Assembly: GCA_965227515.1 (NCBI GenBank)
Contig: CBDDFZ010000001.1
Span: 352,001 to 416,000 of the forward strand
Direction: 5' to 3'
Source of the DNA: Alphaproteobacteria bacterium
GTDB taxonomy: Bacteria; Pseudomonadota; Alphaproteobacteria; CALKHQ01
Length of the DNA: 64,000 nt
Shown piece after piece: positions 1 through 64,000 of this stretch. The notes beneath the pieces were generated by a model. It was not told the DNA's origin. It did not search any database and saw only the letters and a program-made list of their open reading frames with translations. The number at the start of each line of letters is the position of its first letter. Position 1 is the first letter of the stretch. The position numbers and the translations under genes were made by a program.

Positions 1-2
1 CC

Positions 3-233
3 GTGGCGGCGAAGTCCACCCTGCCGAAGTACCCGTCCGACATCGTGGCCGGCAGCGACCACGTCGATGCGCTGTCCGCCTCGCTGGCGACGTTTGCCGC
101 CCAGGCCCGCGCCGCCATCGACGAGACCGACAATCTGGGCGATGCCGTCAGTGCCGACATCCTGACCGAGGTGACCCGCGGCATCGACACCGACCTGTGG
201 ATGGTGTCCGCCCATAACCAAGCCACGTCGTAG
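3..233 (+). CDS. dps: DNA starvation/stationary phase protection protein Dps, C-terminal part (runs off window)
   Basis: C-terminal helix 'AIDETDNLGDAVSADILTEVTRGIDTDLWMVSAH' is typical of Dps ferritin-like proteins. Confidence 0.85.
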   Translation: MAAKSTLPKYPSDIVAGSDHVDALSASLATFAAQARAAIDETDNLGDAVSADILTEVTRGIDTDLWMVSAHNQATS

Positions 234-255
234 GTTGGAGAGGGCCGGTGACGAA

Positions 256-1017
256 CTACCAGATCGGCACGGTCGACACCGCCACGACGAAGCAGATCCC
301 GTAGGCGAGCAGGCGATAGCCGCGCTCGCCGCGGGGGTGGCGTTGCACGCGGCCGAACGTCAGCGCGCCGGCCAGCACGCCAATCGCGAACATCGGCATC
401 GCCATCAGGCCCAGACGCACCGGCTCGGCCGCCCACAGGTCGTTGATCCAGAAGCCGACAACCGACCACACGGTGGTCAGGCCGAAATAGACGATGGTGT
501 TGGCGCGCACCCGTTGCGCGTCCGACTGGCCGGCGAGCCAGAACAGGATCACCGGCGGCCCGCTGACGCCAACCAGTCCCCCACTGAAGCCCGAGGCGGC
601 GCCTACGGCGACGGTTGCCGCCGCGTGCGGCTTGCGGTGATAGCGCCAGCCCGCCGCCAGCGCCACGACCGCGGCCAGGATGAACAGGCTGATGACCCAT
701 CGCACCAGGGTCGGGTCCAGCGCCGCCAGCAGAAAGAGGCCGATCGGCAGCGTGACCGCGGCGCCGGCGAACAGCGTGCCGACCTCGCGCCAGCTACAGC
801 GTTTGACCTGGGACGCGAACAACGGGACCGACGCCGCCAGATCGGCCATGAACAGGACCACAATGCCGATGGTCGGCCCATAGACGGCGCTGGCGATCGG
901 CATCATCACCATCGCAGCACCGAAGCCGGCGAACCCGCGCACCAGCCCAGCCAGCAGCGCGCCGCCGGCGACAACCGCGAAGTTCCAGTCGATCAGCGCC
1001 GCAAACGGCTCAAGCAC
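256..1017 (-). CDS. Sulfite exporter TauE/SafE family membrane protein
   Basis: Hydrophobic 253 aa; 'AGLVRGFAGFGAA' and 'GGLVGVSGPP' repeats typical of TauE/SafE. Confidence 0.85.
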   Translation of the reverse strand: MLEPFAALIDWNFAVVAGGALLAGLVRGFAGFGAAMVMMPIASAVYGPTIGIVVLFMADLAASVPLFASQVKRCSWREVGTLFAGAAVTLPIGLFLLAALDPTLVRWVISLFILAAVVALAAGWRYHRKPHAAATVAVGAASGFSGGLVGVSGPPVILFWLAGQSDAQRVRANTIVYFGLTTVWSVVGFWINDLWAAEPVRLGLMAMPMFAIGVLAGALTFGRVQRHPRGERGYRLLAYGICFVVAVSTVPIW

Positions 1018-1039
1018 AGTCGCAAGGTCTCGCTGCGGC

Positions 1040-1111
1040 GGCGCTCACCCCTCCAGGCCGCCCAACGACACTATGCTTTCCGGGTGGCCGGGAGGGGGAA
1101 AGGGTCGGTGC
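1040..1111. repeat. Family C long intergenic hairpin repeat (CCCCTCCCGGCC...GGCCGGGAGGGG)
   Basis: Similar to copies near 24952, 26070, 31200, 57673, 59915 and 63858; boundaries approximate. Confidence 0.7.
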
Positions 1112-1136
1112 TGACTGAACAACAGATGCAGTGCCC

Positions 1137-2942
1137 TTACGCCGCGGCACGGTTGCCGTAGAGCGCCTCCAACTGGTCGCCATAACGCTCGCGCAGAACG
1201 TGGCGGCGCATCTTCAGCGACGGCGTCAGCGTGCCGTCCTCGATATTGAACGGCTCGGTAATGATGGTGATCTGGCGGACGCGCTCGATCGCCGAGAGCT
1301 CCTTGTCGCCGGCGCGCACCGCTTCGGTCACCGCGGCCTTGAACTCGGCATTATTGGCCAGCTCGGCCATGTCACCGGAGGCGCCGTGCTCGGCCGCCCA
1401 GCCCTTCGCCCATTCCGGGTCGGGCACGATCAGCGCCACCAGATAGGGGCGCTTGTCGCCATAGACCATCGCCTGCATGATTTCCGGGCGCAGGCAGATC
1501 ACGCCTTCGACCCGTTGCGGCGAGATGTTGTCGCCGCCGGAATTCACGATGATGTCCTTCTTCCGGTCGGTGATCTGGATGTAGTTGTCCTCGTCCAGAT
1601 GGCCGATGTCGCCGGTGTGGAGCCAGCCGTCCTTCACCGTTTCCGCGGTCAGGTCGGGCAGCCCCCAATAGCCCTGCATTACCAGCTCGCCACGGACCAG
1701 GATCTCGCCGTCCGCGGCGATCCTGACCTCGACCTCCGGCAATGGCGGGCCGACCGTATGCATCTTCACCTTGTTCGGGCGGTTGACGGAGACCACGGGG
1801 CCGGATTCGGTCTGGCCATAGCCCTGCAGCACCCGCACCCCGAGCGCGGTGAAGAAGATGCCGACCTCCGGGTTCAACGGCGCGCCGCCGGAGACGAATG
1901 CCTTCAGGCGGCCGCCGAAGCGCCCCCGCACCTTGTCCCGCACCGCGCTCTCAAGCCGCTTGTCCATGAACCGCTCGACGAAGCTCAGGCTCGACGGGTC
2001 GTGATACTTCTTGGTGCCCAGGTTGAGCGCCATGTGGAACAGCTTGGCCTTCAGGCCGCCGGTCTTCTCGACACCGCGCAGCACGCGGGCGCGCATGGTC
2101 TCGTACAGCCGCGGCACCGCCGTCATGATGGTCGGCTTGGCCTCCACCATGTTGGTCGCCAGCTTGTCGATGCCCTCCGCATAGTAGATCTGCGCGCCGA
2201 TGGAGATCGGGAAATGCAGGCCGGCGGCGTGCTCGTAGGAATGCGACAACGGCAGGAACGACAGGAACACTTCCTCTTCCAGCCCGAATTCGCCCAGCAC
2301 CTCGTTGGCGCCCATCACGTTGCACAGGATCGCGCCATGGCTCAGCACCACGCCCTTCGGCTTACCGCCGGTGCCGGAGGTGTAGATGATGCAGCAGGTG
2401 TCGGTGCGCTTGCCTTCGGCCGCCCAGGCCTCAGCCTGCGCGATATCCGCCGGGGCGGACACCAACTGGTTCCAGTCCAGCAGCTCGATGCCATCGGCGC
2501 CGGCGCTGTCGGCCCCCGCCATGCTGATGACCTTGGTGCACGTGGTGCCGGCCGACGCCTCCACCATCGCCTTGGTCAGCGCGGGCGTGGACGCGATTGC
2601 CAGGATCGCCCCGCTGTCCGTGATCACATGACGGTGATCGTCGATGGTGAAGGTCGTGTAGACCGGGGTCGGCACCGCCCCGATGGTCAGGATCGCCAGG
2701 TCCGAGATCGTCCATTCCGGCCGGTTCTCTGAGGCGATGATCACCCGGTCGCCCTTTCTCACCCCCGCCTGCTTCAGGGCGGCGGCCAATGCCGACACCT
2801 GCTGCAGCGTCTGCGACCATGTGACCGGGCTGTACTTCCCGTTGGTCTTGAACCACATGAAGGGGGCGTCGCCGGCGATTTTCGCGCGGCCAAAGAACAT
2901 GCTGGCAAGGTTGTCGAGCGCCTTGTAGTCGCTGATCTGCAT
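1137..2942 (-). CDS. Long-chain fatty acid--CoA ligase (AMP-binding)
   Basis: Adenylation motifs YTSGTGGKPKG, GYGQTE and GWLHTGD; start placed at MQISDY. Confidence 0.92.
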   Translation of the reverse strand: MQISDYKALDNLASMFFGRAKIAGDAPFMWFKTNGKYSPVTWSQTLQQVSALAAALKQAGVRKGDRVIIASENRPEWTISDLAILTIGAVPTPVYTTFTIDDHRHVITDSGAILAIASTPALTKAMVEASAGTTCTKVISMAGADSAGADGIELLDWNQLVSAPADIAQAEAWAAEGKRTDTCCIIYTSGTGGKPKGVVLSHGAILCNVMGANEVLGEFGLEEEVFLSFLPLSHSYEHAAGLHFPISIGAQIYYAEGIDKLATNMVEAKPTIMTAVPRLYETMRARVLRGVEKTGGLKAKLFHMALNLGTKKYHDPSSLSFVERFMDKRLESAVRDKVRGRFGGRLKAFVSGGAPLNPEVGIFFTALGVRVLQGYGQTESGPVVSVNRPNKVKMHTVGPPLPEVEVRIAADGEILVRGELVMQGYWGLPDLTAETVKDGWLHTGDIGHLDEDNYIQITDRKKDIIVNSGGDNISPQRVEGVICLRPEIMQAMVYGDKRPYLVALIVPDPEWAKGWAAEHGASGDMAELANNAEFKAAVTEAVRAGDKELSAIERVRQITIITEPFNIEDGTLTPSLKMRRHVLRERYGDQLEALYGNRAAA

Positions 2943-3097
2943 GCCGCAATTCTCCCTGATTCGTCTTGTTGTTATAAGCCACGACGAAAGCCACGGCGAT
3001 GGCGCGGTGCCGGTGGCGTTGTTAGTGGGTCGCCCGCGCCGGCGCCGTCGACGCAGGGCAACCATGAAAGGATGACAATATGTGGGCAAGCGCACGA

Positions 3098-4915
3098 ATG
3101 GAAAGGTCCCAGGCCGAAACCGTCACCGACAATGAGCAGGCCGCCGCGATAGGCGCCCTGCCGGAATGGGACCTGAGTGCGCTCTACAACAGCATCGACG
3201 CGCCGGAGATCGAGGCGACGCTGGGCCGCGCCGATACCGACGCCGCGCAATTCGCCGCCGATTTCGAGGGCAAACTCGCGACGCTGGACGGCGCGGCGCT
3301 GGGTGCCGCGGTGGCGCGCTACGAGGCCATCGACGAGGCGCTGACCAGGGTCATGAGTTATGCCGACCTGGTCTCCAGCCTGGATGCGCTGGACCCGGCG
3401 GTGGCCAAGTTCGCCCAGACCATGCGCGAGCGGCTGAACGACATCTCCAAGAAGACGCTGTTCTTCGCGCTTGAGATCAACCGGCTGGACGACGACCACA
3501 TCGCGGCCTGCCTGGAGGCGCCGGAGCTGGCCCACTACAGCGCCTGGCTGGACACGGTGCGCGCCTTTCGCCCGCATCAGCTCAGCGACGAGCTGGAGCG
3601 CCTGTTGCACGACAAGTACGTGGCCGGCAAGGCCGCCTGGGTGCGCCTGTTCGAGGAGACCATCGCCGCGCTCAAATTCCCCATCGACGGCAAGGACCTG
3701 AGCTCGTCGGAGGCATTGCACCGGCTGTCGTCGGCCGACCCCAAGGTGCGCGAGACCGCCGCCCATGTGATCGGCAAGGTGCTGAACGACAACATCCGTC
3801 TGTTCGCCCTGATCACCAACACACTGGCCAAGGACAAGCAGATCGAGGACGAGTGGCGCAGCTTCGCCCGCCCGATGTCCAGCCGCAATCTGGCCAACCA
3901 GGTCGAGGACGAGGTGGTCGACGCCCTGGTGTCGGCGGTGCGTGACGCCTATCCCCGCATTTCCCACCGCTATTACGGCATGAAGGCGAAGTGGTTCGGC
4001 GTCGACGCGCTGAACTATTGGGACCGCAACGCGCCGCTGCCGGACGAGGCGGAGCGCACCATCCCCTGGGCCGAGGCCAAGCGCACGGTGCTGGACGCCT
4101 ATGGCGGCTTTGCGGGCCCGATGGCCGACATTGCCAACGAGTTCTTCGAGAAGAACTGGATCGATGCGCCGGTCAAGGCCGGCAAGTCGCCCGGCGCATT
4201 CGCCCACCCGACCGTACCGTCGGCGCACCCGTTCGTACTGTTGAACTACCAGGGCAAGACCAACGACGTTATGACGCTGGCCCACGAGCTGGGCCACGGC
4301 GTGCACCAGGTGCTGGCGGCGCGCCAGGGCCATTTCCGCAGCCAGACCCCGCTGACCCTGGCCGAGACCGCCAGCGTGTTCGGCGAAATGCTGACCTTCC
4401 GCGCCATGTTGGACGCCGAAAGCGACCCGAAGCTGCGGCGCAACATGCTGGCGGGCAAGGTGGAGGACATGATCAACACCGTCGTGCGCCAGATCGCGTT
4501 CTACGAGTTCGAGCGCCATGTCCATGAGGAACGGCGCGCGGGCGAGCTGACCTCCGAACGGCTGGGCGAGATCTGGTTCAAGGTGCAGCGCGAGAGCCTG
4601 GGCCCGGCGATCAAGCTGGGCGACGACTATGCGACCTACTGGTCCTACATCCCGCACTTCATCCACACGCCGTTCTATGTGTACGCGTACGCATTCGGCG
4701 ACTGCCTGGTGAATTCGCTCTACGCGGTCTACCAGAACGCCGATGCCGGCTTTGCCGACAAGTATCTGGAGATGCTGGCCGCCGGCGGCACCAAGCGGCA
4801 CAAGGAGCTGCTGGCGCCGTTCGGGCTCGATGCGTCGGACCCCAGCTTCTGGTCGAAGGGCCTCGGCGTCATCGAAGGGCTGATCGAAGAGCTCGCCGCC
4901 ATGGACGACGCCTGA
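3098..4915 (+). CDS. pepF: Oligoendopeptidase F (M3B family)
   Basis: HELGH zinc motif, AETAS, PHF..PFYVYAY and N-terminal WDL; start codon uncertain (3080 possible). Confidence 0.92.
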   Translation: MERSQAETVTDNEQAAAIGALPEWDLSALYNSIDAPEIEATLGRADTDAAQFAADFEGKLATLDGAALGAAVARYEAIDEALTRVMSYADLVSSLDALDPAVAKFAQTMRERLNDISKKTLFFALEINRLDDDHIAACLEAPELAHYSAWLDTVRAFRPHQLSDELERLLHDKYVAGKAAWVRLFEETIAALKFPIDGKDLSSSEALHRLSSADPKVRETAAHVIGKVLNDNIRLFALITNTLAKDKQIEDEWRSFARPMSSRNLANQVEDEVVDALVSAVRDAYPRISHRYYGMKAKWFGVDALNYWDRNAPLPDEAERTIPWAEAKRTVLDAYGGFAGPMADIANEFFEKNWIDAPVKAGKSPGAFAHPTVPSAHPFVLLNYQGKTNDVMTLAHELGHGVHQVLAARQGHFRSQTPLTLAETASVFGEMLTFRAMLDAESDPKLRRNMLAGKVEDMINTVVRQIAFYEFERHVHEERRAGELTSERLGEIWFKVQRESLGPAIKLGDDYATYWSYIPHFIHTPFYVYAYAFGDCLVNSLYAVYQNADAGFADKYLEMLAAGGTKRHKELLAPFGLDASDPSFWSKGLGVIEGLIEELAAMDDA

Positions 4916-4920
4916 CCGCC

Positions 4921-6288
4921 ATGGCCGACGGCAGCCGCATGGGTTCCGAGGACGCCACGGTCGGCGGGCGCATCCGCCGCTATGCCAAGGTCGGCACCGC
5001 GGTCGGCGGGCTGGCCGCCCGCATGGCCGGCAACCGTTATCTCGGCATCAAGATCGACCGCGAGAAGCACGCCGCGGACCTGCGCGCCGCCCTGGGCGGC
5101 ATCAAGGGCCCGTTGATGAAGGCGGCGCAGCTTCTCTCAACAATCCCTGACGCGCTGCCCTCCGCCTATGCCGAGGAACTGGCGTCCCTGCAGGCCAACG
5201 CACCCTCCATGGGCTGGCCGTTCGTCAAGCGGCGGATGGCCAATGAGCTTGGCCCGGACTGGGCGAGCCGGTTCGCGTCGTTCGAGCGCACCGCCGCTCA
5301 TGCCGCCTCGCTGGGCCAGGTGCACCGGGCGACGGCCAAGGACGGCACGGCGCTCGCCTGCAAGCTGCAATACCCGGACATGGCGTCGGCGGTGGAGGCC
5401 GACCTGAAGCAGCTCAAGCTCGTCTTCGGCATCTACGAGCGCTACGACAAGGCGATCGCCACCAAGCAGATCCACGCCGAGATCGCGGCCCGTCTGCGCG
5501 AGGAGCTGGACTACGTGCGCGAGCGCCGGCACATGGCGATGTACCGCACCATCCTGGCCGGCGAGGACACGGTGCATGTGCCCGATGCGGTCGACGAGCT
5601 GTCGACCGCGCGCCTGCTGACCATGAATTGGCTGGACGGCCAGGCGATGATGGACTTCGTGCGCTCCGACCCGCCGGTCGAGGCGCGCAACCAGGTCGCC
5701 TACAACATGTTCCGCGCCTGGTACGTGCCGCTCTACACCTGCGGCGTCATCCATGGCGACCCGCACCTGGGCAACTACACGGTGCGGCCGGACGGCGCGA
5801 TCAACCTGCTCGATTTCGGCTGTATCCGCGTGTTCCAGGCCAAGTTCGTGCGCGGCGTGATCGACCTCTACAAGGCGGTGCGCGACGACAACCGCGACCT
5901 GGCGGTCCACGCCTACGAGACCTGGGGTTTCGACAACCTGACCGACGAGGTGATCGACGTCCTTAACACCTGGGCGCGGTTCATCTATGCGCCGCTGCTG
6001 AACGACCGGACCCAGAAGATCGAGGAAACCAACGCCACCCGCTATGGCGCCGACGTGGCGGAGAAGGTGCACGCCGAGCTCAGGCGCATCGGCGGCGTTA
6101 CCCCGCCGCGCGAGTTCGTGTTCATGGACCGCGCCGCCGTTGGCCTTGGCTCGGTGTTCATCCACCTGAAGGCGGAGATCAACTGGTTCCGCCTGTTCCA
6201 GGACCTGATCGCCGACTTCGACGAGGACGCGGTCGCTGCCCGCCAGGCCGAGCTGATGCACCAGCACGGGCTCGACGCGCCGGCGTAG
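4921..6288 (+). CDS. ABC1/UbiB/AarF-family atypical kinase
   Basis: KAAQ, AASLGQVH, KLQYP, HGDPHLGN and LLDFG motifs. Confidence 0.92.
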   Translation: MADGSRMGSEDATVGGRIRRYAKVGTAVGGLAARMAGNRYLGIKIDREKHAADLRAALGGIKGPLMKAAQLLSTIPDALPSAYAEELASLQANAPSMGWPFVKRRMANELGPDWASRFASFERTAAHAASLGQVHRATAKDGTALACKLQYPDMASAVEADLKQLKLVFGIYERYDKAIATKQIHAEIAARLREELDYVRERRHMAMYRTILAGEDTVHVPDAVDELSTARLLTMNWLDGQAMMDFVRSDPPVEARNQVAYNMFRAWYVPLYTCGVIHGDPHLGNYTVRPDGAINLLDFGCIRVFQAKFVRGVIDLYKAVRDDNRDLAVHAYETWGFDNLTDEVIDVLNTWARFIYAPLLNDRTQKIEETNATRYGADVAEKVHAELRRIGGVTPPREFVFMDRAAVGLGSVFIHLKAEINWFRLFQDLIADFDEDAVAARQAELMHQHGLDAPA

Positions 6289-6354
6289 GTGGGGCGTGAC
6301 TATTGAATTGTAGTGCGATTCGCATTACATCTGGCCGGAAAGGAGCCATCGGCC

Positions 6355-6663
6355 ATGCTCGACCTGCCCGACACTAACACCAGCAACGAAAAGCAGACCC
6401 GGACCACCCAGGTGCGGCATGGCGACGATTTGGCCGATCTGATCGAACGCGCATCTCGCGCGCTGGCCGTCGACAAGTCGGTGTTCCTGCGTGCCGCCAT
6501 CGCCAGCGAAGCCACCCGCGTGCTGGAGGCGCAGTCCAGGCATGTGCTGACGCCACAAGACGCGATCCGTTTTGCCGCAGCCCTCGACGCACCGCCGCCG
6601 CCGACACCGCGCGCGCTTGAGGCCGCCGAGGCCTACCGCCGCCGCGTGGTTCATGCCGACTGA
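6355..6663 (+). CDS. DUF1778 family antitoxin (TacA-like)
   Basis: RHH-like N-terminus and 'LTPQDAIRFAAALDAPPPPTPRAL' DUF1778 C-terminus; RBS AAGGAG upstream; overlaps the GNAT gene. Confidence 0.85.
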   Translation: MLDLPDTNTSNEKQTRTTQVRHGDDLADLIERASRALAVDKSVFLRAAIASEATRVLEAQSRHVLTPQDAIRFAAALDAPPPPTPRALEAAEAYRRRVVHAD

Positions 6664-7201
6664 CGGCAGCCCCCTTCGCATAGAGCGTTTCGACCCGACG
6701 CGGCATGTCCGCGCCGATTTCGATTGCGGGGTCGATCGCCTGAACAACTACCTCAAGCTGACCGCGCGCAAGCAACAACACGACGACCTGACCCGCGTCT
6801 ACGTCGCAGTCGCGGACGGCGATGCAGTCGTCCTTGGCTACAGCGCCATCAACCTGGGCATGATGAACGTTGGCGACCTGGCCCGCCGCCCACGTGGCGC
6901 GCCCGCACACGGCGAAATCCCGATCCTTTTTCTTGGCCAGGTGGCCGTGTCCGCCCAGGCACAAGGGCAAGGCATCGGCGGGATCTTGATGCACCACGTG
7001 TTCGAGAAAGCGTGCACAATAGCCGATCAGGCTGGCTGCCACGCCATCGTGCTCGACGTCATGGCCGACGGGGGCGACGAGGCCTTCGAACGGCGGAAGG
7101 CGTGGTATCGCGCCTTCGGCTTCCAGCCCTTTGCCAGCAACACCGCCCGCATGTTCATGGTGATGAAGCAGGTACGCGCGATTACGGGACATGGGCGGTA
7201 G
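6653..7201 (+). CDS. GNAT-family acetyltransferase toxin (TacT/AtaT-like)
   Basis: 'FDCGVDRLNNYL', 'LGQVAVS..AQGQGIG' acetyl-CoA motif and 'WYRAFGF'; directly downstream of DUF1778 gene. Confidence 0.85.
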   Translation: MPTDGSPLRIERFDPTRHVRADFDCGVDRLNNYLKLTARKQQHDDLTRVYVAVADGDAVVLGYSAINLGMMNVGDLARRPRGAPAHGEIPILFLGQVAVSAQAQGQGIGGILMHHVFEKACTIADQAGCHAIVLDVMADGGDEAFERRKAWYRAFGFQPFASNTARMFMVMKQVRAITGHGR

Positions 7202-7285
7202 CCCGGGTGGAGCGTAGCGCAACCCGGGGATCGGACGCCGGTCAGTGGATCAACCCGGGTTTCGTTTCACCTCATCCGGGCTACG
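7197..7285. repeat. GTAG-tagged REP pair (inverted)
   Basis: GTAGCCCGGGTGGAGCG...CCCGGG and inverse ...ATCCGGGCTAC. Confidence 0.8.
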
Positions 7286-8170
7286 GCCGGTCGCGGGCGC
7301 GGCCGGCTTGAACGCGTTCACCAGCAGGATGCCGGCGAAGATGACGCCGATGGCGCCCCACACCCAGCCGCTGGGCACCTCGTCGAACATCAAGTAGCCG
7401 ACGATCAGACCCGATGCGGCGATCATGTAGCTGATCTGGCTGAAATAGACCGGTCCTGCCAACCGCTGCAGCTCGAAATACAGGATGAAGATGACGCCGG
7501 ACGCGACCATGACGCCGATGGTCGCCCAGTCCCCGTCGTGCTCCACCGGCAGCGGCAGGTAAAAGTCGCCGGTGACGGCCATGACCGGCAGCAGCCACAG
7601 TGCGGCCGCGGTCAGCAGCCCCACCGCCAACGTCAGCGACGAGGCGCCGGGCGGCCAGGCCCAGGCCCGGTAGACATTACCGATGGCGAGCGCCAGCGGC
7701 ATGGTGAGCCCGATCAGGAGCCAGACATAGGCTTCCTCCGACGGCAGCGCGGACTGCGGCAGCACGATCATCAGCGTGCCGACCAGCCCGAGCCCGATGC
7801 CGGCCGCGCGCAGCAGCACCCAACGCTCCAGCCCGACCGCGAACGCGATCCCATAGGTGAACAGCGGCGACAGCGCGTAGAGCACGCCGGTCAGCCCGGC
7901 GCCGATGGGCACCACCACCAGAAACGCCAGGCTGTTGGAGTAGGCGTTCGAGATCAGCCCCGAGATCGCGTAGTAGCGCAGGTAGCGCGCGCCAAGCTCG
8001 ATGCGCTGGCCGCGCAGCAGGGTGAGCGCGGTGATCGAGACCGCTCCGCCGACGCAGGTCCAGAACGCGAAGGCGATGGGCGGCACGCCGAGCGGGATCG
8101 CGATCTTGCCCATACCGAGCATGACGCCCCACAACCCGCCAAGGACGATCAGGATGACGAGGGGGAGCAT
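7250..8170 (-). CDS. DMT/EamA family transporter
   Basis: About 10 TM segments in two EamA-like repeats. Confidence 0.85.
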   Translation of the reverse strand: MLPLVILIVLGGLWGVMLGMGKIAIPLGVPPIAFAFWTCVGGAVSITALTLLRGQRIELGARYLRYYAISGLISNAYSNSLAFLVVVPIGAGLTGVLYALSPLFTYGIAFAVGLERWVLLRAAGIGLGLVGTLMIVLPQSALPSEEAYVWLLIGLTMPLALAIGNVYRAWAWPPGASSLTLAVGLLTAAALWLLPVMAVTGDFYLPLPVEHDGDWATIGVMVASGVIFILYFELQRLAGPVYFSQISYMIAASGLIVGYLMFDEVPSGWVWGAIGVIFAGILLVNAFKPAAPATGRSPDEVKRNPG

Positions 8171-8255
8171 GGGGTGTTGGTAGCAGGTCGGGACGGGCGG
8201 CGCATTTTCATCGCCATAGCACTATTTCGGGCGCGTGGTGTGTTCTTGCTGCCCT

Positions 8256-8344
8256 TGTAGCCCGGATGGAGCGCAGCGCAATCCGGGAAGCGGCGGGGCA
8301 CCAAGGACTCACCCCGGATTTCACTTCGTTCCATCCGGGCTACG
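8256..8344. repeat. GTAG-tagged REP pair (inverted)
   Basis: GTAGCCCGGATGGAGCG...ATCCGGG / CCCGGATT...CCATCCGGGCTAC. Confidence 0.8.
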
Positions 8345-8347
8345 GCT

Positions 8348-11970
<3,623 letters not shown>

Positions 11971-11974
<4 letters not shown>

Positions 11975-12693
11975 TTCCAGGCCAGCAGTTGGATGCCACC
12001 GCGCGTGAACCGTTTGAACTCGGTCCGCGAGAAGCCGACCCGCTCAAGGAATTTGCCGATGTTCGCCCTGGTGAAGTAGAGCCGGTGATCCGGCGCGCCC
12101 AGGTCGCGGGTGACCGCGGTGCCGAAACGGTACTCGTTCAGATCGGGCGTGGTCAGGTATAGCACACCGCCCGGCGCCAGCAGCTCGTGCAGGCGGCGCG
12201 CGAAGGCGGTCACATCGAAGGTGTGCTCGATCACCTCCGAGCAGTAGATGCCGTGAAACGTGCGGTCGGTCTCGAACTCTTCCAAGGGCGTGTTGGCGAA
12301 GCGGTAGTCCGGATAGGTCCGCGCCGCATGGTCGCGCAGGATCTGGCTCAGCTCCACGCCCTCCGCCTCCAGCCCCAGATCGTGCGCGGCGGCGACGAAA
12401 ATGCCGACGTTGGACCCAACATCCAGCAACCGGGGGCCCTCCATCCGCCGCTTCAGATAGGCGGCGCGGCGCCGGGAACGGGCGTACTTGCGCTTCAGCT
12501 TGGTCTGGTAGCCGGCGATGTAGTCGCGCGCGACCTGGTCGTAGTCCAGCGGCGGATCGGTCGGCGTCGACGCCGCCTCATCCAGGCAGGCGTAGCCGCT
12601 CGACGGGTAGATCATCCATTGGAAACCGCGCTGGACCACCAGCGGGCGGCGCTCGGTGGCACCGGAGATGGGGCAGGCGGGCGGTTCAGTCAC
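11971..12693 (-). CDS. Class I SAM-dependent methyltransferase
   Basis: LLDVGSNVG motif I, 'EVIEH' and 'LAPGGVLYLTTP'; GTG start inferred. Confidence 0.8.
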
Positions 12694-12793
12694 GGGCGAA
12701 AGGCGTGTCCTTGCTTGCGTTATGAAGGGCGACGGGCATATTGGCCCAGGTGGCACCCCTTGGGGTGTAGCGCTTTATGGAAGACGGTCAATA

Positions 12794-13600
12794 GTGCAAA
12801 TCTTCGGCAAACTGTTCGGTGCGGCGGCGGGGTTCGCCATCGGCGGCCCGCTGGGCGCGCTGCTGGGCGGCATGGCCGGTCACGTCGCCGACGAGATCCA
12901 GCGCGATCCGGAGGACGGGCGCGGGGCCGCCAACGACCAGGACCGGATCGGCCAGCAGGATACTCGGTCCGGTGACCGCAGCGGCCCGTTCGACGCGCGC
13001 CAGTCCGCCAAGCCGGTCGCCTTCACCATCGCCGTCATCGTGCTCGGCGCCAAGCTCGCCAAGGCCGACGGCCATGTGACCAAGGACGAGGTCGCCGCCT
13101 TCAAGGAAATCTTCCACATCCCGGCCAGCGAGGCGCGCAATGTGGGCCGCCTGTTCAACCAGGCGCGCAAGGACAGCCGGGGCTTCGAGCCCTATGCCCG
13201 CCAGATCCAGCGCATGTTCCGCGACAACCCGCGGGTGCTGGAGGAACTGATCGACGCCCTGTTCCACATCGCCCGCGCCGACGGCACGGTCGGCGACGAG
13301 GAACTGACGTTCCTGCGCCGGGTCGCCGAGTTGTTCGGTTTCGGCGACCGTGATTTCGAACGGATGCGGGCCGCCAATCTGGGCCCGAGCGCCGACGATC
13401 CCTACCAGGTGCTTGGCCTGACGCACGATGCCAGCGACGACGAGTTGAAGTCCGCCTATCGCCAGCTGGTGCGCGAAAACCACCCGGACACGCTGGTCGC
13501 CCAGGGCCTGCCCGACGAGTTCGTCGAAATGGCGAACGAGAAGCTCGCCACCATCAACAACGCCTACGACCGCATCCGCAAGCAGCGCGATAGTTCCTGA
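12794..13600 (+). CDS. djlA: Co-chaperone DjlA (TerB + C-terminal J domain)
   Basis: N-terminal GKLFG..GGPLGALLG anchor, 'AKLAKADGHV' TerB motif and HPD J-domain. Confidence 0.9.
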   Translation: MQIFGKLFGAAAGFAIGGPLGALLGGMAGHVADEIQRDPEDGRGAANDQDRIGQQDTRSGDRSGPFDARQSAKPVAFTIAVIVLGAKLAKADGHVTKDEVAAFKEIFHIPASEARNVGRLFNQARKDSRGFEPYARQIQRMFRDNPRVLEELIDALFHIARADGTVGDEELTFLRRVAELFGFGDRDFERMRAANLGPSADDPYQVLGLTHDASDDELKSAYRQLVRENHPDTLVAQGLPDEFVEMANEKLATINNAYDRIRKQRDSS

Positions 13601-13603
13601 GCT

Positions 13604-15406
13604 ATGGCGGCTGCGCCCCTTCTGTCGTTGCGCGATGTGCGCCTGAGCCTGGGCGGCCATCTGGTCTTCGCCGGCATCGACCTGCACCTGGCCGCCGGCG
13701 AGCGGGTGGCGCTGGTGGGTCGCAACGGCGCCGGCAAGTCGACCCTGTTCCGGCTGCTCTCCGGCGAGACCCAGCCCGACGCCGGTACCCGCTATGTCGA
13801 GCCCGGCACCGCCATCGGCGTGCTGGAACAGGACCCGGTGTTGCCCAAGGGGTCTACCGTCGCGGACTACGTTGGCGGCAACGATGGCGGCGACACGTTC
13901 GAGCCGCACGAGGTCGACACCGTGCTGGCGGCGGTGGGGCTGCCGGGCGACCGGCTGGTCGATGGGCTGTCCGGCGGCGAGGCGCGCCGCGCGGCCCTGG
14001 CGCACGCCCTGTTGCGCGGCCGCGACGTGCTGCTGCTGGACGAGCCGACCAACCACCTGGACATCCAGATGATCGAGTGGCTGGAGCGGCGGCTCGCCAG
14101 CTTCCGGGGGGCCGCGCTGGTGGTGAGCCACGACCGCGCCTTCCTGCGCGCGATCTCCAACCGCAGCGCCTGGATCGACCTGGCGACCCTGATGACCAGC
14201 CCGCACGGCTTCGACAGGTTCGAGGCGTGGCAGGAGGAGACCTATTCCGCCCGCGAGGCCGAGGGCGCGAAGCTGCGCCAGCACCTGAAGGCGGAGGAGC
14301 GCTACCTGCAGCGCGGCGTGACCGCCCGGCGCAAGCGCAACCAGGGTCGGCTGGCCAAGCTGGCGGAGCTACGCCAGGCGGTGGCGGCGCGGCGCACCGG
14401 CGCCGACATCAAGATGGAGCTGGCGTCGGGCGGCCACCGCGGCAAGGTGATGGTCGAAGCCGAGGACCTGACCAAGAGTTTCGAGACCCCGGCCGGCCGG
14501 CTGACCGTGGTGGAGGGCTTCTCCACCCGCATCATGCGCGGCGACCGGGTCGGCATCATCGGCCCCAATGGTGCGGGCAAGACCACGCTGGTGAAGCTGT
14601 TGACCGGCGAGCTGGCGCCTGACGCCGGCATCGTCAAGCGGGCCGAGGGGCTGGCGGTCGCCACCTTCGACCAGCGCCGGGCGGACCTGGCCCTGGACGA
14701 CACGCCGTGGGAGGCGCTGTGCCCCGCCGGCGGCGACACCGTGTTCGTAAATGGCCGCGCCAAGCACGTCGTCTCCTACCTGCGCGACTTCCTGTTCGAC
14801 GAGGCACAAGCCCACGCCAAGATCTCCACGCTGTCCGGCGGTGAGCGCGCCCGGCTGGCGCTGGCCCGCCAGTTCACCATCGCCGCCGACCTGCTGGTGC
14901 TGGACGAGCCGACCAACGACCTCGACATGGAAACACTCGACCTGCTGCAGGAGATTCTGGCCGACTATGACGGCACCCTGATCCTGATCAGCCACGACCG
15001 CGACTTCCTCGACCGTCTGGTCACCTCCACCATCGCCATGGAGGGCGGCGGCAAGGCCGAGGAGTTCGTCGGCGGCTACAGCGACTACATCCGCCAGCGC
15101 ACGCCGAAAGCGGAATCGAAGGCCACGCGCAAGGCATCGCCCAAGGCCGCCGAGAAGCCGCGCAAGGCGGCACGCCTCAGCTACAAGGACCAGCGCGCGC
15201 TGGAGCAGACCACCGCGGAGATCGACCGCCTGACCGGCCGCCTGAAGGCGCTGGACGACCTGCTGGCCGATGCGGACCTGTTCGGCCGCGACCCGGACAA
15301 GTTCCACCGCGCTGTCGCCGAGCACGCCGAAGTGGCCGAGGCTCTCGCCGCCGCCGAGGATCGTTGGCTGGAGCTGGAGGCGATAAAAGAGGCGCTGGCC
15401 GGGTGA
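13604..15406 (+). CDS. uup: ABC-F family ATPase Uup
   Basis: Two ABC domains (GRNGAGKST, GPNGAGKTT, LDEPTN) and C-terminal 'LSYKDQR' coiled coil. Confidence 0.9.
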   Translation: MAAAPLLSLRDVRLSLGGHLVFAGIDLHLAAGERVALVGRNGAGKSTLFRLLSGETQPDAGTRYVEPGTAIGVLEQDPVLPKGSTVADYVGGNDGGDTFEPHEVDTVLAAVGLPGDRLVDGLSGGEARRAALAHALLRGRDVLLLDEPTNHLDIQMIEWLERRLASFRGAALVVSHDRAFLRAISNRSAWIDLATLMTSPHGFDRFEAWQEETYSAREAEGAKLRQHLKAEERYLQRGVTARRKRNQGRLAKLAELRQAVAARRTGADIKMELASGGHRGKVMVEAEDLTKSFETPAGRLTVVEGFSTRIMRGDRVGIIGPNGAGKTTLVKLLTGELAPDAGIVKRAEGLAVATFDQRRADLALDDTPWEALCPAGGDTVFVNGRAKHVVSYLRDFLFDEAQAHAKISTLSGGERARLALARQFTIAADLLVLDEPTNDLDMETLDLLQEILADYDGTLILISHDRDFLDRLVTSTIAMEGGGKAEEFVGGYSDYIRQRTPKAESKATRKASPKAAEKPRKAARLSYKDQRALEQTTAEIDRLTGRLKALDDLLADADLFGRDPDKFHRAVAEHAEVAEALAAAEDRWLELEAIKEALAG

Positions 15407-15430
15407 CTCACCGTCTCGCAACCGCAGGTT

Positions 15431-15600
15431 CGTCGTCCTCGCCCTTGTGGCGAGGACCCATCGTCGTCCAGTACTCCAACCCATCCGTGCGCGTACCAAG
15501 CCTCCGCGGCAGCCCCGAGTCCGTCGGCAAAGACCAACCTCATCGGCAACGATCGCGCTGCCACTGGCATAGGCCCTCGCAACAAGTGCGAGGGCGACGA
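15431..15600. repeat. CGTC-tagged REP inverted pair (REPIN-like)
   Basis: CGTC-GTCCTCGCC-CTTGT-GGCGAGGAC and inverse GCCCTCGCA-ACAAG-TGCGAGGGC-GACG. Confidence 0.8.
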
Positions 15601-15685
15601 TGGGGGGTTGCGAAAAGGGAGTTGATAAAGGCGGGATGTGTGACTGCCGTAGGCAAGAGACTGAGGACGCCAGGGTGAGGCTGCG

Positions 15686-16390
15686 GTGAGCCTCTTCGAT
15701 ATCAACCGCTTCCGGGTGGTCGACCGCCCCTCGCCCTCGTTCAATGAACGGCGTGGCGGCGGGCCCATTGACACACTGGTGCTGCACTACACCGGCATGC
15801 TGTCGTGCGAGGCGGCGCTGGAGCGGCTGTGCGATCCCGAGGTCGAGGCCAGCGCCCACTACACGGTGGACGAGGACGGCACCATCTACGCCCAGGTCGA
15901 CGAGGCCCAGCGCGCCTGGCATGCCGGCGCGTCCCACTGGCGCGGCGCCACCGACGTGAACAGCCGCGCCGTCGGCATCGAGATCGTCAATCCCGGCCAC
16001 GAATGGGGCTACCGCCCGTTTCCGCCGCCGCAAATGGCCGCCGTCATCGCGCTTTGCCAGGGCATTCTCTCGCGCCACCCGATCCCGCCGCGCAATGTGG
16101 TGGCGCATTCCGACATCGCGCCCTCGCGCAAGGAGGACCCCGGCGAACTGTTCGACTGGCCCCGGCTCGCCCGCGCCGGCATCGGGCTCTGGCCGCAGCC
16201 GGGCGAAACACCGACGGACGAGGGCGCGCGATTGCTGGCCGCCGCCTTGGACGCCGTCGACCATGGCGACGCCACGGCCCAGGCCGCCGCGCTTGGCGCC
16301 TACGGCTATGGTGTTGAGGACTACGGGTTGGAGGCCTGCCTGATCGCCTTTCGCCGCCGCTACCGCCCGTGGTGTATCCTGTCCCGGTGA
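15686..16390 (+). CDS. N-acetylmuramoyl-L-alanine amidase (Amidase_2, AmiD-like)
   Basis: LVLHYTG, SAHY, RAWHAG, GIEIVN and HSDIAP.RKEDPG motifs. Confidence 0.92.
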   Translation: MSLFDINRFRVVDRPSPSFNERRGGGPIDTLVLHYTGMLSCEAALERLCDPEVEASAHYTVDEDGTIYAQVDEAQRAWHAGASHWRGATDVNSRAVGIEIVNPGHEWGYRPFPPPQMAAVIALCQGILSRHPIPPRNVVAHSDIAPSRKEDPGELFDWPRLARAGIGLWPQPGETPTDEGARLLAAALDAVDHGDATAQAAALGAYGYGVEDYGLEACLIAFRRRYRPWCILSR

Positions 16391-16408
16391 GACTCGGGGA
16401 TAGCGCCG

Positions 16409-17851
16409 ATGACTGCTGACACACTGATCTACATCCTTATCGCGATCGCCGCGGTGACTCTGGTGCTGGTGGTGGTGCACCTGCTGACCGCGGGCCGGCG
16501 CGGCGGTTTCGATTCGGCCCCCCTGCTCGGCCGGTTCGACGCGCTGGCGGAGGCATCCGAGCGTGCCGAACGCAGCCTGGTGTCGCAGTTCACCGACCGC
16601 AGCAAGCAGGACCTGGAGCAGGCGAAGGAACTGCGCGGCGAGCTGCGCGAGACCTTCACGTCCTACGGCAAGTCGGTGGCCGACCAGGTGGAGCAGATCC
16701 GCAAGGCGCAAAAGGACCAGCTCGACGTGTTCTCCGAGCGCCTGTCGGAAAGCCTGCAGGCATCCGCCCGGCGCATGACCGACATGATGGAGGGCATGGA
16801 CAAGCAGCACGTGGCGCTGCGCACCCAGCTTGATGCCAAGCTGAAGGAACTGCGCGAGGAGAACGCCAAGAAGCTCGACGAGATGCGCCAGACCGTCGAC
16901 GAAAAGCTGCAGGGCGCGCTGGAGAAGCGGCTGGGCGAGGCCTTCAAGCAGGTGTCGGAGCGGTTGGAGAAGGTGCATCAGGGCCTGGGCGAGATGCAGA
17001 CCCTGGCGTCGGGCGTCGGCGACCTGAAGAAGCTCCTCACCAACGTCAAGACCCGCGGCGGCTGGGGCGAGATGCAGCTCCGCGCGCTGCTGGAGGAGAT
17101 GCTGACGCCCGACCAATACGCGGTCGAGGCGCCGGTGCGCGAGAACAGCCAGGAGCGGGTCGACTTCGCGATCCGCCTGCCCGGCCGCGACGACGCCGAC
17201 GAGACCCCGGTCCTGCTACCGATCGACGCAAAGTTCCCGCGCGAGGACTACGAACGGCTGGTCGACGCCGCCGAGGCCGCCGATCAGGTGGCGATGGAGG
17301 CCGCGTCAAAGGCGCTGGAAGCCCAGGTCAAGGAATCCGCCAAGAGCATCGCGCAGAAATACATCCACCCGCCCGGTACCACCGATTTCGCTGTGATGTA
17401 CCTGCCGACCGAGGGCCTGTTCGCCGAAGTGGTGCGCCGTCCCGGGCTGGTCGACCAGGTGCAACGCGCCCACCGGGTGGTGATCGCCGGGCCGACCACC
17501 TTCGCCGCCATCCTGAACAGCCTGCAGATGGGCTTCCGCACGCTGGCGATCCAGAAGCGCTCCGGCGAGGTGTGGCAGGTGCTGGGCGCGGTGAAGCACG
17601 AGTTCGGCCTGTTCGGCGAGGTGCTGGGCAAAGTGAAGAAGAAGCTGCAGGAAGCCAGCAACCACATGGACAAGGTGGACGTGCGCAGCCGCGCGCTGAC
17701 CCGCAAGCTCAGGAACGTCGAGGAACTGCCGTCGGCCGATGCCGGCACCGTGCTGCGGCTCGCCCCGATGGTGGGCGACGAACCGCCGGAGGACGAGTCA
17801 TCGGGGGATGGCGGCGACGCCGGCACAGAGCGCGAGGAACTGACGGGGTAG
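16409..17851 (+). CDS. rmuC: DNA recombination protein RmuC
   Basis: N-terminal TM plus coiled coil; KTRGGWGE, IDAKFP and PGTTDFAVMYLPTEGL. Confidence 0.93.
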   Translation: MTADTLIYILIAIAAVTLVLVVVHLLTAGRRGGFDSAPLLGRFDALAEASERAERSLVSQFTDRSKQDLEQAKELRGELRETFTSYGKSVADQVEQIRKAQKDQLDVFSERLSESLQASARRMTDMMEGMDKQHVALRTQLDAKLKELREENAKKLDEMRQTVDEKLQGALEKRLGEAFKQVSERLEKVHQGLGEMQTLASGVGDLKKLLTNVKTRGGWGEMQLRALLEEMLTPDQYAVEAPVRENSQERVDFAIRLPGRDDADETPVLLPIDAKFPREDYERLVDAAEAADQVAMEAASKALEAQVKESAKSIAQKYIHPPGTTDFAVMYLPTEGLFAEVVRRPGLVDQVQRAHRVVIAGPTTFAAILNSLQMGFRTLAIQKRSGEVWQVLGAVKHEFGLFGEVLGKVKKKLQEASNHMDKVDVRSRALTRKLRNVEELPSADAGTVLRLAPMVGDEPPEDESSGDGGDAGTEREELTG

Positions 17852-17872
17852 GCACAACGCCAACCCCATTCT

Positions 17873-17965
17873 TGTCATGCCCGCACTTGTTGCGGGCATC
17901 CACGTCTTATTGGCCGCTTGAGCGGCCATTTTCGTGGATGCTCGGGTCAAGCCCGAGCATGACGA
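17873..17965. repeat. CGTC/TGTC-tagged REP inverted pair with internal hairpin
   Basis: ATGCCCGCA-CTTGT-TGCGGGCAT ... TGGCCGCTTGAGCGGCCA ... ATGCTCGGG-TCAAG-CCCGAGCAT-GACG. Confidence 0.85.
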
Positions 17966-17979
17966 GTTGATAGAGTTCC

Positions 17980-18672
17980 TTACAACGGCCAGGGGTAGAC
18001 CCCGAACAGCCATTGGTGGACGTGAAGCACCACCAGCCACGCCAACACGGCGCCGCCGATCCGGGCCAGGTCCCACCACGAGAAGATGGGCCGGTTGCGC
18101 CCGGCGAGCATCGCCGCGAACGGCACCCGTGAGGTAACCGCTTCCACCACATGGAAGTTGGCCTCCGGGTCGGCGCGGCGCTTGGCGTCGATGGTGTGCA
18201 TGCCGACCAGCGCCAACGCCAGCAGCCCGCCGAACAGCACCACCGAGCCGACATCGCCATTGGCGAGCAAATGCGCCAGCGCCCACAGCGCGATGGCGCA
18301 CAGCACCGGGTGGCGCGCGATCGCCTTGAACAGCGGCAACCGCACCGGCCCGCCGTCGCGCGGCGGATCGTCGGGCAATGCCGGCATCCGGGTCGATTCG
18401 CCACCGATCAGCAGGATGAAGCCGAGCGGCACCAGGATATTGGCGACCCACACCGCCCACGGCCAGTACCACAGCATCTGCGGCATCGCCTCGCGGTGGC
18501 CGAGGCCGATCAGCACCAGCAGCACCAGCGCCAGCAGGGCATAGGCACCGCGATAGCCGTTGGCGCCCAACCGCGCGATCAAGCGCCCGCGGATCGCCGG
18601 CGACGCCAGCACCAGGTGCGAACCGACGAATGCCGCCGTCGCCACGATCAACAGGATCAGCCAGCCATCCAT
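17980..18672 (-). CDS. NnrU family membrane protein
   Basis: 'FVGSH', 'RHP..LWALAHLLANGD' and 'TSRVPFAA' NnrU motifs. Confidence 0.85.
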   Translation of the reverse strand: MDGWLILLIVATAAFVGSHLVLASPAIRGRLIARLGANGYRGAYALLALVLLVLIGLGHREAMPQMLWYWPWAVWVANILVPLGFILLIGGESTRMPALPDDPPRDGGPVRLPLFKAIARHPVLCAIALWALAHLLANGDVGSVVLFGGLLALALVGMHTIDAKRRADPEANFHVVEAVTSRVPFAAMLAGRNRPIFSWWDLARIGGAVLAWLVVLHVHQWLFGVYPWPL

Positions 18673-18746
18673 TGTACTTCGCTCCACCGCCAAGACTGTT
18701 GCTGAAGTATGTACTATGAAGCCTAAACCAAAGAGGGCGCGGCGCT

Positions 18747-19679
18747 TTGGCCAATCTGCTGTTCTATTCCCAGACCGACGATCCGGAGGCATGGCGCGCC
18801 GCCATCCAGGCCGCGGGGCCGGAGATCGCAGTGCGCGTCTGGCCCGATGAGGTGGACGACCCGGCCGCCATCGACGCCGCCCTGGTATGGAAGCCGCCGC
18901 CTGGCTTCGTCGCGCGCTTTGCGAACCTGAGGCTGATCCAGTCGCTGGGCGCCGGCGTCGACGCGCTGGTCGGCGATGCGACCCTGCCCGATGTGCCGGT
19001 GGCGCGGCTGGTCGACCCCATGCTGACCCAGTGCATGACCGAATACGTGGTGCTGCAGGCGCTCTACCACCACCGCGCGATGGCGACTTTCCGCGCGAAG
19101 CAACAGGCGGCGGACTGGTGGCAATGGGTGGCACCACCGGCGACCGAGCGCACGGTCGGCATTCTGGGTCTCGGCGAGCTTGGCCGCGACGCGGCGGCGA
19201 AGCTTGTCACGCTCGGCTTCCGGGTGCGCGGCTGGAGCCGGCGTCCGCGCGACGTCGCGGATGTCGAGACCTATCATGGGGCCGAGGGCCTGGAGGCCAT
19301 GCTCGCCGGCGCCGACATCCTGGTCTGCCTGCTGCCGTTGACCGCCGACACCGAGAACATCCTGAACGCCGGCCTGATTGCGCGCCTGCCGCGCGGGGCG
19401 GCGCTGATCAACTGTGCCCGCGGCGGCCACCTGGTGGAAGAGGACCTGATCCCCGCACTGGAGTCCGGCCAGCTCAGCGGTGCCTCGCTGGATGTGTTCC
19501 GCACCGAGCCGCTGCCGGCCGATCACCCGTTCTGGGCCCGTGACGACATCGCGATCACGCCCCATGTGGCCAGCATCACCTACCCGCCCACCGCCGCACG
19601 CCTGGTGGTCGAGAACGTCCGCCGCGCCATGGCCGGCGAGACGCCGCTACACCTGGTGGATCGCACCACCGGCTATTGA
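18747..19679 (+). CDS. ghrA: Glyoxylate/hydroxypyruvate reductase A (D-2-hydroxyacid dehydrogenase)
   Basis: SLGAGVD, GLGELG, INCARG, LDVF..EPLP and TPHVAS. Confidence 0.85.
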   Translation: MANLLFYSQTDDPEAWRAAIQAAGPEIAVRVWPDEVDDPAAIDAALVWKPPPGFVARFANLRLIQSLGAGVDALVGDATLPDVPVARLVDPMLTQCMTEYVVLQALYHHRAMATFRAKQQAADWWQWVAPPATERTVGILGLGELGRDAAAKLVTLGFRVRGWSRRPRDVADVETYHGAEGLEAMLAGADILVCLLPLTADTENILNAGLIARLPRGAALINCARGGHLVEEDLIPALESGQLSGASLDVFRTEPLPADHPFWARDDIAITPHVASITYPPTAARLVVENVRRAMAGETPLHLVDRTTGY

Positions 19680-20161
19680 GTGGAGCGTCTCAGGCCGATC
19701 GCGCCACAGAGGAAGTCCGGCGGGGCCGCCTGGTGGGCGGCGGCGATGTCGGCGATCAGGGTACGCGCCTTCTCCGGAAACGGCGCCACCCGGCGCGTCG
19801 ACATGTCGATGTGGAGCGCCAGTTGCTCGAGCGTGGCGGCGCGCCAGCCTGCGGTTCCATGGAACATTTCGTGGGCGAAATGAATCCGCTTCTCGTCGGC
19901 GGCGATGACGGTGGAGGCGAAGGCCATCGGGTCCCCCTCTGCAATCTCACGCTCATAGCGGATGTGCGCCTCGACCGCGAACATCGACGCGTCGTGGCGC
20001 TGGCGGTAGCCCTCGCCAACGTCGATCAGGTCGAACAGCGCGTCGGTGGCATGATCGAACGCCAGCACGTAATAGGCGACGTTCATGTGGCCGTTGTAGT
20101 CGATCCACTCCGGCCGAACCGGTTCGTTGTGCAAGCGTAACGGTGTAGCTACCTTCGTCAT
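19673..20161 (-). CDS. Thioesterase family (hot-dog fold) protein
   Basis: 'VRPEWIDYNGHMNVAYY' 4HBT-like signature. Confidence 0.85.
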   Translation of the reverse strand: MTKVATPLRLHNEPVRPEWIDYNGHMNVAYYVLAFDHATDALFDLIDVGEGYRQRHDASMFAVEAHIRYEREIAEGDPMAFASTVIAADEKRIHFAHEMFHGTAGWRAATLEQLALHIDMSTRRVAPFPEKARTLIADIAAAHQAAPPDFLCGAIGLRRSTQ

Positions 20162-20328
20162 CAGGGTCCCACTATTTTGTCGAAGCTTGCGCTGACGTCC
20201 GCGCGCTCCAAAATGCGTCGTCGAGACATGGGTGCGGCGCTGCGCCACTGGCGCCCGCGCCTCCAAATGCCGAAATCTAAAGCGGGCTCGGGCCAAACGC
20301 GACCCCCATACCCGACCTGGAGGCCTGC

Positions 20329-21585
20329 ATGACCGACCTGCCATCCGTTCGCCCGCCCGCATCGCCGCACAAGCCTCAGGTGGAACTCAAGCGCAGCCTG
20401 TCGCTGCCGCTGGTGGTGCTCTACGGGCTCGGCGTCACCATCGGTGCCGGCATCTATGTGCTGATCGGCGCCACTGCCGAGCGTGCCGGGGCGCATGCCC
20501 CGATGGCGTTCGTGTTGGCCGCGGTGATCATGGCGTTCAGCGCCGCCTCCTACGCCGAGATCTCCGGCCGGTTCCCGGTCAGCGCTGGCGCGGCAGCCTA
20601 TGTCCGCGCAGGCTTCCGCTGGAACTGGCTGTCCACCGCGGTCGGCCTGCTGGTCATCGCATCGGGCGTTGTCTCGTCGGCTGCCATCACCGTCGGCGCC
20701 GCGGGCTATTTCCGAGAGTTCATCGACGTTCCTCCCGAGATCCTGGTCCCGATCATGGTGGTGATCGTCACCGCCATCGCGGCGTGGGGCATCATGGAAT
20801 CGGTGCTGCTCGCCGGCCTGTTCACCGTGCTGGAGACCGGCGTGCTGCTCGTGATCATCTTCAGCGGTATCGCCGGCGACCCGGCGATGCTTGCCGACCT
20901 GCCGGAGATCGTGCCTGCCCTCAGCGATAGTACAGCATGGCTGGGGCTGGGGGCCGCCGGCCTGCTCGCCTTCTTCGCCTATATCGGCTTCGAGGACATC
21001 GTCAATCTGGCCGAGGAGGTGAAGCGGCCGAAACGCACCCTGCCCTGGGCGATCTTCCTCACCCTAATTATCGGCACCTTCGTCTACATCCTGGTCACCT
21101 ACGTGGCGCTGCACGTGGTGCCGGTTCCCGAACTCGCCGCCTCCACCGCGCCATTGAGCCTGGTGTTCGACCGGGTCACCGGCCTGCCGCCTGCCACAGT
21201 CACCGTCATCGCGATCACCGCCACCCTGAACGGCGTGATCATCCAGATGATCATGGCGTCGCGGGTCTTGTACGGCCTTGCACGCCAGGGCAGCGCACCA
21301 AGGATATTTGGCCGCGTCAATGCACGGACCCGCACCCCCATCATCGCCACCGGAACGGTGGCCACCATCGTGCTGATCCTGGCGGTCGCCTTCCCCCTGG
21401 AAGGGCTGGCTGAGTGGACCTCGCTGATCGTGCTGCTGGTGTTCTCGCTGGTCAACGCATCGCTGCTGTTGCTGAAATGGCGTGGCGAAGCGGCGCCGGA
21501 GGGTGTAGTTCGGGTGCCGATCTGGGTGCCGGCCTGTGGCGTGCTGACCTGCCTGGGCCTGATCGCCGCCGGCTTCCTGGGATAA
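20329..21585 (+). CDS. APC-family amino acid permease
   Basis: TIGAGIY, SYAE and FFAYIGFED motifs; about 12 TM. Confidence 0.9.
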   Translation: MTDLPSVRPPASPHKPQVELKRSLSLPLVVLYGLGVTIGAGIYVLIGATAERAGAHAPMAFVLAAVIMAFSAASYAEISGRFPVSAGAAAYVRAGFRWNWLSTAVGLLVIASGVVSSAAITVGAAGYFREFIDVPPEILVPIMVVIVTAIAAWGIMESVLLAGLFTVLETGVLLVIIFSGIAGDPAMLADLPEIVPALSDSTAWLGLGAAGLLAFFAYIGFEDIVNLAEEVKRPKRTLPWAIFLTLIIGTFVYILVTYVALHVVPVPELAASTAPLSLVFDRVTGLPPATVTVIAITATLNGVIIQMIMASRVLYGLARQGSAPRIFGRVNARTRTPIIATGTVATIVLILAVAFPLEGLAEWTSLIVLLVFSLVNASLLLLKWRGEAAPEGVVRVPIWVPACGVLTCLGLIAAGFLG

Positions 21586-21812
21586 GACATTCATTGTTAG
21601 TCGGCACCGGCCCACGGCTCTTTGCTATACGGTCGCACATCCGTGCTCCCGGTTGGCACCCGGCCAGATAGACATGATACAGGGCGGCCGGGTGCCCAAG
21701 AGGCTGCGCGGACGCGCGGCCGAAGTGAGGATAGACGAGGGCCGGCGCAGAATCAGCGTCAGCTGGGTTAATAGGCACGCACAAGAAACCAACCCTGGGA
21801 GGGGATACGAAC

Positions 21813-22814
21813 ATGCAACCCGTCAAATGGGGCGTCATCAGCACGGCGAAGATCGGCGTCGAGAAAGTCATCCCCGGCATGCAGAAGAGCGACGCCTGCG
21901 ACATCGTCGCCATCTCGTCGCGCAATCTGGACCAGGCGAAGGCGACGGCCGAGAGGCTCGGCATTCCGCGTGCCTACGGCTCCTATGAGGAAATGCTGGC
22001 CGACCCGGAGATCGAGGCGGTCTACAACCCGCTGCCGAACCACTTACACGTGCCTTGGTCGATCAAGGCCGCCGAGGCCGGCAAGCACGTACTGTGCGAG
22101 AAGCCGATCTCGATCACCCTGGACGAGGCGACGTCGCTGAAAGACGCGCGCGACCGGACGGCCAAGCTGATTACCGAGGCATTCATGGTGCGCTTCCACC
22201 CGCAGTGGCAGCGTACGCGCGAACTGGCCCGCTCGGGCCGCATCGGCGAGGTGCGCGCGATCCAGGGCTTCTTCAGCTATTTCAACCGCGACCCGGAGAA
22301 CGTGCGCAACATCCTGGATATCGGCGGCGGTGCGAACTACGACATAGGCTGCTACCCCATCGTCACCGCGCGCTACGTGTTCGGCGAGGAACCGCGCCGG
22401 GTGGCCGCCCTGGTGGAGCGCGATCCCGACTTCGGTACCGACCGCCTGACCTCGGCGCTGCTCGACTTCCCGTCCGGCCAGCTCACCTACACCTGCTCGA
22501 CGCAGCTTGTGCCGTACCAGCGCATGAACGTCTATGGCACCGAGGGCCGGATCGAGGTGATGATCCCGTTCAACGCGCCGCCGGACGAGCCTTGCCGCAT
22601 CCGCATCGACGACGGCTCCAAGCTGGACGATGCCTCCGTCGAGGTGGAGGAATTCCCGGTCTGCGACCAGTACGAGCTGCAGGGTGCCGCGTTCTCGGAG
22701 ATGGTGCGCAACGGCACCGCGCCGGAATTCGGCCTGGAGGACACCGTCAACAACATGGCGGTCATCCTGTCGGTGCTGAAGGCTGGCGACAGCGGGGGTT
22801 GGGTGGAGCTGTAG
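21813..22814 (+). CDS. Gfo/Idh/MocA family oxidoreductase
   Basis: AGKHVLCEKP and GGGANYDIGCY. Confidence 0.92.
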   Translation: MQPVKWGVISTAKIGVEKVIPGMQKSDACDIVAISSRNLDQAKATAERLGIPRAYGSYEEMLADPEIEAVYNPLPNHLHVPWSIKAAEAGKHVLCEKPISITLDEATSLKDARDRTAKLITEAFMVRFHPQWQRTRELARSGRIGEVRAIQGFFSYFNRDPENVRNILDIGGGANYDIGCYPIVTARYVFGEEPRRVAALVERDPDFGTDRLTSALLDFPSGQLTYTCSTQLVPYQRMNVYGTEGRIEVMIPFNAPPDEPCRIRIDDGSKLDDASVEVEEFPVCDQYELQGAAFSEMVRNGTAPEFGLEDTVNNMAVILSVLKAGDSGGWVEL

Positions 22815-22839
22815 GATTTCGTGCCGGGCATCGTAGCGT

Positions 22840-23190
22840 CGTAGCCCGGGTGAAACGACGTGGAACCCGGGGACTTTGTCCCGGCAATCGCAAGGATTCC
22901 CGGGTTCCGCTGCGCTCCACCCAGGCTACGGGGGCTGGCGCGCCTTCACACAAGGACGTCGCCCTCGCCCTTGTGGCGAGGGCCCACTCCCCTCATCGCG
23001 CGAAATCTGCCATGGATCCTCGGGACAAGCCCGAGGATGACGGTAGTTTCTTGGTGAGAGAAGTGCGTTCGGCGGCGGCCGGGACTACGTTCAGCCCGTA
23101 GCCTGGATGGAGCGGAGCGCAATCCAGGGCAACAGTGTCGTCATCCGAAACCATTGCCCCGGAATATGCTGACGCTCCTTTCGGGCTACG
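22840..23190. repeat. Mixed REP cluster (GTAG pair, CGTC pair, GTAG pair)
   Basis: GTAGCCCGGGTG..CCAGGCTAC (22841-22929); CGTCGCCCTCGCC-CTTGT.. / ATCCTCGGG-ACAAG-CCCGAGGATGACG (about 22957-23042); GTAGCCTGGATGG..GGGCTAC (about 23098-23189). Confidence 0.8.
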
Positions 23191-23200
23191 CGGTTTGCGC

Positions 23201-23240
23201 AAAAAACAACGGGCCCCGGCGATAAACCGGGGCCCGTTTG
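23201..23240 (-). terminator. Rho-independent terminator downstream of the rpoH-family gene
   Basis: AACGGGCCCCGG/CCGGGGCCCGTT stem with an A-run on + strand (U-tract on -). Confidence 0.75.
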
Positions 23241-23262
23241 CATTCAGCGATGGGTGTGAGGC

Positions 23263-24144
<882 letters not shown>

Positions 24145-24609
24145 GGCTCGATCTCCCGTCCGCCGGGCCGCGCGTGGACTCTCCAACGCGGCGCGGTCGC
24201 GGACCTGTAAGCCCCCCGCCACCGCAACATTAGCAAATTGGTGTCGACTCGAAAATAATTATTCGTTCATGAATTTTCAAGGTGGGGTCAATTGGCCGCG
24301 ACCGGCCCGTGATGCAGACCACGATGCGGCCATGAGCGGCGTTGCAAGAGCCCGCACGGCCCGAACCGCCGACCGAAAGAAATTCTACACTATTGCGCCA
24401 AGGCGCGCCGAAAAATTCATTGTGATGTCGGGGCAAGATTCATTCTTGTGGCGATATTCAAGGGTTATTAACGACAACAGTACAATCTGATTGTGTCAAG
24501 AAAGTTACGCCAGTGTTAATGGCGAGAAGGGCAACGCTTCGAAAGGGCAAGTATCACGGACACGTCCGCTGCGCCGCAGTGGGGGGCGCGTCCCGATGGA
24601 GAAGTTGCC

Positions 24610-24927
24610 ATGATCGGAATTCGAACCCTGACCATCGTTGCCGCCGCCAGTGTCGCGGTCGTTGCCGGCGCCGAAGCGGCGTGGGCCGAGAGCAACATGG
24701 TGTGCGGCGACCGCGACGAGATCGTCTCCGAGCTGCAGAAATCCTGGCAGGAGCAGCAGACCGCCATCGGCATGTCGAACAACGGCAGCATGGTCGAGGT
24801 CTTCAGCTCCGACACCGGCACCTGGACCATGCTGATGACCATGCCCGGCGGCCCGACCTGCATGATCGCGGCCGGCCAGCACTGGGACCAGCACCAGATC
24901 ACCGAAGTCGTCGGCGAGCCGGTCTGA
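24610..24927 (+). CDS. Small secreted hypothetical protein with two Cys
   Basis: Signal peptide (AWA site); 'CGDRDEIV..L...E' and 'GTWTML...CMIAAG' pattern. Confidence 0.7.
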   Translation: MIGIRTLTIVAAASVAVVAGAEAAWAESNMVCGDRDEIVSELQKSWQEQQTAIGMSNNGSMVEVFSSDTGTWTMLMTMPGGPTCMIAAGQHWDQHQITEVVGEPV

Positions 24928-24951
24928 ATCGTTTCTCGCTGACGCGGAGTC

Positions 24952-25030
24952 GGCACCAGCCCGCACCCCCTCCCGGCCGCCCAACGATAGTATCCTGCCT
25001 GGGTGGCCGGGAGGGGGTGAGGGCAGGCGC
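24952..25030. repeat. Family C long hairpin repeat
   Basis: ACCCCCTCCCGGCCGCCCA...TGGGTGGCCGGGAGGGGGT. Confidence 0.75.
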
Positions 25031-25120
25031 AGAACAAACAAGAGCACTCTGAGCGCGATCTTGTAGCCTGCGTTCGGCCCGCGCGTTGGCACGGGCCATG
25101 GGCGCTGTTATATCGGTGGC

Positions 25121-26026
25121 ATGATCACCGATGACCTGATTCAACCGTTCCAGATCGACGGAAACGCGGTGCGCGGGCGCCTGGTCCGCATGGGCCCGGC
25201 CGTCGACACCATCCTGGAGCGCCACGACTATCCGCCGCCGGTCGCAGCCCTTCTGGGCGAGGCGCTGGCGCTTTGCGCGGCACTGGCGGCAACCCTGAAA
25301 TTCGACGGCGTGTTCTCGCTGCAGGCCAAGGGCGACGGCCTGGTGCGCCTGCTGGTCGCCGACGTCACCACCGACGGCAATCTGCGCGGCTATGCCCGCC
25401 TCAGCGACGACGGCAGCGCGCCGCTGCCTGACGGTAGCGATGCCGAGACACCCTCGGTCGCCGACCTGCTCGGCAAGGGCTACCTGGCCTTCACCGTCGA
25501 CCAGGGGACGGACACCGAACTCTACCAGGGCATCGTGTCGCTGGAGGGCACCAGCCTGACCGACTGCGTGCACCACTATTTCCGCCAGTCCGAACAGTTG
25601 CGCACCGGCGTGCGCCTGGCCGCCCAGCGCACCGGCGACGGCTCCTGGCGCGCTGCGGCCCTTATGGTGCAGGCGCTGCCGGACGAGAACGGCGGCGATG
25701 CCGACGAGAACGCCGAGGACTGGCGGCGCGCGATGGCGATGGTCCGCTCGTGCACCGAGGACGAGATGCTGGACCGCGAGCTGGACCCGGACCGGCTGTT
25801 GTTCCGGCTGTTCCACGAGGACGGCGTCAGGGTCTACGAACGCCGCGCGCTCAACGCCACCTGCCGCTGCTCGCGCGAGCGCATCCAGGCGGTGCTGCGC
25901 CAGATCGGCCGCGAGGAACTGGCCGACCTGAAGATCGACGGCGTGGTCGAGGTGACCTGTGAATTCTGCAACACGACCTACGATTTCGATGACGAAGCCC
26001 TCGATGCCGTCTTCGCCACCCATTGA
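25121..26026 (+). CDS. hslO: Hsp33 redox-regulated chaperone
   Basis: VRGRLV, YQGIV and QSEQ motifs; zinc site CRCS...CEFC. Confidence 0.95.
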   Translation: MITDDLIQPFQIDGNAVRGRLVRMGPAVDTILERHDYPPPVAALLGEALALCAALAATLKFDGVFSLQAKGDGLVRLLVADVTTDGNLRGYARLSDDGSAPLPDGSDAETPSVADLLGKGYLAFTVDQGTDTELYQGIVSLEGTSLTDCVHHYFRQSEQLRTGVRLAAQRTGDGSWRAAALMVQALPDENGGDADENAEDWRRAMAMVRSCTEDEMLDRELDPDRLLFRLFHEDGVRVYERRALNATCRCSRERIQAVLRQIGREELADLKIDGVVEVTCEFCNTTYDFDDEALDAVFATH

Positions 26027-26069
26027 TCGCTCGTTGGAAAATGAGCAGGAACCGCTCATTTCCCGTGCG

Positions 26070-26148
26070 GCACCGGCCCACACCCCCTCCCGGCCGCCCA
26101 GTTCAGCATACTGTCGTTGGGGGGCCGGAAGGGGGTGTGGGCTGGAAC
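26070..26148. repeat. Family C long hairpin repeat
   Basis: CCCACACCCCCTCCCGGCC...GGCCGGAAGGGGGTGTGGG. Confidence 0.7.
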
Positions 26149-26165
26149 CGAATTCGCCAGAAGGC

Positions 26166-26780
26166 GTGAACGCCACCCGGCGCACCGCGCTGGGCTGGAT
26201 CGCCGGTGCTGCGGCGGCCGGTGCCGGGTTGGGCGTGGGCCTGACCGCCTGCCAGTCGGCGGCGCCGATCAGCGGCGTGCCGACCATGACCTTCGCCCAT
26301 CTGGCGCCGATCCGGCTCAACGTCGGCGAGCGCCAGATCGTCGAGATGCCGTCGGCCGGCGGCGTGGTCGGGCTTGGCGCCCCGGTCCCGGTGACGCCGC
26401 GCGAGGCCATCACCCGCTGGGCCGAGCAGCGATTCCAGCCGGTGGGCTATCTCGGCCGGGTCGAAATCGTCATGTTCACCGCCTCGATCGCGGACATCCC
26501 GCTCGCCCGCAGCGACGGACTGGATGCCGTGTTCCGGGTCGAGCAGTCGGAGCAGTATCAGGTCAACATGGACGTGCAGGTGTCGGTCAGCGGCCTGCCG
26601 AACACCTCGCCGGGGGCAGTGCGCGCCCAGGTCGAGCGGACCCGTACCGTCCCGGAGGACGTGACGCTGCAAGAGCGCGACGAGGTCGCCTTCGCCCTGG
26701 TCGAGGACGCGATGGCGGCCCTGGACGCCGAGCTCGCGGCGCAAATCCAGGCTAGCTTCGGGCCGTACTTGGCGGTTTAG
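26166..26780 (+). CDS. Hypothetical lipoprotein, probable Tat signal
   Basis: 'TRRTAL' twin-Arg, hydrophobic stretch and lipobox LTAC; GTG start inferred. Confidence 0.65.
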   Translation: MNATRRTALGWIAGAAAAGAGLGVGLTACQSAAPISGVPTMTFAHLAPIRLNVGERQIVEMPSAGGVVGLGAPVPVTPREAITRWAEQRFQPVGYLGRVEIVMFTASIADIPLARSDGLDAVFRVEQSEQYQVNMDVQVSVSGLPNTSPGAVRAQVERTRTVPEDVTLQERDEVAFALVEDAMAALDAELAAQIQASFGPYLAV

Positions 26781-26799
26781 CGGTTAATAACAACACTAT

Positions 26800-26977
26800 T
26801 GTCGTCCTCGCCCTTGTGGCGAGGACCCATGGAAATGCGGGGCTCAAGACGAGCCAGATGTGTTCGAACCACTATGTGCAAAGCGCGTCCGACGACCGCC
26901 ACTGACGCCGCGAATCTCATTTAACGCATTGTGATACTGGAGAAAAATGGATCCTCGCCACAAGGGCGAGGATGACA
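26800..26977. repeat. CGTC/TGTC-tagged REP inverted pair
   Basis: GTCCTCGCC-CTTGT-GGCGAGGAC ... ATCCTCGCC-ACAAG-GGCGAGGAT-GACA. Confidence 0.8.
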
Positions 26978-26994
26978 ATGAGTAATACCCGCCC

Positions 26995-28128
26995 CTACAA
27001 CCCCGCCTTGGTCTCCGCGATCAGGCCGTCGACCACCGCGCGCAGGGCCGCCTGCTTGTCGCCGCCACCCTTGACCGCCGCGTCGAAGGCGGCGCGCTGG
27101 CGATGGGCGCTGGTGCCGCTCTCCAGGATGGTGCGGGCGTGCGCCACCGCGTCCATGCAGTCCAGCGCCCGGGCATCGGGGCGGATCAGGTCCATGATCT
27201 CGCTGAACAGGTCGGCATAGGGCACGACCTTGCCCTTGCCGAAGTCGATCAGCCCGCCGTCCATGCCGTAGCGCTGGGCGCGCCAGCGGTTCTCGGCCAC
27301 CAGCATGTTGGCGTACGAGCGCCAGCGCTGGTTGTCGCAGCGCAGCCGCCAGAGCATGCGCAACAGGCAGACATAGATCGCGGCGATCGCCACCGTGTCG
27401 GCGACGTTGGTGCACATGTCGCAGACCCGCACCTCCAGGGTCGGGAACCGGCAGCTTGGGCGCACGTCCCACCAGATCTTGCTGGCATCCTCCACGATGC
27501 CGGCGCCGACCAGCATCGCGACGTGGCGCTCGTACTCGCCGAAGCTCTCGAACTTCTCCGGCAGGCCGGTGCGCGGCAGTCCGTCGAACACCGACAGCCG
27601 ATACGACATCAGGCCGGTGTCCTCGCCCTCCCAGTACGGCGACGAGGTGCTGAGCGCCAGCAGATGGGGCAGGAAGTAGGTGATCTGGTTCGACATCTCC
27701 GCGCGCAAGTCGTCGTCGCCGACGCAGACATGGACGTGCATGCCGCAGATCAGCATCCGCCGCGCCGGGCCGCCGATGGCCTCGGTCAGCTCCAGGTAGC
27801 GCTCCTTCGGCGTCGGCTGTTGCGCCATCCAGCGCGCGAACGGGTGGGTCGAGGCCGCGATCACCGCATAGCCGAACCGCTCGGCCTCCTCGATCACGGT
27901 GCTGCGCAGCCGCTTCAGGTGCTCGTCCGCCTGCCGGATCGAGGTGCAGACCGGCGTGCCAACCTCGATCTGCGAGCGCAGCAACTCCGGCGACACCTGG
28001 CCGGCCAGCCGCTCCTCGCACGCGCGCATCAGACCGGGGTCGGGGTCGGCCACCAGGTCGCGGGTCTCGGGATCGACCAGCAGGTACTCCTCCTCGACAC
28101 CGATGGTGAACGGAGGTTCCTCGATCAT
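26995..28128 (-). CDS. Carboxylate-amine ligase (YbdK/GCS2 family)
   Basis: FTIGVEEEY, CGMHVHV, LALSTSSP and WWDVRP...TLEVRVCD. Confidence 0.92.
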   Translation of the reverse strand: MIEEPPFTIGVEEEYLLVDPETRDLVADPDPGLMRACEERLAGQVSPELLRSQIEVGTPVCTSIRQADEHLKRLRSTVIEEAERFGYAVIAASTHPFARWMAQQPTPKERYLELTEAIGGPARRMLICGMHVHVCVGDDDLRAEMSNQITYFLPHLLALSTSSPYWEGEDTGLMSYRLSVFDGLPRTGLPEKFESFGEYERHVAMLVGAGIVEDASKIWWDVRPSCRFPTLEVRVCDMCTNVADTVAIAAIYVCLLRMLWRLRCDNQRWRSYANMLVAENRWRAQRYGMDGGLIDFGKGKVVPYADLFSEIMDLIRPDARALDCMDAVAHARTILESGTSAHRQRAAFDAAVKGGGDKQAALRAVVDGLIAETKAGL

Positions 28129-28988
28129 GCGGCGCCTCCGTCTGCCGTGGGCAACCGGCCGATCCCCAGGCTGCGCAGGATCGGTGCCATCGCATCGGCC
28201 AGCAAGTCACCCCACCGGGTGCAGCCGGCATCGTCCTGCAAGTGGTCCTGGCGGATCTCGATCAGCGCATGCGGCAGGCCCCGCGGCTCGGCATGGTGCT
28301 CGACCGTGTGGCCAAACAGGTCGCGGGCCGAATACGGCTCGTTGTCGCCGACGCAGATGTCCGGGACCTTGGCCAGCGCCGCCATCAGCGGCACCGGCAG
28401 GCGCGAATCCTCGTTCCACAGCACGCCGACGTCCCACTGGCGCTCGGACCCGTCGCGCAGGCACGGCGTGAACGAATGCACCGAAAAGAACCCGACCACG
28501 TCGTGCGCCGCCGTCATCCGGTCGAGCGCCCCGGCGACCGCGCCGTGATAGCTGCGATGGCAGGCAGCAAAGCGCGCCTCCCGCGCCGCCGCGTCCAGGT
28601 GGCGGTTGCCGGGCACGACCTGGCCGTCACTGATCGCGGGGATCGCGGTCGGGTCGTCCTCTGTGCGGTTGCAGTCCACCACCAGGCGCGAGAAGCCGCC
28701 CAGCACCGCCGGCGCATCCAGCCGGTCGGCCAACCGCCGCGTCACCGCGGCGGCCCCCGGGTCCCAGGCAATGTGCGCGGTCCGTGCCGCCGGCGTCAGC
28801 CCCAGATCGCCCAGTTGCTGCGGAATGCTGTTCGACGCGTGGTCGCACACGATCAGCAAGCCGACATTGCCGTCGGGATTGTAGAATTCGAACGGCGGCG
28901 GGTCGGCGGCGGTCAGCAGGCCGGGCCCCGCAGCGCTGTCGGCGGCGCCCCGCGCCGCCTCCCCCGCATGATCGAGAACGGCATCCAT
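28125..28988 (-). CDS. N-formylglutamate amidohydrolase family protein
   Basis: CDHASN, HIAWDPG, SRLVVDCNR, HSFTP, NEPY and EIRQD. Confidence 0.9.
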   Translation of the reverse strand: MDAVLDHAGEAARGAADSAAGPGLLTAADPPPFEFYNPDGNVGLLIVCDHASNSIPQQLGDLGLTPAARTAHIAWDPGAAAVTRRLADRLDAPAVLGGFSRLVVDCNRTEDDPTAIPAISDGQVVPGNRHLDAAAREARFAACHRSYHGAVAGALDRMTAAHDVVGFFSVHSFTPCLRDGSERQWDVGVLWNEDSRLPVPLMAALAKVPDICVGDNEPYSARDLFGHTVEHHAEPRGLPHALIEIRQDHLQDDAGCTRWGDLLADAMAPILRSLGIGRLPTADGGAA

Positions 28989-29088
28989 GCATGACTTTTA
29001 GGACCAAACCCCGGCACGCGGCAATGCGGTTCACCAGCGCAGCCTTTCGATGCTATCCAGGGTGCCGCCAACCAGGGGAAACGCCACC

Positions 29089-29877
29089 ATGCCGAAACTC
29101 GCCGCCAACCTGTCCTTGATGTTCACCGAAGTGCCGTTCCTGGAGCGCTTCGGGCGCGCCGCGGCCGCCGGTTTCAAGGGCGTGGAGTATCTGTTCCCCT
29201 ACGATTTCCCGGCCGAGGAGATTGCCGCACAACTGGCCGAGCACAAGCTGGAGCAGGCGCTGTTCAACATGCCGCCGGGCGACTGGGACGGCGGCGAGCG
29301 CGGGCTCGCCTGCCTGCCGGGCCGCGAGGGCGAGTTCCAGGACGGAGTGGCCAAGGCGATCGAGTACGCGCGGATCATCGGCTGCCCGCGCCTGCACGTC
29401 ATGGCCGGCGTGGCACCGGCCGGCGCCGACCGCACCTCGCTGACCGAGACCTATGTCGCCAACCTGAAGTTCGCCGCCCAGGCGCTGAGCGACGCCGGGA
29501 TCGTCGGCGAGATCGAGCCGATCAACAGCCGCGACATCCCCGGCTTCTTCATCAACACCAGCCGGCAGGGGATGGAGATACTGGCCGCCGTCGGCAGCCC
29601 GAACATGCGCCTGCAATACGACATCTATCACATGCAGATCATGGAGGGCGATCTGGCGCCGACCATCGAGCGCCTGCTGCCGCACATCGAGCACATGCAG
29701 CTCGCCGACACGCCGGGGCGCCACGAGCCGGGCACGGGCGAGATCAACTATCCCTTCATCCTCGACCACATCGACAAGCTGGGCTATGGCGGCTGGATCG
29801 GCTGCGAGTACCGCCCGGCCGGCGAGACCGAGGCGGGTCTCGGCTGGGCCAAGCCCTATCTGGAGGCGGGCCGCTGA
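29089..29877 (+). CDS. hyi: Hydroxypyruvate isomerase family (Hyi/OtnI)
   Basis: AANLSLMF, EPIN, DIYHMQ, GRHEPGTGE and GCEY. Confidence 0.88.
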   Translation: MPKLAANLSLMFTEVPFLERFGRAAAAGFKGVEYLFPYDFPAEEIAAQLAEHKLEQALFNMPPGDWDGGERGLACLPGREGEFQDGVAKAIEYARIIGCPRLHVMAGVAPAGADRTSLTETYVANLKFAAQALSDAGIVGEIEPINSRDIPGFFINTSRQGMEILAAVGSPNMRLQYDIYHMQIMEGDLAPTIERLLPHIEHMQLADTPGRHEPGTGEINYPFILDHIDKLGYGGWIGCEYRPAGETEAGLGWAKPYLEAGR

Positions 29878-29879
29878 GC

Positions 29880-31184
29880 ATGGCGCCCGTCGAAGGGCCC
29901 ACTGCCCTGCAGCCAGCCGCATTGCTGCGTGAAATGTTCGACGCGGCGGTGCGCGCGGCCGACCCGATGCACGTGCTGGCCGACCATCTGCCCGAACCGC
30001 CGAAGGGCCGCACCATCGTGGTCGGCGCCGGCAAGGCCTCCGCACAGATGGCCGCCGCGGTCGAGAAGCACTGGCCAGGCCCCGTAGAGGGCGTCGTTGT
30101 CACCCGCTATGGCCACGCGGTGCCCTGCCGGCACATCGAAATCCTGGAGGCCGCCCACCCGGTGCCCGACGAGGCCGGGGTCGCCGCCAGCCGGCGCATC
30201 CTGGAAGCGGCCGAGGGTGCCGGCCCCGACGACCTGGTGCTGTGCCTGATCTCCGGTGGCGGCTCGGCGCTGCTCACCCTGCCGGCGCCGGGGCTGACCC
30301 TGGCCGACAAGCAGGCGGTGAACGGCGCACTGCTGGCCAGCGGGGCCGCCATCGGCGAGATGAACACGCTGCGCAAGCACATCTCGGCCATCAAGGGCGG
30401 GCGGCTGGCCGCGGCGGCTGCCCCGGCGAAGGTGGTGTCGCTGCTGATCTCCGACGTGCCGGGCGATTCGCCGGCGGTCATCGCCTCCGGCCCCACGGTG
30501 CCCGACCCGTCGACCCGCGCCGACGCGCTGGCGATCCTGGACCGGCGCGGGGTCGAGGTGCCGGATGCGGTGCGCGCGCACCTGGAGTCCGCCGACTCCG
30601 AGTCGCCGAAACCGGGCGACCCGGCCTTCGACGGCAACGAGATCGCGATGATCGCGACCCCGCAGAAGAGCCTGGAAGCCGCCGCCGACGTCGCCCGCGC
30701 GCATGGCGTGACGCCGATGATCCTGGGCGACGCCATCGAGGGCGAGGCGCGCCACGTCGCCAGCGTCATCGCCGGCATCGCCGGCCAGGTGCGCCGCTAT
30801 GGCCAACCACTGCCCGCACCCTGCGTGCTGATATCCGGCGGCGAGACCACGGTGACCCTGGCCAAGGGCCAGCAGGGCGGATCGGGGGGGCGTAACAGCG
30901 AGTTCGCGCTGGGGCTGGCGGTCGCGCTGGATGGCGCCAAGGGTATTTTTGCGCTGGCAGCCGACACCGACGGCATCGATGGCTCCGGCCCGCATGCCGG
31001 GGCAATCGTCACCCCGGATACCCTGGCGCGCGCGGCGGACGCCGGGGTCGACCCCTATGCGGCACTCACCCGCCACAATTCGCTTGCGGTGTTCCAGGCG
31101 CTCGGCGAAACCGTGGAAACCGGGCCCACGCTCACGAACGTCAATGATTTCCGCGCCGTTCTGGTGCTATCAATGGCGTCCTGA
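29880..31184 (+). CDS. Glycerate kinase type-2 (MOFRL/TtuD-like)
   Basis: GAGKAS, HPVPD, LISGGGS, SGGETTV, GGRN, TDGIDG and TNVND. Confidence 0.92.
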   Translation: MAPVEGPTALQPAALLREMFDAAVRAADPMHVLADHLPEPPKGRTIVVGAGKASAQMAAAVEKHWPGPVEGVVVTRYGHAVPCRHIEILEAAHPVPDEAGVAASRRILEAAEGAGPDDLVLCLISGGGSALLTLPAPGLTLADKQAVNGALLASGAAIGEMNTLRKHISAIKGGRLAAAAAPAKVVSLLISDVPGDSPAVIASGPTVPDPSTRADALAILDRRGVEVPDAVRAHLESADSESPKPGDPAFDGNEIAMIATPQKSLEAAADVARAHGVTPMILGDAIEGEARHVASVIAGIAGQVRRYGQPLPAPCVLISGGETTVTLAKGQQGGSGGRNSEFALGLAVALDGAKGIFALAADTDGIDGSGPHAGAIVTPDTLARAADAGVDPYAALTRHNSLAVFQALGETVETGPTLTNVNDFRAVLVLSMAS

Positions 31185-31199
31185 CGTCAGCCACTGAGC

Positions 31200-31270
31200 G
31201 GCACGCTCACCGCCCGGCCGCCCTGGGCACACTGTCGTCGGGCGGCTGGGCGGGGGAGCAGGCCGGAACC
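31200..31270. repeat. Degenerate family C hairpin repeat
   Basis: GCTCACCGCCCGGCCGCCC...GGGCGGCTGGGCGGGGAGC. Confidence 0.55.
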
Positions 31271-31320
31271 GACTTCGACAACGGCCGCGCCCGTGGCCGT
31301 TGGGAAAGGGAGTAAGGCGC

Positions 31321-32739
31321 ATGCGCCGACAACGTTGCGCCAAGATCGTCGCCACGATGGGGCCGTCGACCAACGACGAGGCCACCATCGCCAGCCTGTT
31401 CAATGCCGGCGTCGACGTGTTCCGGCTGAATTTCAGCCACGGCAGCCACGCCGACCACAAGGCGCGGTTCGACATGATCCGCAATGTCGAGCGCAAGACC
31501 GGGCGGCCAATCGGCATCATGGCCGACATGCAGGGCCCGAAGCTCAGAATAGGCGTGTTCAAGGACGGGCCGGTGATGCTGGAGACCGGGCAGGAGTTCC
31601 GCCTGGACCTGGACGACACGCCGGGCGACGCCACCCGAGCGCACATGCCGCACCCTGAGATTTTCCAGGCGATCTCGCCCGACACCGACCTGCTGCTGGA
31701 CGACGGCAAGCTGCGCCTGCGGGTGGAAGCCTGCGGCACCGACTTCGCGCAGACACGCGTCGTCACTGGCGGCCCGCTGTCGGAGCGCAAGGGCGTGAAC
31801 GTGCCCAACGCGGTGCTGCCGCTGGCCGCGCTGACCGGCAAGGACCGCAAGGACCTGGCCTATGCGCTGGAACTGGGCGCCGACTACATCGCGCTGAGCT
31901 TCGTGCAGACGCCCGACGACGTGGCGGACGCCCGCAACCTGGTCGACGGGCGCGCCGGCATCGTGGTCAAGCTGGAGAAGCCCGCCGCCATCGACCGGCT
32001 GGACGGCATCATCGAGCTGGCCGACGCGGTGATGGTGGCACGCGGCGACCTGGGCGTGGAGATGCCGCCCGAGGACGTGCCGGGCCTGCAGAAGCGCATC
32101 GTGCGGCGCTGCCGCATCGCCGGCAAGCCGGTGATCGTCGCCACCCAGATGCTCGATTCGATGGTCGGGTCGCCGTCGCCGACTCGCGCCGAGGCGTCGG
32201 ATGTCGCCACCGCCGTGTTCGACGGCACCGACGCCGTCATGCTGTCGGCCGAGACCGCCGCCGGCAAGCACCCGCTGGAAGCGGTGCTGATGATGAACCG
32301 GATCATCCGCCGCACCGAGCGCGACGAGCTCTACCGGGTGATCATGCAGGCCGCCCATCCGGACCCGGAACGGACCACCGCCGACGCCATCACCGCCGCC
32401 GCCGCCCAGATCGTCAACACGATCAAGGCGTCGTGCATCGTGACCTACACGTCGTCGGGCTCCACCACCCTGCGCGCCGCGCGCGAGCGCCCGGCAGTGC
32501 CGATCCTGGGGCTGACCGCGAATCTGGGCACGGCGCGCCGGCTGGCACTCGCCTGGGGCGTGCACTGCGTGCACACCGAGGATGTCGAGTCGTTCTCGGA
32601 CATGGTGGAGAAGGCAACCCAGATCGCGCGCCGCGACGAGTTCGCGGACCGGGGCGACCGGATGGTGATCACTGCCGGCGTGCCGTTCGGCACCCCTGGC
32701 GCGACCAACGTGCTCAGGGTCGCCTGGATAGAGGACTGA
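31321..32739 (+). CDS. pyk: Pyruvate kinase
   Basis: KIVATMGP, RLNFSHG, MVARGDLGVE, ATQMLDSM and PTRAE. Confidence 0.96.
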   Translation: MRRQRCAKIVATMGPSTNDEATIASLFNAGVDVFRLNFSHGSHADHKARFDMIRNVERKTGRPIGIMADMQGPKLRIGVFKDGPVMLETGQEFRLDLDDTPGDATRAHMPHPEIFQAISPDTDLLLDDGKLRLRVEACGTDFAQTRVVTGGPLSERKGVNVPNAVLPLAALTGKDRKDLAYALELGADYIALSFVQTPDDVADARNLVDGRAGIVVKLEKPAAIDRLDGIIELADAVMVARGDLGVEMPPEDVPGLQKRIVRRCRIAGKPVIVATQMLDSMVGSPSPTRAEASDVATAVFDGTDAVMLSAETAAGKHPLEAVLMMNRIIRRTERDELYRVIMQAAHPDPERTTADAITAAAAQIVNTIKASCIVTYTSSGSTTLRAARERPAVPILGLTANLGTARRLALAWGVHCVHTEDVESFSDMVEKATQIARRDEFADRGDRMVITAGVPFGTPGATNVLRVAWIED

Positions 32740-32915
32740 AGAAATCCAGGTGTCGCCCTCGCCCTTGTGGCGAGGGCCCATGGATGTGCAGGGCTGGAGA
32801 CAAAACTGAAGCGCTCGATCAACCGGGCGCATAGCGCGTCAGTCGACCGCCACCAACCCCTCACTCCGCCTCCAACCTATTGGAATACTGGGCGTAAATG
32901 GATCTTCGGGACAAG

Positions 32916-34195
32916 TGTTCGGCCAGGGGAGATAGCTTACAGGCGTTCGGGGACATGGTTGACACTCTTATTGGTGTGGTTGGCTTCCGATTTTGGAGTC
33001 GGCCATGCCTTGGCAAGAGGTGTCGATCGTGGATCAACGGCGTGAGTTTGTGATGCTTGCCTCTCTGGATGGCGCGAACGTGAGCGCGTTGTGCGCGCGG
33101 TTCGGGATCAGCCGCCAGACCGGGCACAAATGGCTGCGTCGGGCGGGCTGTGCGGGGGAAGGGTTGGCGGATCGCTCGCGTCGGCCGCGCCACAGCCCGC
33201 GCCGCACGGAGGCGCGGATCGAGGCGGCCGTGCTGGCGGTGCGCGATGCGCATCCGGCCTGGGGCGCGCGCAAGATCGCCCGTTGCCTCGAACGCGACGG
33301 GATCGCCCCGCCTTCGGCATCGACCGTTCATGCGATCTTACAGCGCCACGAGCGGGTGCCGCCGCGACGCCAGACAAGCCACGCCTACACGCGCTTCGAG
33401 CGGCCGGCGCCGAACCAGTTGTGGCAGATGGACTTCAAGGGACGGGTGCAGGTCGACCGCGGCCTGTGGTGCCACCCGCTCACGGTGCTGGACGATCACT
33501 CGCGCTTCTCGTTGTGCCTGCACGCATGCGACAACGAGCGCACGGCCACGGTCAAGCAGCTGCTGGCGCGCACGTTCCGGCTCTACGGTCTGCCCGATGC
33601 GTTCTACCTCGACAACGGCTCGCCCTGGGGCGGCGGGGTGCCGGGGCAGTGGACCCCACTCAGGGTGTGGCTCTTGAAGCTCGGCGTCGAGGTCATCCAC
33701 GCCCGCCCATATCACCCGCAAGGACGCGGCAAGAACGAGCGCTTCCACCGCACCCTGGACGCCGAGGTGTTCGCGCTGCGACGCTTGCGCGATCTCGCCC
33801 AGGTGCAACAGGCCTTCGATGAATGGCGCCCGGTCTACAACTCCGAGCGGCCGCACCAGGCCTTGGACATGAACGTGCCGGCCAGTCGCTACCGGCCCTC
33901 GACACGACCCATGCCCGACACCCTGCCCGAGCCCGAATACGGACCCGACGACATCGTCCGCAAGGTCGGGGCAACCAAGTTCTACGTCAGCTTCAAGGGA
34001 AGGCTATGGCCCGTGCCACGCGCCTTCGCCGGCGAGCGTCTCGCCATCAGGCCGCGCGGCAACGACGGACGCTACAGCGTCTTCTTCGGCGCAACCCAGA
34101 TCGCTGACATCGACCTTACAATATGAGAAAAATCCAACCATCAATGTGTCAGCTATGTCTCCGAACAACTGTCAACCATGTCCCCGGGCCATACA
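32916..34195 (+). mobile_element. IS481-family insertion sequence, copy 1 (1280 bp, 5-bp TSD ACAAG)
   Basis: TGT...ACA ends with repeated GGGGACATGGTTGACA-like motifs; ACAAG at 32911-32915 and 34196-34200. Confidence 0.95.
32993..34126 (+). CDS. IS481-family DDE transposase
   Basis: MPWQE N-terminal HTH, WQMDFKG, DNGSPW and GKNERFHRT; ATG at 33005 is a likely alternative start. Confidence 0.95.
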   Translation: MESAMPWQEVSIVDQRREFVMLASLDGANVSALCARFGISRQTGHKWLRRAGCAGEGLADRSRRPRHSPRRTEARIEAAVLAVRDAHPAWGARKIARCLERDGIAPPSASTVHAILQRHERVPPRRQTSHAYTRFERPAPNQLWQMDFKGRVQVDRGLWCHPLTVLDDHSRFSLCLHACDNERTATVKQLLARTFRLYGLPDAFYLDNGSPWGGGVPGQWTPLRVWLLKLGVEVIHARPYHPQGRGKNERFHRTLDAEVFALRRLRDLAQVQQAFDEWRPVYNSERPHQALDMNVPASRYRPSTRPMPDTLPEPEYGPDDIVRKVGATKFYVSFKGRLWPVPRAFAGERLAIRPRGNDGRYSVFFGATQIADIDLTI

Positions 34196-34280
34196 ACAAG
34201 CCCGAGGATGACGGTAATGGGTTGGTGAGACGTGTGAGTCCATAGGCCACACGGGCGAGGACGACGAGGAAGCTTCCGCC

Positions 34281-34318
34281 GAAATAGAAACGCCCCCAAC
34301 GCAAGCGTGGGGGCGCCA
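34281..34318 (-). terminator. Probable intrinsic terminator
   Basis: CGCCCCCA/TGGGGGCG stem preceded by an A-rich run on + strand, downstream of the 34363-34647 gene. Confidence 0.55.
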
Positions 34319-34362
34319 ACCGAATCGGGAGGGTCGTACAGACCCTCCAGCCAGCGAGTTCG

Positions 34363-34647
34363 TCAGTCGGAGAAACCGACGGTCGAGCCGTCGATGTCGT
34401 CGTCAACCGGCTCCAGCATCTTGGCGGTCGACTGGTCCTTCGGCAGCTCGCCGCGCGACGTCACATAGGTGATATCGGTGGCGGTCATCGGGTCGTTGCC
34501 CATCGGCGCCATGCACTCAACGCACGGTCCGTCGCCGGGGGAGGCCAGGTCGGCCGGACGGGCGCCATCTTCGTCGGCAAACGCCGAGACCGAGGTGGCG
34601 ACGCCGACGACGACTGTCGCCAGGATGGAAGTTGCAAGTGTGCGCAT
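34363..34647 (-). CDS. Small secreted acidic hypothetical protein (CxxC)
   Basis: RBS AGGAG; signal peptide ending AFA; 'PCVECM'. Confidence 0.6.
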   Translation of the reverse strand: MRTLATSILATVVVGVATSVSAFADEDGARPADLASPGDGPCVECMAPMGNDPMTATDITYVTSRGELPKDQSTAKMLEPVDDDIDGSTVGFSD

Positions 34648-34807
34648 GTCCGCTCGCTCCTGATTGCTGAGGGCATTCAGCCTGAAGAATTGCTGGGACG
34701 CAATATGCGACGCGAAATCTGGCGAAAATTGGGGGGCGCTTTGTCGGTGCGGAGATTTTTTGTTTCCGCGCCGTTAACGCCGTTAGTTCGGCGGCAGTGG
34801 CGGCGGG

Positions 34808-36865
34808 TCAGATCGGCCTGGTCGCCTGCTCCAGCCACTGCTGCACCTCGTCGTCGACCAGCGGCGCCACCACTTGGCGCACCCGCGCGTGATAGGTGTT
34901 CAGCCAGTCGCGCTCCGCCGGGCTCAGCATATCGGCCACCACGCAAGTGAGGTCGATGGGCGCCAATGTCAAGGTCTCGAAGGCCAGCATCGGCCGCTCG
35001 GCAGCGTCGTCGCCATTCTCCACCACCGCCACCAGGTTCTCGATTCGGATGCCGTAGGCGCCCTCCTTGTAGTAGCCGGGCTCGTTGGAGATGATCATGC
35101 CCGGCTGCAGGGCGACCGCGTTCGGCATCTTCGAAATTCGCTGCGGGCCCTCGTGGACGCTCAGATAGCTGCCGACGCCGTGGCCGGTGCCATGGTCGTA
35201 GTCCAGCCCGGCCCGCCACAGCGGCATCCGCGCCAGGGTGTCGAGCTGGGAGCCGGTGGTGCCGACGGGAAACCGCGCCATGGCCAGGGCTATGTGGCCC
35301 TGCAGCACCCGGGTGAAGCGATCGCGCATCTCATCGCTCGGCGTGCCGATGGCCATGGTGCGGGTGATGTCGGTGGTGCCGTCCAGATACTGCGCGCCGC
35401 TGTCGACCAGCAGCAGCGAGCCCTGGTCAAGCGGGCGGTTGGTCGCCGGGGTCGAGCGGTAGTGGATCACGGCCCCGTTCGGCCCGGAGCCGGCGATGGT
35501 GTCGAAGCTGGGCTGCTGGATATAGGCCCCTTCGGCGCGGAAGGCCGCCAGGCGGTCGACCGCGCCAAGCTCGTCGATGCCGCCCTGGGCGCCCTCGCTG
35601 GCGATCCAGTGCAGGAAGCGGGTAACGGCCGCGCCGTCGCGGCGGTGGCTGGCGCGCATGCCGTCCAGCTCGACCTTGTTCTTGCAGGCTTTCGGCAGCA
35701 GGCACGGGTCCGCCGCGGCCACGATGCGGCCACCCTTCGCCTTCAGCCGCTCGAATACCCAGCCGGCGGCGGTCTGCGGATCGGCGCGGACCACCGCACC
35801 GGCCTCGGCCAGATCGTCCAGCGCCGGGGCCAACGCCGCGCGCGGTTGCAGCGCCACCGCATTGCCCAGGTGCGCGACCAGGTCCGGGCTCGCCTTGCGC
35901 TCGTCGGTGTAGAGCGCGATCGAGCCGTCGTCGCGCAGGATCGCGAACGACAACGGCAGCGGCGTGTTCGGCACGTCGGCACCGCGCACGTTCAACAGCC
36001 AGGCGATGGATGCCGGGTCGGTCAGCACCACGGCCTGCTGGCCGGCGGCGGCAAGCTGCTCTGCGATCTCCGTGCGCTTCTCCGCGCTCGAGCGGCCGGC
36101 GAACTGCAACGGGTGCGGCACGATCGGGCTGACCGGGGTCGCCGGCTGGTCGTCCCACACCGCATCCAGCGGGTTGTCGTCGACCAGCACCAACTCGGCG
36201 CCGGCCGCCTGGCAGGCCTTCTGCCAGCGCCCGATGGTCGCGCCGGTATGCAGCCAGGGGTCGAGGCCCAGGCGGTCGCCCGGCTTGAGCGCGCCGCGCA
36301 CCCAGTCCCACGGCGGTGTCTCGATCAGGTGTTGCGGGTCGTAGGCGCCCATGTCGACCTGCTTGCGAACCTGCAAGGTGTAGCGGCCGTCGACGAAGAT
36401 GCCGGCGCGGTCCGCCAGCACGACCGCGACGCCGGCCGAGCCCGAGAAGCCGGTCAGCCAGAGCAGGCGCTCCGCGTTCGCCGGCACGTACTCGCCCTGA
36501 TGCTCGTCGCTGCGCGGCACCACGAAGCCGGTCAGCCCGCGCCGGCCGAGTTCGGCGCGCAACGCCGCCAGCCGCGCCGCGTGGGCCGCCTGGTCGCCGC
36601 CAATGGCGTGCTCCACGGTGCCCGCGATCTGCGCCCGCATGCGCTCCAGTTCCGCCGAAAGCTCCGGCTGACGGTCGACATCCAGTCCGGCGTCGACCAG
36701 CCGCAGCCAGTCGTCGGTCGGCGGCGGCGGCGCGGCGGCGATGCCCTGCAACAGGTCCACCACCTCGTCCAACGGCCGCTGGATGCCGGCCTCCTTCAGC
36801 AGGCGGTCGAGCTGGGCGCGGTCGGGCGTCGACAATTGGCCGTCAGGCATCGCGGGCGTGTCCAT
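34808..36865 (-). CDS. pepP: Xaa-Pro aminopeptidase (M24B) with N-terminal extension
   Basis: DEHQGEY, TGFSGSAG, DSGAQYLDGTTDITRT, HGTGHGVG, SNEPG and GIRIEN; start may instead be 36850. Confidence 0.9.
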   Translation of the reverse strand: MDTPAMPDGQLSTPDRAQLDRLLKEAGIQRPLDEVVDLLQGIAAAPPPPTDDWLRLVDAGLDVDRQPELSAELERMRAQIAGTVEHAIGGDQAAHAARLAALRAELGRRGLTGFVVPRSDEHQGEYVPANAERLLWLTGFSGSAGVAVVLADRAGIFVDGRYTLQVRKQVDMGAYDPQHLIETPPWDWVRGALKPGDRLGLDPWLHTGATIGRWQKACQAAGAELVLVDDNPLDAVWDDQPATPVSPIVPHPLQFAGRSSAEKRTEIAEQLAAAGQQAVVLTDPASIAWLLNVRGADVPNTPLPLSFAILRDDGSIALYTDERKASPDLVAHLGNAVALQPRAALAPALDDLAEAGAVVRADPQTAAGWVFERLKAKGGRIVAAADPCLLPKACKNKVELDGMRASHRRDGAAVTRFLHWIASEGAQGGIDELGAVDRLAAFRAEGAYIQQPSFDTIAGSGPNGAVIHYRSTPATNRPLDQGSLLLVDSGAQYLDGTTDITRTMAIGTPSDEMRDRFTRVLQGHIALAMARFPVGTTGSQLDTLARMPLWRAGLDYDHGTGHGVGSYLSVHEGPQRISKMPNAVALQPGMIISNEPGYYKEGAYGIRIENLVAVVENGDDAAERPMLAFETLTLAPIDLTCVVADMLSPAERDWLNTYHARVRQVVAPLVDDEVQQWLEQATRPI

Positions 36866-37778
36866 ATCCGTTGGGGGGGCGCATCGTACCATGCGGGCGG
36901 TGCATCACCAGAGTCACCCAGTCGTCGATGGTTTGGCGCCCCAGGGGATGTGGCATCGGCAGCAGGCCGTGACGGCGATAGGCCAACTGCACGCGCCGCG
37001 CCTGCCACGTCAGGAAGCCGGACAGGACCAGCGTGCCGCCCGGCGCCACGGCGGCGGAGATATCGCGCGCCATCTCGCGCAGGGGGCGGGCCAGAATGTT
37101 GGCGACGATCAGGTCCCATTGCCTGTCGCGGCCGAGCGGCCGCCGGGCCACCGAATGCCCGACGCGCAGCCGCAGCCACGGCGCCATGCCGTTGACCTGG
37201 GCGTTCTCGGCGGCCACCGCGACCGAGACCGGGTCGATATCGACGCCCCACACCGGCTGGCGCCACAGATGCACCATCGCCATCGCCAGCACCGCGGTGC
37301 CAGTGCCGAGGTCGAGCTGGCGAAGCGGACGCCGGCGTTTAGCCAGCCGCTCCAGCGCCAGCAGGCAGCCAAGCGTGGTCGGGTGCTCGCCGGTGCCGAA
37401 GGCGGCCCCCGCCTCCAGCCGGATCGCGCGGTCGCTGGCGCGCCTGAGCCCCCGGTCATGGGCCGGGTGGATGACGAAGCGGCCGATCCGGCGCGGCTTG
37501 AACGACTTCAGGTTCTCCGCCACCCAGTCGACATCGGGCAGGGTTTCGACATCGAGCGCGGGCGGGTCGTCGCCGGTGGAGGCCGCGGCCAGGGCCGTCA
37601 ACGCATGAACGTCGGCCACTGCCTCGGCCGGGATCGCGATGACCTCGACCCGCCACGGCCCGCCCGGCGACATCTCGAACGCGCTGACCGCGCCGCCCAG
37701 GTCTTCCAGGGCCTCCGACAACGCCGGCACCATCTCGGCCGGCGCGGTCATGCCGACGGCAACGCGGCGGTCTGGCAT
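36843..37778 (-). CDS. prmA: Ribosomal protein L11 methyltransferase
   Basis: DWV, AFGTGEHPTT, LDLGTGTAVLA, ANILA and LSG. Confidence 0.88.
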   Translation of the reverse strand: MPDRRVAVGMTAPAEMVPALSEALEDLGGAVSAFEMSPGGPWRVEVIAIPAEAVADVHALTALAAASTGDDPPALDVETLPDVDWVAENLKSFKPRRIGRFVIHPAHDRGLRRASDRAIRLEAGAAFGTGEHPTTLGCLLALERLAKRRRPLRQLDLGTGTAVLAMAMVHLWRQPVWGVDIDPVSVAVAAENAQVNGMAPWLRLRVGHSVARRPLGRDRQWDLIVANILARPLREMARDISAAVAPGGTLVLSGFLTWQARRVQLAYRRHGLLPMPHPLGRQTIDDWVTLVMHRPHGTMRPPNGYGHARDA

Positions 37779-37798
37779 CTCTGTGGTGTCCGGTGCGG

Positions 37799-40117
37799 TC
37801 AGGCGTGCGCGGCGGGGATGACGAAGCGGGCCAGCACCCGCTTGTCGCCGGCCTTCTCGAAGCTGACCGCCAGCTTGTCGCCCTCCACGGCGGTCACCAG
37901 GCCATAGCCGAACTTCTGGTGGAACACGCGCGCGCCCTCGGCAAAACCGGTGTCCGGCTCGGCGTCTTCGATCACTGTCGCCACGCCCTCGATCTCCGCC
38001 GGCGCAGCGCGCCGCGCCATGCCCGGGCGCTGGCGCATGTGGTCGTAACGCTGACCGGGCGCAGAGGTACGGCCACCGCGCCGCCAGATCGGGCCCCAGT
38101 CGGTCGTCCGCACCCCACCGGCGTCGAACGCCGCGTTGGCCTCGCCGAAACCGGGCACAGCGCCGACCGTCAGGCCGTCGGTGCCGATCTGGCGGGTGTG
38201 GTCGTCCGGCAGCTCGTCGATGAAGCGCGACGGCATCGCGCTCTGCCACAGATTGTTGATCCGCCTGCTGCCGGCATAGGACACGTACGCACGTACACGC
38301 GCACGGGTGAGGCCGACGTACGCCAGCCGGCGCTCTTCCTCCAGCGACTTCAGCCCGCCCTCGTCCAGCGCGCGCTGGTGCGGGAACAATCCTTCCTCCC
38401 AGCCCGGCAGGAACACCGTGTCGAACTCCAGCCCCTTGGCCGAGTGCAAGGTCATCAGGCTGACCATGTCGCCGCCGCTGGCCTCGCCCTGCTCCGCGAC
38501 CAGGCTGACATGCTCCAGGAAGCCCGCCAGCGTGTCGAACTCCTGCATCGCGACGATCAGTTCCTTCAGGTTGTCGAGCCGGCCCGGCGCGTCGGGCGCC
38601 CGGTCGGCCTGCCACATGGCGGTGTAGCCGGATTCGTCCAGCACCAGGGCAGCCAGTTCGTCATGGGCCATGGTCTCGGCCATGGCGCGCCAGCGGTCGA
38701 AGTCCTGCACCACGCCGGCGAACGCCTTGCGCGCCCGCGACGGCAGCTCGTCGGTCTCGACCAGGGCGCGGATGGTGGCCAGCAACGGCTGTTGCAGCTC
38801 GCGCGCGGTCTGGTGCATCTGCGCCAGGCTGGTCTTGCCGATGCCGCGCTTGGGCGTGTTGATGATGCGCTCCAGGGCCAGGTCGTCGTCGGGCTGGGCA
38901 ATCACCCGCAGGTAGGCGAGCGCATCGCGGATCTCCAGCCGCTCATAGAAGCGCGGCCCGCCGATCACGCGATAGGGCAGGCCCAGCGTCAGGAACCGTT
39001 CCTCGAACTCGCGGGTCTGGAAGCTGGCGCGGACCAGGATCGCGATCTCGTTCAGCGCATGGCCGTCGCGCTGCAGCCGCTCGATTTCCTCGCCGATGGT
39101 GCGCGCCTCGTCCGGCCCGTCCCAGGTGCCGCGCACGGTCACCTGCTCGCCGGTGTCCTGCTCGGTCCACAGGGTCTTGCCAAGCCGCCCCTCGTTGTTG
39201 GCGATCACGCCGGCCGCCGCCCCCAGAATGTGGCCGCCGGAACGGTAGTTCTGCTCCAGCCGGATCACCGTGGCGCCGGGGAAATCCTGCTCGAACTTCA
39301 GGATGTTGCCGACCTCGGCGCCGCGCCAGCCATAGATCGACTGGTCGTCGTCGCCGACGCAGCAGATGTTCTTGTGGCCCTGGGCCAGCATGCGCAGCCA
39401 CAGATACTGGCTGACGTTGGTGTCCTGATATTCGTCGACCAGCAGATAGCGGAACCGCTGCTGGTACTCGGCCGCCACGTCGGGGAAATTCTGGAACAGG
39501 GTCAGATTGTGCAGCAGCAGGTCGCCGAAGTCACAGGCGTTCAGGGTCTTCAACCGCTCCTGATAGGCGGCGTAGAGAGCGGTGATCTTGCCCTCGGCGA
39601 TATCGCCAGCCTCGGCCGCGCCGATCCGGTCCGGGGTCAGGCCGCGATCCTTCCAGCGCTGGATCACGCCGTTGATCAGCCGCGCCGGCCAGCGCTTGTC
39701 GTCGATATTCGCGGCCTGGATCAGTTGCTTCAGCAGCCGATGCTGGTCGTCCATATCCAGGATGGTGAAGGTCGGCGTGAGCCCGATCAGGTCGGCGTGG
39801 CGGCGCAGGATGCGCGCGCCCAGCGCGTGGAAGGTGCCGAGCCACCACCCCTCGACCGAGCGGCCGAGCATCGCGCCGACCCGGTCCTTCATCTCCCGCG
39901 CCGCCTTGTTGGTGAAGGTGACGGCCAGGATCTCACCCGGCCGCGCACTGCCGGTGGCCAGGATGTGGACCAGCCGGGTGGTCAGCACCCGGGTCTTGCC
40001 GGTGCCGGCCCCGGCCAGCACCAGCACCGGGCCGTCGACGGCGGCCACAGCGGAGCGCTGCATCTCGTTCAGGCCGGCGAAATAGGGCGGCTGCGGGGCT
40101 GTGAGTTCGGCTGACAT
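37799..40117 (-). CDS. uvrD: UvrD/PcrA DNA helicase
   Basis: AGAGTGKT, TFTNKAA, VDEYQD, GDDDQSIY, LEQNYRS, HSAKGLEF and EERRLAYV; C-terminal Tudor-like domain. Confidence 0.95.
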   Translation of the reverse strand: MSAELTAPQPPYFAGLNEMQRSAVAAVDGPVLVLAGAGTGKTRVLTTRLVHILATGSARPGEILAVTFTNKAAREMKDRVGAMLGRSVEGWWLGTFHALGARILRRHADLIGLTPTFTILDMDDQHRLLKQLIQAANIDDKRWPARLINGVIQRWKDRGLTPDRIGAAEAGDIAEGKITALYAAYQERLKTLNACDFGDLLLHNLTLFQNFPDVAAEYQQRFRYLLVDEYQDTNVSQYLWLRMLAQGHKNICCVGDDDQSIYGWRGAEVGNILKFEQDFPGATVIRLEQNYRSGGHILGAAAGVIANNEGRLGKTLWTEQDTGEQVTVRGTWDGPDEARTIGEEIERLQRDGHALNEIAILVRASFQTREFEERFLTLGLPYRVIGGPRFYERLEIRDALAYLRVIAQPDDDLALERIINTPKRGIGKTSLAQMHQTARELQQPLLATIRALVETDELPSRARKAFAGVVQDFDRWRAMAETMAHDELAALVLDESGYTAMWQADRAPDAPGRLDNLKELIVAMQEFDTLAGFLEHVSLVAEQGEASGGDMVSLMTLHSAKGLEFDTVFLPGWEEGLFPHQRALDEGGLKSLEEERRLAYVGLTRARVRAYVSYAGSRRINNLWQSAMPSRFIDELPDDHTRQIGTDGLTVGAVPGFGEANAAFDAGGVRTTDWGPIWRRGGRTSAPGQRYDHMRQRPGMARRAAPAEIEGVATVIEDAEPDTGFAEGARVFHQKFGYGLVTAVEGDKLAVSFEKAGDKRVLARFVIPAAHA

Positions 40118-40341
40118 CGGCTCCTCGGGAGTCTTGGAACAAACATGCGACTCCGCATCGGTGAGGGCAACACTACCGTGTTTCACCGCCGCACCACACC
40201 ACCTTGTCAGCCTTGACCGAGGCACAAGTAGATGGGCTAACGGCCCTTGTTTGGTGGCGTGCATGAGTGGTCGTCCCTCAAGATGTCGGTGTCATACACG
40301 GAGTCGGGTTTGCCGCTCCAAGACATCGAGGAGAGACGACC

Positions 40342-41385
40342 ATGAACTACTATGCCGGGATTGACGTTTCTTTGGAATGGTCATCGGTGTGCGTTGTTGA
40401 CGGCGCGGGCGGGATTGTCTGCGAGGCTCGTATTGCGAGCACGCCGGCGGGTTTGTTGTTGTGGTTTGGGTCTTTGGGGATTTCGGTTGAGCGGATTGGT
40501 CTTGAGGCGGGGCCGTTGTCGCAATGGCTTGTGCGGGGATGTAGCGAGGGCGGTCTTTCGGTTGAGTTGCTGGAGACGCGTCATGTTGCGCGAGCGCTTT
40601 CGACGATGCCGGTGAAGTCGGACCGCTCGGACGCACGCGGGATTGCTCAGCTGATGCGTGTGGGCTGGTTTCGTCCGGTTCACTGCAAGTCTTTGGCGGC
40701 CCAGGAGATGCGGGCCCTTTTGAAGGGTCGCGACCAGCTCCGCGCGAAGCTGCACGATCTTGAGATGCACCTTCGTGGTCAGCTGCGGAACTTCGGGCTG
40801 AAGGTAGGGCACACCACCAGGCGCAGCTTTTCGACACGTATTTCGGAGCTTGTGGCGGGGCATCCGGTACTGGAGGCGGTGGCGGGGGCGCTGCTGTCGG
40901 CACGCGATGGCCTGTTGCTATCGTTCACGGCGCTGGACCGGCAGGTCCGGGCGGCGGCGCAGGCCGACGATCGCGCTCGCCTGCTGATGACGGTGCCGGG
41001 CGTGGGGAGCATTGTCGGACTGACCTACTTGTCGGGAGTGGACGACCCCGGGCGGTTTGCCTCGTCGCGCCTGGTGGGTGCGCACTTCGGCCTGACGCCG
41101 ACCAAGCGCCAGTCGGGCGAGAGCGAGGTGATGGGGCGGATATCGAAGGTAGGGGACGCCGATGTGCGCTCGGCCCTCTATGAGGCGGCACACGTGGTTC
41201 TGACCCGGCCGATCGAGGGCGGCTGGCTGAAGAGCTGGGCGATGAAGCTGGCCAGGCGTGCGGGCATGAGGAAGGCGAAGGTCGCGCTGGCGCGCCGGCT
41301 CGCCGTGATCATGCACCGGATGTGGGTTGACGGCACACCGTTCAACCATGCCGGACCGGTGCGCCCGGCGATGGCGACAGCATGA
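40342..41385 (+). CDS. IS110-family DEDD recombinase/transposase
   Basis: GIDVS, LEAG and KSDRSDA RuvC-like DEDD motifs; VPGVG; GLTP..QSG catalytic Ser domain. Confidence 0.95.
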   Translation: MNYYAGIDVSLEWSSVCVVDGAGGIVCEARIASTPAGLLLWFGSLGISVERIGLEAGPLSQWLVRGCSEGGLSVELLETRHVARALSTMPVKSDRSDARGIAQLMRVGWFRPVHCKSLAAQEMRALLKGRDQLRAKLHDLEMHLRGQLRNFGLKVGHTTRRSFSTRISELVAGHPVLEAVAGALLSARDGLLLSFTALDRQVRAAAQADDRARLLMTVPGVGSIVGLTYLSGVDDPGRFASSRLVGAHFGLTPTKRQSGESEVMGRISKVGDADVRSALYEAAHVVLTRPIEGGWLKSWAMKLARRAGMRKAKVALARRLAVIMHRMWVDGTPFNHAGPVRPAMATA

Positions 41386-41399
41386 TGGCCGCGGCATAA

Positions 41400-41625
41400 G
41401 GAGAACCGACACACGAGCTTCGACGGGCACCGACACCGGCCCGTCGAGCGCCGTCCCGCGCCGGGACGATGGATCAGGTCAGGCCGCCATCCGGGATGTC
41501 GCCTCGCATGAGAGCACGCTTCCGTAGATTGGACCGACCGATCCTCGCATATCCATCTTGGCGGCGGCCCTGCGCCGACCCCGTACAGAAGCATGACCCA
41601 GGCGCCGGGACGACGAAAAAGGGAT
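41400..41625 (+). ncRNA. Putative bridge/seekRNA of the IS1111-type element (boundaries approximate)
   Basis: About 260-nt structured 3' non-coding end containing short matches to the donor junction (TACAGAAG, CCATCTT) and to the REP target (CCGTAG, CCATCCGGG). Confidence 0.55.
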
Positions 41626-41650
41626 TGACCAACAATGGCCCGTTACAGAA

Positions 41651-41704
41651 GCCTGGGTGAAACGAAGTGGAACCCGGGTTTCGCTACGCTCCACCCGGGC
41701 TACG
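41651..41704. repeat. GTAG REP dimer; its GTAG tag is displaced to 40228-40231 by the IS110 element
   Basis: GCCTGGGTGAAACGAAGTGGAACCCGGG...CCACCCGGGCTAC, similar to the REP at 22841. Confidence 0.8.
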
Positions 41705-41708
41705 TCAA

Positions 41709-42623
41709 TCAGCCCTGCAGCAGCCCGTTCGCCTTCAGGAACGCCGCGAGCTTGGCGTGCTGGGCGTCGGTCAGCGGCCAGCAGGCCGGCGGGCGGGTGG
41801 ACCCGCAATCATTGCCGATCAGCTTCAGCGCCGCCTTCACCCCTGGGACGTTGGCGCCGCCCATCTCCTCGGCGCGGATTTCCTCGAACGCCTTCATGCC
41901 GGCGATCAGCGCGCGCGCTTCGGCGTAGTCGCCCGCCTCCAGCGCGGTGTTGATGGCGACGCTGCGCGCCGGCCACACATTGATCAGCCCGGAGGTGAAG
42001 CCGCGCGCGCCGACGGCATAGAACGCCGGCGCCCAGACCTCGGCCAACCCACCGACCCAGACGATATCGGGGTCCCAGGCGGCGATCGCCTCGGCCAGCT
42101 TCAACGGGTTGGGGGTTGCCCACTTGACCCCGATCACGCCGTCGACCGCGCAAAGGTCGGCGATGGCGCGGGTGCCGATGGCGTCGTTGCGCAGGTAGAG
42201 CATGATCGGCAGGCCGCCGCCGGCATCCGCCACCCGCCGGGTGTAGTCGACCAGCCCGCGCGGCGACACGAACGGGTCCGGCGGCTGGTGGATCATCAGC
42301 GCGTCGGCACCGGCCTCGACCGAGGTGCGCGCGAGCCGGCAGGCATCGCCGATGCTGCGACCGACACCGGCGATCAGCGGTGCCCGGCCGGCCAGATGGG
42401 CCGCTGTCGCGCGCACCATCGCCTCCGCCTCGTCGGTGGTCAGGGAGTAGAACTCGCCGGTGTTGCCGTTGATCACCGGCAGGTGCACGCCGGCCGCCAA
42501 TGCGCGGTCCAGCACCGGTTCCTGCAAGGTCGGCGCGATCAGCCCGTCGCCATCGAATGGCGTCACCAGAATGCCGGACACACCGGTCAAAGCCGCGCGC
42601 AGGCGCGCCGTGTCTTCGCCCAC
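41709..42623 (-). CDS. Dihydrodipicolinate synthase (DHDPS/NAL) family protein
   Basis: VTPF, NGNTGEFYSLT, MLY and GVKW; GTG start inferred. Confidence 0.88.
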   Translation of the reverse strand: MGEDTARLRAALTGVSGILVTPFDGDGLIAPTLQEPVLDRALAAGVHLPVINGNTGEFYSLTTDEAEAMVRATAAHLAGRAPLIAGVGRSIGDACRLARTSVEAGADALMIHQPPDPFVSPRGLVDYTRRVADAGGGLPIMLYLRNDAIGTRAIADLCAVDGVIGVKWATPNPLKLAEAIAAWDPDIVWVGGLAEVWAPAFYAVGARGFTSGLINVWPARSVAINTALEAGDYAEARALIAGMKAFEEIRAEEMGGANVPGVKAALKLIGNDCGSTRPPACWPLTDAQHAKLAAFLKANGLLQG

Positions 42624-42724
42624 CGAATTCCTCCCAGGTTTCTTGTTTGGCCGCGATTGGCCTTGCCGCCGACCCGGCCGCAGCGCCATAATCGGGCATC
42701 CGGAAAACAGGATCAATTGGGCGA

Positions 42725-43693
42725 ATGCCCATCCGTCGCCGCTGCGCTGCGCGCGAGCGAACGCAACCGGGGGAGGACCGAGCCATCAACACCGAACAAG
42801 CACTCCGCGAAGTCGGCATCACGGAACTGGAGCTTCGCCCGGAGGAAAAGAATTCGTTCGACGAGAACGGTTTCTTCGTCACCGAGGACGTGTTTACGCC
42901 CGAAGAGGTGGAGATCATGCGCAACGAGTTCGACCGGCTGATCGAACTCGAGGGCGATTTCGGCGGGCATGAGGTCCACATCGAACCGGGGGCGCCGAGG
43001 CTGGCCAACCTGTTCAACAAGTCGCCCGAATTCGACCGACTGCTGAAGTGCCGGCCGACGCTGGTGGCCGCGCACTACCTGCTGGGCGAAATCCACACCT
43101 ATTCGCTGAACGGCCGCAACCCGCTGAAGGGCCAGGGCCAGCAACCGCTGCACTCCGACGTCCCACGGCAGTACCCGGACGACTGGCGCGCCATCAACAC
43201 CATGGTGATGCTGGACGACATGACCGAGGACAACGGCCCGACCCGCGTGGTCCCCGGCTCGCACCTCTGGTCGCCGGTGAACGTGCCCGACGTCAATCTG
43301 CTGCCGGGCGAGACACCGGTGTTCGACCCGGCGTTCGCGGACAAGATCCCCGAGGATCCGCAGGCGCCATATCCGGGCGAAGCCTACCTTACCGGGAAGG
43401 CGGGCTCGGTCGGCGTCACCAATGGCTGCGTATGGCACGGCGGCACCGCCAACAGGTCCGGCAAGTCGCGCCGGGTGCTGCACCTGGCCTTCGGCCGCCG
43501 CGACATCACGCAACAGACCATCGAGCGCGACCACCTGACCGACAGCCTGGCCGCGCGCGCCTCCCCGGCGATGCGCTACCTGCTCGACATCGAGGGCGCG
43601 GAGGTGAAGGTGCACGGCTACCCGCCGCTGCCGACCAAGGCCGAATCCTGGTCCTATCTCAACCAGCAGGGCGAACGCGTGCTGCAGCGCTGA
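42725..43693 (+). CDS. Phytanoyl-CoA dioxygenase (PhyH) family Fe/2OG oxygenase
   Basis: FDENGF, LHSD (HxD), NGPTRVVPGSH and WHG..N.S...R; start uncertain (see findings). Confidence 0.85.
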   Translation: MPIRRRCAARERTQPGEDRAINTEQALREVGITELELRPEEKNSFDENGFFVTEDVFTPEEVEIMRNEFDRLIELEGDFGGHEVHIEPGAPRLANLFNKSPEFDRLLKCRPTLVAAHYLLGEIHTYSLNGRNPLKGQGQQPLHSDVPRQYPDDWRAINTMVMLDDMTEDNGPTRVVPGSHLWSPVNVPDVNLLPGETPVFDPAFADKIPEDPQAPYPGEAYLTGKAGSVGVTNGCVWHGGTANRSGKSRRVLHLAFGRRDITQQTIERDHLTDSLAARASPAMRYLLDIEGAEVKVHGYPPLPTKAESWSYLNQQGERVLQR

Positions 43694-43708
43694 GCGGGGC
43701 GCGGCGAC

Positions 43709-44785
43709 ATGCCTGATATCGACGCCGGCGGGCTGGAGCGCCTGGTCGCCGGCATCTTTGCCGGTGCCGGCTGCCCGGCGGCCGAAGCCGCCACCGTGGC
43801 CGGGCACCTGGTGCTCTCCAACCTGGTGGGGCACGACTCCCACGGCGTGATCCGGGTCGGGCCTTATCTGGAGTGGCTCGACAAGGGCATGGTGCGCGCC
43901 GGCCAGACCCCGACAGTGGCGTTCGACAGCGACGTCGCGGCGGTGGTGGACGGCAATCTCGGCTTCGGACAGGTGACCGGCGAGACGGCGGTCGACACCG
44001 GTGTCGGAAAGGCCCGCGCGCGCGGCATCAGCATCGTCGGCACCCGCAATGCCGGCCATCTCGGGCGCATCGGCCATTGGGCCGAGCGCGCGGCCGCCGC
44101 CGGCATCATCTCCATGCACTACGTCAACACCTCGGGCTTCGGCATCCTGGTCGCCCCGTTCGGCAGCACCGAGGTGCGCATGTCAGCCAACCCGATGGCG
44201 TTCGGCGCGCCGCGTACGGCAATGGGCAGCCAGGAGGCGGGCCCGCCCATCATCCTCGACATCTCCACCGCCGCCATCGCGGAGGGCAAGATCAAGGTCG
44301 CGCGCGCCGCCGGCACCGAATTGCCGCCGGGCACCGTGGTCGATGCCGATGGCAAGCCGACCCGCGACCCGAACGCGTTCTACGGTCCGCCGCGCGGCGC
44401 GATCCTGCCGTTCGGCGGCCACAAGGGTCACGGGCTTTCGATCATGATCGAGCTTCTGGCCGGCGCACTGACCGGCGGCGGCACCACCGACCCGGACGGC
44501 GCGACCGCCAACGCGCTGGTCAACAACATGCTGTCGGTGTTCATCGCGCCCGAGGTGATGGGCACCCAAGGCGTGCTGGCCGACGAGACCGAGAAACTGG
44601 TCGCCTGGGTGAAGAGCGCGAGCCCGGCGACGCCCGGCGGCGAGGTACTGATGCCGGGCGACATCGAGCGCGCGACCGCCGCCCGGCGCCGGGCCGAGGG
44701 CATCCCGCTGGCCGACGACACCGTCGCCGAACTGCGCGCCGCCGCCGAACGTTTCGGCGTTGATGCGACAGTGTTGGGTGGCTAG
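43709..44785 (+). CDS. Ldh_2 family (malate/lactate/ureidoglycolate) dehydrogenase
   Basis: GHDSHG, DGNLGFGQ, HLGRIG, NPMAFG, GGHKG and MPGD. Confidence 0.9.
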   Translation: MPDIDAGGLERLVAGIFAGAGCPAAEAATVAGHLVLSNLVGHDSHGVIRVGPYLEWLDKGMVRAGQTPTVAFDSDVAAVVDGNLGFGQVTGETAVDTGVGKARARGISIVGTRNAGHLGRIGHWAERAAAAGIISMHYVNTSGFGILVAPFGSTEVRMSANPMAFGAPRTAMGSQEAGPPIILDISTAAIAEGKIKVARAAGTELPPGTVVDADGKPTRDPNAFYGPPRGAILPFGGHKGHGLSIMIELLAGALTGGGTTDPDGATANALVNNMLSVFIAPEVMGTQGVLADETEKLVAWVKSASPATPGGEVLMPGDIERATAARRRAEGIPLADDTVAELRAAAERFGVDATVLGG

Positions 44786-44908
44786 CTAGAGCCGATAGAA
44801 GCGCCGGGCGGTATCGGCCAGCACGTGAGCGCGCCTGGCATACGTCAGCGCCGCCAGCAGCTCGTCGCTCACCGCGACACAGCAGTTGTAGTCGACGGCG
44901 AGCTTCCT
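44786..44908 (-). pseudogene. 3' remnant of an amidohydrolase_2-like gene
   Basis: Minus-strand frame reads RKLAVDYNCCVAVSDELLAALTYARRAHVLADTARRFYRL*; the 'TA.RFY.L*' ending is typical of amidohydrolase C-termini; GC-rich codons stop abruptly at AT-rich DNA. Confidence 0.55.
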
Positions 44909-44929
44909 CTAATTGACTTAAAAAGAAAT

Positions 44930-45907
44930 CTAATCCCTTATTGCCTTAAAGGGTTTTTTGTCTAGGATAATTCTAACTTCGTTTAGATCATCTAATGCCT
45001 TTGGATCAAGAGCCAGAAGATGATATAGATCTTCAAATGCGCTGTGCCCACATTGGTCCTTGATTTTTTCCACAAATTTCTCCGACGAGGTTGTTTTTTC
45101 GATAAGATCAATTACGCGCTCCGCCGCTATTCCATATTTAACTTTCACATAGTCGACGAAATTGTTTTCGCGAAGATCATGTATCTTTCTGATATGCTGT
45201 AGTCTTTCTTCTTCTTGTTCTATTAGTTTCGTGGAATCCTGTGGCGATACGGCCCTCACAATTGTTTCAAGATATGATTTCAATGTTCCATTTATTGATT
45301 TGAGATCGTCAATTTGAGTAGCGAGGGCCTCCAACTGCACGCGATTCGATTCTCGACTCAAAAAATCTCTGAATAGCCCAGCCCACTGCTCCCTCAGCCA
45401 GCCTTCAATTTCCCTGACATTATCAAAAGGATGGACTGGATTATTGCGAGGCCGATTCAATATATCTTCAATTAGTCGAAAAATGTTAATTGAGTCCACG
45501 TGTGCATACTCAATACCTAAATTGTCTCTGTTTCGCAGAAATGTTCTGTATTCCGCATAAACATTTTGCTCAATTAGAATGTAAGTTGCCACATCTCTTT
45601 TTACCGCTTGGTCAAACTCCTTTTTTGTAATACTATCATAACGCTCAAAAAATGTGGGTTTTGGCTGAGGATCCTCCGAACTTGCAGCACTCCCATATCT
45701 ACCTCCAATAATCAATACATATATGTCTACATTATCTACTTCTCTATAGCAAGATTCATCGAGCGGCAAATCGGGAGAGTATGCAATGTCACCTTTTTCA
45801 GACAACACTGGCTCAAAGCCCAAAGATTCTATAAAGTTATCAAGTGAAGACCTAAGATACTTTAGATCATAGTAAGTTGAACTTATAAATACACGCGGCT
45901 TTGGCAT
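44930..45907 (-). CDS. DUF4062 domain protein, AT-rich, probably horizontally acquired
   Basis: '[11 protein letters not shown]...R', '[11 protein letters not shown]' and 'SITKKE' DUF4062 signature; coiled-coil C-half. Confidence 0.85.
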
Positions 45908-46073
45908 ATTCAGCCCCGATGACTTTAATCAAGCTTGTTTTCGAATTCTGGCCATCTGAATTCAAAGACATTTATCTAAGGGCAATAGATCAGCGTTGTC
46001 AAACTATTATTACAGAATTTGAACACGGAATAGACATTCGATTCTCGAGTTTGTGGGCGTCATCCTGTCGCAA

Positions 46074-46843
<770 letters not shown>

Positions 46844-46847
<4 letters not shown>

Positions 46848-48043
46848 CTGCTCCTCCGCTGGAATGCCATGTCAGCGACGACCGCCGAGACCAGGACGAC
46901 GGCGATCACCATCTTCTGCTTCGGCGAGTCGATGTTCAGCATCACCATCCCGCTCTCCAGGCTCTGGATGAACAGCGCGCCCAGCACCGCGCCGAAGATG
47001 GTGCCCACACCGCCGGCCAGCGACGTGCCGCCGACCACGGCCGCCGCGATCACCTGCAACTCGGTCATGGTGCCGGTGGCATTGGTGGCCGCGTTCAGGC
47101 GGGCGGTGATAACGATGGCGGCCAGTCCCGCCAGGAAGCCCATCAAGGTGAAGGTGTGGACCACGACACGGCGGGTGTTGATGCCGACCAGCTCGGCGGA
47201 ATCCGGGTTGCCGCCGATGGCGTAGATATAGCGGCCGAACTTGGTGCGCGCGGCCACGAACCCCATCGCCACCGCGACGCCGAGCAGGATCAGCACCGGC
47301 ACGGCGATGCCCATCGGCTCCTCCGACCCCGGCCGGTTGTAACTGTTCATGATCATAACGAAGCCCAGCACCACCACCGACCAGAACACGATCATCGCCG
47401 CTTCCATTTGCGGCGGGCGCACCGGGAAGCCGTAGCGCACGCGCTTGCGGCGGGTATTCAGCATGCCGAGCGAGATCGCGACCACGCCGACGACACCGAC
47501 GATCCAGCTCCAGGTCTCGCCGATGGTACCGAACAGGCCGCCGCCCAGGATCTGGAAGGTCTCGTCCAGCGGCGCGACGGTCACGCCCTGGGTCACCACA
47601 TAGGCGGCGTTGCGATAGAACATCAGCCCGGCCAGGGTGACGATCAGCGCCGGCACCCTGAGGTAGGCGACGATCAGGCCGTTGACCAGGCCCAGCAGGG
47701 CACCGCCGGCCAGCATCGCGACAACCGTGACCCACCAGGCATTGGGATCGTCCAGCCCCAGACCGCGGAGCTGGAGCACCGCGCCGCAGACACCGATGAA
47801 GCCGAGCAGCGACCCGACCGAGATGTCGATGTTGCGGGTCACGATCACCAGCACCATGCCGGTGGCCATGATGCCGACGGTGGCGAACTGAACCGACAGG
47901 TTGAAGAGGTTGCGCGCGGTCAGGAAGTTGAAGTCGGTGCCGATGTGGAGGCCGATCCACACCACCGTCATGATGACGATCAGCGCAAGCAGGCGCGGCG
48001 CGATGCCGGTGGCCAACGCGATCTGGCGCATCTGGTCACGCAT
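46844..48043 (-). CDS. Sugar ABC transporter permease (XylH-like)
   Basis: [20 protein letters not shown] and [14 protein letters not shown]. Confidence 0.92.
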
Positions 48044-48136
48044 TGTGAGGCTTCACTCGCAAGCAAGCGGCAACCGCCGACACGCAGCCGGCGGTTGCCT
48101 CAGGTCAAGACGATGAACTGTCGGCTGCTGGCCCTG

Positions 48137-49177
48137 CTATTGGCACTGGGCCGGCGGGTTCTCGGTCACGCCCTGGCACAGGTCCTCGACGCTGATCCAT
48201 CCGGTATCGACGACGAGGTCCAGGTTGTCGCGGGTGATCGCGATCGGCTCCAGCAGGATCGCCTGCTGCGCCTGGCCAGACGGCGTCTCGTAGTCGACGG
48301 CGCCCTCGAGGTCGGCCATCGCGGTGCCCTCGCCCAGCGCGATGGCGGCTGCCGCGGCGGTCTGGCCCAGAGAGTACGAGTTCTTCCACACCGAGACCGT
48401 CTGGTCGCCGCGGGCGATGCGGTTCAGTGCCGCGATGTCGCCGTCCTGACCCGACAGCGCGATGCCGTGCATGCCCTGGCCGGCCAGCGCGGCGGCGGCA
48501 CCGCCGGCCATGCCGTCGTTCATCGACAGCACCGCATCGATCTCGTTATTGGTCATGGTCAGGATCTGCTCCATGGCCGTCTGCGCCACATCGGGCTTCC
48601 AGTTCTCGATGAATTGCTCGGCCACGACCTCGATGGCACCGCTGTCGATCAGCGGCTGGACGGCCTGCATCTGGCCTTCCTTGAACAGGTTCACGATCGA
48701 CATCGACGGATCGCCGTTGAGGATCGCCCAGTTGCCGGACGGCTGCGCCTGAACCAGCGCCTCGCCCATCAGGCGCCCGACCGCGATGTTGTCGAAGCTG
48801 ACGAAAAGGATGTCGGTCATGTCGACCGGCACGTCATAGGCGATGACAGGTATGCCGGCGGCTTGCGCCATCTGGATGGCCGGCACCACGGCGAAGCTGT
48901 CCTGCGCCAGTACGATCAGCACGTCCGCACCGCCGGTGATCAGGCCCTCGATATCGGTGATCTGCTTCTGCGGGTCGGCCTGGGCGTCAGCGCTTACATA
49001 TTCCCACCCGGTGCCTTCCAGCACATCCAGGATGCCGGCCTCGTCGATCCGCCAGCGTTCTTCCTGAAAATGGCGCCAGCTGACGCCAACGATCTGGTCC
49101 TGGGCGACGGCCGCCGTACTCGTTCCCACGACGGCGCCAGCCAGCGCCGCCACGACTGCACAACGATAGGCGTTCAT
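48137..49177 (-). CDS. Sugar ABC transporter substrate-binding protein (XylF-like)
   Basis: Signal peptide; VSW..FQEERW..D, SFDN, NDGMAGG, SGQD and TVSVWK. Confidence 0.9.
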   Translation of the reverse strand: MNAYRCAVVAALAGAVVGTSTAAVAQDQIVGVSWRHFQEERWRIDEAGILDVLEGTGWEYVSADAQADPQKQITDIEGLITGGADVLIVLAQDSFAVVPAIQMAQAAGIPVIAYDVPVDMTDILFVSFDNIAVGRLMGEALVQAQPSGNWAILNGDPSMSIVNLFKEGQMQAVQPLIDSGAIEVVAEQFIENWKPDVAQTAMEQILTMTNNEIDAVLSMNDGMAGGAAAALAGQGMHGIALSGQDGDIAALNRIARGDQTVSVWKNSYSLGQTAAAAAIALGEGTAMADLEGAVDYETPSGQAQQAILLEPIAITRDNLDLVVDTGWISVEDLCQGVTENPPAQCQ

Positions 49178-49377
49178 GGGTCCAACTCCCTCCCGGTAAG
49201 TTTTTGCAGGACTTTTCTTGTGTCCTCGCCCCATGAGTATACGGCGATTCCAGGCCCACGCAATTGCCCACCTTGCGGCCCACCTGTGCTGTACCGCCTC
49301 GCCCAGCCGTAGACTCGACGTTTAGTTGCATTAGTTTAGGCGAAAACTTTCGCCCCGCCGCAGCCTGCCAGCAGGCG

Positions 49378-49749
49378 CTAACCCACGTCCTTCCACACGC
49401 CATTGGTGTCGCGGCAGGCGGTATCGGATTCACTGCGCGTACCGCTGTCCTCCACGAACGTCACTGTGTAGTCGCGGCAGAACAGGCCCGACTGGGTTTG
49501 GTAGGTGCGCACCGGCAACACAGTCCCCTGGTGCCCGGTTGCCGCATCCTGCCAAGATTCCGCCACCCCGCTCGGATTGCCCTCCAGCGCAATCTGGATC
49601 GCGGTGCGAACGACACCGCTGCGCGCGGGTCCGTTGCCGCTGCCGCCGCTATTCAGCGACAGGCACCCGCCCAACAGCATCGCCGTCAGGCAGGCGATTG
49701 TCGTACGCCGATACGCCGACGCGCGCACGGAAACGCTATTGCCAGCCAT
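49378..49749 (-). CDS. Lipoprotein with 17-kDa surface-antigen-like (RT0821/Lpp0805-type) domain
   Basis: Lipobox LGG-C; 'ALE...W......G...PVRTYQ...G.FCRDY...TACR...G.W'; overlaps the upstream Hint gene by 14 nt. Confidence 0.75.
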   Translation of the reverse strand: MAGNSVSVRASAYRRTTIACLTAMLLGGCLSLNSGGSGNGPARSGVVRTAIQIALEGNPSGVAESWQDAATGHQGTVLPVRTYQTQSGLFCRDYTVTFVEDSGTRSESDTACRDTNGVWKDVG

Positions 49750-50752
49750 TTTCGATCAGCTCCTGCTCCTCGGACGCGGTCAAATCGTCCCCAACCTGAC
49801 GAAGGTCCTCCGGATCGGGCGCCTGCCCATCGAAATAATCGAAGGAACCGCCGCTTTGGCCGGATTGGCCGCTGAAACCGCTTTCACCCGAGCCGCCGCT
49901 GCCGCCTGAACTGCCGCTGCCGCCAGAGCCGCCGGACCCACCACTGCCGCCGGAGCCGCCAGACTCGCCGCCACCCGAGCCCGAACCGCCGGAATGGCCA
50001 TCGTCGTCATCATCGTCGTCGTCGTCATCGCCGCCGCCGGAGCCGGAGTTGCCGCCACCGCCGGGACCGGAATTGCTGCCGCCGCCGTCATCGTCGTCGT
50101 CGTCATCGCCACCCTTGTTGTGCACCAGGTAGCCGTCCGCGAAATACGTATGGTCGCCGGCCAGGAGCAGGTTGAAGACCTCCAGCTCGGGATCGGCGTC
50201 GTGCGCGTCGATGGACACCACCGTCTCGTGGTCCATTTCGACCACCGGTCGCGGCGCCAGGGCGGTCGCCCCTTCGCTAAGGCTCGCCATCTCCACCCGG
50301 CCGCGCGCCAGCCGGTCGCCGGGGGCCAGCGTTGACACCGCCATCGACGCAACCATGCCGGGGGCCTCGCGCCGCGTCGCCATGGCGTCGATCGCTTTCC
50401 AGCCGTTGGCGGTCATGAACGGGTGTTCGTCGGTCACGAACGGACGACCGCCGTTGAAGCCGTAAAGCTTGCGGCTGCCGAGCCGGGGCCGCTCGATGCC
50501 GATCACACGGTTGGCCCGGCCGCCGCGCCCCATTACCAGCATGCCGACGGCGACTTGCGCGATCGGCAGGCTGCGGCCGTTGGCCAGCAGTACCTCGGTC
50601 TCGCCAGTGAAGCACGACGACGCGTGGGCCGCGTTCAGAATGCCGTCGTCCGTGCCGGTGGGCAGGGTGACCGGCGCCGTGGCCATGGTCAGCGCCACCA
50701 GGCTTGTGGTCGCCAGCAGGCGTGCGTTACGGCGGAATGAGTTCCTTGGCAT
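49736..50752 (-). CDS. Exported Hint-domain (intein-like) precursor with Gly/Ser/Asp-rich C-terminal tail, 338 aa
   Basis: RBS GGGAGG; signal-like leader ending AHA; Hint block A CFTGET (Cys47), block B VTDEHPF, block F VFNL...DHTYFADG, block G LVHN (Asn212). Confidence 0.85.
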   Translation of the reverse strand: MPRNSFRRNARLLATTSLVALTMATAPVTLPTGTDDGILNAAHASSCFTGETEVLLANGRSLPIAQVAVGMLVMGRGGRANRVIGIERPRLGSRKLYGFNGGRPFVTDEHPFMTANGWKAIDAMATRREAPGMVASMAVSTLAPGDRLARGRVEMASLSEGATALAPRPVVEMDHETVVSIDAHDADPELEVFNLLLAGDHTYFADGYLVHNKGGDDDDDDDGGGSNSGPGGGGNSGSGGGDDDDDDDDDDGHSGGSGSGGGESGGSGGSGGSGGSGGSGSSGGSGGSGESGFSGQSGQSGGSFDYFDGQAPDPEDLRQVGDDLTASEEQELIENGWQ

Positions 50753-50806
50753 CTCCAACCTCCCGATCGTCAGCCATGCCGCGGTTATGCCCCGCGGGAA
50801 CAATGC

Positions 50807-50841
50807 CGATAACGGCGCGACGCGGCTTTCCATCCGCACAT
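50807..50841 (-). promoter_or_regulatory. Putative ECF-type promoter facing the Hint gene
   Basis: Minus strand ATGTGCGGATGGAA-N11-GCCGTTATCG, twin of the motif at 50854-50888. Confidence 0.55.
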
Positions 50842-50853
50842 GAAACAAGATTA

Positions 50854-50888
50854 ATGTGGCGAAGGAATATGTGCCTGGGCCGTTATCG
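50854..50888 (+). promoter_or_regulatory. Putative ECF-type (autoregulatory) promoter facing the sigma gene
   Basis: ATGTGGCGAAGGAA-N11-GCCGTTATCG with CGTT -10-like element. Confidence 0.55.
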
Positions 50889-50926
50889 CATGTGGACAGG
50901 GACAAACATGGCCGAGCCAGCCACGC

Positions 50927-51472
50927 ATGGATGAACTCAGCGGTCGACGCATGATCGAGATGCTGCCACGACTGCGGCGCTTCGCCTATGGCCTGTGCGG
51001 CGATCCGCATGACGCCGACGACCTGGTGCAGCACACATGCCAGCGGGCCATCGACCGGTTCGACAACTGGCGGCCCGGCACCAGCCTGGAAAACTGGATG
51101 TTCGCCATAGCGCGCAATGCCTACCTGGACCTGTACCGCAGCCGACAGGTGCGGGCCGACCATGCCGCCGCCGTGCGCGCCACGACGGACGGCAGCCTGG
51201 ATGGCGAAGGGCGCGCGGAGCATGGCGTGATGATCGGCGAGATTGTGCCGTTGCTTGGCCGGATGCCGGAGGATCAGCGCACTGCCCTGCTGCTGGCCCT
51301 GGTGGAGGGCCTGAGCTACCAGGAAATCGCCGATATCCAGCAGGTCCCGGTCGGCACCGTGACCAGCCGCATCGGCCGTGCCCGTCAGACCCTGCAGCAG
51401 GCCCTGTCCAGCGAGGCCGGTACGCCGCATCAGCGAGAAGGAGGTGAGTTCGATGTCGCACGCCGTCAGTGA
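50927..51472 (+). CDS. ECF RNA polymerase sigma factor
   Basis: LPRLRRFA..L.G...DADDLVQ, WMFAIARN and GLSYQEIA....VPVGTVTSRIGRAR. Confidence 0.93.
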   Translation: MDELSGRRMIEMLPRLRRFAYGLCGDPHDADDLVQHTCQRAIDRFDNWRPGTSLENWMFAIARNAYLDLYRSRQVRADHAAAVRATTDGSLDGEGRAEHGVMIGEIVPLLGRMPEDQRTALLLALVEGLSYQEIADIQQVPVGTVTSRIGRARQTLQQALSSEAGTPHQREGGEFDVARRQ

Positions 51473-52106
51473 CGCGACCCTGATCGCCTACCATCATAAC
51501 CGCCTGTCCGAGCGCGAGGCCAGGGACGTTGCGGCAACCCTGAAGGCGGATCGCGAGGCCGCGGTGCGCCATGCCGCGCTGGTGACCGAGATCTCCCTGC
51601 TTGGCGTCGCGGTCGGCCGCATCGACCGCCTGCCCGCGCCGCCCGAGGCCGAGGACATGATCAGAGCGGCCACCACAAGCGGACCGCGCCGGTCCAACCG
51701 TGGCGCGGCCTGGCTCAGCCGCGGCGCTGCGTTCCAGGCGCTGGCGGCGTCGCTGTTGCTCGCCATCGGTGTTGCCGCCGGCTTCGCGGTGGCCGAATGG
51801 CGCCACGCCCGCGATGCCGAGAGCCAACGTATCGCCGCCCAAGACCTGGAGCAGGCCCGCGCCCACAGCCGGCAGACCGCGCTGAACATGCTGGCCAGCG
51901 GCAACTCCTACCTGCTCGCCGCCGACGACCGGAGCTGGACGGTCGAGGTGATGCCGGTGCGTACGTTCCAGAACGCAAACGGCGCGTTCTGCCGCGAATA
52001 TCGGGAGACCTGGCAGCTCGGCGCCACGGTAGGTGAGAGCTACCGCATCGCCTGCCGCGACGAGGTCGGCAACTGGCAAGCGGTTGCAACGCTGCAAACG
52101 AGCTGA
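51453..52106 (+). CDS. Membrane-anchored anti-sigma factor with C-terminal surface-antigen-like domain
   Basis: RBS AAGGAGG; N-terminal 'L.AY....L' anti-sigma domain; TM 'ALAASLLLAIGVAAGF'; C-terminal PVRTFQ..NG.FCREY...ACRD..G.W. Confidence 0.8.
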   Translation: MSHAVSDATLIAYHHNRLSEREARDVAATLKADREAAVRHAALVTEISLLGVAVGRIDRLPAPPEAEDMIRAATTSGPRRSNRGAAWLSRGAAFQALAASLLLAIGVAAGFAVAEWRHARDAESQRIAAQDLEQARAHSRQTALNMLASGNSYLLAADDRSWTVEVMPVRTFQNANGAFCREYRETWQLGATVGESYRIACRDEVGNWQAVATLQTS

Positions 52107-52119
52107 TGGCCGAGGGGCG

Positions 52120-53058
52120 GTGCACGTGATCAACGGCAAGGCGCTCGCGGACCAGCGCACGGCGGAAGGCGCCGATCCGCCCGTTATCGACATGCGCGAC
52201 AAAGGCATCGGTGATCTGGTGGTCACCTGCTGGCTCGCCCACAGTGCGGCCGCTGTCGGCCGCGAGCTGCGCATCAACCCGCGTGGACTGGACACGGTGT
52301 GCCATCTGCTCAGTGTCACCGCACCGGTGCTGACCACGGCGGACGCCGACAACTGGGCCAAGACCGACGGCATCGGTCACCGCTTCGAGTACGCGCAGGT
52401 GGCGCAGGGCCGCCCGATGACCCGCTTCGGCGCCTGGGCGCAGTCGCTCGGCCTGCCGGGCCTGCAGCCGGTACGACCGCGCTACAGCGAGGCCACCGAC
52501 GAGGCCGACTGGGCGGAGGAGGCATGGGCGGCCTCGGCCGAGCCGGGCCAGTTGCGGGTCGCCATGTTCCCGGAGGTGGCGTGGCTGATACGGCGCTGGC
52601 CGCCGGCCTATTTCATCGACCTCGCCGACATGCTGAAGGCCAAGGGCGCGGCGATTGTGATGGTCGGGGCAACCAAGGACATGGTCAGCCAGATGGGCAG
52701 CCGCTGGTATGCCGCCTTCCCGCTGCCCCGGACGGCCGCGTTGATGGCCCGCGCCGATATCGTGATCGGCAACGATTCCGGGCCGGCCCATCTGGCCGGC
52801 ACCATCGGCACGCCGACCTTCGTTGCCGCCGGCCCCACCGACGGCGACCTGGTGTTCGCCCATGACGACAATGTGCGCTGCGTCGGCCTGCCGCCGGGAA
52901 GGCTCGCCTGCCACCCCTGCCACTACGCGGTCGCGCGCGGCTATCGCGACGCCTGCAAGGTCGGCGGCTGCCAGGCGCTGATGACGCTGACCCCCGACGC
53001 GGTGTTCGACTGGCTATGGCCGCAAGTGAAGTCTGCGTCGGTACGCAAGGACAGGTGA
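52120..53058 (+). CDS. Glycosyltransferase family 9 (heptosyltransferase-like)
   Basis: GIGDLV, RRWP...F, 'IGNDSGPAHLAG..GTPT...GPT' and C-terminal CHPC...C...C; GTG start inferred. Confidence 0.82.
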   Translation: MHVINGKALADQRTAEGADPPVIDMRDKGIGDLVVTCWLAHSAAAVGRELRINPRGLDTVCHLLSVTAPVLTTADADNWAKTDGIGHRFEYAQVAQGRPMTRFGAWAQSLGLPGLQPVRPRYSEATDEADWAEEAWAASAEPGQLRVAMFPEVAWLIRRWPPAYFIDLADMLKAKGAAIVMVGATKDMVSQMGSRWYAAFPLPRTAALMARADIVIGNDSGPAHLAGTIGTPTFVAAGPTDGDLVFAHDDNVRCVGLPPGRLACHPCHYAVARGYRDACKVGGCQALMTLTPDAVFDWLWPQVKSASVRKDR

Positions 53059-53146
53059 TCCGCGCCGTCGTACTAAACTCTGGCAGCACGGTATCCGACG
53101 TCTACATGGACAACAGCTGTTGTATAGTGGCGTCAGCAACACCCTA

Positions 53147-54194
53147 GAGCGGGATCGTTTTATGCGGAAGCGTATCCTGCATTGACGATGTAGTTGTTGC
53201 ATTCGTGTGGCTGGAACGCGTCGAGTAGTTTTCCGATACGCCGCCATGTGTCGTCGATGGTGCGCTCTGCGGCGCGCCTGAGCAGGTGCTTGAGCTTGGC
53301 GAACACCTGCTCGATGGGATTGAGGTCGGGGCTGTAGGGCGGCAGGAAGAGCAGCCTTGCGCCGGCTTGGCGCAGGGCGGCCCGTACGGCCTTGCCCTTG
53401 TGGCTGCCCAGGTTGTCCATGATGACGATGTCGCCGGGTTTGAGCGTCGGCACCAGGATTTGCTCGACATAGGCGAGGAAGGCCTGACCGTTAATCGGGC
53501 CGTCGAAGACGCACGGTGCGGTGAGCTGGTCGCAGCGCAGAGCAGCGAGGAAGGTCAGGGTGCGCCAGCGGCCGTGCGGTGCCTTGCCGACGAGGCGCCG
53601 GCCGCGCCGGCTCCAGCCCCGCAACGGCGCCATGTTGGTCTTGGCCCAGGTCTCGTCAATGAAGACCAGGCGGGCGGGATCAAGTTTCGCCTGATGACGC
53701 TTCCAGCGCGCGCGGCGCCGCGCCACGTCGGGACGATCCTGCTCGCTGGCGAACGCGGTTTTTTTTGAAGCTCAATCCCTCGGCATGCACAAAGCGCCAG
53801 ATCGCGCCGTAGCTCACCCGGATGCCGCGATCGGCCAACTCGCGCTGCAAGGAGCGCAAGGGAAGGTGCGGCTCGGCAGCCAAACGAGCCTGCACGAAGT
53901 CGCGATGCGGCGCCAATATGATCCGCTTGTGGCCACCGACCTTGCCCGGCGCAACGCTCCCGGTGCGCCGATATCGCTGCGACCACTTCACAACCGCAGA
54001 CACGCTCACATCGAACGCGGATGCCACAGAGCGAACCGTCTCACCGGCCATCACCCGGGCAACAGCACGCTCACGAAGATCATTCGAATAGGGTCGACCC
54101 ATCGCGCCAGCCTCCTCTCAAGACCAACACGTTGAATCAGATTGCCACCCGAGTCGGGAATCCCCTTTCGATTCTTCCAAAAAAGACCCCGCTC
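53147..54194 (-). mobile_element. IS630-family insertion sequence (TA duplication)
   Basis: CTA|GAGCGGG ... CCCGCTC|TAG inverted ends; two-ORF transposase. Confidence 0.9.
53160..54102 (-). CDS. IS630 transposase (HTH ORF 53680-54102 plus DDE ORF, joined by a frameshift at an A8 run)
   Basis: YSNDLRER HTH; FIDET, MDNL..HK and LPPYSPDLNPIE; T8 at 53759-53766 on + strand. Confidence 0.9.
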
Positions 54195-54266
54195 TAGCAT
54201 GACGACCGCTAAGCAGCTCACGCCGCGCAAAAATAATTTGCGTATGGCGTTACGAGAAGACCTAGA

Positions 54267-55568
54267 TCAAGTACTCGTCGATAGCCTGTTGGCAATGGGG
54301 TGATCGGGTTGAAGAGAGACATTATCTTGTTCAGCCTTCAGCCGAACGAAACCTCTAATTACCTTCTCGGTATACTCATACCAACCTTGGCGTGTCCCGG
54401 TTAATATCGACCCATGGGCTGGCTGTTTCAGTCTATTAATTCTTTGATTGAATTGTGTACGACTCAGGGCCGGACCAGAACATTCTTTCATTATTCTATT
54501 GTATGAGCCAAAAATATCTGTGCTACGTCGTTTCAATTCATGACCGTCCGCTGCTGCCCAAAGTATATATTTGTAGTCATCGCTGTATTTTTGCGTTGCA
54601 GTCTCATACGGGCCTTTTAGCCGCATTTCCATCGCGTCAGCAGCATCCGCCATAGCTTGTTCAAAAAGAGGAGCGGTAACCTTACCTCCGTTTTCTGCAT
54701 GAAAGACTCTCCAAAATAGTTTCTCCGAAATAAAATGAACGTAATGAGGAAAGCCATCGCTAATACGAGCTATTCTTATTATCGTAGTTTCATCGATTTC
54801 TATCTCAAGTTTATTTGCCGCAAATTTTACTATTTCAAACCTCGCCTCCCACGGCAATTGCCCGAGATTAACCGTATGAAAATATCTATCGGCGCTGCCA
54901 TGAGCAGCCATAATAGCATCTACGCTTTCACCTAAACCACAAAAAATAAATTTAGATGAAATGTGCTTGTCTGATATCTGTTTTATAAAATTGGTAAACA
55001 GTTCTTGTTCTCCCCTATTTACAATTTGATCAAACTCATCGATTATCACTACAGGCTGATCAGCATACGTTTCGGATAGAAATTTCATCAATCGAACGGC
55101 TTCATTTACTGAACTTGGCTCATTTATTTGACCTTCATGCATTGTCTTGCTACTACCCAAGGTAATGCCAAATTTCGCAAACTCTACCTTCTGCTGCTTT
55201 ATATTCGCAATGACAAGAGGGCTTTTTGCTGCTGCCTCGTCAAAAATGTCACGAACTACGCTGCCAAAACTACTTTGTGTATCGCATCCAATAACAATTG
55301 GATCTGCACTTGCCCCAGCGGCGATACCAAAAGCAGCTGTTTGAGCAAGAGAAGACTTACCCACACCTCTCAATCCGTGTATTAATACATGTCGACCTTG
55401 TTGATATAATGCTTGCTTGATACCTGCTAATTGTTCAGCACGACCTCGGAGGAATTCTTCTGATTGCAATGGCTGAGCGGGCGACAATACTTTCGCCAAA
55501 GCCATACCGAACTGATGCTCTTGCTGAGTTGATACGGGGCCCAAGCCTGGAAGGATTTTGTTTGCCAT
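54267..55568 (-). CDS. AT-rich AAA+/P-loop ATPase with probable C-terminal winged helix
   Basis: 'FLRGR', Walker A GLRGVGKSS, Walker B VVIIDEFD and 'SDGFPHYV' (GxP-like). Confidence 0.8.
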   Translation of the reverse strand: MANKILPGLGPVSTQQEHQFGMALAKVLSPAQPLQSEEFLRGRAEQLAGIKQALYQQGRHVLIHGLRGVGKSSLAQTAAFGIAAGASADPIVIGCDTQSSFGSVVRDIFDEAAAKSPLVIANIKQQKVEFAKFGITLGSSKTMHEGQINEPSSVNEAVRLMKFLSETYADQPVVIIDEFDQIVNRGEQELFTNFIKQISDKHISSKFIFCGLGESVDAIMAAHGSADRYFHTVNLGQLPWEARFEIVKFAANKLEIEIDETTIIRIARISDGFPHYVHFISEKLFWRVFHAENGGKVTAPLFEQAMADAADAMEMRLKGPYETATQKYSDDYKYILWAAADGHELKRRSTDIFGSYNRIMKECSGPALSRTQFNQRINRLKQPAHGSILTGTRQGWYEYTEKVIRGFVRLKAEQDNVSLQPDHPIANRLSTST

Positions 55569-55641
55569 AGGTACAATTATACCCGGACATTAAACATAGT
55601 CACACCCTCTTACCCGAGGGCATAAAACAATGTGTGGAGAA

Positions 55642-55716
55642 TGGTGCCGCCGGGGTGAATTGAACACCCGACCCCACCCTTACCAAGGGTGTGCTCTACC
55701 CCTGAGCTACGGCGGC
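55642..55716 (-). tRNA. tRNA-Thr(GGT)
   Basis: GCCGCCGTAGCTCAGGGGTAGAGCACACCCTT-GGT-AAGGGTGGGGTCGGGTGTTCAATTCACCCCGGCGGCACCA folds as a cloverleaf with encoded CCA. Confidence 0.97.
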
Positions 55717-55796
55717 ACTGAGCGCGGTAACGCGGTCGGCGCCTATATGGCACGCGACCTTGACCATGGCAAGCATGGCTCGCCCTTCTCCACACC

Positions 55797-55889
55797 CGTC
55801 ATGGCCGGGCTTGTCCCGGCCATCCACGAGAATGGCCGCTTGAGCGGCCAACTAGACGTGGATGCCCGCAACAAGTGCGGGCATGACGA
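55797..55889. repeat. CGTC-tagged REP inverted pair with internal hairpin
   Basis: CGTC-ATGGCCGGG-CTTGT-CCCGGCCAT ... TGGCCGCTTGAGCGGCCA ... ATGCCCGCA-ACAAG-TGCGGGCAT-GACG; related to 17873-17965. Confidence 0.85.
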
Positions 55890-55926
55890 GAATGAGAAAC
55901 GATTGCCTGCGTATGCCACGCAATGG

Positions 55927-57651
55927 TTAAGCAGCGATCAATTCGAACTTGTCGACATCGACCAGCCCGCGGTCGGTGATCTTCAGGTGCGGGATCACCG
56001 CCAGCGGCAGGAACGCCATCTGCAGGAACGGCTCGCCAAGCGGACAGCCGAGGTCGCGCACCGCCATGCGCAGCGCCTTGAGCTGGGCGCGGACCTCCTC
56101 GTGCGGCCGGTTCGACATCAGGCCGGCGACCGGGAACGGCACCTCCGCCGCCACCTGCGTGCCGTCGACCGCGACGAAGCCGCCCTCGATCTCGATCAGC
56201 CGGTTGACCGCCAGCGCCATCTCCCGGGGATCGGCGCCGACGACGATGACGTTGTGGCTGTCGTGGCCGACGGAGGAGGCGAGCGCGCCGCGCTTCAGCC
56301 CCATGCCCTGCACGAAGCCGCGGCCGATGTTGCGGTTCTTGCCGTGGCGGGCCAGCACGCAGACATGGGCGATGTCGCGCGCCGGGTCGGCCCGCCGCAC
56401 GCCGCCGAACGCCGCCAGCTCCAGCATGCGGTGCTCGGTCACCACCTGGCCCTCGACGATGCCGATCACCGGCGTGGTGCCGCCGGCGCCCGGTGTCTCG
56501 AACACCTCCGGCGTCACCGGGTCGAGCTGGATCGAGCGGCGGCCGACCTCCGGGATCGGCGGGCGGGCCGCGAAGGTCTCGTCGTCGACCAGGCGGCCGC
56601 CACGGATCACCTGGCCGACCGCGCAAGCCTCCAGATCGTCCAGCAGCACCAGGTCGGCGCGATAGCCGGGGGCGACGATGCCCCGGTCGGTCAGCCCGAA
56701 CGCGCGCGCCGCCGACCATGTCGCCGCCCGGTACACCGCACCGACATCGGCGCCGTACGCAATCGCCGAGCGGATCAGATGGTCGATATGCCCCTCCTCG
56801 CCAATGTCGAGCGGGTTGCGGTCGTCGGTGCAGAACGACAGGAACGGCGCGGTCACCGGGTCGATCAGCGGGGTCAGCGTCACCACGTCCTTGCAGGCGG
56901 ACCCGTCGCGGATCAGCACCTGCATGCCCTTGCGCAGCTTCTCGCGCGCCTCGTCCAGGCTGACGCTCTCGTGGCAATTGTGGATGCCGCAGGCGGCATA
57001 GGCGTTGAGCTCGCGCCCGCTGACCAATGGCGCGTGGCCGTCGATATGGCCGCCGCTGAACGCCGAAAGCTTCTCCAGCACGCCCTCGTCCTTGGCGAAG
57101 ATGCCGGGGAAGTTCATGAACTCCGCCAACCCGATCACCTGCGGATGGTCGCGATGGGGCAGCAGGTCGGCGGCGGTGAGGGTGGCGCCGGCGGTTTCCA
57201 GGTGGGTCGCCGGCACGCAGCTCGAGAGCTGCACCCGCAGGTCGACGGCGAGGCCCAGGCTGGCGTCGAGGAAGTACTCCAGGCCGGCGCTGCCCAGCAC
57301 ATTGGAGATCTCGTGCGGGTCGCACACCGCGGTCGTGGTGCCCTTCGGCAGCACGCAGCGGTCGAACTCGCCCGGCGTGATGCAGCAGGACTCGACGTGC
57401 ACGTGGGTGTCGATGAAACCCGGCGCCACCACCTTGCCGCGGCCGTCGATCTCCCGCGCGCCGCGATAGTCCTCATAGGTGCCGACGATGGTGTCGCCGC
57501 AGATCGCGATATCGCCCTCGGCCAGCTCGCCGGTGGCGACGTTGAGGAAGCGCGTGTTGCGGATGACCAGATCGGCCTCGCCCCGGCCCAGCGCCTGGTC
57601 GATGCGGCGGGCGAGATCTTCTGGCGTCAGGTGCTTGGGGCGGATGGTCAT
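55927..57651 (-). CDS. ade: Adenine deaminase
   Basis: PGFIDTHVHVES, DPHEI.NV, SSCVPAT, LAEFMN, DGHAP, CTDD and HDSHN. Confidence 0.94.
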   Translation of the reverse strand: MTIRPKHLTPEDLARRIDQALGRGEADLVIRNTRFLNVATGELAEGDIAICGDTIVGTYEDYRGAREIDGRGKVVAPGFIDTHVHVESCCITPGEFDRCVLPKGTTTAVCDPHEISNVLGSAGLEYFLDASLGLAVDLRVQLSSCVPATHLETAGATLTAADLLPHRDHPQVIGLAEFMNFPGIFAKDEGVLEKLSAFSGGHIDGHAPLVSGRELNAYAACGIHNCHESVSLDEAREKLRKGMQVLIRDGSACKDVVTLTPLIDPVTAPFLSFCTDDRNPLDIGEEGHIDHLIRSAIAYGADVGAVYRAATWSAARAFGLTDRGIVAPGYRADLVLLDDLEACAVGQVIRGGRLVDDETFAARPPIPEVGRRSIQLDPVTPEVFETPGAGGTTPVIGIVEGQVVTEHRMLELAAFGGVRRADPARDIAHVCVLARHGKNRNIGRGFVQGMGLKRGALASSVGHDSHNVIVVGADPREMALAVNRLIEIEGGFVAVDGTQVAAEVPFPVAGLMSNRPHEEVRAQLKALRMAVRDLGCPLGEPFLQMAFLPLAVIPHLKITDRGLVDVDKFELIAA

Positions 57652-57672
57652 GGGTTGTCTATCGTTCAAGTC

Positions 57673-57750
57673 GGCACCGGCCCTCTCCCCCTCCCGGCCA
57701 CCCAGCAGGATACTATCGTTGGGCGGCCGGGAGGGGGAGAGGGCTGGCGC
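57673..57750. repeat. Family C long hairpin repeat
   Basis: GCACCGGCCCTCTCCCCCTCCCGGCCACCCA...TGGGCGGCCGGGAGGGGGAGAGGGCTGGCGC. Confidence 0.8.
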
Positions 57751-57860
57751 AGAATTCAGCGTTAGCTGCTGTCAGCCAGTGTGACTCACCTGCACGGGAT
57801 GTGCCAATTCACGTCTGTCGGACGCTAGCCGGAAACACCAATCGTCATGCGCGGACTTGA

Positions 57861-59140
57861 TGTATGGCCCGGGGACATGGTTGACAGTTGTTCGGAGACA
57901 TAGCTGACACATTGATGGTTGGATTTTTCTCATATTGTAAGGTCGATGTCAGCGATCTGGGTTGCGCCGAAGAAGACGCTGTAGCGTCCGTCGTTGCCGC
58001 GCGGCCTGATGGCGAGACGCTCGCCGGCGAAGGCGCGTGGCACGGGCCATAGCCTTCCCTTGAAGCTGACGTAGAACTTGGTTGCCCCGACCTTGCGGAC
58101 GATGTCGTCGGGTCCGTATTCGGGCTCGGGCAGGGTGTCGGGCATGGGTCGTGTCGAGGGCCGGTAGCGACTGGCCGGCACGTTCATGTCCAAGGCCTGG
58201 TGCGGCCGCTCGGAGTTGTAGACCGGGCGCCATTCATCGAAGGCCTGTTGCACCTGGGCGAGATCGCGCAAGCGTCGCAGCGCGAACACCTCGGCGTCCA
58301 GGGTGCGGTGGAAGCGCTCGTTCTTGCCGCGTCCTTGCGGGTGATATGGGCGGGCGTGGATGACCTCGACGCCGAGCTTCAAGAGCCACACCCTGAGTGG
58401 GGTCCACTGCCCCGGCACCCCGCCGCCCCAGGGCGAGCCGTTGTCGAGGTAGAACGCATCGGGCAGACCGTAGAGCCGGAACGTGCGCGCCAGCAGCTGC
58501 TTGACCGTGGCCGTGCGCTCGTTGTCGCATGCGTGCAGGCACAACGAGAAGCGCGAGTGATCGTCCAGCACCGTGAGCGGGTGGCACCACAGGCCGCGGT
58601 CGACCTGCACCCGTCCCTTGAAGTCCATCTGCCACAACTGGTTCGGCGCCGGCCGCTCGAAGCGCGTGTAGGCGTGGCTTGTCTGGCGTCGCGGCGGCAC
58701 CCGCTCGTGGCGCTGTAAGATCGCATGAACGGTCGATGCCGAAGGCGGGGCGATCCCGTCGCGTTCGAGGCAACGGGCGATCTTGCGCGCGCCCCAGGCC
58801 GGATGCGCATCGCGCACCGCCAGCACGGCCGCCTCGATCCGCGCCTCCGTGCGGCGCGGGCTGTGGCGCGGCCGACGCGAGCGATCCGCCAACCCTTCCC
58901 CCGCACAGCCCGCCCGACGCAGCCATTTGTGCCCGGTCTGGCGGCTGATCCCGAACCGCGCGCACAACGCGCTCACGTTCGCGCCATCCAGAGAGGCAAG
59001 CATCACAAACTCACGCCGTTGATCCACGATCGACACCTCTTGCCAAGGCATGGCCGACTCCAAAATCGGAAGCCAACCACACCAATAAGAGTGTCAACCA
59101 TGTCCCCGAACGCCTGTAAGCTATCTCCCCGGGCCGAACA
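57861..59140 (-). mobile_element. IS481-family insertion sequence, copy 2 (1280 bp, 5-bp TSD CTTGA)
   Basis: Near-identical reverse complement of 32916-34195; CTTGA at 57856-57860 and 59141-59145. Confidence 0.95.
57930..59063 (-). CDS. IS481-family DDE transposase
   Basis: Protein identical to that of 32993-34126. Confidence 0.95.
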   Translation of the reverse strand: MESAMPWQEVSIVDQRREFVMLASLDGANVSALCARFGISRQTGHKWLRRAGCAGEGLADRSRRPRHSPRRTEARIEAAVLAVRDAHPAWGARKIARCLERDGIAPPSASTVHAILQRHERVPPRRQTSHAYTRFERPAPNQLWQMDFKGRVQVDRGLWCHPLTVLDDHSRFSLCLHACDNERTATVKQLLARTFRLYGLPDAFYLDNGSPWGGGVPGQWTPLRVWLLKLGVEVIHARPYHPQGRGKNERFHRTLDAEVFALRRLRDLAQVQQAFDEWRPVYNSERPHQALDMNVPASRYRPSTRPMPDTLPEPEYGPDDIVRKVGATKFYVSFKGRLWPVPRAFAGERLAIRPRGNDGRYSVFFGATQIADIDLTI

Positions 59141-59250
59141 CTTGATCCGCGCATCCACGAATTAAATGCTTCACCGGTGTCGGATATCCAATCTGCAAAA
59201 AAAGACGTGAATGCCCGCAACAAGTGCGGGCATGACGAATTCGATTGCTT

Positions 59251-59742
59251 CTAAGCCGCCTTGTCGGACTTGGCGGCCTGCCAGCGGTCCAGGATATCGC
59301 GCGCGCCGTTGGTGGCCGGGTCCATCGCCTCGTCGTGGTTCGGGCGCTTGGCGGTCAATTCGATGACATAGCCATTGGGGTCGCGGAAATAGATCGAATC
59401 GATGAACGCGTGGTCGGAGATGCCCCGCGTCTCGATGCCGGCGGCCTTGCCCTTGGCCATCATCGGCTCCAGCACGTCGGGCTGCACCTCCAGTGCGATA
59501 TGCAGGTCGAAGTCGCGCTGGTCCTCGAACTCGAACGGCTCGTCCGGCGCCTCGAAGAAGGCCAGGTAGGACCCGTCGTCCATCTCGTAGAAGGTGTGCA
59601 GCACGTTGGCGTCGCGGCCGGTCTTGGTGGTGTTGATCTCCAGGCTGCCGGCCAGCGGCAGGCCCAGGAAGTCCTCGTAGAACCGGCGCGTTTCCTCGCT
59701 GTCGCGGCAGCGGTAGGCGTTGTGGTGCAGCCCCTTGATCAT
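59251..59742 (-). CDS. VOC/glyoxalase family protein
   Basis: LHHNAY...T..FY...LGL, HIAL and SIYFRDPNG..IEL. Confidence 0.88.
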   Translation of the reverse strand: MIKGLHHNAYRCRDSEETRRFYEDFLGLPLAGSLEINTTKTGRDANVLHTFYEMDDGSYLAFFEAPDEPFEFEDQRDFDLHIALEVQPDVLEPMMAKGKAAGIETRGISDHAFIDSIYFRDPNGYVIELTAKRPNHDEAMDPATNGARDILDRWQAAKSDKAA

Positions 59743-59914
59743 CGTCGTCTCCCGCAGGTGCAGTCGTAGGTTGGCATTCATGTGGGCCGAAACGCAGCCG
59801 TTGGCAAGGTTGGACGGTGACTGGCCCACGGACACACTGGATTGTCATCCTCGACCGCGGCGCAGCCGCGTGTCGGGGATCCATGGCGGGTCTCGCTGCC
59901 GGGTCAAGCAAATC

Positions 59915-59992
59915 GGCACCGGCCCTCTCCCCCACCCGGCCACCCAACCAGGATACTGTCGTGGGCGGCCGGGTGGGGGAGAGGGCTGGCGC
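59915..59992. repeat. Family C long hairpin repeat
   Basis: GCACCGGCCCTCTCCCCCACCCGGCCACCC...GGGCGGCCGGGTGGGGGAGAGGGCTGGCGC. Confidence 0.8.
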
Positions 59993-60018
59993 AGACTTCA
60001 GCGCAAGCTGATCCCGAT

Positions 60019-61200
60019 CTAAGGAAACCCCGTCGACCCATCCGGGCGCGGCAGCAGCTTGCGCTCCCAATGCACATAGCGGTCGGTGGCGAGGTAGTCC
60101 TCGTCGATCTCCACCCCCCATCCCGGCCGGTCGGGGCGTAGCTCCAGATAGCCGTCCTTCGGCAGGTAGGGATCGTGGACATAGGCGGCGCGCTCCGGGT
60201 CCGCGGTCATACCGTCGCTGTCGTAGGCCGCCCCCATCGGCAGCCGGTATTCCAGGATCTTGAAGTTCGCCACCGACGCGCAGAAATGCACGTTCACCGC
60301 GGTCGCCAGCGGGCCCATCGGGTTGTGCGGCGCGACCGGCACATAGTGCGCCTCGGCAATCGCCGCGATCTTGCGCATCTCCAGCAGCCCGCCAACGACG
60401 CACACGTCGGGCTGGATGATGTCGGCGCCGGCCACCTGCAGCAGGCGCAGGAACTCGTACTTGGAATAGTAGCTCTCGCCGGTGGCCAGCGGACAGCGGA
60501 GCTGCGCCTTCAGCCGGCCCCACGCCTCGATGTTCTCCATCCGCATCGGCTCCTCGTAGAACAGCGGATGAAACTCGGCGAGCGCATTGCCGAACTGGGC
60601 GGCCTGCCACGGCTCCCACAGCCGGGCGTGGGCGTCGAACGCCAGCTCGATGTCGTCCGGCAGTTCTGCGCGCAAGGTGCCGACCCAAGCGGCGGTGCTG
60701 TGCAGCACCTCGCCCCAGGGGCGGGCGTGGATGTCGACGCGATAAGGGCTGAGCTTGAAGGCGGTGAAGCCGAAGCCCTCGCGCATACGCAGGCAATGGT
60801 CGACCAGCGCTACCGGGTCGGGCGCGGCATAGATGCCCTGGTAGACGCGCACCCGGTCGCGCGCATGCCCGCCCAGCAGCATGTAGACCGGCACGCCGAG
60901 CGCCTTGGCCGAGATGTCCCACAGGCACTGATCGATCGCGGAGATCGCCGCCAGCCCCAGCGCGCCCGGCGGGAACCGGTGCAGCTGCAGCAGCTTGAGG
61001 GTGATGTACTCGACCCGCCGCGGATCGTCGCCGGCGATCTGGCCGGCCAGGTATTCCAGCAGCGGCGGCAGCGCCCGGTCCGGCCCGTGGTTATAGCACT
61101 CGCCCCAGCCGGTGATGCCCTCGTCCGTGTCGATGGCGACGATCACGCGCGGCCGGTCGCGGTCCCGCGACATGAACGAGCGCAGACCGGTGATGCGCAT
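60019..61200 (-). CDS. Enolase-superfamily acid-sugar dehydratase (galactonate dehydratase-like)
   Basis: TDEGITGWGE, SAIDQCLWDI, FDAH, YEEP, ATGE, QPD and PHNP. Confidence 0.88.
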   Translation of the reverse strand: MRITGLRSFMSRDRDRPRVIVAIDTDEGITGWGECYNHGPDRALPPLLEYLAGQIAGDDPRRVEYITLKLLQLHRFPPGALGLAAISAIDQCLWDISAKALGVPVYMLLGGHARDRVRVYQGIYAAPDPVALVDHCLRMREGFGFTAFKLSPYRVDIHARPWGEVLHSTAAWVGTLRAELPDDIELAFDAHARLWEPWQAAQFGNALAEFHPLFYEEPMRMENIEAWGRLKAQLRCPLATGESYYSKYEFLRLLQVAGADIIQPDVCVVGGLLEMRKIAAIAEAHYVPVAPHNPMGPLATAVNVHFCASVANFKILEYRLPMGAAYDSDGMTADPERAAYVHDPYLPKDGYLELRPDRPGWGVEIDEDYLATDRYVHWERKLLPRPDGSTGFP

Positions 61201-61205
61201 GTCCG

Positions 61206-62087
61206 CTATCCGGCGAAGCGGGCCTGCGGCACGCCCTGGACGCCAAGCCCGGTGATCGCGAACAGGCTGCCGGCCTGGGGCTGGTCGGCCACGCGCTCCG
61301 GCGTCAGGCCGACGCCGATGGTGGTGACGTAGAGCACGTCCAGGTTCGGGCCGCCGAACATCGGCTTGGAGGGGCGCTCCACCGGCATGTCGACGATGCG
61401 GTCGATCTTGCCGGCGGGGGTGATGCGCACCACCTGCCAGCCGTTGACCCCGGCCATCCAGTAGCAGCCATCGGCATCCACCGTGCCGCCATCGGGCCGT
61501 CCGGCGACCTGGGTGGCGTCGAAGAAATCGCGCCGGTTGGTCGGCGTGCCGTCGTCGATGTCGTAGTCGCAGGCCCAGATGGTCTGCACCGCCGGGTTGC
61601 TGTCGGAGAAATACATGGTCCGCCCGTCGGGCGAGAAGGCGAGGCCGTTGGTGGTGAATATCTCGCCCAGCCACGGCGTCACCGACAAGTCGGGATCGAG
61701 CCGGTAGAAGCGGCCCTGGCGTGCGGGTTCGCCGCCGTCCTTCATGGTGCCGGCCCAGAACCGGCCTTGGCAGTCGGTGGAGCCGTCGTTGAAGCGGTTT
61801 TCCGGCCGGTCGGTTTCCGGGTCGGTGATCGGCGTCTTGCTGCCGGCGGTCATGTCGACGGCGTAGAACCCGGTCTTGGTCGCGACCACGAGCCCGCCCG
61901 ACTGGCGCACCGCCAGGCAGCCGACCGGCTCGCCCAGGTCCATGCCGTCGTTCCGGCCGCTCGAAGGGTCGTAGCGGTGGACCAGGCCGCCGACGATGTC
62001 GACCCAGTAGAGCGCCTGCTCCTCCACGTCCCAGACCGCGCCCTCGCCGAGCTGCGAGCGGCTGTCGACCACGCATTCGATGTTCAC
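61206..62087 (-). CDS. SMP-30/gluconolactonase/LRE family lactonase
   Basis: LGEGAVW, RFNDG, NGLAFSPDG and PDGGTVDADG. Confidence 0.92.
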   Translation of the reverse strand: MNIECVVDSRSQLGEGAVWDVEEQALYWVDIVGGLVHRYDPSSGRNDGMDLGEPVGCLAVRQSGGLVVATKTGFYAVDMTAGSKTPITDPETDRPENRFNDGSTDCQGRFWAGTMKDGGEPARQGRFYRLDPDLSVTPWLGEIFTTNGLAFSPDGRTMYFSDSNPAVQTIWACDYDIDDGTPTNRRDFFDATQVAGRPDGGTVDADGCYWMAGVNGWQVVRITPAGKIDRIVDMPVERPSKPMFGGPNLDVLYVTTIGVGLTPERVADQPQAGSLFAITGLGVQGVPQARFAG

Positions 62088-62251
62088 TGTTGCATCCTCC
62101 CTTCCCGGCTCCCCTTCCCGGTTGCCGGCACACTACAACAATCGGTGGCGGCTGGGGCCACATCCATCAACGGCCGCGACAAGTCTGCACCGGCCGGGTT
62201 AGGTATTGCCCCCGGCAACACCAGCGATCCGGAACCGAGGGGAGAGACACG

Positions 62252-63061
62252 ATGAAATACGGCCGCATATTGATGACCGGGGCCGCCGGCGGCATCGGGC
62301 GCGCGATCCGCGCGAAGATCGGCCATCTGGCCGACACGATCCGCCTGTCCGACATCGTCGACATCGCCGACCCGGGCGCCAACGAGGAGGCGGTGACCTG
62401 CGACCTGGCCGACTTCGCCGCCGTGCGCGATCTGGTCGAGGGGTGCCAGGGCATCATCCACCTGGGCGGCATCTCGGTCGAGCGCCCGTTCAGCGAGATC
62501 GTCCAGGGCAACCTGATCGGCGTCTACAACCTCTACGAGGCGGCGCGCCAGGCCGGCACCCGGCGCATCTTCTTCGCCAGCTCCAACCACGCCATCGGCT
62601 TCCACGACCGCGAGGACCAGCTCGACGCCAAGTCGCTGACCAAGCCCGACGGCATCTATGGCGTCTCCAAGGTTTATGGCGAGGCGATCGCCAGCATGTA
62701 CTTCGACAAGTTCGGCATCGAGACCGCACGGGTGCGCATCGGCTCATGCTTCCCGAAGCCGACCGACCACCGCCAGCTCGCCACCTGGCTGAGCTATGAC
62801 GACCTGGTGCGCCTGCTGGAGTGCATGTTCCGGGTCACCCGGCTGGGCTGCCCCGTCATCTATGGCGCGTCCAATAACGCCGAGCAGTGGTGGGACAACA
62901 GCCATGTCGGCTATCTGGGCTGGCAACCCCAGGACAGCGCGGAGGATTTTCGCGCCGAAGTCGACGCGGCGGTCGAAAATCCTGCCTTCGACGCGCCCGA
63001 CGTGCTCTATCATGGCGGCGGCTTCACCGCCCAAGAAAAGCACTTTCCGCCGCAAGGCTGA
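62252..63061 (+). CDS. udh: Uronate dehydrogenase (NAD-dependent epimerase/dehydratase family)
   Basis: TGAAGGIG, FASSNHAIG, YGVSK, RIGSC and TWLS motifs. Confidence 0.8.
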   Translation: MKYGRILMTGAAGGIGRAIRAKIGHLADTIRLSDIVDIADPGANEEAVTCDLADFAAVRDLVEGCQGIIHLGGISVERPFSEIVQGNLIGVYNLYEAARQAGTRRIFFASSNHAIGFHDREDQLDAKSLTKPDGIYGVSKVYGEAIASMYFDKFGIETARVRIGSCFPKPTDHRQLATWLSYDDLVRLLECMFRVTRLGCPVIYGASNNAEQWWDNSHVGYLGWQPQDSAEDFRAEVDAAVENPAFDAPDVLYHGGGFTAQEKHFPPQG

Positions 63062-63130
63062 TTCCACAGGGCTGACCTCCCGCACAAGAACACAACATCC
63101 GGAAACGCCTGAAACCTCGAGGTAGCCGAC

Positions 63131-63829
63131 ATGCTGACCGAACCGCCACGCCTGACCATCCGCCGCACCATCGACCGCCCGCCGGCGGACCTGCTGGCCT
63201 GTTTCGCCGACGCCCCCACCGGCTGGCTGACCGACGCCCAAAACGGGCGCGGGTCGTTGGACGCCGCGATCAAGCCGATCGCGCCCGACGTTGAAGGCAT
63301 GGCGCGTTTTGCCGGCCCGGCGATCACCTGCTGGTGCGGGCCCAACGACAATCTGGCGCTGATGTCGGCGCTGTCGATGGTGGAGCCGGGCGACGTGCTG
63401 ATCGCCGCGTCCGAGGGCTTCAACAACTCCGGCATGCTGGGCGACCTGTTGGCCGGCATGGCGAAGAACAAGGGGGCCGCCGCCATCATCACCGACGGCA
63501 TGGCCCGCGACTGGGAGGGGCTGGTCGGGGTCGGCCTGCCGATCTACAGCCGCGGCATCACGCCGAACTCCTGCGTACGCAGCGGCCCGGGCAAGATCGG
63601 CTTCCCGATCGATGTCGGTGGCCGGTCGGTCTCGTCCGGCGACCTGCTGGTCGGCGACCGCGACGGGGTGGTGGTGGTGCCGCGCAGCGAAATGGAGACA
63701 GTGGCCGCCAAGCTGGAGCAGGTGAGCGCTGCGGAGCGCGCGGCGGAAGCCGCGGTCAAGGGCGGCCGCACCGGGCTCGACGAGATCGCCGAGCTCTTGG
63801 CCTCCGACCGCGTGCAGTACGTGGATTAG
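63131..63829 (+). CDS. RraA-like / HMG aldolase family protein
   Basis: FAGPAIT...DNL, GDLLA, DG..RD and GDLLVGDRDGVVVVP. Confidence 0.88.
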   Translation: MLTEPPRLTIRRTIDRPPADLLACFADAPTGWLTDAQNGRGSLDAAIKPIAPDVEGMARFAGPAITCWCGPNDNLALMSALSMVEPGDVLIAASEGFNNSGMLGDLLAGMAKNKGAAAIITDGMARDWEGLVGVGLPIYSRGITPNSCVRSGPGKIGFPIDVGGRSVSSGDLLVGDRDGVVVVPRSEMETVAAKLEQVSAAERAAEAAVKGGRTGLDEIAELLASDRVQYVD

Positions 63830-63857
63830 GGGGCTTTTGCCGCGCTGACGCGCAAAC

Positions 63858-63933
63858 GGCGCCGGCCCACTCCCCCACCCGACCGCCCGATGATACTGTC
63901 GGCAGGCGCCCGGGTGGGGACGCAACCCAGCAC
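63858..63933. repeat. Degenerate family C hairpin repeat
   Basis: GCCGGCCCACTCCCCCACCCG..CCCGATGATACTGTCGG...CGGGTGGGG. Confidence 0.55.
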
Positions 63934-64000
63934 CATCAGGACTTCCGATCAGGCAAGTTATGCACCCACACCATCCCTTCTGGGTCGGCACCGGCTGGAA

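What the first reader, a model, noticed from the sequence alone, without database searches (positions are those of the whole stretch)
40222..41704. IS110/IS1111 element in the GTAG tag of a REP, with readable candidate guide segments in its 3' non-coding end
Seen: the junctions are CAAGT[AG]ATGGGC and TTACAGA[AG]CCTGGG. This gives target GT-AG-CCTGGGTG (a GTAG REP) and circle junction TACAGA-AG-ATGG. The 3' non-coding region holds four matches in order: CCATCCGGG (41487-41495, reverse complement of REP arm CCCGGATGG as at 8261; pairs with the actual site via G-T/U-G wobbles), CCGTAG (41522-41527, target left), CCATCTT (41553-41559, reverse complement of donor AAGATGG) and TACAGAAG (41584-41591, donor left). 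Established: IS110/IS1111 recombinases use bridge/seekRNAs with target and donor guides, encoded downstream of the ORF in IS1111 types. Inference: a natural RNA-guided recombinase programmed against this genome's GTAG REP family. The matches are short, and CAGGC at 41480 is an alternative right-target guide.
Basis: partly seen in the sequence, partly recalled or inferred. Interest (0 to 1): 0.7.

Follow-up and report, generated by a model that had tools for sequence, protein, structure and literature searches.

The report
REP-targeting IS1111 element with bridge RNA
This is a small jumping gene of the IS110/IS1111 family whose own non-coding tail carries short guide sequences that match a repeated palindrome (REP) of the host genome, which explains why all 21 copies sit at exactly the same spot in that repeat; the kind of system is already known, this is a new example of it.

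Summary
Window 40232-41651 is a 1420-bp IS1111-group element. It has a 347-aa DEDD/Ser transposase, imperfect subterminal inverted repeats and a 266-bp 3' non-coding region.

The genome holds 20 full copies and 1 internally deleted copy. All 21 lie between GTAG and CCYGGRTG of a REP, and 114 such sites are empty.

They sit in the loops of a conserved three-helix fold: 89% of cells pair, against 41-52% in slid controls.

Two results show that they are guides.
- **Within this genome:** 13 copies carry CCATCCGGG. Nine of these sit at the perfect complement CCCGGATG. Seven copies carry CCATCCAGG, and all 7 sit at CCT sites.
- **In relatives:** in transposase homologs of 43-68% identity, the same RNA position is the reverse complement of each element's own right flank. 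This holds in 9 of 13 representatives in the first set and in 3 of 4 exactly in a later test set.

No RNA data exist, so the RNA itself is inferred from family experiments (ISPa11, IS621). Verdict: a new member of a known kind.

The parts
40228..40231 (+). Left target GT plus core dinucleotide AG (left junction)
   Evidence: GTAG precedes the element in 21 of 21 copies. Empty sites read GTAGCCYGGRTG with AG present once.
40232..41651 (+). The insertion sequence (1420 bp); the AG at 41650-41651 is the second copy of the core
   Evidence: blastn finds 20 full-length copies at 89.7-100% identity plus 1 deleted copy, all with the same ends.
40232..40237 (+). Left terminal extension ATGGGC (right donor, RD)
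   Evidence: Complement of the RDG segment. The extension varies among homologs (ATGGGG, ATGCCG, ATTGGC) and the RDG varies with it.
40238..40254 (+). Left subterminal inverted repeat TAACGGCCCTTGTTTGG
   Evidence: Read. The TAACGG/TAATCGG repeat is found at both ends in 10 homologs. It matches the right repeat in about 15 of 18 aligned columns, by hand.
40342..41385 (+). Transposase gene, 347 aa plus stop
   Evidence: Pfam PF01548 (9.5e-13) and PF02371 (2.3e-20). NCBIfam NF033542 'IS110 family RNA-guided transposase', 237 bits against a cutoff of 140. PDB ISCro4 1e-11 and IS621 7e-11. The frame is open in 20 of 20 full copies.
41453..41612 (+). Predicted bridge/seekRNA (about 160 nt; true ends unknown)
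   Evidence: Consensus fold of 18 non-coding regions: 23 pairs, 16 with compensatory changes, 89.4% of cells paired against 41-52% when slid, 0 of 500 shuffles as high. The RNA itself has not been observed.
41454..41465 (+). Helix 1, 5' arm (closing stem); pairs with 41598-41609
   Evidence: 8 pairs, 6 with changes on both sides, 87.5% paired.
41471..41486 (+). Helix 2, 5' arm (stem below the target loop); pairs with 41530-41544.
   Evidence: 8 pairs, 5 compensatory, 89.6% paired. The sequence GGTCAGRCCGC is conserved whatever the target.
41487..41495 (+). Right target guide (RTG) CCATCCGGG, complementary to the top strand of CCCGGATGG
   Evidence: G41493 is A in 7 copies, and all 7 sit at CCT sites. 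The 13 G copies sit at CCC sites in 11 cases. The homologous position is the reverse complement of the right flank in homologs.
41498..41517 (+). Inner hairpin between RTG and LTG
   Evidence: A hairpin is predicted at this place in 18 of 18 aligned non-coding regions, at -0.3 to -15.9 kcal/mol. These are single-sequence folds, so the support is weak.
41522..41527 (+). Left target guide (LTG) CCGTAG, identical to the top strand of the left target plus core
   Evidence: Core-anchored match to the element's own left flank averages 4.5 nt in 13 elements, against 2.4 in 148 non-cognate pairs. L038 reaches 7 nt and L040 8 nt.
41530..41544 (+). Helix 2, 3' arm
41553..41559 (+). Right donor guide (RDG) CCATCTT, complementary to A-AG-ATGG of the inferred circle junction
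   Evidence: The same position reads ACCCCATC, CCCAT or GGCAT where the left end is ATGGGG or ATGCCG.
41561..41582 (+). Helix 3 hairpin between RDG and LDG
   Evidence: 7 pairs, 5 compensatory, 91.3% paired.
41584..41591 (+). Left donor guide (LDG) TACAGAAG, identical to the right end of the element plus core
   Evidence: At least 7 nt identical to the element's own right end in 15 of 15 elements, in three variants: ACAGAAG, AGAGAAG, AGCGAAG.
41598..41609 (+). Helix 1, 3' arm. Contains ACCCAGGC, which I first took for a possible guide.
   Evidence: CCYGGCG is conserved in homologs with other targets and pairs with the 5' arm.
41625..41630 (+). TTGACC, candidate -35 box of a promoter completed across the circle junction
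   Evidence: TTGAC (TTGCG in L043) is present near the right end of the 10 homologs printed. 17 nt further on, the hexamer GAAG|AT would form across the junction. This is an inference made by hand. No sigma-70 site was found in the linear form.
41629..41645 (+). Right subterminal inverted repeat CCAACAATGGCCCGTTA
41652..41678 (+). REP hairpin (right target CCTGGGTG...ACCCGGG)
   Evidence: The family was counted.
41673..41703 (-). Second REP in inverted orientation: an unoccupied GTAGCCCGGGTG site
   Evidence: Matches to window 41650-41704 occur on both strands elsewhere in the genome.

Best explanation
Window 40232-41651 is an active IS1111-group insertion sequence of the IS110 family. Its transposase is a DEDD/serine recombinase.

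Its 3' non-coding region encodes a bridge (seek) RNA of about 160 nt. A closing stem (helix 1) holds two modules.
- **Target loop**, on helix 2: the RTG CCATCCGGG pairs with the top strand of the REP arm CCCGGATGG. After an inner hairpin, the LTG CCGTAG pairs with the bottom strand of the left target plus the core AG.
- **Donor module**: the RDG CCATCTT and the LDG TACAGAAG flank helix 3. They read the joined ends of the excised circle.

Recombination at the shared AG core places the element between GTAG and CCYGGRTG.

**Shown here:** family membership, the ends, the site specificity (21 of 21), the conserved fold, and the covariation of all four segments with their DNA partners.

**Inferred from published work on ISPa11, ISEc11 and IS621:** that the segments act as RNA, that a circle is the donor, and that a promoter forms across the junction.
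For: **Family.** Pfam PF01548 and PF02371. NCBIfam NF033542, 237 bits. IS621 and ISCro4 are the only PDB matches. The protein carries GLTPTKRQSG, which fits the GL-P----S(t)G motif described for IS1111 transposases.

**Site.** 21 of 21 copies lie at GTAG|CCYGGRTG. 114 empty sites exist.

**Covariation within the genome.**
- The 13 copies with RTG CCATCCGGG sit at CCCGGATG (9), CCCGGGTG (2) and CCTGGGTG (2).
- The 7 copies with CCATCCAGG sit at CCTGGGTG (6) and CCTGGATG (1), and none at a CCC site.
- Fisher p = 4.6e-4.
- Nine of 13 at a site class that makes up 27 of 135 sites: binomial 1.7e-4.

**Covariation across relatives.**
- With Watson-Crick pairs only, the RTG region pairs with the element's own right flank over 7-11 nt in 9 of 13 representatives. 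The maximum in 148 non-cognate pairs is 6.
- LDG: 15 of 15 elements.
- LTG: 4.5 against 2.4 nt.

**Test set fetched afterwards from plasmids.** 3 of 4 elements with both ends match exactly over 8-10 nt; the fourth matches 7 of 8.

**Fold.** 16 of 23 pairs are compensatory, 89.4% of cells pair against 41-52% when slid, and 0 of 500 shuffles reach this.

**Published rules.** In IS1111 elements the top-strand match lies 5' of the bottom-strand match. The LTG pairs with the bottom strand on the left and the RTG with the top strand on the right. In IS1111 elements the bridge RNA lies in the right end and the donor nucleotides lie in a multiloop.
Against: No RNA has been seen: no RNA run is listed. 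Rfam gives no match. Single-sequence folds are not better than shuffles (z = -1.58 and -1.26).

The window's own copy sits at CCTGGGTGA. There the RTG makes only 3 contiguous Watson-Crick pairs, or 8 if G-U/G-T pairs are allowed. With wobble allowed, 8 of 148 non-cognate pairs reach 9.

Two homologs do not fit on the right side: L033 (5 nt) and L040 (4 nt).

Beyond GTAG the LTG shows no selectivity in this genome: C at -1 occurs in 16 of 21 occupied and 81 of 114 empty sites, p = 0.79.

The copies and homologs are related to one another, so the p-values overstate independence. Four of the 18 aligned non-coding regions (L038, L039, L041, L046) are near-identical.

The circle junction was not observed.
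Confidence: 0.88

Rival explanations
1. RNA guidance is necessary but not sufficient. The REP stem-loop next to the insertion point acts as a second, structural specificity determinant read by the recombinase, as reported for ISPpu10. This refines the best explanation rather than replacing it.
For: All 21 insertions lie at the foot of a REP hairpin. The sister element L034/L035 also sits at a GTAG-tagged palindrome, CCCGCATGAGCG...ATATGCGGG. The ISPpu10 preprint reports such a 'dual-match' logic (abstract only).
Against: Relatives with the same RNA architecture sit next to flanks that I did not recognise as palindromes, for example GGCGGATTAGCATT in L032 and CACTACTTTGGC in L049. I did not fold those flanks. 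In this genome nearly every GTAGCCYGGRTG is a REP, so sequence and structure cannot be separated.
Confidence: 0.3
2. The transposase recognises the REP by protein-DNA contacts alone, and the matching segments in the non-coding region are incidental.
For: The matches are short (6-9 nt). The window's own site needs two wobbles. No RNA has been observed.
Against: A one-base guide difference tracks the one-base REP difference within one genome. In relatives with unrelated targets the same position is complementary to each element's own flank. All four segments sit in loops of a covarying fold.
Confidence: 0.03
3. The segments act as DNA. A single-stranded part of the element's end pairs with the target, in the manner of IS200/IS605 guide sequences, and no RNA is involved.
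For: Covariation of sequence alone cannot distinguish an RNA guide from a DNA guide.
Against: The compensatory helices are on the strand of the transposase gene. G-U-type pairs are kept in one orientation, for example the U-G pair at columns 34/105 in 12 of 18 rows. For family members the RNA co-purifies with the transposase and is required (abstract and section 9 of PMC11187229). NCBIfam labels the family as RNA-guided.
Confidence: 0.04

Closest known systems
ISPa11 (IS1111 family, Pseudomonas aeruginosa)
   Same: An IS1111-type element that targets REP sequences. Its seekRNA is encoded downstream of tnp and co-purifies with the transposase, and the top-strand match lies 5' of the bottom-strand match (PMC11187229: introduction, sections 8-9).
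   Different: Different host class and a different REP family. I did not compare the sequences, because no ISPa11 sequence was held. Here the RNA is only predicted.
IS621 bridge RNA system (IS110 group)
   Same: A DEDD plus Ser recombinase; PDB 8wt6 matches at 7e-11. Two guide pairs, with the LTG/LDG reading the bottom strand on the left and the RTG/RDG reading the top strand on the right of a shared core dinucleotide.
   Different: In IS621 the RNA lies in the left end, upstream of the gene, and the guide order is reversed. Here the core is AG, not CT. The donor guides flank a hairpin in a multiloop instead of lining an internal loop, as Durrant et al. note for many IS1111 elements. Long subterminal repeats are present here.
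ISPpu10 / ISPpu9 (Pseudomonas putida, REP-inserting IS110-family elements)
   Same: Insertion into REP or intergenic stem-loop sequences, and multi-copy expansion in one genome (abstracts: search listing, outline).
   Different: I saw only the abstracts. Durrant et al. list ISPpu10 among the six elements they inspected by hand. No sequence comparison was made here.
Unnamed 'IS110 family transposase' elements of Methylocystis, Mesorhizobium, Sinorhizobium/Ensifer and Rhizobium plasmids
   Same: The nearest relatives found, at 62-68% amino-acid identity. They share the non-coding architecture, the sTIR TAACGGG, the LDG ACAGAAG and the core AG.
   Different: Different RTG and LTG, and different, mostly non-REP targets. 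None reaches 70% identity, the level used in PMC11187229 to group transposases.

Membership tests
IS110 family (DEDD/Ser RNA-guided recombinases) | N-terminal RuvC-like DEDD domain and C-terminal Tnp domain | tested here: met
   PF01548 covers residues 5-150 and PF02371 residues 212-287. NF033542 aligns over profile positions 1-343 of 343 at 237 bits, cutoff 140.
IS110 family (DEDD/Ser RNA-guided recombinases) | Catalytic serine in a G--P----SG loop | tested here: met
   GLTPTKRQSG in the translation aligns with GLTPRRYESG of ISCro4. The motif is as described in PMC11187229, section 6. The DEDD residues were read by eye only (GIDVS, LEAG, SDRSDAR).
IS110 family (DEDD/Ser RNA-guided recombinases) | Site-specific insertion at a core dinucleotide shared by target and donor, without a longer target duplication | tested here: met
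   AG is present at both junctions in 21 of 21 copies and once in each of 114 empty sites.
IS1111 group | Subterminal inverted repeats of 7-17 bp with short terminal extensions | tested here: met
   The repeats at 40238-40254 and 41629-41645 are imperfect. The extensions are ATGGGC and CAGAAG. The length range is quoted from PMC11208160.
IS1111 group | The long non-coding region lies downstream of tnp | tested here: met
   266 bp downstream (41386-41651) against 110 bp upstream (40232-40341). The rule comes from PMC11187229.
IS1111 group | Transposase of 330-350 aa | tested here: met
   347 aa. The range comes from PMC11187229, section 6. I built no phylogenetic tree.
Bridge/seekRNA-guided targeting | Guide segments that match both strands of the target, with the top-strand match 5' of the bottom-strand match in IS1111 types | tested here: met
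   The RTG at 41487-41495 precedes the LTG at 41522-41527. Covariation is shown.
Bridge/seekRNA-guided targeting | A second guide pair that matches the joined donor ends | tested here: met
   The RDG and LDG covary with the left and right ends; the LDG does so in 15 of 15 elements.
Bridge/seekRNA-guided targeting | The RNA is made and binds the transposase | not testable with these tools
   No RNA run is listed. Only DNA contigs were laid.
Bridge/seekRNA-guided targeting | A circular intermediate with joined ends | not testable with these tools
   There is no 41651-to-40232 joint in the contigs of four runs, but contigs drop rare forms.
Rfam RNA families | Match to a curated covariance model | tested here: not met
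   0 matches at E <= 1 over 39800-42100. I do not know whether Rfam 15 holds an IS1111 bridge RNA model.

The most novel reading that the evidence does not exclude
Within one genome, a single-nucleotide change in the right target guide (G41493 to A) has split the element into two lineages that use different REP sub-variants. The G lineage favours CCCGGATG: it occupies 9 of 27 such sites, 2 of 62 CCCGGGTG sites and 2 of 42 CCTGGGTG sites. The A lineage uses only CCT sites (7 of 7). This would be natural guide reprogramming caught in progress. It would also serve as an in vivo map of which rG-dT and rU-dG wobbles an IS1111 recombinase tolerates, and of which mismatch it does not tolerate (rA-dC, 0 of 89 CCC sites). 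A sister element in another genome (L034/L035) has moved to a different GTAG-tagged REP, again by a one-base guide change (CCATGCGGG for CCCGCATG).
Probability: 0.6. Interest if true: 0.45.

Novelty: new member of a known kind. Interest (0 to 1): 0.35.

Why it matters
It adds a cleanly delimited, apparently active IS1111-type bridge-RNA element from a GC-rich bacterium: 20 copies have open transposase frames and three are 100% identical. All four guides are assigned, and a three-helix fold is supported by covariation.

The two guide variants and four REP variants in one genome give a small natural data set on mismatch and wobble tolerance at two guide positions. Engineering studies usually have to generate such data by mutagenesis.

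For annotation, it explains why this repeat family is interrupted 21 times at one phosphodiester bond. It does not change what is known about how the family works.

Tried and rejected
**Alternative guides.**
- ACCCAGGC at 41596-41603 is the reverse complement of GCCTGGGT, and I first took it for a better right-target guide. I rejected it. CCYGGCG is conserved in homologs with unrelated targets and forms the 3' arm of helix 1.
- I considered that ATTGG after the LTG might be a 'handshake' guide for the donor. I dropped this because those bases pair within helix 2.

**Searches and folds that gave nothing.**
- Rfam: no match.
- Single-sequence folds of 41386-41651 and 41440-41620 are not better than shuffles.
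- The sigma-70 scan of the linear element found 0 sites.
- No solo copies of the RNA region lie outside the 21 elements (blastn).
- A literature search for the REP head string returned only unrelated primer hits.

**RNA evidence.** No RNA holder is listed.

**Reads laid.** Only Logan contigs of four coded DNA runs were available.
- No joint of the circle type appeared.
- One contig in X3 joins 41703 to 40224. I read this as a REP followed by another copy of the element, not as a circle.
- No contig skipped the element to show an empty site.

**Relatives.**
- 0 of 3 same-family genomes had a match at E <= 1e-40.
- Of the 37 same-class genomes searched, 3 had a match, at 49, 36 and 34% identity.
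- Their loci L061-L063 were fetched but not analysed.

**Rows dropped before counts.**
- L047 and L054: right ends not found.
- L031, L037, L045, L050-L052 and L055-L059: truncated or partial.
- L035 and L048 duplicate L034 and L038 and were not counted as separate representatives.
- L085 has no right end.
- L044 was left out of the LTG control because its alignment there is poor.

**Tools and files not available.**
Supplementary Table 5 of PMC11208160 and the supplementary figures of PMC11187229 may list this element or closer relatives. I could not see them.
- ISfinder cannot be queried here, so whether the element already has a name is unknown.
Full report
**What is there.**

The sequence shows CAAGT-AG-ATGGGC at 40225-40237 and TTACAGA-AG-CCTGGG at 41643-41657. 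Between the two AG dinucleotides lies a 1420-bp element, 40232-41651. Its parts are:
- a 110-bp 5' region;
- one gene, 40342-41385, of 347 aa;
- a 266-bp 3' non-coding region.

The protein matches Pfam PF01548 and PF02371. It matches NCBIfam NF033542, 'IS110 family RNA-guided transposase', at 237 bits against a cutoff of 140. Its only solved relatives are the ISCro4 and IS621 transposases (1e-11 and 7e-11). It carries GLTPTKRQSG, which fits the GL-P----S(t)G motif that PMC11187229 describes for IS1111 transposases.

Imperfect subterminal inverted repeats lie at 40238-40254 and 41629-41645, each six bases from its end. The protein length, the repeats and the downstream position of the long non-coding region are the features that the two 2024 papers use to set IS1111 apart from IS110 proper.

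**Copies and target.**

The window's genome has 5.52 Mb in two contigs. It holds 20 full-length copies at 89.7-100% identity and one copy with an internal deletion.
- All 21 have GTAG immediately to the left and CCYGGRTG immediately to the right.
- The 21 outer left flanks all differ, so these are separate insertions.
- The transposase frame is open in all 20 full copies.
- Two other copies are 100% identical to the window's copy.

The uninterrupted sequence GTAGCCYGGRTG occurs 114 times: CCCGGGTG 60, CCTGGGTG 33, CCCGGATG 18, CCTGGATG 3. It is the head of a REP hairpin. AG is therefore present once in the target and at both junctions. That is the behaviour of a core dinucleotide shared by target and donor.

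The element and the REP pair sit between a DHDPS-family gene and a UvrD-type helicase gene, both on the minus strand.

**The four segments.**

They are at the stated coordinates and are present in all 20 full copies.

*Evidence within this genome.*

The first segment has two forms.

| Guide form | Copies | CCCGGATG | CCCGGGTG | CCTGGGTG | CCTGGATG |
|---|---|---|---|---|---|
| CCATCCGGG | 13 | 9 | 2 | 2 | 0 |
| CCATCCAGG | 7 | 0 | 0 | 6 | 1 |

The changed guide base, 41493, is the one that would pair with the third base of the REP head. The association is significant (Fisher p = 4.6e-4).

The G form strongly prefers its perfect complement: 9 of its 13 copies lie at CCCGGATG, a class that makes up 27 of the 135 sites (binomial 1.7e-4). 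Of the 27 CCCGGATG sites it occupies 9, against 2 of 62 CCCGGGTG sites.

The window's own copy is one of the two G-form copies at CCTGGGTG. On its own that pairing is not above chance.

*Evidence from relatives.*

A scan of one genome per species returned 29 loci at 43-69% identity in the best aligned segment, nearly all from Alphaproteobacteria. Where I could find the ends, the RNA position homologous to 41487-41495 is the reverse complement of that element's own right flank.
- Examples are AATCCGCC for GGCGGATT, CATGCGGG for CCCGCATG, CAAACCTTCT for AGAAGGTTTG and CAATGGGTC for GACCCATTG.
- Counting Watson-Crick pairs only, 9 of 13 representatives pair over 7-11 nt. The maximum in 148 non-cognate pairs is 6.
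- The four that fall below 7 are the two forms in this genome at their wobble sites, L033 and L040.
- With wobble allowed the measure loses its power: non-cognate pairs reach 9 in 8 of 148.

The other three segments behave in the same way.
- The second segment matches the element's own left flank, anchored on the core, over 4.5 nt on average, against 2.4 for non-cognate pairs. It reaches 7 nt in L038 and 8 nt in L040.
- The fourth matches the element's own right end over at least 7 nt in 15 of 15 elements, in three variants.
- The third follows the left end: ACCCCATC, CCCAT or GGCAT for ATGGGG or ATGCCG.

*Later test set.*

I then took five plasmid elements. Four had both ends. Three matched exactly over 8-10 nt and one matched 7 of 8.

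**Fold.**

An alignment of 18 non-coding regions gives three helices.

| Helix | Role | Window coordinates |
|---|---|---|
| 1 | Closing stem | 41454-41465 with 41598-41609 |
| 2 | Stem under the target loop | 41471-41486 with 41530-41544 |
| 3 | Hairpin between the two donor segments | 41561-41568 with 41574-41582 |

Of 23 pairs, 16 show changes on both sides. 89.4% of cells pair, against 41-52% when the partner is slid, and 0 of 500 shuffles reach the observed values. The structure was derived from this same alignment and the rows are related, so these controls are generous.

A hairpin is also predicted between the first and second segments in all 18 rows. Single-sequence folding of the window's region is not distinctive, and Rfam has no match.

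This layout has the target guides in an internal loop and the donor guides around a hairpin in a multiloop. Durrant et al. describe the same arrangement for many IS1111 elements.

**Mechanism and how much of it is shown.**

The strand logic is the published one.
- The segment identical to the top strand (left target plus core) corresponds to the IS621 LTG, which pairs with the bottom strand.
- The segment complementary to the top strand on the right corresponds to the RTG.
- Their order, RTG first, is the order reported for IS1111 seekRNAs.

I therefore read the region as a bridge/seekRNA that brings the REP head and the joined element ends together for recombination at AG.

Four things are not shown here:
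- the RNA itself (no RNA run);
- the circle (contigs only);
- the junction promoter, which I infer from a conserved TTGAC 17 nt upstream of a GAAG|AT hexamer that would form across the junction (by hand; no promoter in the linear form);
- any contribution of the REP hairpin as a structure, as reported for ISPpu10 (abstract).

**Comparison with what is known, and verdict.**

REP-targeting IS1111 and IS110 elements with guide RNAs are in print.
- ISPa11 targets P. aeruginosa REPs, and its seekRNA co-purifies with the transposase (PMC11187229: abstract, sections 6, 9 and 13, and passages).
- IS621 supplies the structural mechanism (PMC11208158, passages; PMC11208160, passages).
- ISPpu9 and ISPpu10 insert in P. 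putida REPs (abstracts only).

The nearest transposases found are 62-68% identical and unnamed.

It is, however, a new member of a known kind.

The part that goes slightly beyond routine is the pair of guide variants that divide the REP sub-variants of one genome between them, together with a sister element (L034/L035) that uses another GTAG-tagged REP through a one-base guide change.

Noticed in passing
own genome, G000:C1:998357-999181 (locus L021/L083): An internally deleted copy of 825 bp. Element positions 710-1298 are missing, which removes the C-terminal half of the transposase, the RTG and the LTG. The RDG, the LDG and both ends remain, and the right end reads TATAGAAG instead of TACAGAAG. 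If it can move at all, it would need both protein and RNA supplied in trans.
   Followed up: partly
L040 and L033 (genome-contig loci): Two homologs break the rule on one side. In L040 the LTG matches the left flank over 8 nt, but the RTG matches the right flank over only 4 nt. In L033 neither guide matches well. This could reflect half-matched insertion, guide drift after insertion, or ends that I set wrongly.
   Followed up: no
window 41625-41651 with 40232-40233: A TTGACC box lies 17 nt upstream of a GAAG|AT hexamer that exists only when the ends are joined. The same spacing is seen by eye in L032, L039 and L043. It is a likely junction promoter that would drive the transposase gene and the RNA downstream of it.
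   Followed up: partly
window 40234-40256: A terminator-like hairpin, GGGCTAACGGCCC followed by TTGTTTGG, overlaps the left subterminal repeat on the + strand. It could block read-through from outside into the transposase gene.
   Followed up: no
window 37802-40117 (-) and 41712-42716 (-): The element and the REP pair lie between a DHDPS-family gene and a UvrD/PcrA-type helicase gene on the opposite strand. The longest helicase ORF listed runs 49 codons into the element, and an annotator could wrongly take that extension as the gene start.
   Followed up: partly
L086 and L087 (Sinorhizobium terangae and Ensifer adhaerens plasmids): Two related elements sit next to the same sequence (G)ATCGCATAATGTA, but their junctions differ by one base, and their RTGs are TATGCGATC and TTATGCGATC.
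   Followed up: no
L034 and L035 (one metagenome-assembled genome): A sister element, 64% identical in protein, has two copies at GTAG|CCCGCATGAGCG...ATATGCGGG. That is a different GTAG-tagged REP family, and the RTG is CCATGCGGG.
   Followed up: partly
window 40100-41800 in coded runs X1-X4: In run X1 the contig depth over the element is about 259, against about 17 on the flanks. In X3 one contig joins 41703 back to 40224. Contig depths are not copy numbers, and I read the joint as a REP followed by another copy of the element.
   Followed up: no

Follow-up and report, generated by a model that had tools for sequence, protein, structure and literature searches.

Hint domains of the BIL type have been known in bacteria for two decades, and we know of little that they do beyond the release of toxin domains. 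The type A BILs end in His-Asn, lack a nucleophile at +1, and occur in variable exported bacterial proteins; in PMC4031507, cleavage products predominate, cleavage is to be expected over splicing, and a splicing mechanism is also described. BIL2 of the Tetrahymena protein BUBL1 is a eukaryotic Hint domain flanked by ubiquitin-like domains. A lysine takes part in its chemistry: according to its depositors, it splices via an isopeptide bond to the lysine epsilon-amine, and it is activated by zinc (PMC8616854). In Hedgehog, the Hint (Hog) domain of a secreted precursor matures the signalling part of the same chain, and the ligand, which is N-terminal, is freed by sterol attack on a thioester. On the side of sigma factor control, FecA-FecR-FecI is a case of cell-surface signalling and PhyR-NepR-EcfG a case of partner switching by mimicry.

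The stretch of DNA analysed here, which we call the window, comprises 64,000 nucleotides of an alphaproteobacterial genome. It contains a conserved module consisting of an ECF sigma factor, an anti-sigma factor, a Hint protein with a tail and a conserved tip, and a lipoprotein (Table 1). The initial annotation had singled out the Hint gene and missed this context. We give an even chance to the reading that the Hint protein is the autoprocessing precursor of a ligand for the ECF signalling system. The arrangement seems not to have been described before; a literature search that left out most subscription journals gave no relevant paper linking a Hint domain to an anti-sigma or ECF factor, and an earlier description may exist.

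The locus resembles each of the described systems in part. With the type A BILs and the PT-HINT family (PF07591), the Hint protein shares the Hint fold, including a fold match to the Clostridium thermocellum BIL (2lwy), the N-terminal Cys, the TxxH, the His-Asn, and the lack of Cys, Ser or Thr at +1. It differs from both in having an invariant Lys at +1, followed by Gly-Gly, and in lacking a PF07591 match at E<=1. Unlike PF07591 proteins, it carries a spacer and a conserved tip of 25-35 residues in place of a toxin domain, and it sits in an ECF sigma module. The best structural match is BIL2 (6tmm, E 1.8e-8; also 6y75), with a TM of 0.72 on the target, and a lysine in the chemistry of BIL2 is a further point of comparison, but the identity is 17-18% and there is no ubiquitin-like cargo here. 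The fold match to Hedgehog (1at0) ranks 29th. Compared with Hedgehog, the candidate ligand is C-terminal, its release is proposed to occur through cyclisation of Asn, a sterol-recognition region is lacking, and the candidate receptor is an anti-sigma factor. Like the Fec and PhyR systems, the module has a transmembrane anti-sigma factor whose outer domain would, in our proposal, be addressed by a protein ligand, and a paralogous look-alike, here a lipoprotein copy of the sensor, that could compete. It differs from them in having no TonB-dependent receptor and no response-regulator mimic, in its PF16998-like sensor, and in a ligand that would come from Hint autoprocessing. Finally, the lipoprotein belongs with the PF16998 "surface antigen" lipoproteins; in this module, a copy of the domain also forms part of an anti-sigma factor, and a candidate ligand peptide accompanies it.

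Table 1. Features of the Hint locus, in window coordinates.
Feature	Position	Strand	Evidence
Lipoprotein, 123 aa, lipobox LLGG-C29, PF16998 17kDa_Anti_2	49378..49749	(-)	Pfam, counterparts, complex model
Hint-tail-tip protein gene, 338 aa, stop included	49736..50752	(-)	Translation, RBS, relatives
Conserved tip, residues 304-338, core D323-L324..E329..I333..G336-W337-Q338-COOH	49739..49843	(-)	Alignment, helix, complex model
Acidic low-complexity linker, residues 213-303, from invariant KGG	49844..50116	(-)	pLDDT, variable among relatives
Hint domain, Cys47 to Asn212, with T107xxH110 and H211-N212	50117..50614	(-)	Model pLDDT, Foldseek, alignment
Leader, residues 1-44	50621..50752	(-)	Basic start, hydrophobic helix, conserved AxA before (x)SSC
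ECF-type promoter-like motif GGAA-N12-CCGTTATC, upstream of Hint gene	50808..50831	(-)	Pattern search
Same motif, GGAA-N12-CCGTTATC, upstream of ECF sigma gene	50864..50887	(+)	Pattern search
ECF sigma factor, 181 aa	50927..51472	(+)	Sigma70_r2 E 1.7e-16, r4_2 E 1e-16, TIGR02937
Anti-sigma factor, 217 aa from ATG 51453	51453..52106	(+)	NCBIfam antisigma, X-domain homology
Third motif copy, GGAA-N13-CCGTTATC, 3 nt before ATG 52192, after anti-sigma	52164..52188	(+)	Pattern search
Glycosyltransferase family 9-like ORF	52192..53058	(+)	PF01075 E 2.5e-12, motif position

The Hint protein

The 338-aa frame with its stop is the reverse complement of window positions 49736-50752. The leader, Cys47, TxxH, His-Asn, Lys and 126-aa tail given in the initial annotation are all present in the translation, but the location of the gene on the minus strand had been overlooked. 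GGGAGG lies 6 nt 5' of the ATG. A chance frame opposite a high-GC strand was rejected because the protein has relatives: 46 were found by sequence search, the best at 60% identity, and the family extends to 2189 cluster representatives at E<=1e-3, 139 of them at <=1e-30.

The leader contains SFRRNA and a hydrophobic stretch, LLATTSLVALTMATA, and has AHA at residues 42-44; then come Ser45-Ser46 and Cys47. Judged by eye, it has a basic n-region, an h-region of 15-17 residues, and an AxA about 18 residues past the h-region. Residues 4-25 form a 22-residue helix in the AlphaFold model, and AxA(x)SSCF is the consensus at the junction with the Hint domain in the family alignments. This composition suggests that the leader is likely a Sec signal peptide, and it may alternatively be a signal anchor. 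A Tat signal was rejected since the twin-Arg is not kept among relatives. Cys47 was also rejected as a lipoprotein cysteine: the residue at -3 is A, D, G, E or S rather than hydrophobic, and the Cys lies some 20 residues past the hydrophobic stretch.

The Hint domain runs for 166 residues from Cys47 to Asn212, with T107-D-E-H110 inside and Lys213 directly after His211-Asn212. C47, T107, H110, H211, N212 and K213 are invariant in 58/58 aligned family members, and G follows K213 in at least 90% of the 58, the tail beginning with an invariant KGG. The initial annotation had given the +1 residue correctly as Lys rather than Cys, Ser or Thr, without the family-wide invariance. In the AlphaFold model, pLDDT exceeds 90 across residues 47-215. 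Foldseek returned 59 PDB matches to the modelled domain at E<=1e-3; among the matches listed, all are intein, BIL, Hedgehog or Vint structures, and the top ones include BIL2, inteins, the C. thermocellum BIL and Hedgehog. As modelled, then, the domain is a true Hint fold. In Pfam it remains below the gathering score for PF05203 (31.7 vs 32.1), PF14623 (21.6 vs 27), PF13403 (17.8 vs 28.4) and PF01079 (13 vs 29.7), and the near misses (Vint E 2e-4, Hint_2 E 4.5e-3) span its N-terminal half only. The initial annotation had named Hint_2, PT-HINT and Intein_splicing as families to compare; Hint_2 thus appears below threshold, while PT-HINT and Intein_splicing gave no match at E<=1 in the Pfam search. 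PF07591 was found only on distant relatives, at 33% identity.

With its C-terminal His-Asn and no +1 nucleophile, the domain has the trait of a type A BIL; secretion was judged by eye from the leader. A canonical intein was rejected on account of Lys213 standing at +1 in place of Cys, Ser or Thr, and an intein in a conserved host site was rejected on account of the flanks, which are the leader plus Ser-Ser on one side and a low-complexity tail on the other. No endonuclease family matched the 166-aa domain in Pfam or NCBIfam; the database label "Hint domain-containing homing endonuclease" carried by relatives is not borne out. In many family members, the Hint domain stands at the extreme C-terminus of a cargo protein, which then ends in HNK(GG).

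The ECF sigma module and the X domain

Divergent from the Hint gene lie the sigma and anti-sigma genes, which are adjacent, co-directional and overlapping. The sigma factor has sigma regions 2 and 4 only and scores 83 bits against TIGR02937 (cut-off 42.9). The anti-sigma factor matches the NCBIfam antisigma model below cut-off (E 4.6e-6), and its gene has an alternative start, a GTG at 51378. A hydrophobic segment, recognized by eye, is followed by a periplasmic C-terminal domain at about 51753-52085. This domain is homologous to the lipoprotein encoded downstream of the Hint gene (BLASTP 3e-10; lipoprotein-family HMM E 4.1e-20). One domain is thus common to the two proteins, a PF16998-like, two-cysteine domain that we call X. 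In Pfam, the lipoprotein matches PF16998 at 34.7 bits and the anti-sigma domain scores only 13.3, the cut-off being 26.6. Among the downstream proteins of other loci, 27/28 match PF16998, and most of these 28 counterparts have a lipobox-like L-x-[GA]-C, read by eye as was the LLGG-C29 of the window. The lipoprotein residues that face the tip in the complex model (see below) recur in the X domains of anti-sigma factors: in 24 of these domains, and in lipoprotein numbering, S60, C91, R92, C112 and R113 do not vary, and L55, R81, T82 and W119 are at least 90% conserved. The anti-sigma X domain of the window itself is the most divergent in the alignment, being without W66 and the NPDSG stretch.

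No structural relative of X can be named, although the fold is not thereby new: Foldseek gave 0 PDB matches at E<=1e-3, the best sequence match in the PDB has E 0.36, and the best VIA-align Z of 5.8 (2h1t, rmsd 2.4 over 67 residues) falls within the noise range of that tool. No function for the PF16998 family was found in the literature, in a search leaving out most subscription journals.

The same gene order is found in the window and in loci L002, L009, L014 and L025, which together span alpha- and gammaproteobacteria. In the window, the end of the Hint gene and the start of the lipoprotein gene share 14 nt, and the two genes overlap or almost abut in 5/5 loci read. For a wider view, the lipoprotein HMM was run on 35 genomes with leader-type Hint loci, and coordinates were compared by hand. 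An X-domain frame lies just downstream of the Hint gene on the same strand in 30/35, a divergent upstream one (the anti-sigma factor) is present in 31/35, and 34/35 have at least one within about 3 kb of the Hint gene, with only 1-7 copies per genome. The association follows the tip: an X gene is within 3 kb in 10/10 tip-bearing loci read and in 0/5 tip-less ones (L040, L041, L058, L068 and L077). In four tip-bearing loci (L029, L049, L039 and L042), X is present in the anti-sigma factor but no lipoprotein gene follows the Hint gene, and the lipoprotein is thus not a universal partner. The genome of the window has 11 X-domain matches and one Hint gene, and X is therefore not a dedicated tip receptor.

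A promoter-like motif of ECF type precedes each of the divergent units. The pattern GGAAN{12,13}CCGTTATC, which was derived from two of its three matches, occurs 3 times in the window and never in 100 shuffled versions; in the 5.52-Mb genome it also occurs 3 times, all at the Hint locus, and the reversed control gives 0. In 10 loci, the Hint gene is preceded by a related, conserved -35/-10-like motif. The surroundings of the Hint operon gave neither a sigma-70-type promoter nor an intrinsic terminator. The third copy stands before the glycosyltransferase frame, which is possibly a third unit of the sigma regulon. That frame is peculiar to the genome of the window and lies outside the conserved module, being missing at the equivalent place in L002, L009, L014 and L025.

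The tail, the tip and the complex model

The 126-aa tail (residues 213-338) has D-runs of 7 and 10 and GGS-type repeats. It matches no toxin or other domain family in Pfam or NCBIfam, and residues 221-307 have pLDDT below 50 in the AlphaFold model, in agreement with the earlier description of a low-complexity, non-toxin cargo. The proposal that the poly-Asp runs bind cations was not supported: these runs are not kept among relatives, so cation binding by them is no feature of the family. Linker length and composition vary widely there, with mixtures of G, S, E and D, GD repeats, and R/D-rich stretches, and an acidic flexible spacer fits these sequences better. Between parts that work while joined, one would expect a spacer that is long, flexible and variable in length, which favours a tethered over a released tip.

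The last 25-35 residues of the tail are conserved. The initial annotation had called this end a short binding tip and staked its reading on conservation in homologs, which the relatives bear out; the last 35 residues are identical to the sequence it quoted. A tip is present in 16/46 relatives, and in the 17-sequence alignment L324, E329, I333, G336 and W337 are invariant and D323 nearly so. Residues 326-334 form a helix in the AlphaFold model (pLDDT 75-93), and the tip might dock on its own Hint domain, since the monomer pLDDT reaches 93. Most tip-bearing members keep GW(Q/K/R)-COOH at the extreme C-terminus; in four loci, the chain goes on for 3 residues beyond the motif with the W. An acidic tail without the tip is found in 8/46 relatives (P0004-7, 11, 12, 16 and 17), most of them on contigs of 1-5 kb and P0005 on a 15-kb contig. 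At locus L040, the repeat in the tail is of another kind, and both the tip and a neighbouring X gene are missing. A homolog search with the tip only (residues 299-338) gave no candidate sharing three 5-residue words, a result that is uninformative for a 40-aa query.

As to what the tip would bind, the translationally coupled downstream lipoprotein emerges as the candidate partner. The complex model of tip and lipoprotein has an ipSAE of 0.81 in all three runs, and the best of 3 controls has 0.01. The ipSAE mark is reached by 58/80 solved complexes and 2/110 mismatched pairs, counts that are only rough here because our own alignments were used. The three runs agree in at least 74% of contacts, with partner pLDDT of at least 74. 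The contacts fall on conserved residues on both sides: D323, L324, E329, I333 and W337 of the tip, and E56-S60, R81-C91 and C112-R113 of the lipoprotein. With no solved relative of X by sequence or by fold, it is unlikely that the prediction merely reproduces a solved complex. The model thus supports binding of the tip to the lipoprotein X domain, and the tip probably docks onto both the lipoprotein and the anti-sigma sensor.

Proposed mechanism and competing readings

In the proposed mechanism, the sigma factor would most likely transcribe its own operon and the Hint-lipoprotein operon from the near-identical promoters. The Hint protein would be an exported precursor composed of leader, BIL-like Hint domain, acidic disordered spacer, and a short helix with a free C-terminus (..DL....E...I..GWQ). 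The Hint domain would most likely cut after Asn212 via a succinimide, as type A BILs do, and free a KGG-spacer-tip peptide, with the autoprocessing setting the amount of available tip. That tip would be the ligand of the X domain, both in the co-translated outer-membrane-type lipoprotein and in the anti-sigma factor, whose periplasmic sensor it forms. Competition for the tip between the anti-sigma factor and the lipoprotein, the latter being a paralogous decoy or co-receptor, would set sigma activity. That the protein is exported and cut at Asn212, that its tip binds the anti-sigma factor, and which way the regulation runs are inferred. If the mechanism is true, autoprocessing of a ligand precursor would be a new input to an ECF sigma factor, and the "17-kDa antigen-like" domain would gain a function.

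The Hint domain may instead stay joined to the tail. The spacer would then be a leash with which the tip reaches the lipoprotein or the anti-sigma factor, the protein would perhaps be held at the inner membrane by an uncleaved leader and freed by cleavage between Ser46 and Cys47, and the signal would be the presence or position of the whole protein. The spacer is very variable in length yet always lies between Hint and tip, the leader is a 22-residue helix in the model, and only N-terminal cleavage can matter in the cargo proteins that end in HNK(GG). Cys47 is invariant and is not needed for purely C-terminal cleavage; its invariance is unexplained by release of the tail alone because the N-extein would be only Ser-Ser after cleavage at the AHA. 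We nevertheless regard a tethered tip as unlikely: His211-Asn212 is invariant in tail-bearing members too, the AxA before (x)SSC resembles by eye a signal-peptidase site, whose use would remove the anchor, and type A BILs with His-Asn cleave at the C-terminus (PMC4031507). The invariant Lys raises the further question of ligation, in which it would react through its alpha-amine, as in a type A BIL, or its epsilon-amine, as in the BIL2 isopeptide, so that the Hint domain is excised and its flanks are joined, or one flank is joined to another protein. K213 with its adjoining Gly would suit such a role; so would the structural match to BIL2, whose isopeptide bond to the epsilon-amine is described in PMC8616854, and the splicing mechanism described for type A BILs in PMC4031507. 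But ligation is improbable, since an N-extein of Ser-Ser left after leader removal would make joining of no useful consequence, cleavage products dominate among the BILs tested (PMC4031507), and the conserved Lys is perhaps merely structural.

It is also conceivable that the gene pair is akin to a polymorphic toxin, with the Hint domain freeing a bacteriocin- or microcin-like peptide directed at other cells and the lipoprotein serving as its immunity protein. The order is that of toxin-immunity pairs, a Hint protein and then a small, tightly coupled partner; the complex model backs binding (0.81 against 0.01 for the best control); and PT-HINT is found on distant relatives. The tip, however, is conserved rather than polymorphic and amounts to some 25-35 residues of acidic helix without a toxin family match, the would-be immunity domain doubles as the sensor of the neighbouring anti-sigma factor, there is no Rhs, filamentous or secretion-system N-terminal part, and the locus-specific ECF-type motif stands on all units, which leaves a toxin pair very improbable. 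Substrates of type I secretion have a Gly/Asp-rich region ahead of a C-terminal signal, and the known sorting tags at the C-terminus are hydrophobic with a basic end. The tail recalls the former in its Gly/Asp-rich region, and the placement of the tip at the extreme C-terminus, with GW(Q/K/R)-COOH in most members, would suit a signal recognized, for instance, by a dedicated exporter or by a protease that processes C-termini. Against such a signal, the protein already has an N-terminal leader, the module contains no transporter gene, the acidic amphipathic helix is unlike a sorting tag, four loci continue for 3 residues past the W-containing motif, and X-domain genes accompany the tip, which the complex model places on one of their products. 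We give a sorting or secretion signal hardly any credence.

Returning to the ligand precursor, one may tentatively go further and compare it to Hedgehog-type ligand maturation in a bacterium. The Hint domain would then be a chemically gated single-turnover switch that frees a C-terminal ligand, to be read by the anti-sigma factor and buffered by the decoy lipoprotein. We consider this possible but rather doubtful. Candidate gates would be redox, pH and metal ions, the last because zinc activates BIL2, the closest structural relative (PMC8616854).

The module offers one BIL subfamily a specific role that lends itself to testing, and its partners can be named: a candidate ligand peptide, two candidate receptor domains that are paralogous (PF16998), and a read-out through three promoter-like motifs unique to the locus. 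Cultured carriers include Oceanibacterium hippocampi, Pelagibius litoralis, P. marinus, Zavarzinia sp., Marinobacterium nitratireducens and Motiliproteus sediminis, and the tests are therefore within the reach of ordinary genetics and biochemistry.

The Hint protein and its relatives

The reverse complement of window 49736-50752 encodes 338 aa and a stop codon, and its ATG is preceded by GGGAGG at a distance of 6 nt. The parts listed in the initial annotation are all present: a 44-residue leader with a basic start, a hydrophobic stretch (LLATTSLVALTMATA) and AHA at 42-44; Ser-Ser, then Cys47; the TxxH motif T107-D-E-H110; His211-Asn212-Lys213; and a tail of 126 residues that contains Gly/Ser repeats and two runs of Asp, and whose 35-residue end, the tip, reads as quoted there. 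Among the domain models it had proposed, Hint_2 is recovered weakly in Pfam (E 4.5e-3), while PT-HINT and Intein_splicing give no match at E<=1. PF05203 (31.7 against a threshold of 32.1) and Vint (E 2e-4) are, like Hint_2, near threshold, and NCBIfam returns weak intein N-terminal and C-terminal matches and nothing else.

In an AlphaFold model with a 58-member alignment as input, the Hint domain has pLDDT >90, residues 4-25 form a helix, residues 221-307 fall below 50, and the final 28 residues, which include helices at 314-317 and 326-334, lie between 75 and 93. Foldseek against the PDB gave 59 matches at E<=1e-3; among the matches listed, all are Hint-fold proteins. The top match is BIL2 of the Tetrahymena BUBL1 locus (6tmm, E 1.8e-8), and others include mini-inteins, a bacterial intein-like (BIL) domain of C. 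thermocellum (2lwy, rank 24), Hedgehog (1at0, rank 29) and a Vint domain.

A word-indexed search with residues 1-215 found 46 relatives, the top one at 60% identity; exhaustive phmmer at E<=1e-3 extended the family to 2189 cluster representatives, of which 935 reach <=1e-10 and 139 reach <=1e-30. C47, F48, T107, E109, H110, P111, N194, H211, N212 and K213 are invariant in the 58-member alignment. The family has three architectures, all retaining the +1 Lys: leader, Hint and tail as in the window; cargo plus Hint ending in HNK(GG); and giants in which Hint copies number up to five or more. By their sequences, the latter two point to a putative N-terminal release of cargo. The term 'homing endonuclease' in the database names of relatives is an artefact that comes from PF05203. 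Giant members of 1700-4100 aa (P0048, P0049, P0053, P0054 and others) have 2-8 matched stretches each. The subfamily also sits C-terminally on unrelated cargo stopping at HNK(GG), with a FecR-like N-terminal part at locus L077 and porin-like ones at L041 and L058. One close relative, P0017, reads ..GYLVPTKGG.. in place of the ..LVHNKGG.. of all others, so that the His-Asn pair is missing; it comes from a 1.1-kb contig, and a sequencing error is possible.

The expectation that the tip is conserved in homologues held. Sixteen of the 46 relatives end in a matching motif. Aligning 17 tip-bearing sequences shows L324, E329, I333, G336 and W337 to be invariant and D323 nearly so. Eight have an acidic tail and no tip, mostly on short contigs, and the remainder are cargo-type, multi-Hint or PT-HINT-like. 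Between KGG and the tip, relatives differ both in how long the segment is and in what it is made of: mixtures of G, S, D and E, GD repeats or, in Marinobacterium, a stretch rich in R and D. What is conserved is therefore the tip, and the poly-Asp runs are a local trait. A second flavour of tip, ..PAGPPLSPDQE...I...W.Q.., extends three residues beyond the Trp-containing motif in Geminicoccaceae and related MAGs.

The four-gene module and its promoter-like motif

The evidence that the Hint gene belongs to a module is strong, and we hold the module and its co-regulation to be very probable. Downstream, a gene that shares 14 nt with the end of the Hint gene encodes a 123-aa lipoprotein (LLGG-C29) whose score for PF16998 (17kDa_Anti_2) exceeds the threshold. 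Upstream, in divergent orientation, are an ECF sigma factor gene (region 2 and region 4 matches, TIGR02937) and, overlapping it, an anti-sigma gene. The C-terminal 75-80 residues of the anti-sigma factor, presumably periplasmic, share homology with the lipoprotein (BLASTP 3e-10; lipoprotein-family HMM E 4.1e-20; alignment); we call the shared two-cysteine domain X. On reading, the identical four-gene order was found in Oceanibacterium (L002), Pelagibius (L009), Zavarzinia (L014) and the gammaproteobacterium Marinobacterium (L025).

The alignment query covered 78 loci in reference genomes. The lipoprotein HMM was run on the 35 genomes with a leader-including Hint locus, and coordinates were compared by hand. 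An X frame follows the Hint gene directly on the same strand in 30 of the 35, including three (L009, L010, L023) where the matched gene is a second copy after the lipoprotein, as confirmed by reading in L009 alone. A divergent upstream X frame, the anti-sigma gene, is found in 31, and 34 have at least one X frame within about 3 kb, at merely 1-7 X copies per genome. The downstream frame is absent from L029, L049 and L040, and a contig end cuts the locus in L027 and L047; the upstream frame is absent from L007, L008 (contig end), L040 and L054. In 18 control genomes whose Hint locus lacks leader similarity, X adjoins the Hint gene only in L039, L042 and L046, and on reading all three encode leader-plus-tip proteins. 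Among loci read, an X gene lies within 3 kb in 10 of 10 with a tip and 0 of 5 without (L040, L041, L058, L068, L077); an X gene seemingly near the Hint gene of L077 was a coordinate coincidence on another contig. PF16998 matches 27 of 28 downstream proteins. The module is patchy, because the Hint protein occurs in 1 of 3 same-family genomes, with one weak match elsewhere among the 40 relatives of the source genome searched.

Upstream of the Hint gene, ten loci share a -35/-10-like motif, GGGAwGAAA, spacer, GTTaTC, which we take to be of the kind used by ECF sigma factors. In the window, the pattern GGAA-N12/13-CCGTTATC has three matches, against 0 in 100 shuffles; two of them defined it, whereas the third, an independent match, lies no more than 1.4 kb away from those two. 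These are its only matches in the 5.52-Mb genome (reversed control, 0). The position of the third copy suggests a leaderless glycosyltransferase transcript, and with it an envelope-modifying output of the regulon, in the source genome only.

Coordinates of the Hint gene, motif copies and associated frames
Feature	Sequence	Position	Strand	Remark
Hint gene	window	49736-50752	minus	
GGAA-N12-CCGTTATC	window	50808-50831	minus	before Hint gene
GGAA-N12-CCGTTATC	window	50864-50887	plus	before sigma gene
GGAA-N13-CCGTTATC	window	52164-52188	plus	just past anti-sigma stop, 3 nt before ATG
Third motif copy plus glycosyltransferase family 9 (heptosyltransferase-like) ORF	window	52164-53058	plus	after anti-sigma gene; ATG 52192, third motif copy upstream
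Overlapping ORFs	window	53680-54102, 53160-53726	minus	directly after glycosyltransferase ORF; by eye, resemble the two halves of an IS630-type transposase
Tandem Hint-tail-tip paralogues	L009	3858-4862, 6001-6987		
224-255-aa ORF after lipoprotein	L002; L009	7460-8227; 5237-5911		conserved; by eye resembles PiuC-type 2OG-Fe(II) oxygenases
Leader, Hint and Gly/Ser/Asp tail	L040	5944-7449		Ectothiorhodospiraceae
ORF with RRRWL-type repeat	L039	5887-7599		tip in frame again at end
GGGSD repeats carried on	L039	6344-7570		another frame

Pelagibius and some Kiloniellaceae have such tandem paralogues, seen by coordinates also in L010 and L023; they are separated by the lipoprotein gene and one further gene, and the sigma/anti-sigma pair adjoins the first paralogue alone. 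The 224-255-aa frame has no counterpart in the window. The source genome has 11 matches to X and a single Hint gene, with several of the further X copies within open frames of 130-250 aa.

Predicted tip partner and cleavage chemistry

Complex models of the tip (residues 299-338, tip-bearer alignment) with lipoprotein residues 40-123 (28-row alignment) gave an ipSAE of 0.81 in each of 3 runs, the top of 3 controls being 0.01. Of solved complexes, 58 of 80 reach the mark, as do 2 of 110 mismatched pairs; these counts are a rough guide here since our own alignments were used. At least 74% of contacts agreed between runs, with partner pLDDT of at least 74. The lowest-error contacts join lipoprotein R81/T82/Y83 to tip D323/L324, E56-S60 to E329/I333, and E56/F90/R113 to W337, and fall on conserved residues of both. 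Sequence and fold searches found no solved relative of X, so recall of a solved complex is an unlikely source of the score. The models support binding of the tip to the lipoprotein domain, and we regard tip-X binding as probable. It is also reasonable to suppose that the tip may bind the anti-sigma sensor, because the interface residues are kept in 24 anti-sigma X domains. L029, L049, L039 and L042 have a tip and an anti-sigma X and no lipoprotein, which suggests that the anti-sigma factor may be the more general partner.

The Hint protein is ruled out as an intein, since it lacks a +1 nucleophile, a host protein and an endonuclease. It is predicted by analogy to work like type A BILs, differing in the lack of a PF07591 match. 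According to PMC4031507 and PMC5874633, these end in His-Asn, have no +1 nucleophile and chiefly cleave, with occasional splicing when the freed amine attacks the thioester. On that behaviour, the most likely chemistry would be cyclisation of Asn212, setting the KGG-spacer-tip peptide free. Such release leaves unaccounted for the invariance of Cys47, whose N-extein would be Ser-Ser alone, the role of the invariant Lys, and the retention of a long spacer. For BIL2, the structure that matches best, the depositors report a zinc-activated reaction that forms an isopeptide bond (PMC8616854), so that Hint chemistry here may be a lysine-dependent or metal-gated variant. Cleavage of the Hint protein is judged slightly more likely than not. 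The mechanism is plausible and partly model-supported, and for the whole signalling picture our judgement is evenly balanced. BIL autoprocessing and ECF signalling are each already known; a search of open-access papers and preprints found none that connects Hint domains with ECF sigma factors, and none on PF16998 function.

Two tails depart from the common form. In L040, a 17-residue unit (..THRSGTETAAQHAAREA..), repeated in tandem about nine times, replaces the tip, and no X-domain gene is nearby. In L039, GGGSD repeats give way to a long RRRWL-type repeat within the tail frame, which suggests that the assembly has a frame error or a shifty repeat here.

Follow-up and report, generated by a model that had tools for sequence, protein, structure and literature searches.

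A conserved ECF26-like sigma factor cassette encoding a candidate ligand for its anti-sigma, with an optional type A BIL domain

We describe an alphaproteobacterial locus in which an ECF sigma factor, a membrane anti-sigma and an exported precursor form a cassette that recurs in related genomes. Sequence comparison indicates that the constant part of the exported gene is a C-terminal motif, not the Hint domain that the gene also carries. We give an even chance to the reading that the cassette is an autoregulated envelope circuit of ECF26-like type that supplies its periplasmic ligand itself, with a mobile type A BIL as an insert.

Results

The window, a stretch of 64,000 nucleotides, carries five genes in two divergent operons. 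On the minus strand, the gene of the exported precursor (49736..50752; 338 amino acids, predicted to comprise a leader, a type A BIL (Hint), a Gly/Ser/Asp linker and the conserved C-terminal motif) overlaps by 14 nt that of a lipoprotein (49378..49749; 123 amino acids, with an LGGC lipobox (C29) and one PF16998 domain with a conserved Cys pair). On the plus strand, the gene of the ECF sigma factor (50927..51472; 181 amino acids) overlaps by 20 nt that of the anti-sigma (51453..52106; 217 amino acids, with a cytoplasmic anti-sigma domain, one membrane helix and a periplasmic PF16998-type domain at residues 117-217), and a GT9-family glycosyltransferase gene (52120..53058) follows after a 13-nt gap. 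Open reading frames and spacing are all as an initial annotation of this DNA had listed them. The database copy of the GT9 protein, P0145, starts two codons downstream, at 52126.

The same annotation proposed a conserved signalling cassette, and gene neighbourhoods bear this out. A related sigma adjoins 46 of the 50 Hint genes that have a leader and none of the 25 Hints of the same clade that belong to other proteins, the two classes being assigned by eye from the N-terminus. The 50 leader-Hint loci also hold the anti-sigma (43), the C-terminal motif or tail (44) and the lipoprotein (33), again against 0/25. Starting from the anti-sigma, 12 of 20 loci taken from a 401-genome sample carry a PF16998-type domain; nine of these have a tail match and one has an internal tail recognised by eye; of the remaining two, one is cut off at a contig break, its tail lying on a different contig, and one is without an adjacent tail. 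The tail occurs in none of the eight sampled anti-sigma loci that are without the PF16998-type domain. Genome G001 has the cassette parts spread over three contigs: its unlinked Hint gene carries the promoter motif described below (17.4 bits), as does its unlinked GT9 gene (19.7 bits, with no other site within 13 kb exceeding 8 bits), and the gene facing the sigma encodes a His/Asp-repeat protein without a tail. A phylum-wide search found the tail in 1 of 401 genomes, this one; because the short-profile search missed a known positive (G095), we take the cassette to be uncommon rather than absent. Its carriers include the cultured Pelagibius, Oceanibacterium, Zavarzinia and Marinobacterium. Our literature searches, which covered papers outside subscription and part of the PMC7826278 supplement, found no description of it.

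Twin promoters between the operons, likewise suggested by the initial annotation, are supported by family comparison. Of 59 upstream regions, 40 have the motif GGGAAGAAA-N13-GTGTT in both orientations, with both window sites among them; in 20 rounds of shuffling, none did. Trained without the window, the matrix scores 14.6 bits at 50808..50837 (minus strand), the predicted sigma-dependent promoter of the precursor-lipoprotein operon, and 14.5 bits at 50858..50887 (plus strand), that of the sigma/anti-sigma/GT9 operon; neither score was attained in 2000 base shuffles. A sigma-70 consensus scan of the region between the operons found nothing. The derived consensus, GGGA[AT]GAAA-N13-GTGTT with GGAATAAA variants too, agrees with the ECF26 type. 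An earlier register, GGAA-N13-CGTT, was dropped for GGAA-N17-TGTT after family comparison. The whole genome has 77 sites above 11 bits and, because many are intragenic, we claim no further regulon targets; the same promoter type flanks another ECF of this genome, and cross-talk is therefore possible.

The best NCBIfam model for the sigma, PRK12511, matches below its cut-off (124.9 against 185). ECF26 modules, which are proteobacterial, such as S. meliloti RpoE1/E3/E4/E6, Starkeya SigE and Pseudomonas PrtI, have a single-pass anti-sigma at +1, a conserved -1 gene, autoregulation and a GGAATAAA / GTT promoter, and their -1 genes encode catalases, subtilases, chitin-binding proteins, an enoyl reductase and secreted-repeat proteins (PMC7826278, as far as accessible). 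The window shares the single-pass anti-sigma at +1 and the promoter (GGAATAAA at -35, GTT at -10). It differs in its -1 gene, here the leader-(Hint)-tail gene, and in its anti-sigma, which itself bears the PF16998-type domain and has no Cys in residues 1-75, hence no zinc-finger cysteines. In the accessible supplement text of PMC7826278 there is no mention of Hint, and the one 17-kDa antigen mention concerns an ECF26s12 neighbour among housekeeping genes. We conclude that the sigma module is best read as ECF26-like, by promoter type and context.

The precursor begins with a leader (residues 1-44; 50621..50752, minus strand) that has a basic N-region, a hydrophobic helix (6-25), a long C-region and an A-x-A end whose A42 is invariant, and signal peptidase would probably cleave there. 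The acidic Gly/Ser/Asp linker (49805..50116, minus strand) is predicted to be disordered; linkers are rich in Asp/Glu/His and vary strongly in sequence and length among relatives. The C-terminal motif, our candidate ligand (49739..49804, minus strand; predicted helix 326-334), has the family consensus F.G...P.GPDL[ST]..EE...I..GW. (core GPDL[ST]xxEExxxIxxGW), in which E, I and W are invariant, and 116 of its 118 profile matches are C-terminal. None of the Pfam families searched matched the precursor outside its Hint, the motif included, and a Hint-less precursor matches only unnamed Atlas clusters, under 0.9. Several loci have tandem second precursors. The initial annotation expected an acidic peptide to be freed; the acidity stands (net -28), but the polypeptide after the putative Asn cleavage would be no small peptide, at 126 amino acids with conservation confined to the last ~22-25.

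This constancy bears on whether the Hint might release an antibacterial peptide, with the lipoprotein as immunity factor and the sensor carrying the same immunity domain. In polymorphic toxin systems, Hint domains do free toxins from the C-terminus of their precursors (PMC3482391, as far as accessible), and these systems share the exported precursor, the Hint, the C-terminal cargo and the small downstream gene, an order that fits the locus. Yet their cargo is a variable enzymatic toxin, whereas here it is one constant, non-enzymatic short motif (116/118) with no family match and a fixed link to an ECF/anti-sigma pair, and the putative immunity gene is missing in some loci; we regard this explanation as very improbable.

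The predicted precursor model has a Hint fold, with Tetrahymena BIL2 (6tmm) as best Foldseek match (E 1.9e-8); there are 60 matches at E<=0.001, and among the matches listed all are inteins, BILs or Hedgehog. Pfam Hint models match slightly below their cut-offs (PF05203, 31.7 against 32.1 bits). The domain (C47-N212; 50117..50614, minus strand) has block B T107/H110, the C-terminal His-Asn (H211-N212) and Lys at +1 (K213). Relatives keep C47, T107 and H110 in 20/20 alignment rows; in 53/53 rows listed C1, block B TxxH and His-Asn are intact and +1 is Lys, never the Cys, Ser or Thr of class 1 inteins. At 166 amino acids (151-165 in relatives), the domain holds no homing endonuclease. Type A BILs have C1, block B TxxH, a C-terminal His-Asn, no +1 nucleophile, no endonuclease and a variable-region site, and cleavage is expected to dominate in them (PMC4031507, PMC7765530, both as far as accessible). 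By these features the precursor Hint is a type A BIL, with predicted cleavage activity. It differs from other type A BILs in being part of a regulatory cassette, where it directly follows the predicted site of signal peptidase, and in belonging to a clade with a fixed Lys+1 common to many phage proteins. Lys+1 as a cassette-specific trait was rejected, being present in 57 of 61 phage rows of the same clade. At 70 viral Hint loci there was no tail, sigma or anti-sigma match, and a tail pattern search in phages gave 0 matches.

Hint autoprocessing had been proposed as the step that makes the signal, and here the family does not support the initial annotation. Many cassettes have no Hint: 9 of 14 sampled genomes with a PF16998-type anti-sigma have Hint-less precursors, near-identical precursor pairs differ by its clean loss (P0028 lacks the Hint of P0011, with 34/43 leader and 31/33 tail residues identical), and in a decay series Hints degrade while the tail stays. 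On a quick, mostly unresolved sigma tree the Hint-less state needs 7 changes for 9 rows, and the starred branches alone force 2 Hint changes. Because Hint-bearing and Hint-less genes would give nearly the same mature chain, we interpret the Hint as a mobile, self-removing passenger. The intact catalytic residues in all 53 Hint rows listed are compatible with a useful role where a Hint is present. They also agree with the idea that Hint chemistry is the regulated step in such cassettes, by redox-, metal- or folding-gated cleavage or by ligation of the short N-extein or the leader to Lys+1, which would define a distinct sensor class; the nearest structure, BIL2, ligates to lysine and is zinc-switched (PMC8616854, as far as accessible). 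We think this improbable: Lys+1 is a whole-clade trait, the Hint is repeatedly lost cleanly or decays, and self-removal alone would retain the catalytic residues. In the passenger interpretation, the Hint would at most add a timing step to chain release.

The lipoprotein matches PF16998, the 17 kDa surface antigen family, at 1.7e-8 (34.7 bits against a gathering cut-off of 26.6); the anti-sigma matches weakly (0.07, below cut-off), and the anti-sigmas of three relatives are above cut-off. A domain common to both, as the initial annotation had proposed, is confirmed by alignment of their family profiles (probability 99.8, E 1e-30, 88 columns), by which the lipoprotein is a paralog of the anti-sigma periplasmic domain; the latter has an extra C-terminal strand. 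The N-terminal domain of the anti-sigma gives middling structure matches to RsiW (Z 6.7, rmsd 3.4, 70 aligned) and RslA (Z 6.3, rmsd 4.5, 60 aligned), the zinc-finger family PF13490 matches three relatives' anti-sigmas, one above cut-off, and Atlas places the protein in clusters unnamed or labelled 'surface antigen'. For the PF16998 domain, a sequence search for solved relatives gave only four matches at E 0.4-1, and a fold search gave none at E<=0.001; in a structure comparison by Z score the best value was 7.3, which is commonplace. A new fold does not follow from these results. The PF16998 profile matches 256 of 401 sampled alphaproteobacterial genomes, many over the periplasmic part only, and the domain therefore has tail-independent roles. 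In Geminicoccaceae, intact cassettes occur without an adjacent lipoprotein (for example L029, L039, L042, L043, L047 and L077), so the lipoprotein is not obligatory.

Across 25 Hint-bearing loci, tail distances correlate with those of the anti-sigma periplasmic domain (rho 0.58) above those of the sigma (0.43), the anti-sigma cytoplasmic domain (0.20) and the lipoprotein (0.16), a weak test, the loci being related. The Hint of the same genes has no such preference (0.40, 0.34, 0.35 and 0.25 for periplasmic domain, lipoprotein, cytoplasmic domain and sigma). No equal-length Hint window (0/25) reaches rho 0.58; 4/25 have an equally large lead over the sigma. With all 36 loci, the tail has rho 0.48 with the periplasmic domain against 0.41 with the sigma, a small lead, positive in 78% of resamples. 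That tail divergence tracks the anti-sigma periplasmic domain over the lipoprotein is suggestive only, and together with co-occurrence it suggests that the anti-sigma senses the C-terminal segment, in agreement with the initial annotation.

These data also bear on a rather unlikely alternative, in which the acidic chain is an output only, a metal- or cation-binding periplasmic protein whose tail docks on the lipoprotein or another partner while the anti-sigma senses something else. It would account for the Asp/Glu/His of the linkers, for His/Asp-repeat genes without a tail that stand at the same place or in the same operon (L128, first gene of L017) and for a PKHD dioxygenase, of a family named in iron-uptake papers (as far as accessible), in 19 of 50 leader-Hint loci. 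It fits poorly with a tail that is kept where the lipoprotein is absent and that tracks the anti-sigma domain, not the lipoprotein, and with linkers unconstrained in sequence and length.

Both GT9 and the PKHD dioxygenase are accessories of particular lineages. As the initial annotation had it, GT9 is the adjacent open reading frame here, probably in the regulon, but it is no core member, adjoining 1 of 50 related loci, yet recurring in one lineage. It matches Pfam PF01075 above cut-off and the LPS-core heptosyltransferase NCBIfam equivalog below (38.2 against 134.6 bits). The single PKHD homolog of this genome is on contig C2 (44% identity). Hydroxylation of a tail proline by PKHD was rejected by eye: PKHD loci L007, L011, L013 and L022 have tails without that Pro.

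Discussion

RseB and MucB exert negative feedback by keeping the anti-sigma stable. We suggest that the present circuit is autoregulated: the sigma would transcribe both operons from the twin promoters, whose motifs are conserved. The precursor would be exported and processed by signal peptidase and, where a Hint is present, by Asn cyclisation, to a floppy acidic chain with a short, conserved helix at its end. This helix may bind the periplasmic PF16998 domain of the anti-sigma. By analogy with RseB/MucB, and in view of the loss of the lipoprotein, we lean somewhat towards binding that stabilises the anti-sigma, as negative feedback; because bound chain would keep the anti-sigma stable, the sigma would fire on chain loss, degradation or sequestration. 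The co-translated lipoprotein, which has the same domain, could also bind the chain and set the threshold, though the circuit can do without it, and GT9 and the PKHD dioxygenase may be accessory outputs. A metal or cation link to an outside cue through the acidic linker is a guess.

The same co-occurrence and co-divergence would also follow if the tail were an activating peptide, for positive feedback or between cells, that triggers anti-sigma destruction while the lipoprotein absorbs it until a threshold or failed maturation; such a circuit is the one of the initial annotation, except that the Hint would not be needed. Translational coupling of precursor and lipoprotein and the tandem second precursors fit this idea. 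We judge it possible though unlikely, since Geminicoccaceae loci keep sigma, anti-sigma and tail without an adjacent lipoprotein, where a positive loop, having no buffer, would be expected to run out of control, and no route is evident for a 126-amino-acid chain across the outer membrane.

The stabilising circuit that we favour resembles sigmaE-RseA-RseB and AlgU-MucA-MucB in its sigma-regulated periplasmic partner and in the proposed action on the outer domain of the anti-sigma. It differs in that the partner would be a disordered chain with a ~22-residue motif, not a folded protein, and in having a further gene, that of the lipoprotein, for a paralog of the sensor domain. Autoproteolysis is tied to ECF signalling in RsgI and FecR-type anti-sigmas (PMC10328401, PMC12036975, both as far as accessible); there the anti-sigma cuts itself, whereas here a different, exported protein is the one predicted to be cut, and the cut is optional.

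It is a real prospect, if a little short of even, that this is a Gram-negative ECF circuit whose genes specify a peptide ligand (the C-terminal helix of an exported disordered chain), the membrane anti-sigma that is its receptor, and the receptor domain once more in free form. In that case the ligand would be the first for the widespread PF16998 domain, and a phage-shared BIL that moves in and out of the ligand gene may gate release; the ligand may also pass between cells. Most ECF sigma factors have, to our knowledge, no known cue; for this one, sequence comparison points to a candidate ligand of ~22 residues and to the domain that would receive it. A PF16998 ligand, if true, would be the first handle on a family that is widespread in the sampled genomes and without a solved relative by sequence. 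A peptide loop encoded by the cell itself, with the receptor also made in free form, would be unusual among Gram-negative bacteria. Within a single host gene the locus also documents BIL entry, exit and decay, a record relevant to the question of whether BILs have a function or are passengers.

The cassette and its conservation

All five open reading frames proposed in the initial annotation, with their two overlaps and 13-nt gap, were borne out on the sequence: a lipoprotein (49378-49749, minus strand) and an exported 338-aa precursor (49736-50752, minus strand), divergent from an ECF sigma (50927-51472, plus strand), its anti-sigma (51453-52106, plus strand) and GT9 (52120-53058, plus strand). 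Pfam and NCBIfam identified the sigma, the GT9 and the PF16998 lipoprotein; the anti-sigma matched PF16998 weakly, and the precursor's Hint matches fell below threshold. The domain said to be common to anti-sigma and lipoprotein is indeed shared, as their profiles align (E 1e-30). In its predicted structure the precursor has a confident Hint core, best matched by BIL2 domain 6tmm, then a disordered linker and, at residues 326-334, a helix. The anti-sigma model comprises a helical N-terminal domain that matches RsiW and RslA with middling Z scores, a single long membrane or stalk helix, and a helix-plus-sheet periplasmic domain. Anti-sigma C-termini in our alignment continue for 5-10 residues past a conserved Trp, forming an extra strand that often has an aromatic end; lipoprotein copies of this PF16998-type domain usually end 3-5 residues past it.

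The cassette is real and conserved. Scanning species-representative genomes, we kept 75 Hint loci, 50 of which we assigned by eye to a class with the leader directly before the Hint. The expected conserved neighbourhood held, with a related sigma at 46 of these 50 loci and at none of the 25 where this Hint belongs to some other protein; of the four loci without a sigma, two begin at a contig edge. The 50 loci also carry a full anti-sigma (43), the C-terminal tail GPDL[ST]xxEExxxIxxGW (44), a lipoprotein-type gene (33), a PKHD-type dioxygenase (19) and GT9 (1), all absent from the other 25. Nineteen close precursor homologs share the leader, A-x-A, Cys, Hint, His-Asn-Lys-Gly and low-complexity linker, and the same terminal motif closes 15 of them. 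Of 34 small partners, 18 have a lipobox-like motif, and the remainder resemble plain exported proteins. Carriers are Alphaproteobacteria (Kiloniellaceae, Rhodovibrionaceae, Geminicoccaceae, Sneathiellaceae and others) and marine Gammaproteobacteria. No description of the cassette was found in the literature searched, including the available part of the PMC7826278 supplement.

No PKHD gene lies beside the window copy. GT9 has few close relatives (14, at 41-74% identity); relatives lie 3' of the lipoprotein at two loci (L038 and L158), fused behind an anti-sigma in protein P0148, possibly by a frameshift, and alone, with the promoter motif, in genome G001, which with the window's own genome gave the only matches in a 401-genome class sample. 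Our guess is that GT9 glycosylates the Ser-rich linker. The right flank, possibly the edge of an island, holds two insertion-sequence-like sets: a split transposase pair directly 3' of GT9 (53144-54102), presumably IS630-like by its motifs, and an integrase-core ORF (57930-59063). Between the two sets lie tRNA-Thr (55642-55716) and a low-GC AAA/STAND-like ATPase (54267-55568). A low-GC DUF4062 gene (44930-45907) is inserted next to a sugar ABC transporter operon.

The Hint is dispensable and the tail constant

Hint autoprocessing had been proposed to free the signalling peptide, but sequence comparison shows the Hint to be dispensable, with the tail as the constant part: Hint-less precursors occur in the same cassette, proteins P0011 and P0028 differ by clean Hint loss, and the Hint decays before an unchanged tail. 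Searched against 1.84 billion representatives, a tail-only profile, which found the Hint-less forms, gave 118 matches, the motif being C-terminal in 116. The His-Asn motif of the Hint was present in 18, another 71 lacked it but had a hydrophobic leader, and 29 were fragments or unclear, Hint forms being under-counted by clustering at 50%. Fourteen genomes had a PF16998-type anti-sigma (12 of 20 fetched loci from the 401-genome sample, the window's genome and G354), with nine Hint-less and four Hint-bearing precursors and one with Hint and tail in separate ORFs; the tail was found at none of the other eight fetched loci, whose anti-sigmas lack that domain. When metagenomes were scanned for the tail pattern (95 stretches; 76 loci read, 55 distinct contexts), Hint-bearing and Hint-less forms alike lay next to genes for sigma, anti-sigma, lipoprotein and PKHD. 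Ten aligned metagenomic proteins, of which single cases may be assembly errors, carry the same tail behind an intact, truncated, degenerate or absent Hint, and in a quick sigma tree Hint-less rows are scattered (7 changes for 9 rows).

The Hint fits type A BIL domains, in which cleavage is the dominant reaction (PMC4031507). Predicted Asn cleavage would leave a chain beginning Lys-Gly-Gly, near the predicted signal-peptidase product of Hint-less forms. The Lys+1 clade also occurs in 70 viral loci, at Gly-rich spots (Lys+1 in 57 of 61 rows). It is frequent in large phage proteins (viral contigs L251-L320), in some of which Hints stand in tandem or at the extreme N-terminus, and is also found in Bacteroidota proteins of 3,500-4,000 aa (L051, L056, L057).

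Precursors vary in other ways. Nine loci (L011, L013, L017, L023, L025, L048, L155, L160, L163) encode a second precursor in tandem within the operon, and such pairs often combine a Hint-bearing with a Hint-less form; at L129 (5854-7146) the tail motif is internal, with a further domain behind. Elsewhere the precursor position is taken by tail-less His/Asp-repeat proteins, possibly metal binders, which are exported behind a leader of the same type and have or lack a Hint (L128 1140-1520, the first Hint gene of L017, P0020). Since twin-arginine-like leaders replace the usual one in some Hint-less forms (L082, L083, P0035, P0038, P0082), the export route seems interchangeable.

Promoters

The cassette's predicted promoters have conserved motifs. 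Gapped-word counting found GGGA-N18-TGTT in 29 of 59 regions 5' of sigma (shuffled maximum 7). A matrix whose training set excluded the window detected at least one site in 47 of these regions (shuffle mean 0.75) and sites in both orientations in 40 (shuffle mean 0); the twin promoter-like motifs noticed between the operons scored 14.5 and 14.6 bits, reached in 0 of 2000 shuffles. The motif is of the type of the ECF26 promoter pattern (PMC7826278 supplement, part 9). In G001, where the cassette's parts are spread over three contigs, it precedes an unlinked Hint gene as well as the unlinked GT9, as expected of a regulon. Elsewhere in the window's genome (L145 1533-3821, near 3.28 Mb of contig C1), twin sites of this promoter type, scoring 20.4 and 18.8 bits, accompany a second ECF/anti-sigma pair, which stands opposite short genes lacking annotation.

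A candidate reader of the tail

Across 25 Hint-bearing loci, tail distances correlated more closely with those of the anti-sigma periplasmic domain (0.58) than with those of the lipoprotein (0.16), cytoplasmic domain (0.20) or sigma (0.43). The Hint encoded by that gene had no comparable preference, and when all 36 loci were taken together the periplasmic domain was only slightly ahead of sigma. Partial correlations were 0.37-0.38 versus 0.16-0.20 in 37 of 53 loci, those with two tails or no lipoprotein being left out. In Geminicoccaceae the lipoprotein is missing and the tail still accompanies the anti-sigma. As related loci are not independent, this co-divergence is no more than a lead pointing to the periplasmic domain as putative tail reader. 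In some Hint-less cassettes the place of the lipoprotein is taken by a larger protein, encoded 3' of the anti-sigma, whose C-terminal domain is of the PF16998 type (L126 3783-4682, L138 3258-4238, L127 5706-6638); two of these have a weak DUF3108-like match.

We suggest that the precursor would be exported and cleaved, and that its tail may bind the anti-sigma, with the lipoprotein as a probable tuner. RseB/MucB provides a model for negative feedback, and this analogy, together with lipoprotein loss, favours a negative loop here. The cassette would work like an ECF26 module, a likeness drawn from promoter type and gene context; it lacks two ECF26 features, a zinc finger in the anti-sigma and a -1 gene of a described kind, and we do not count it as an ECF26 member.
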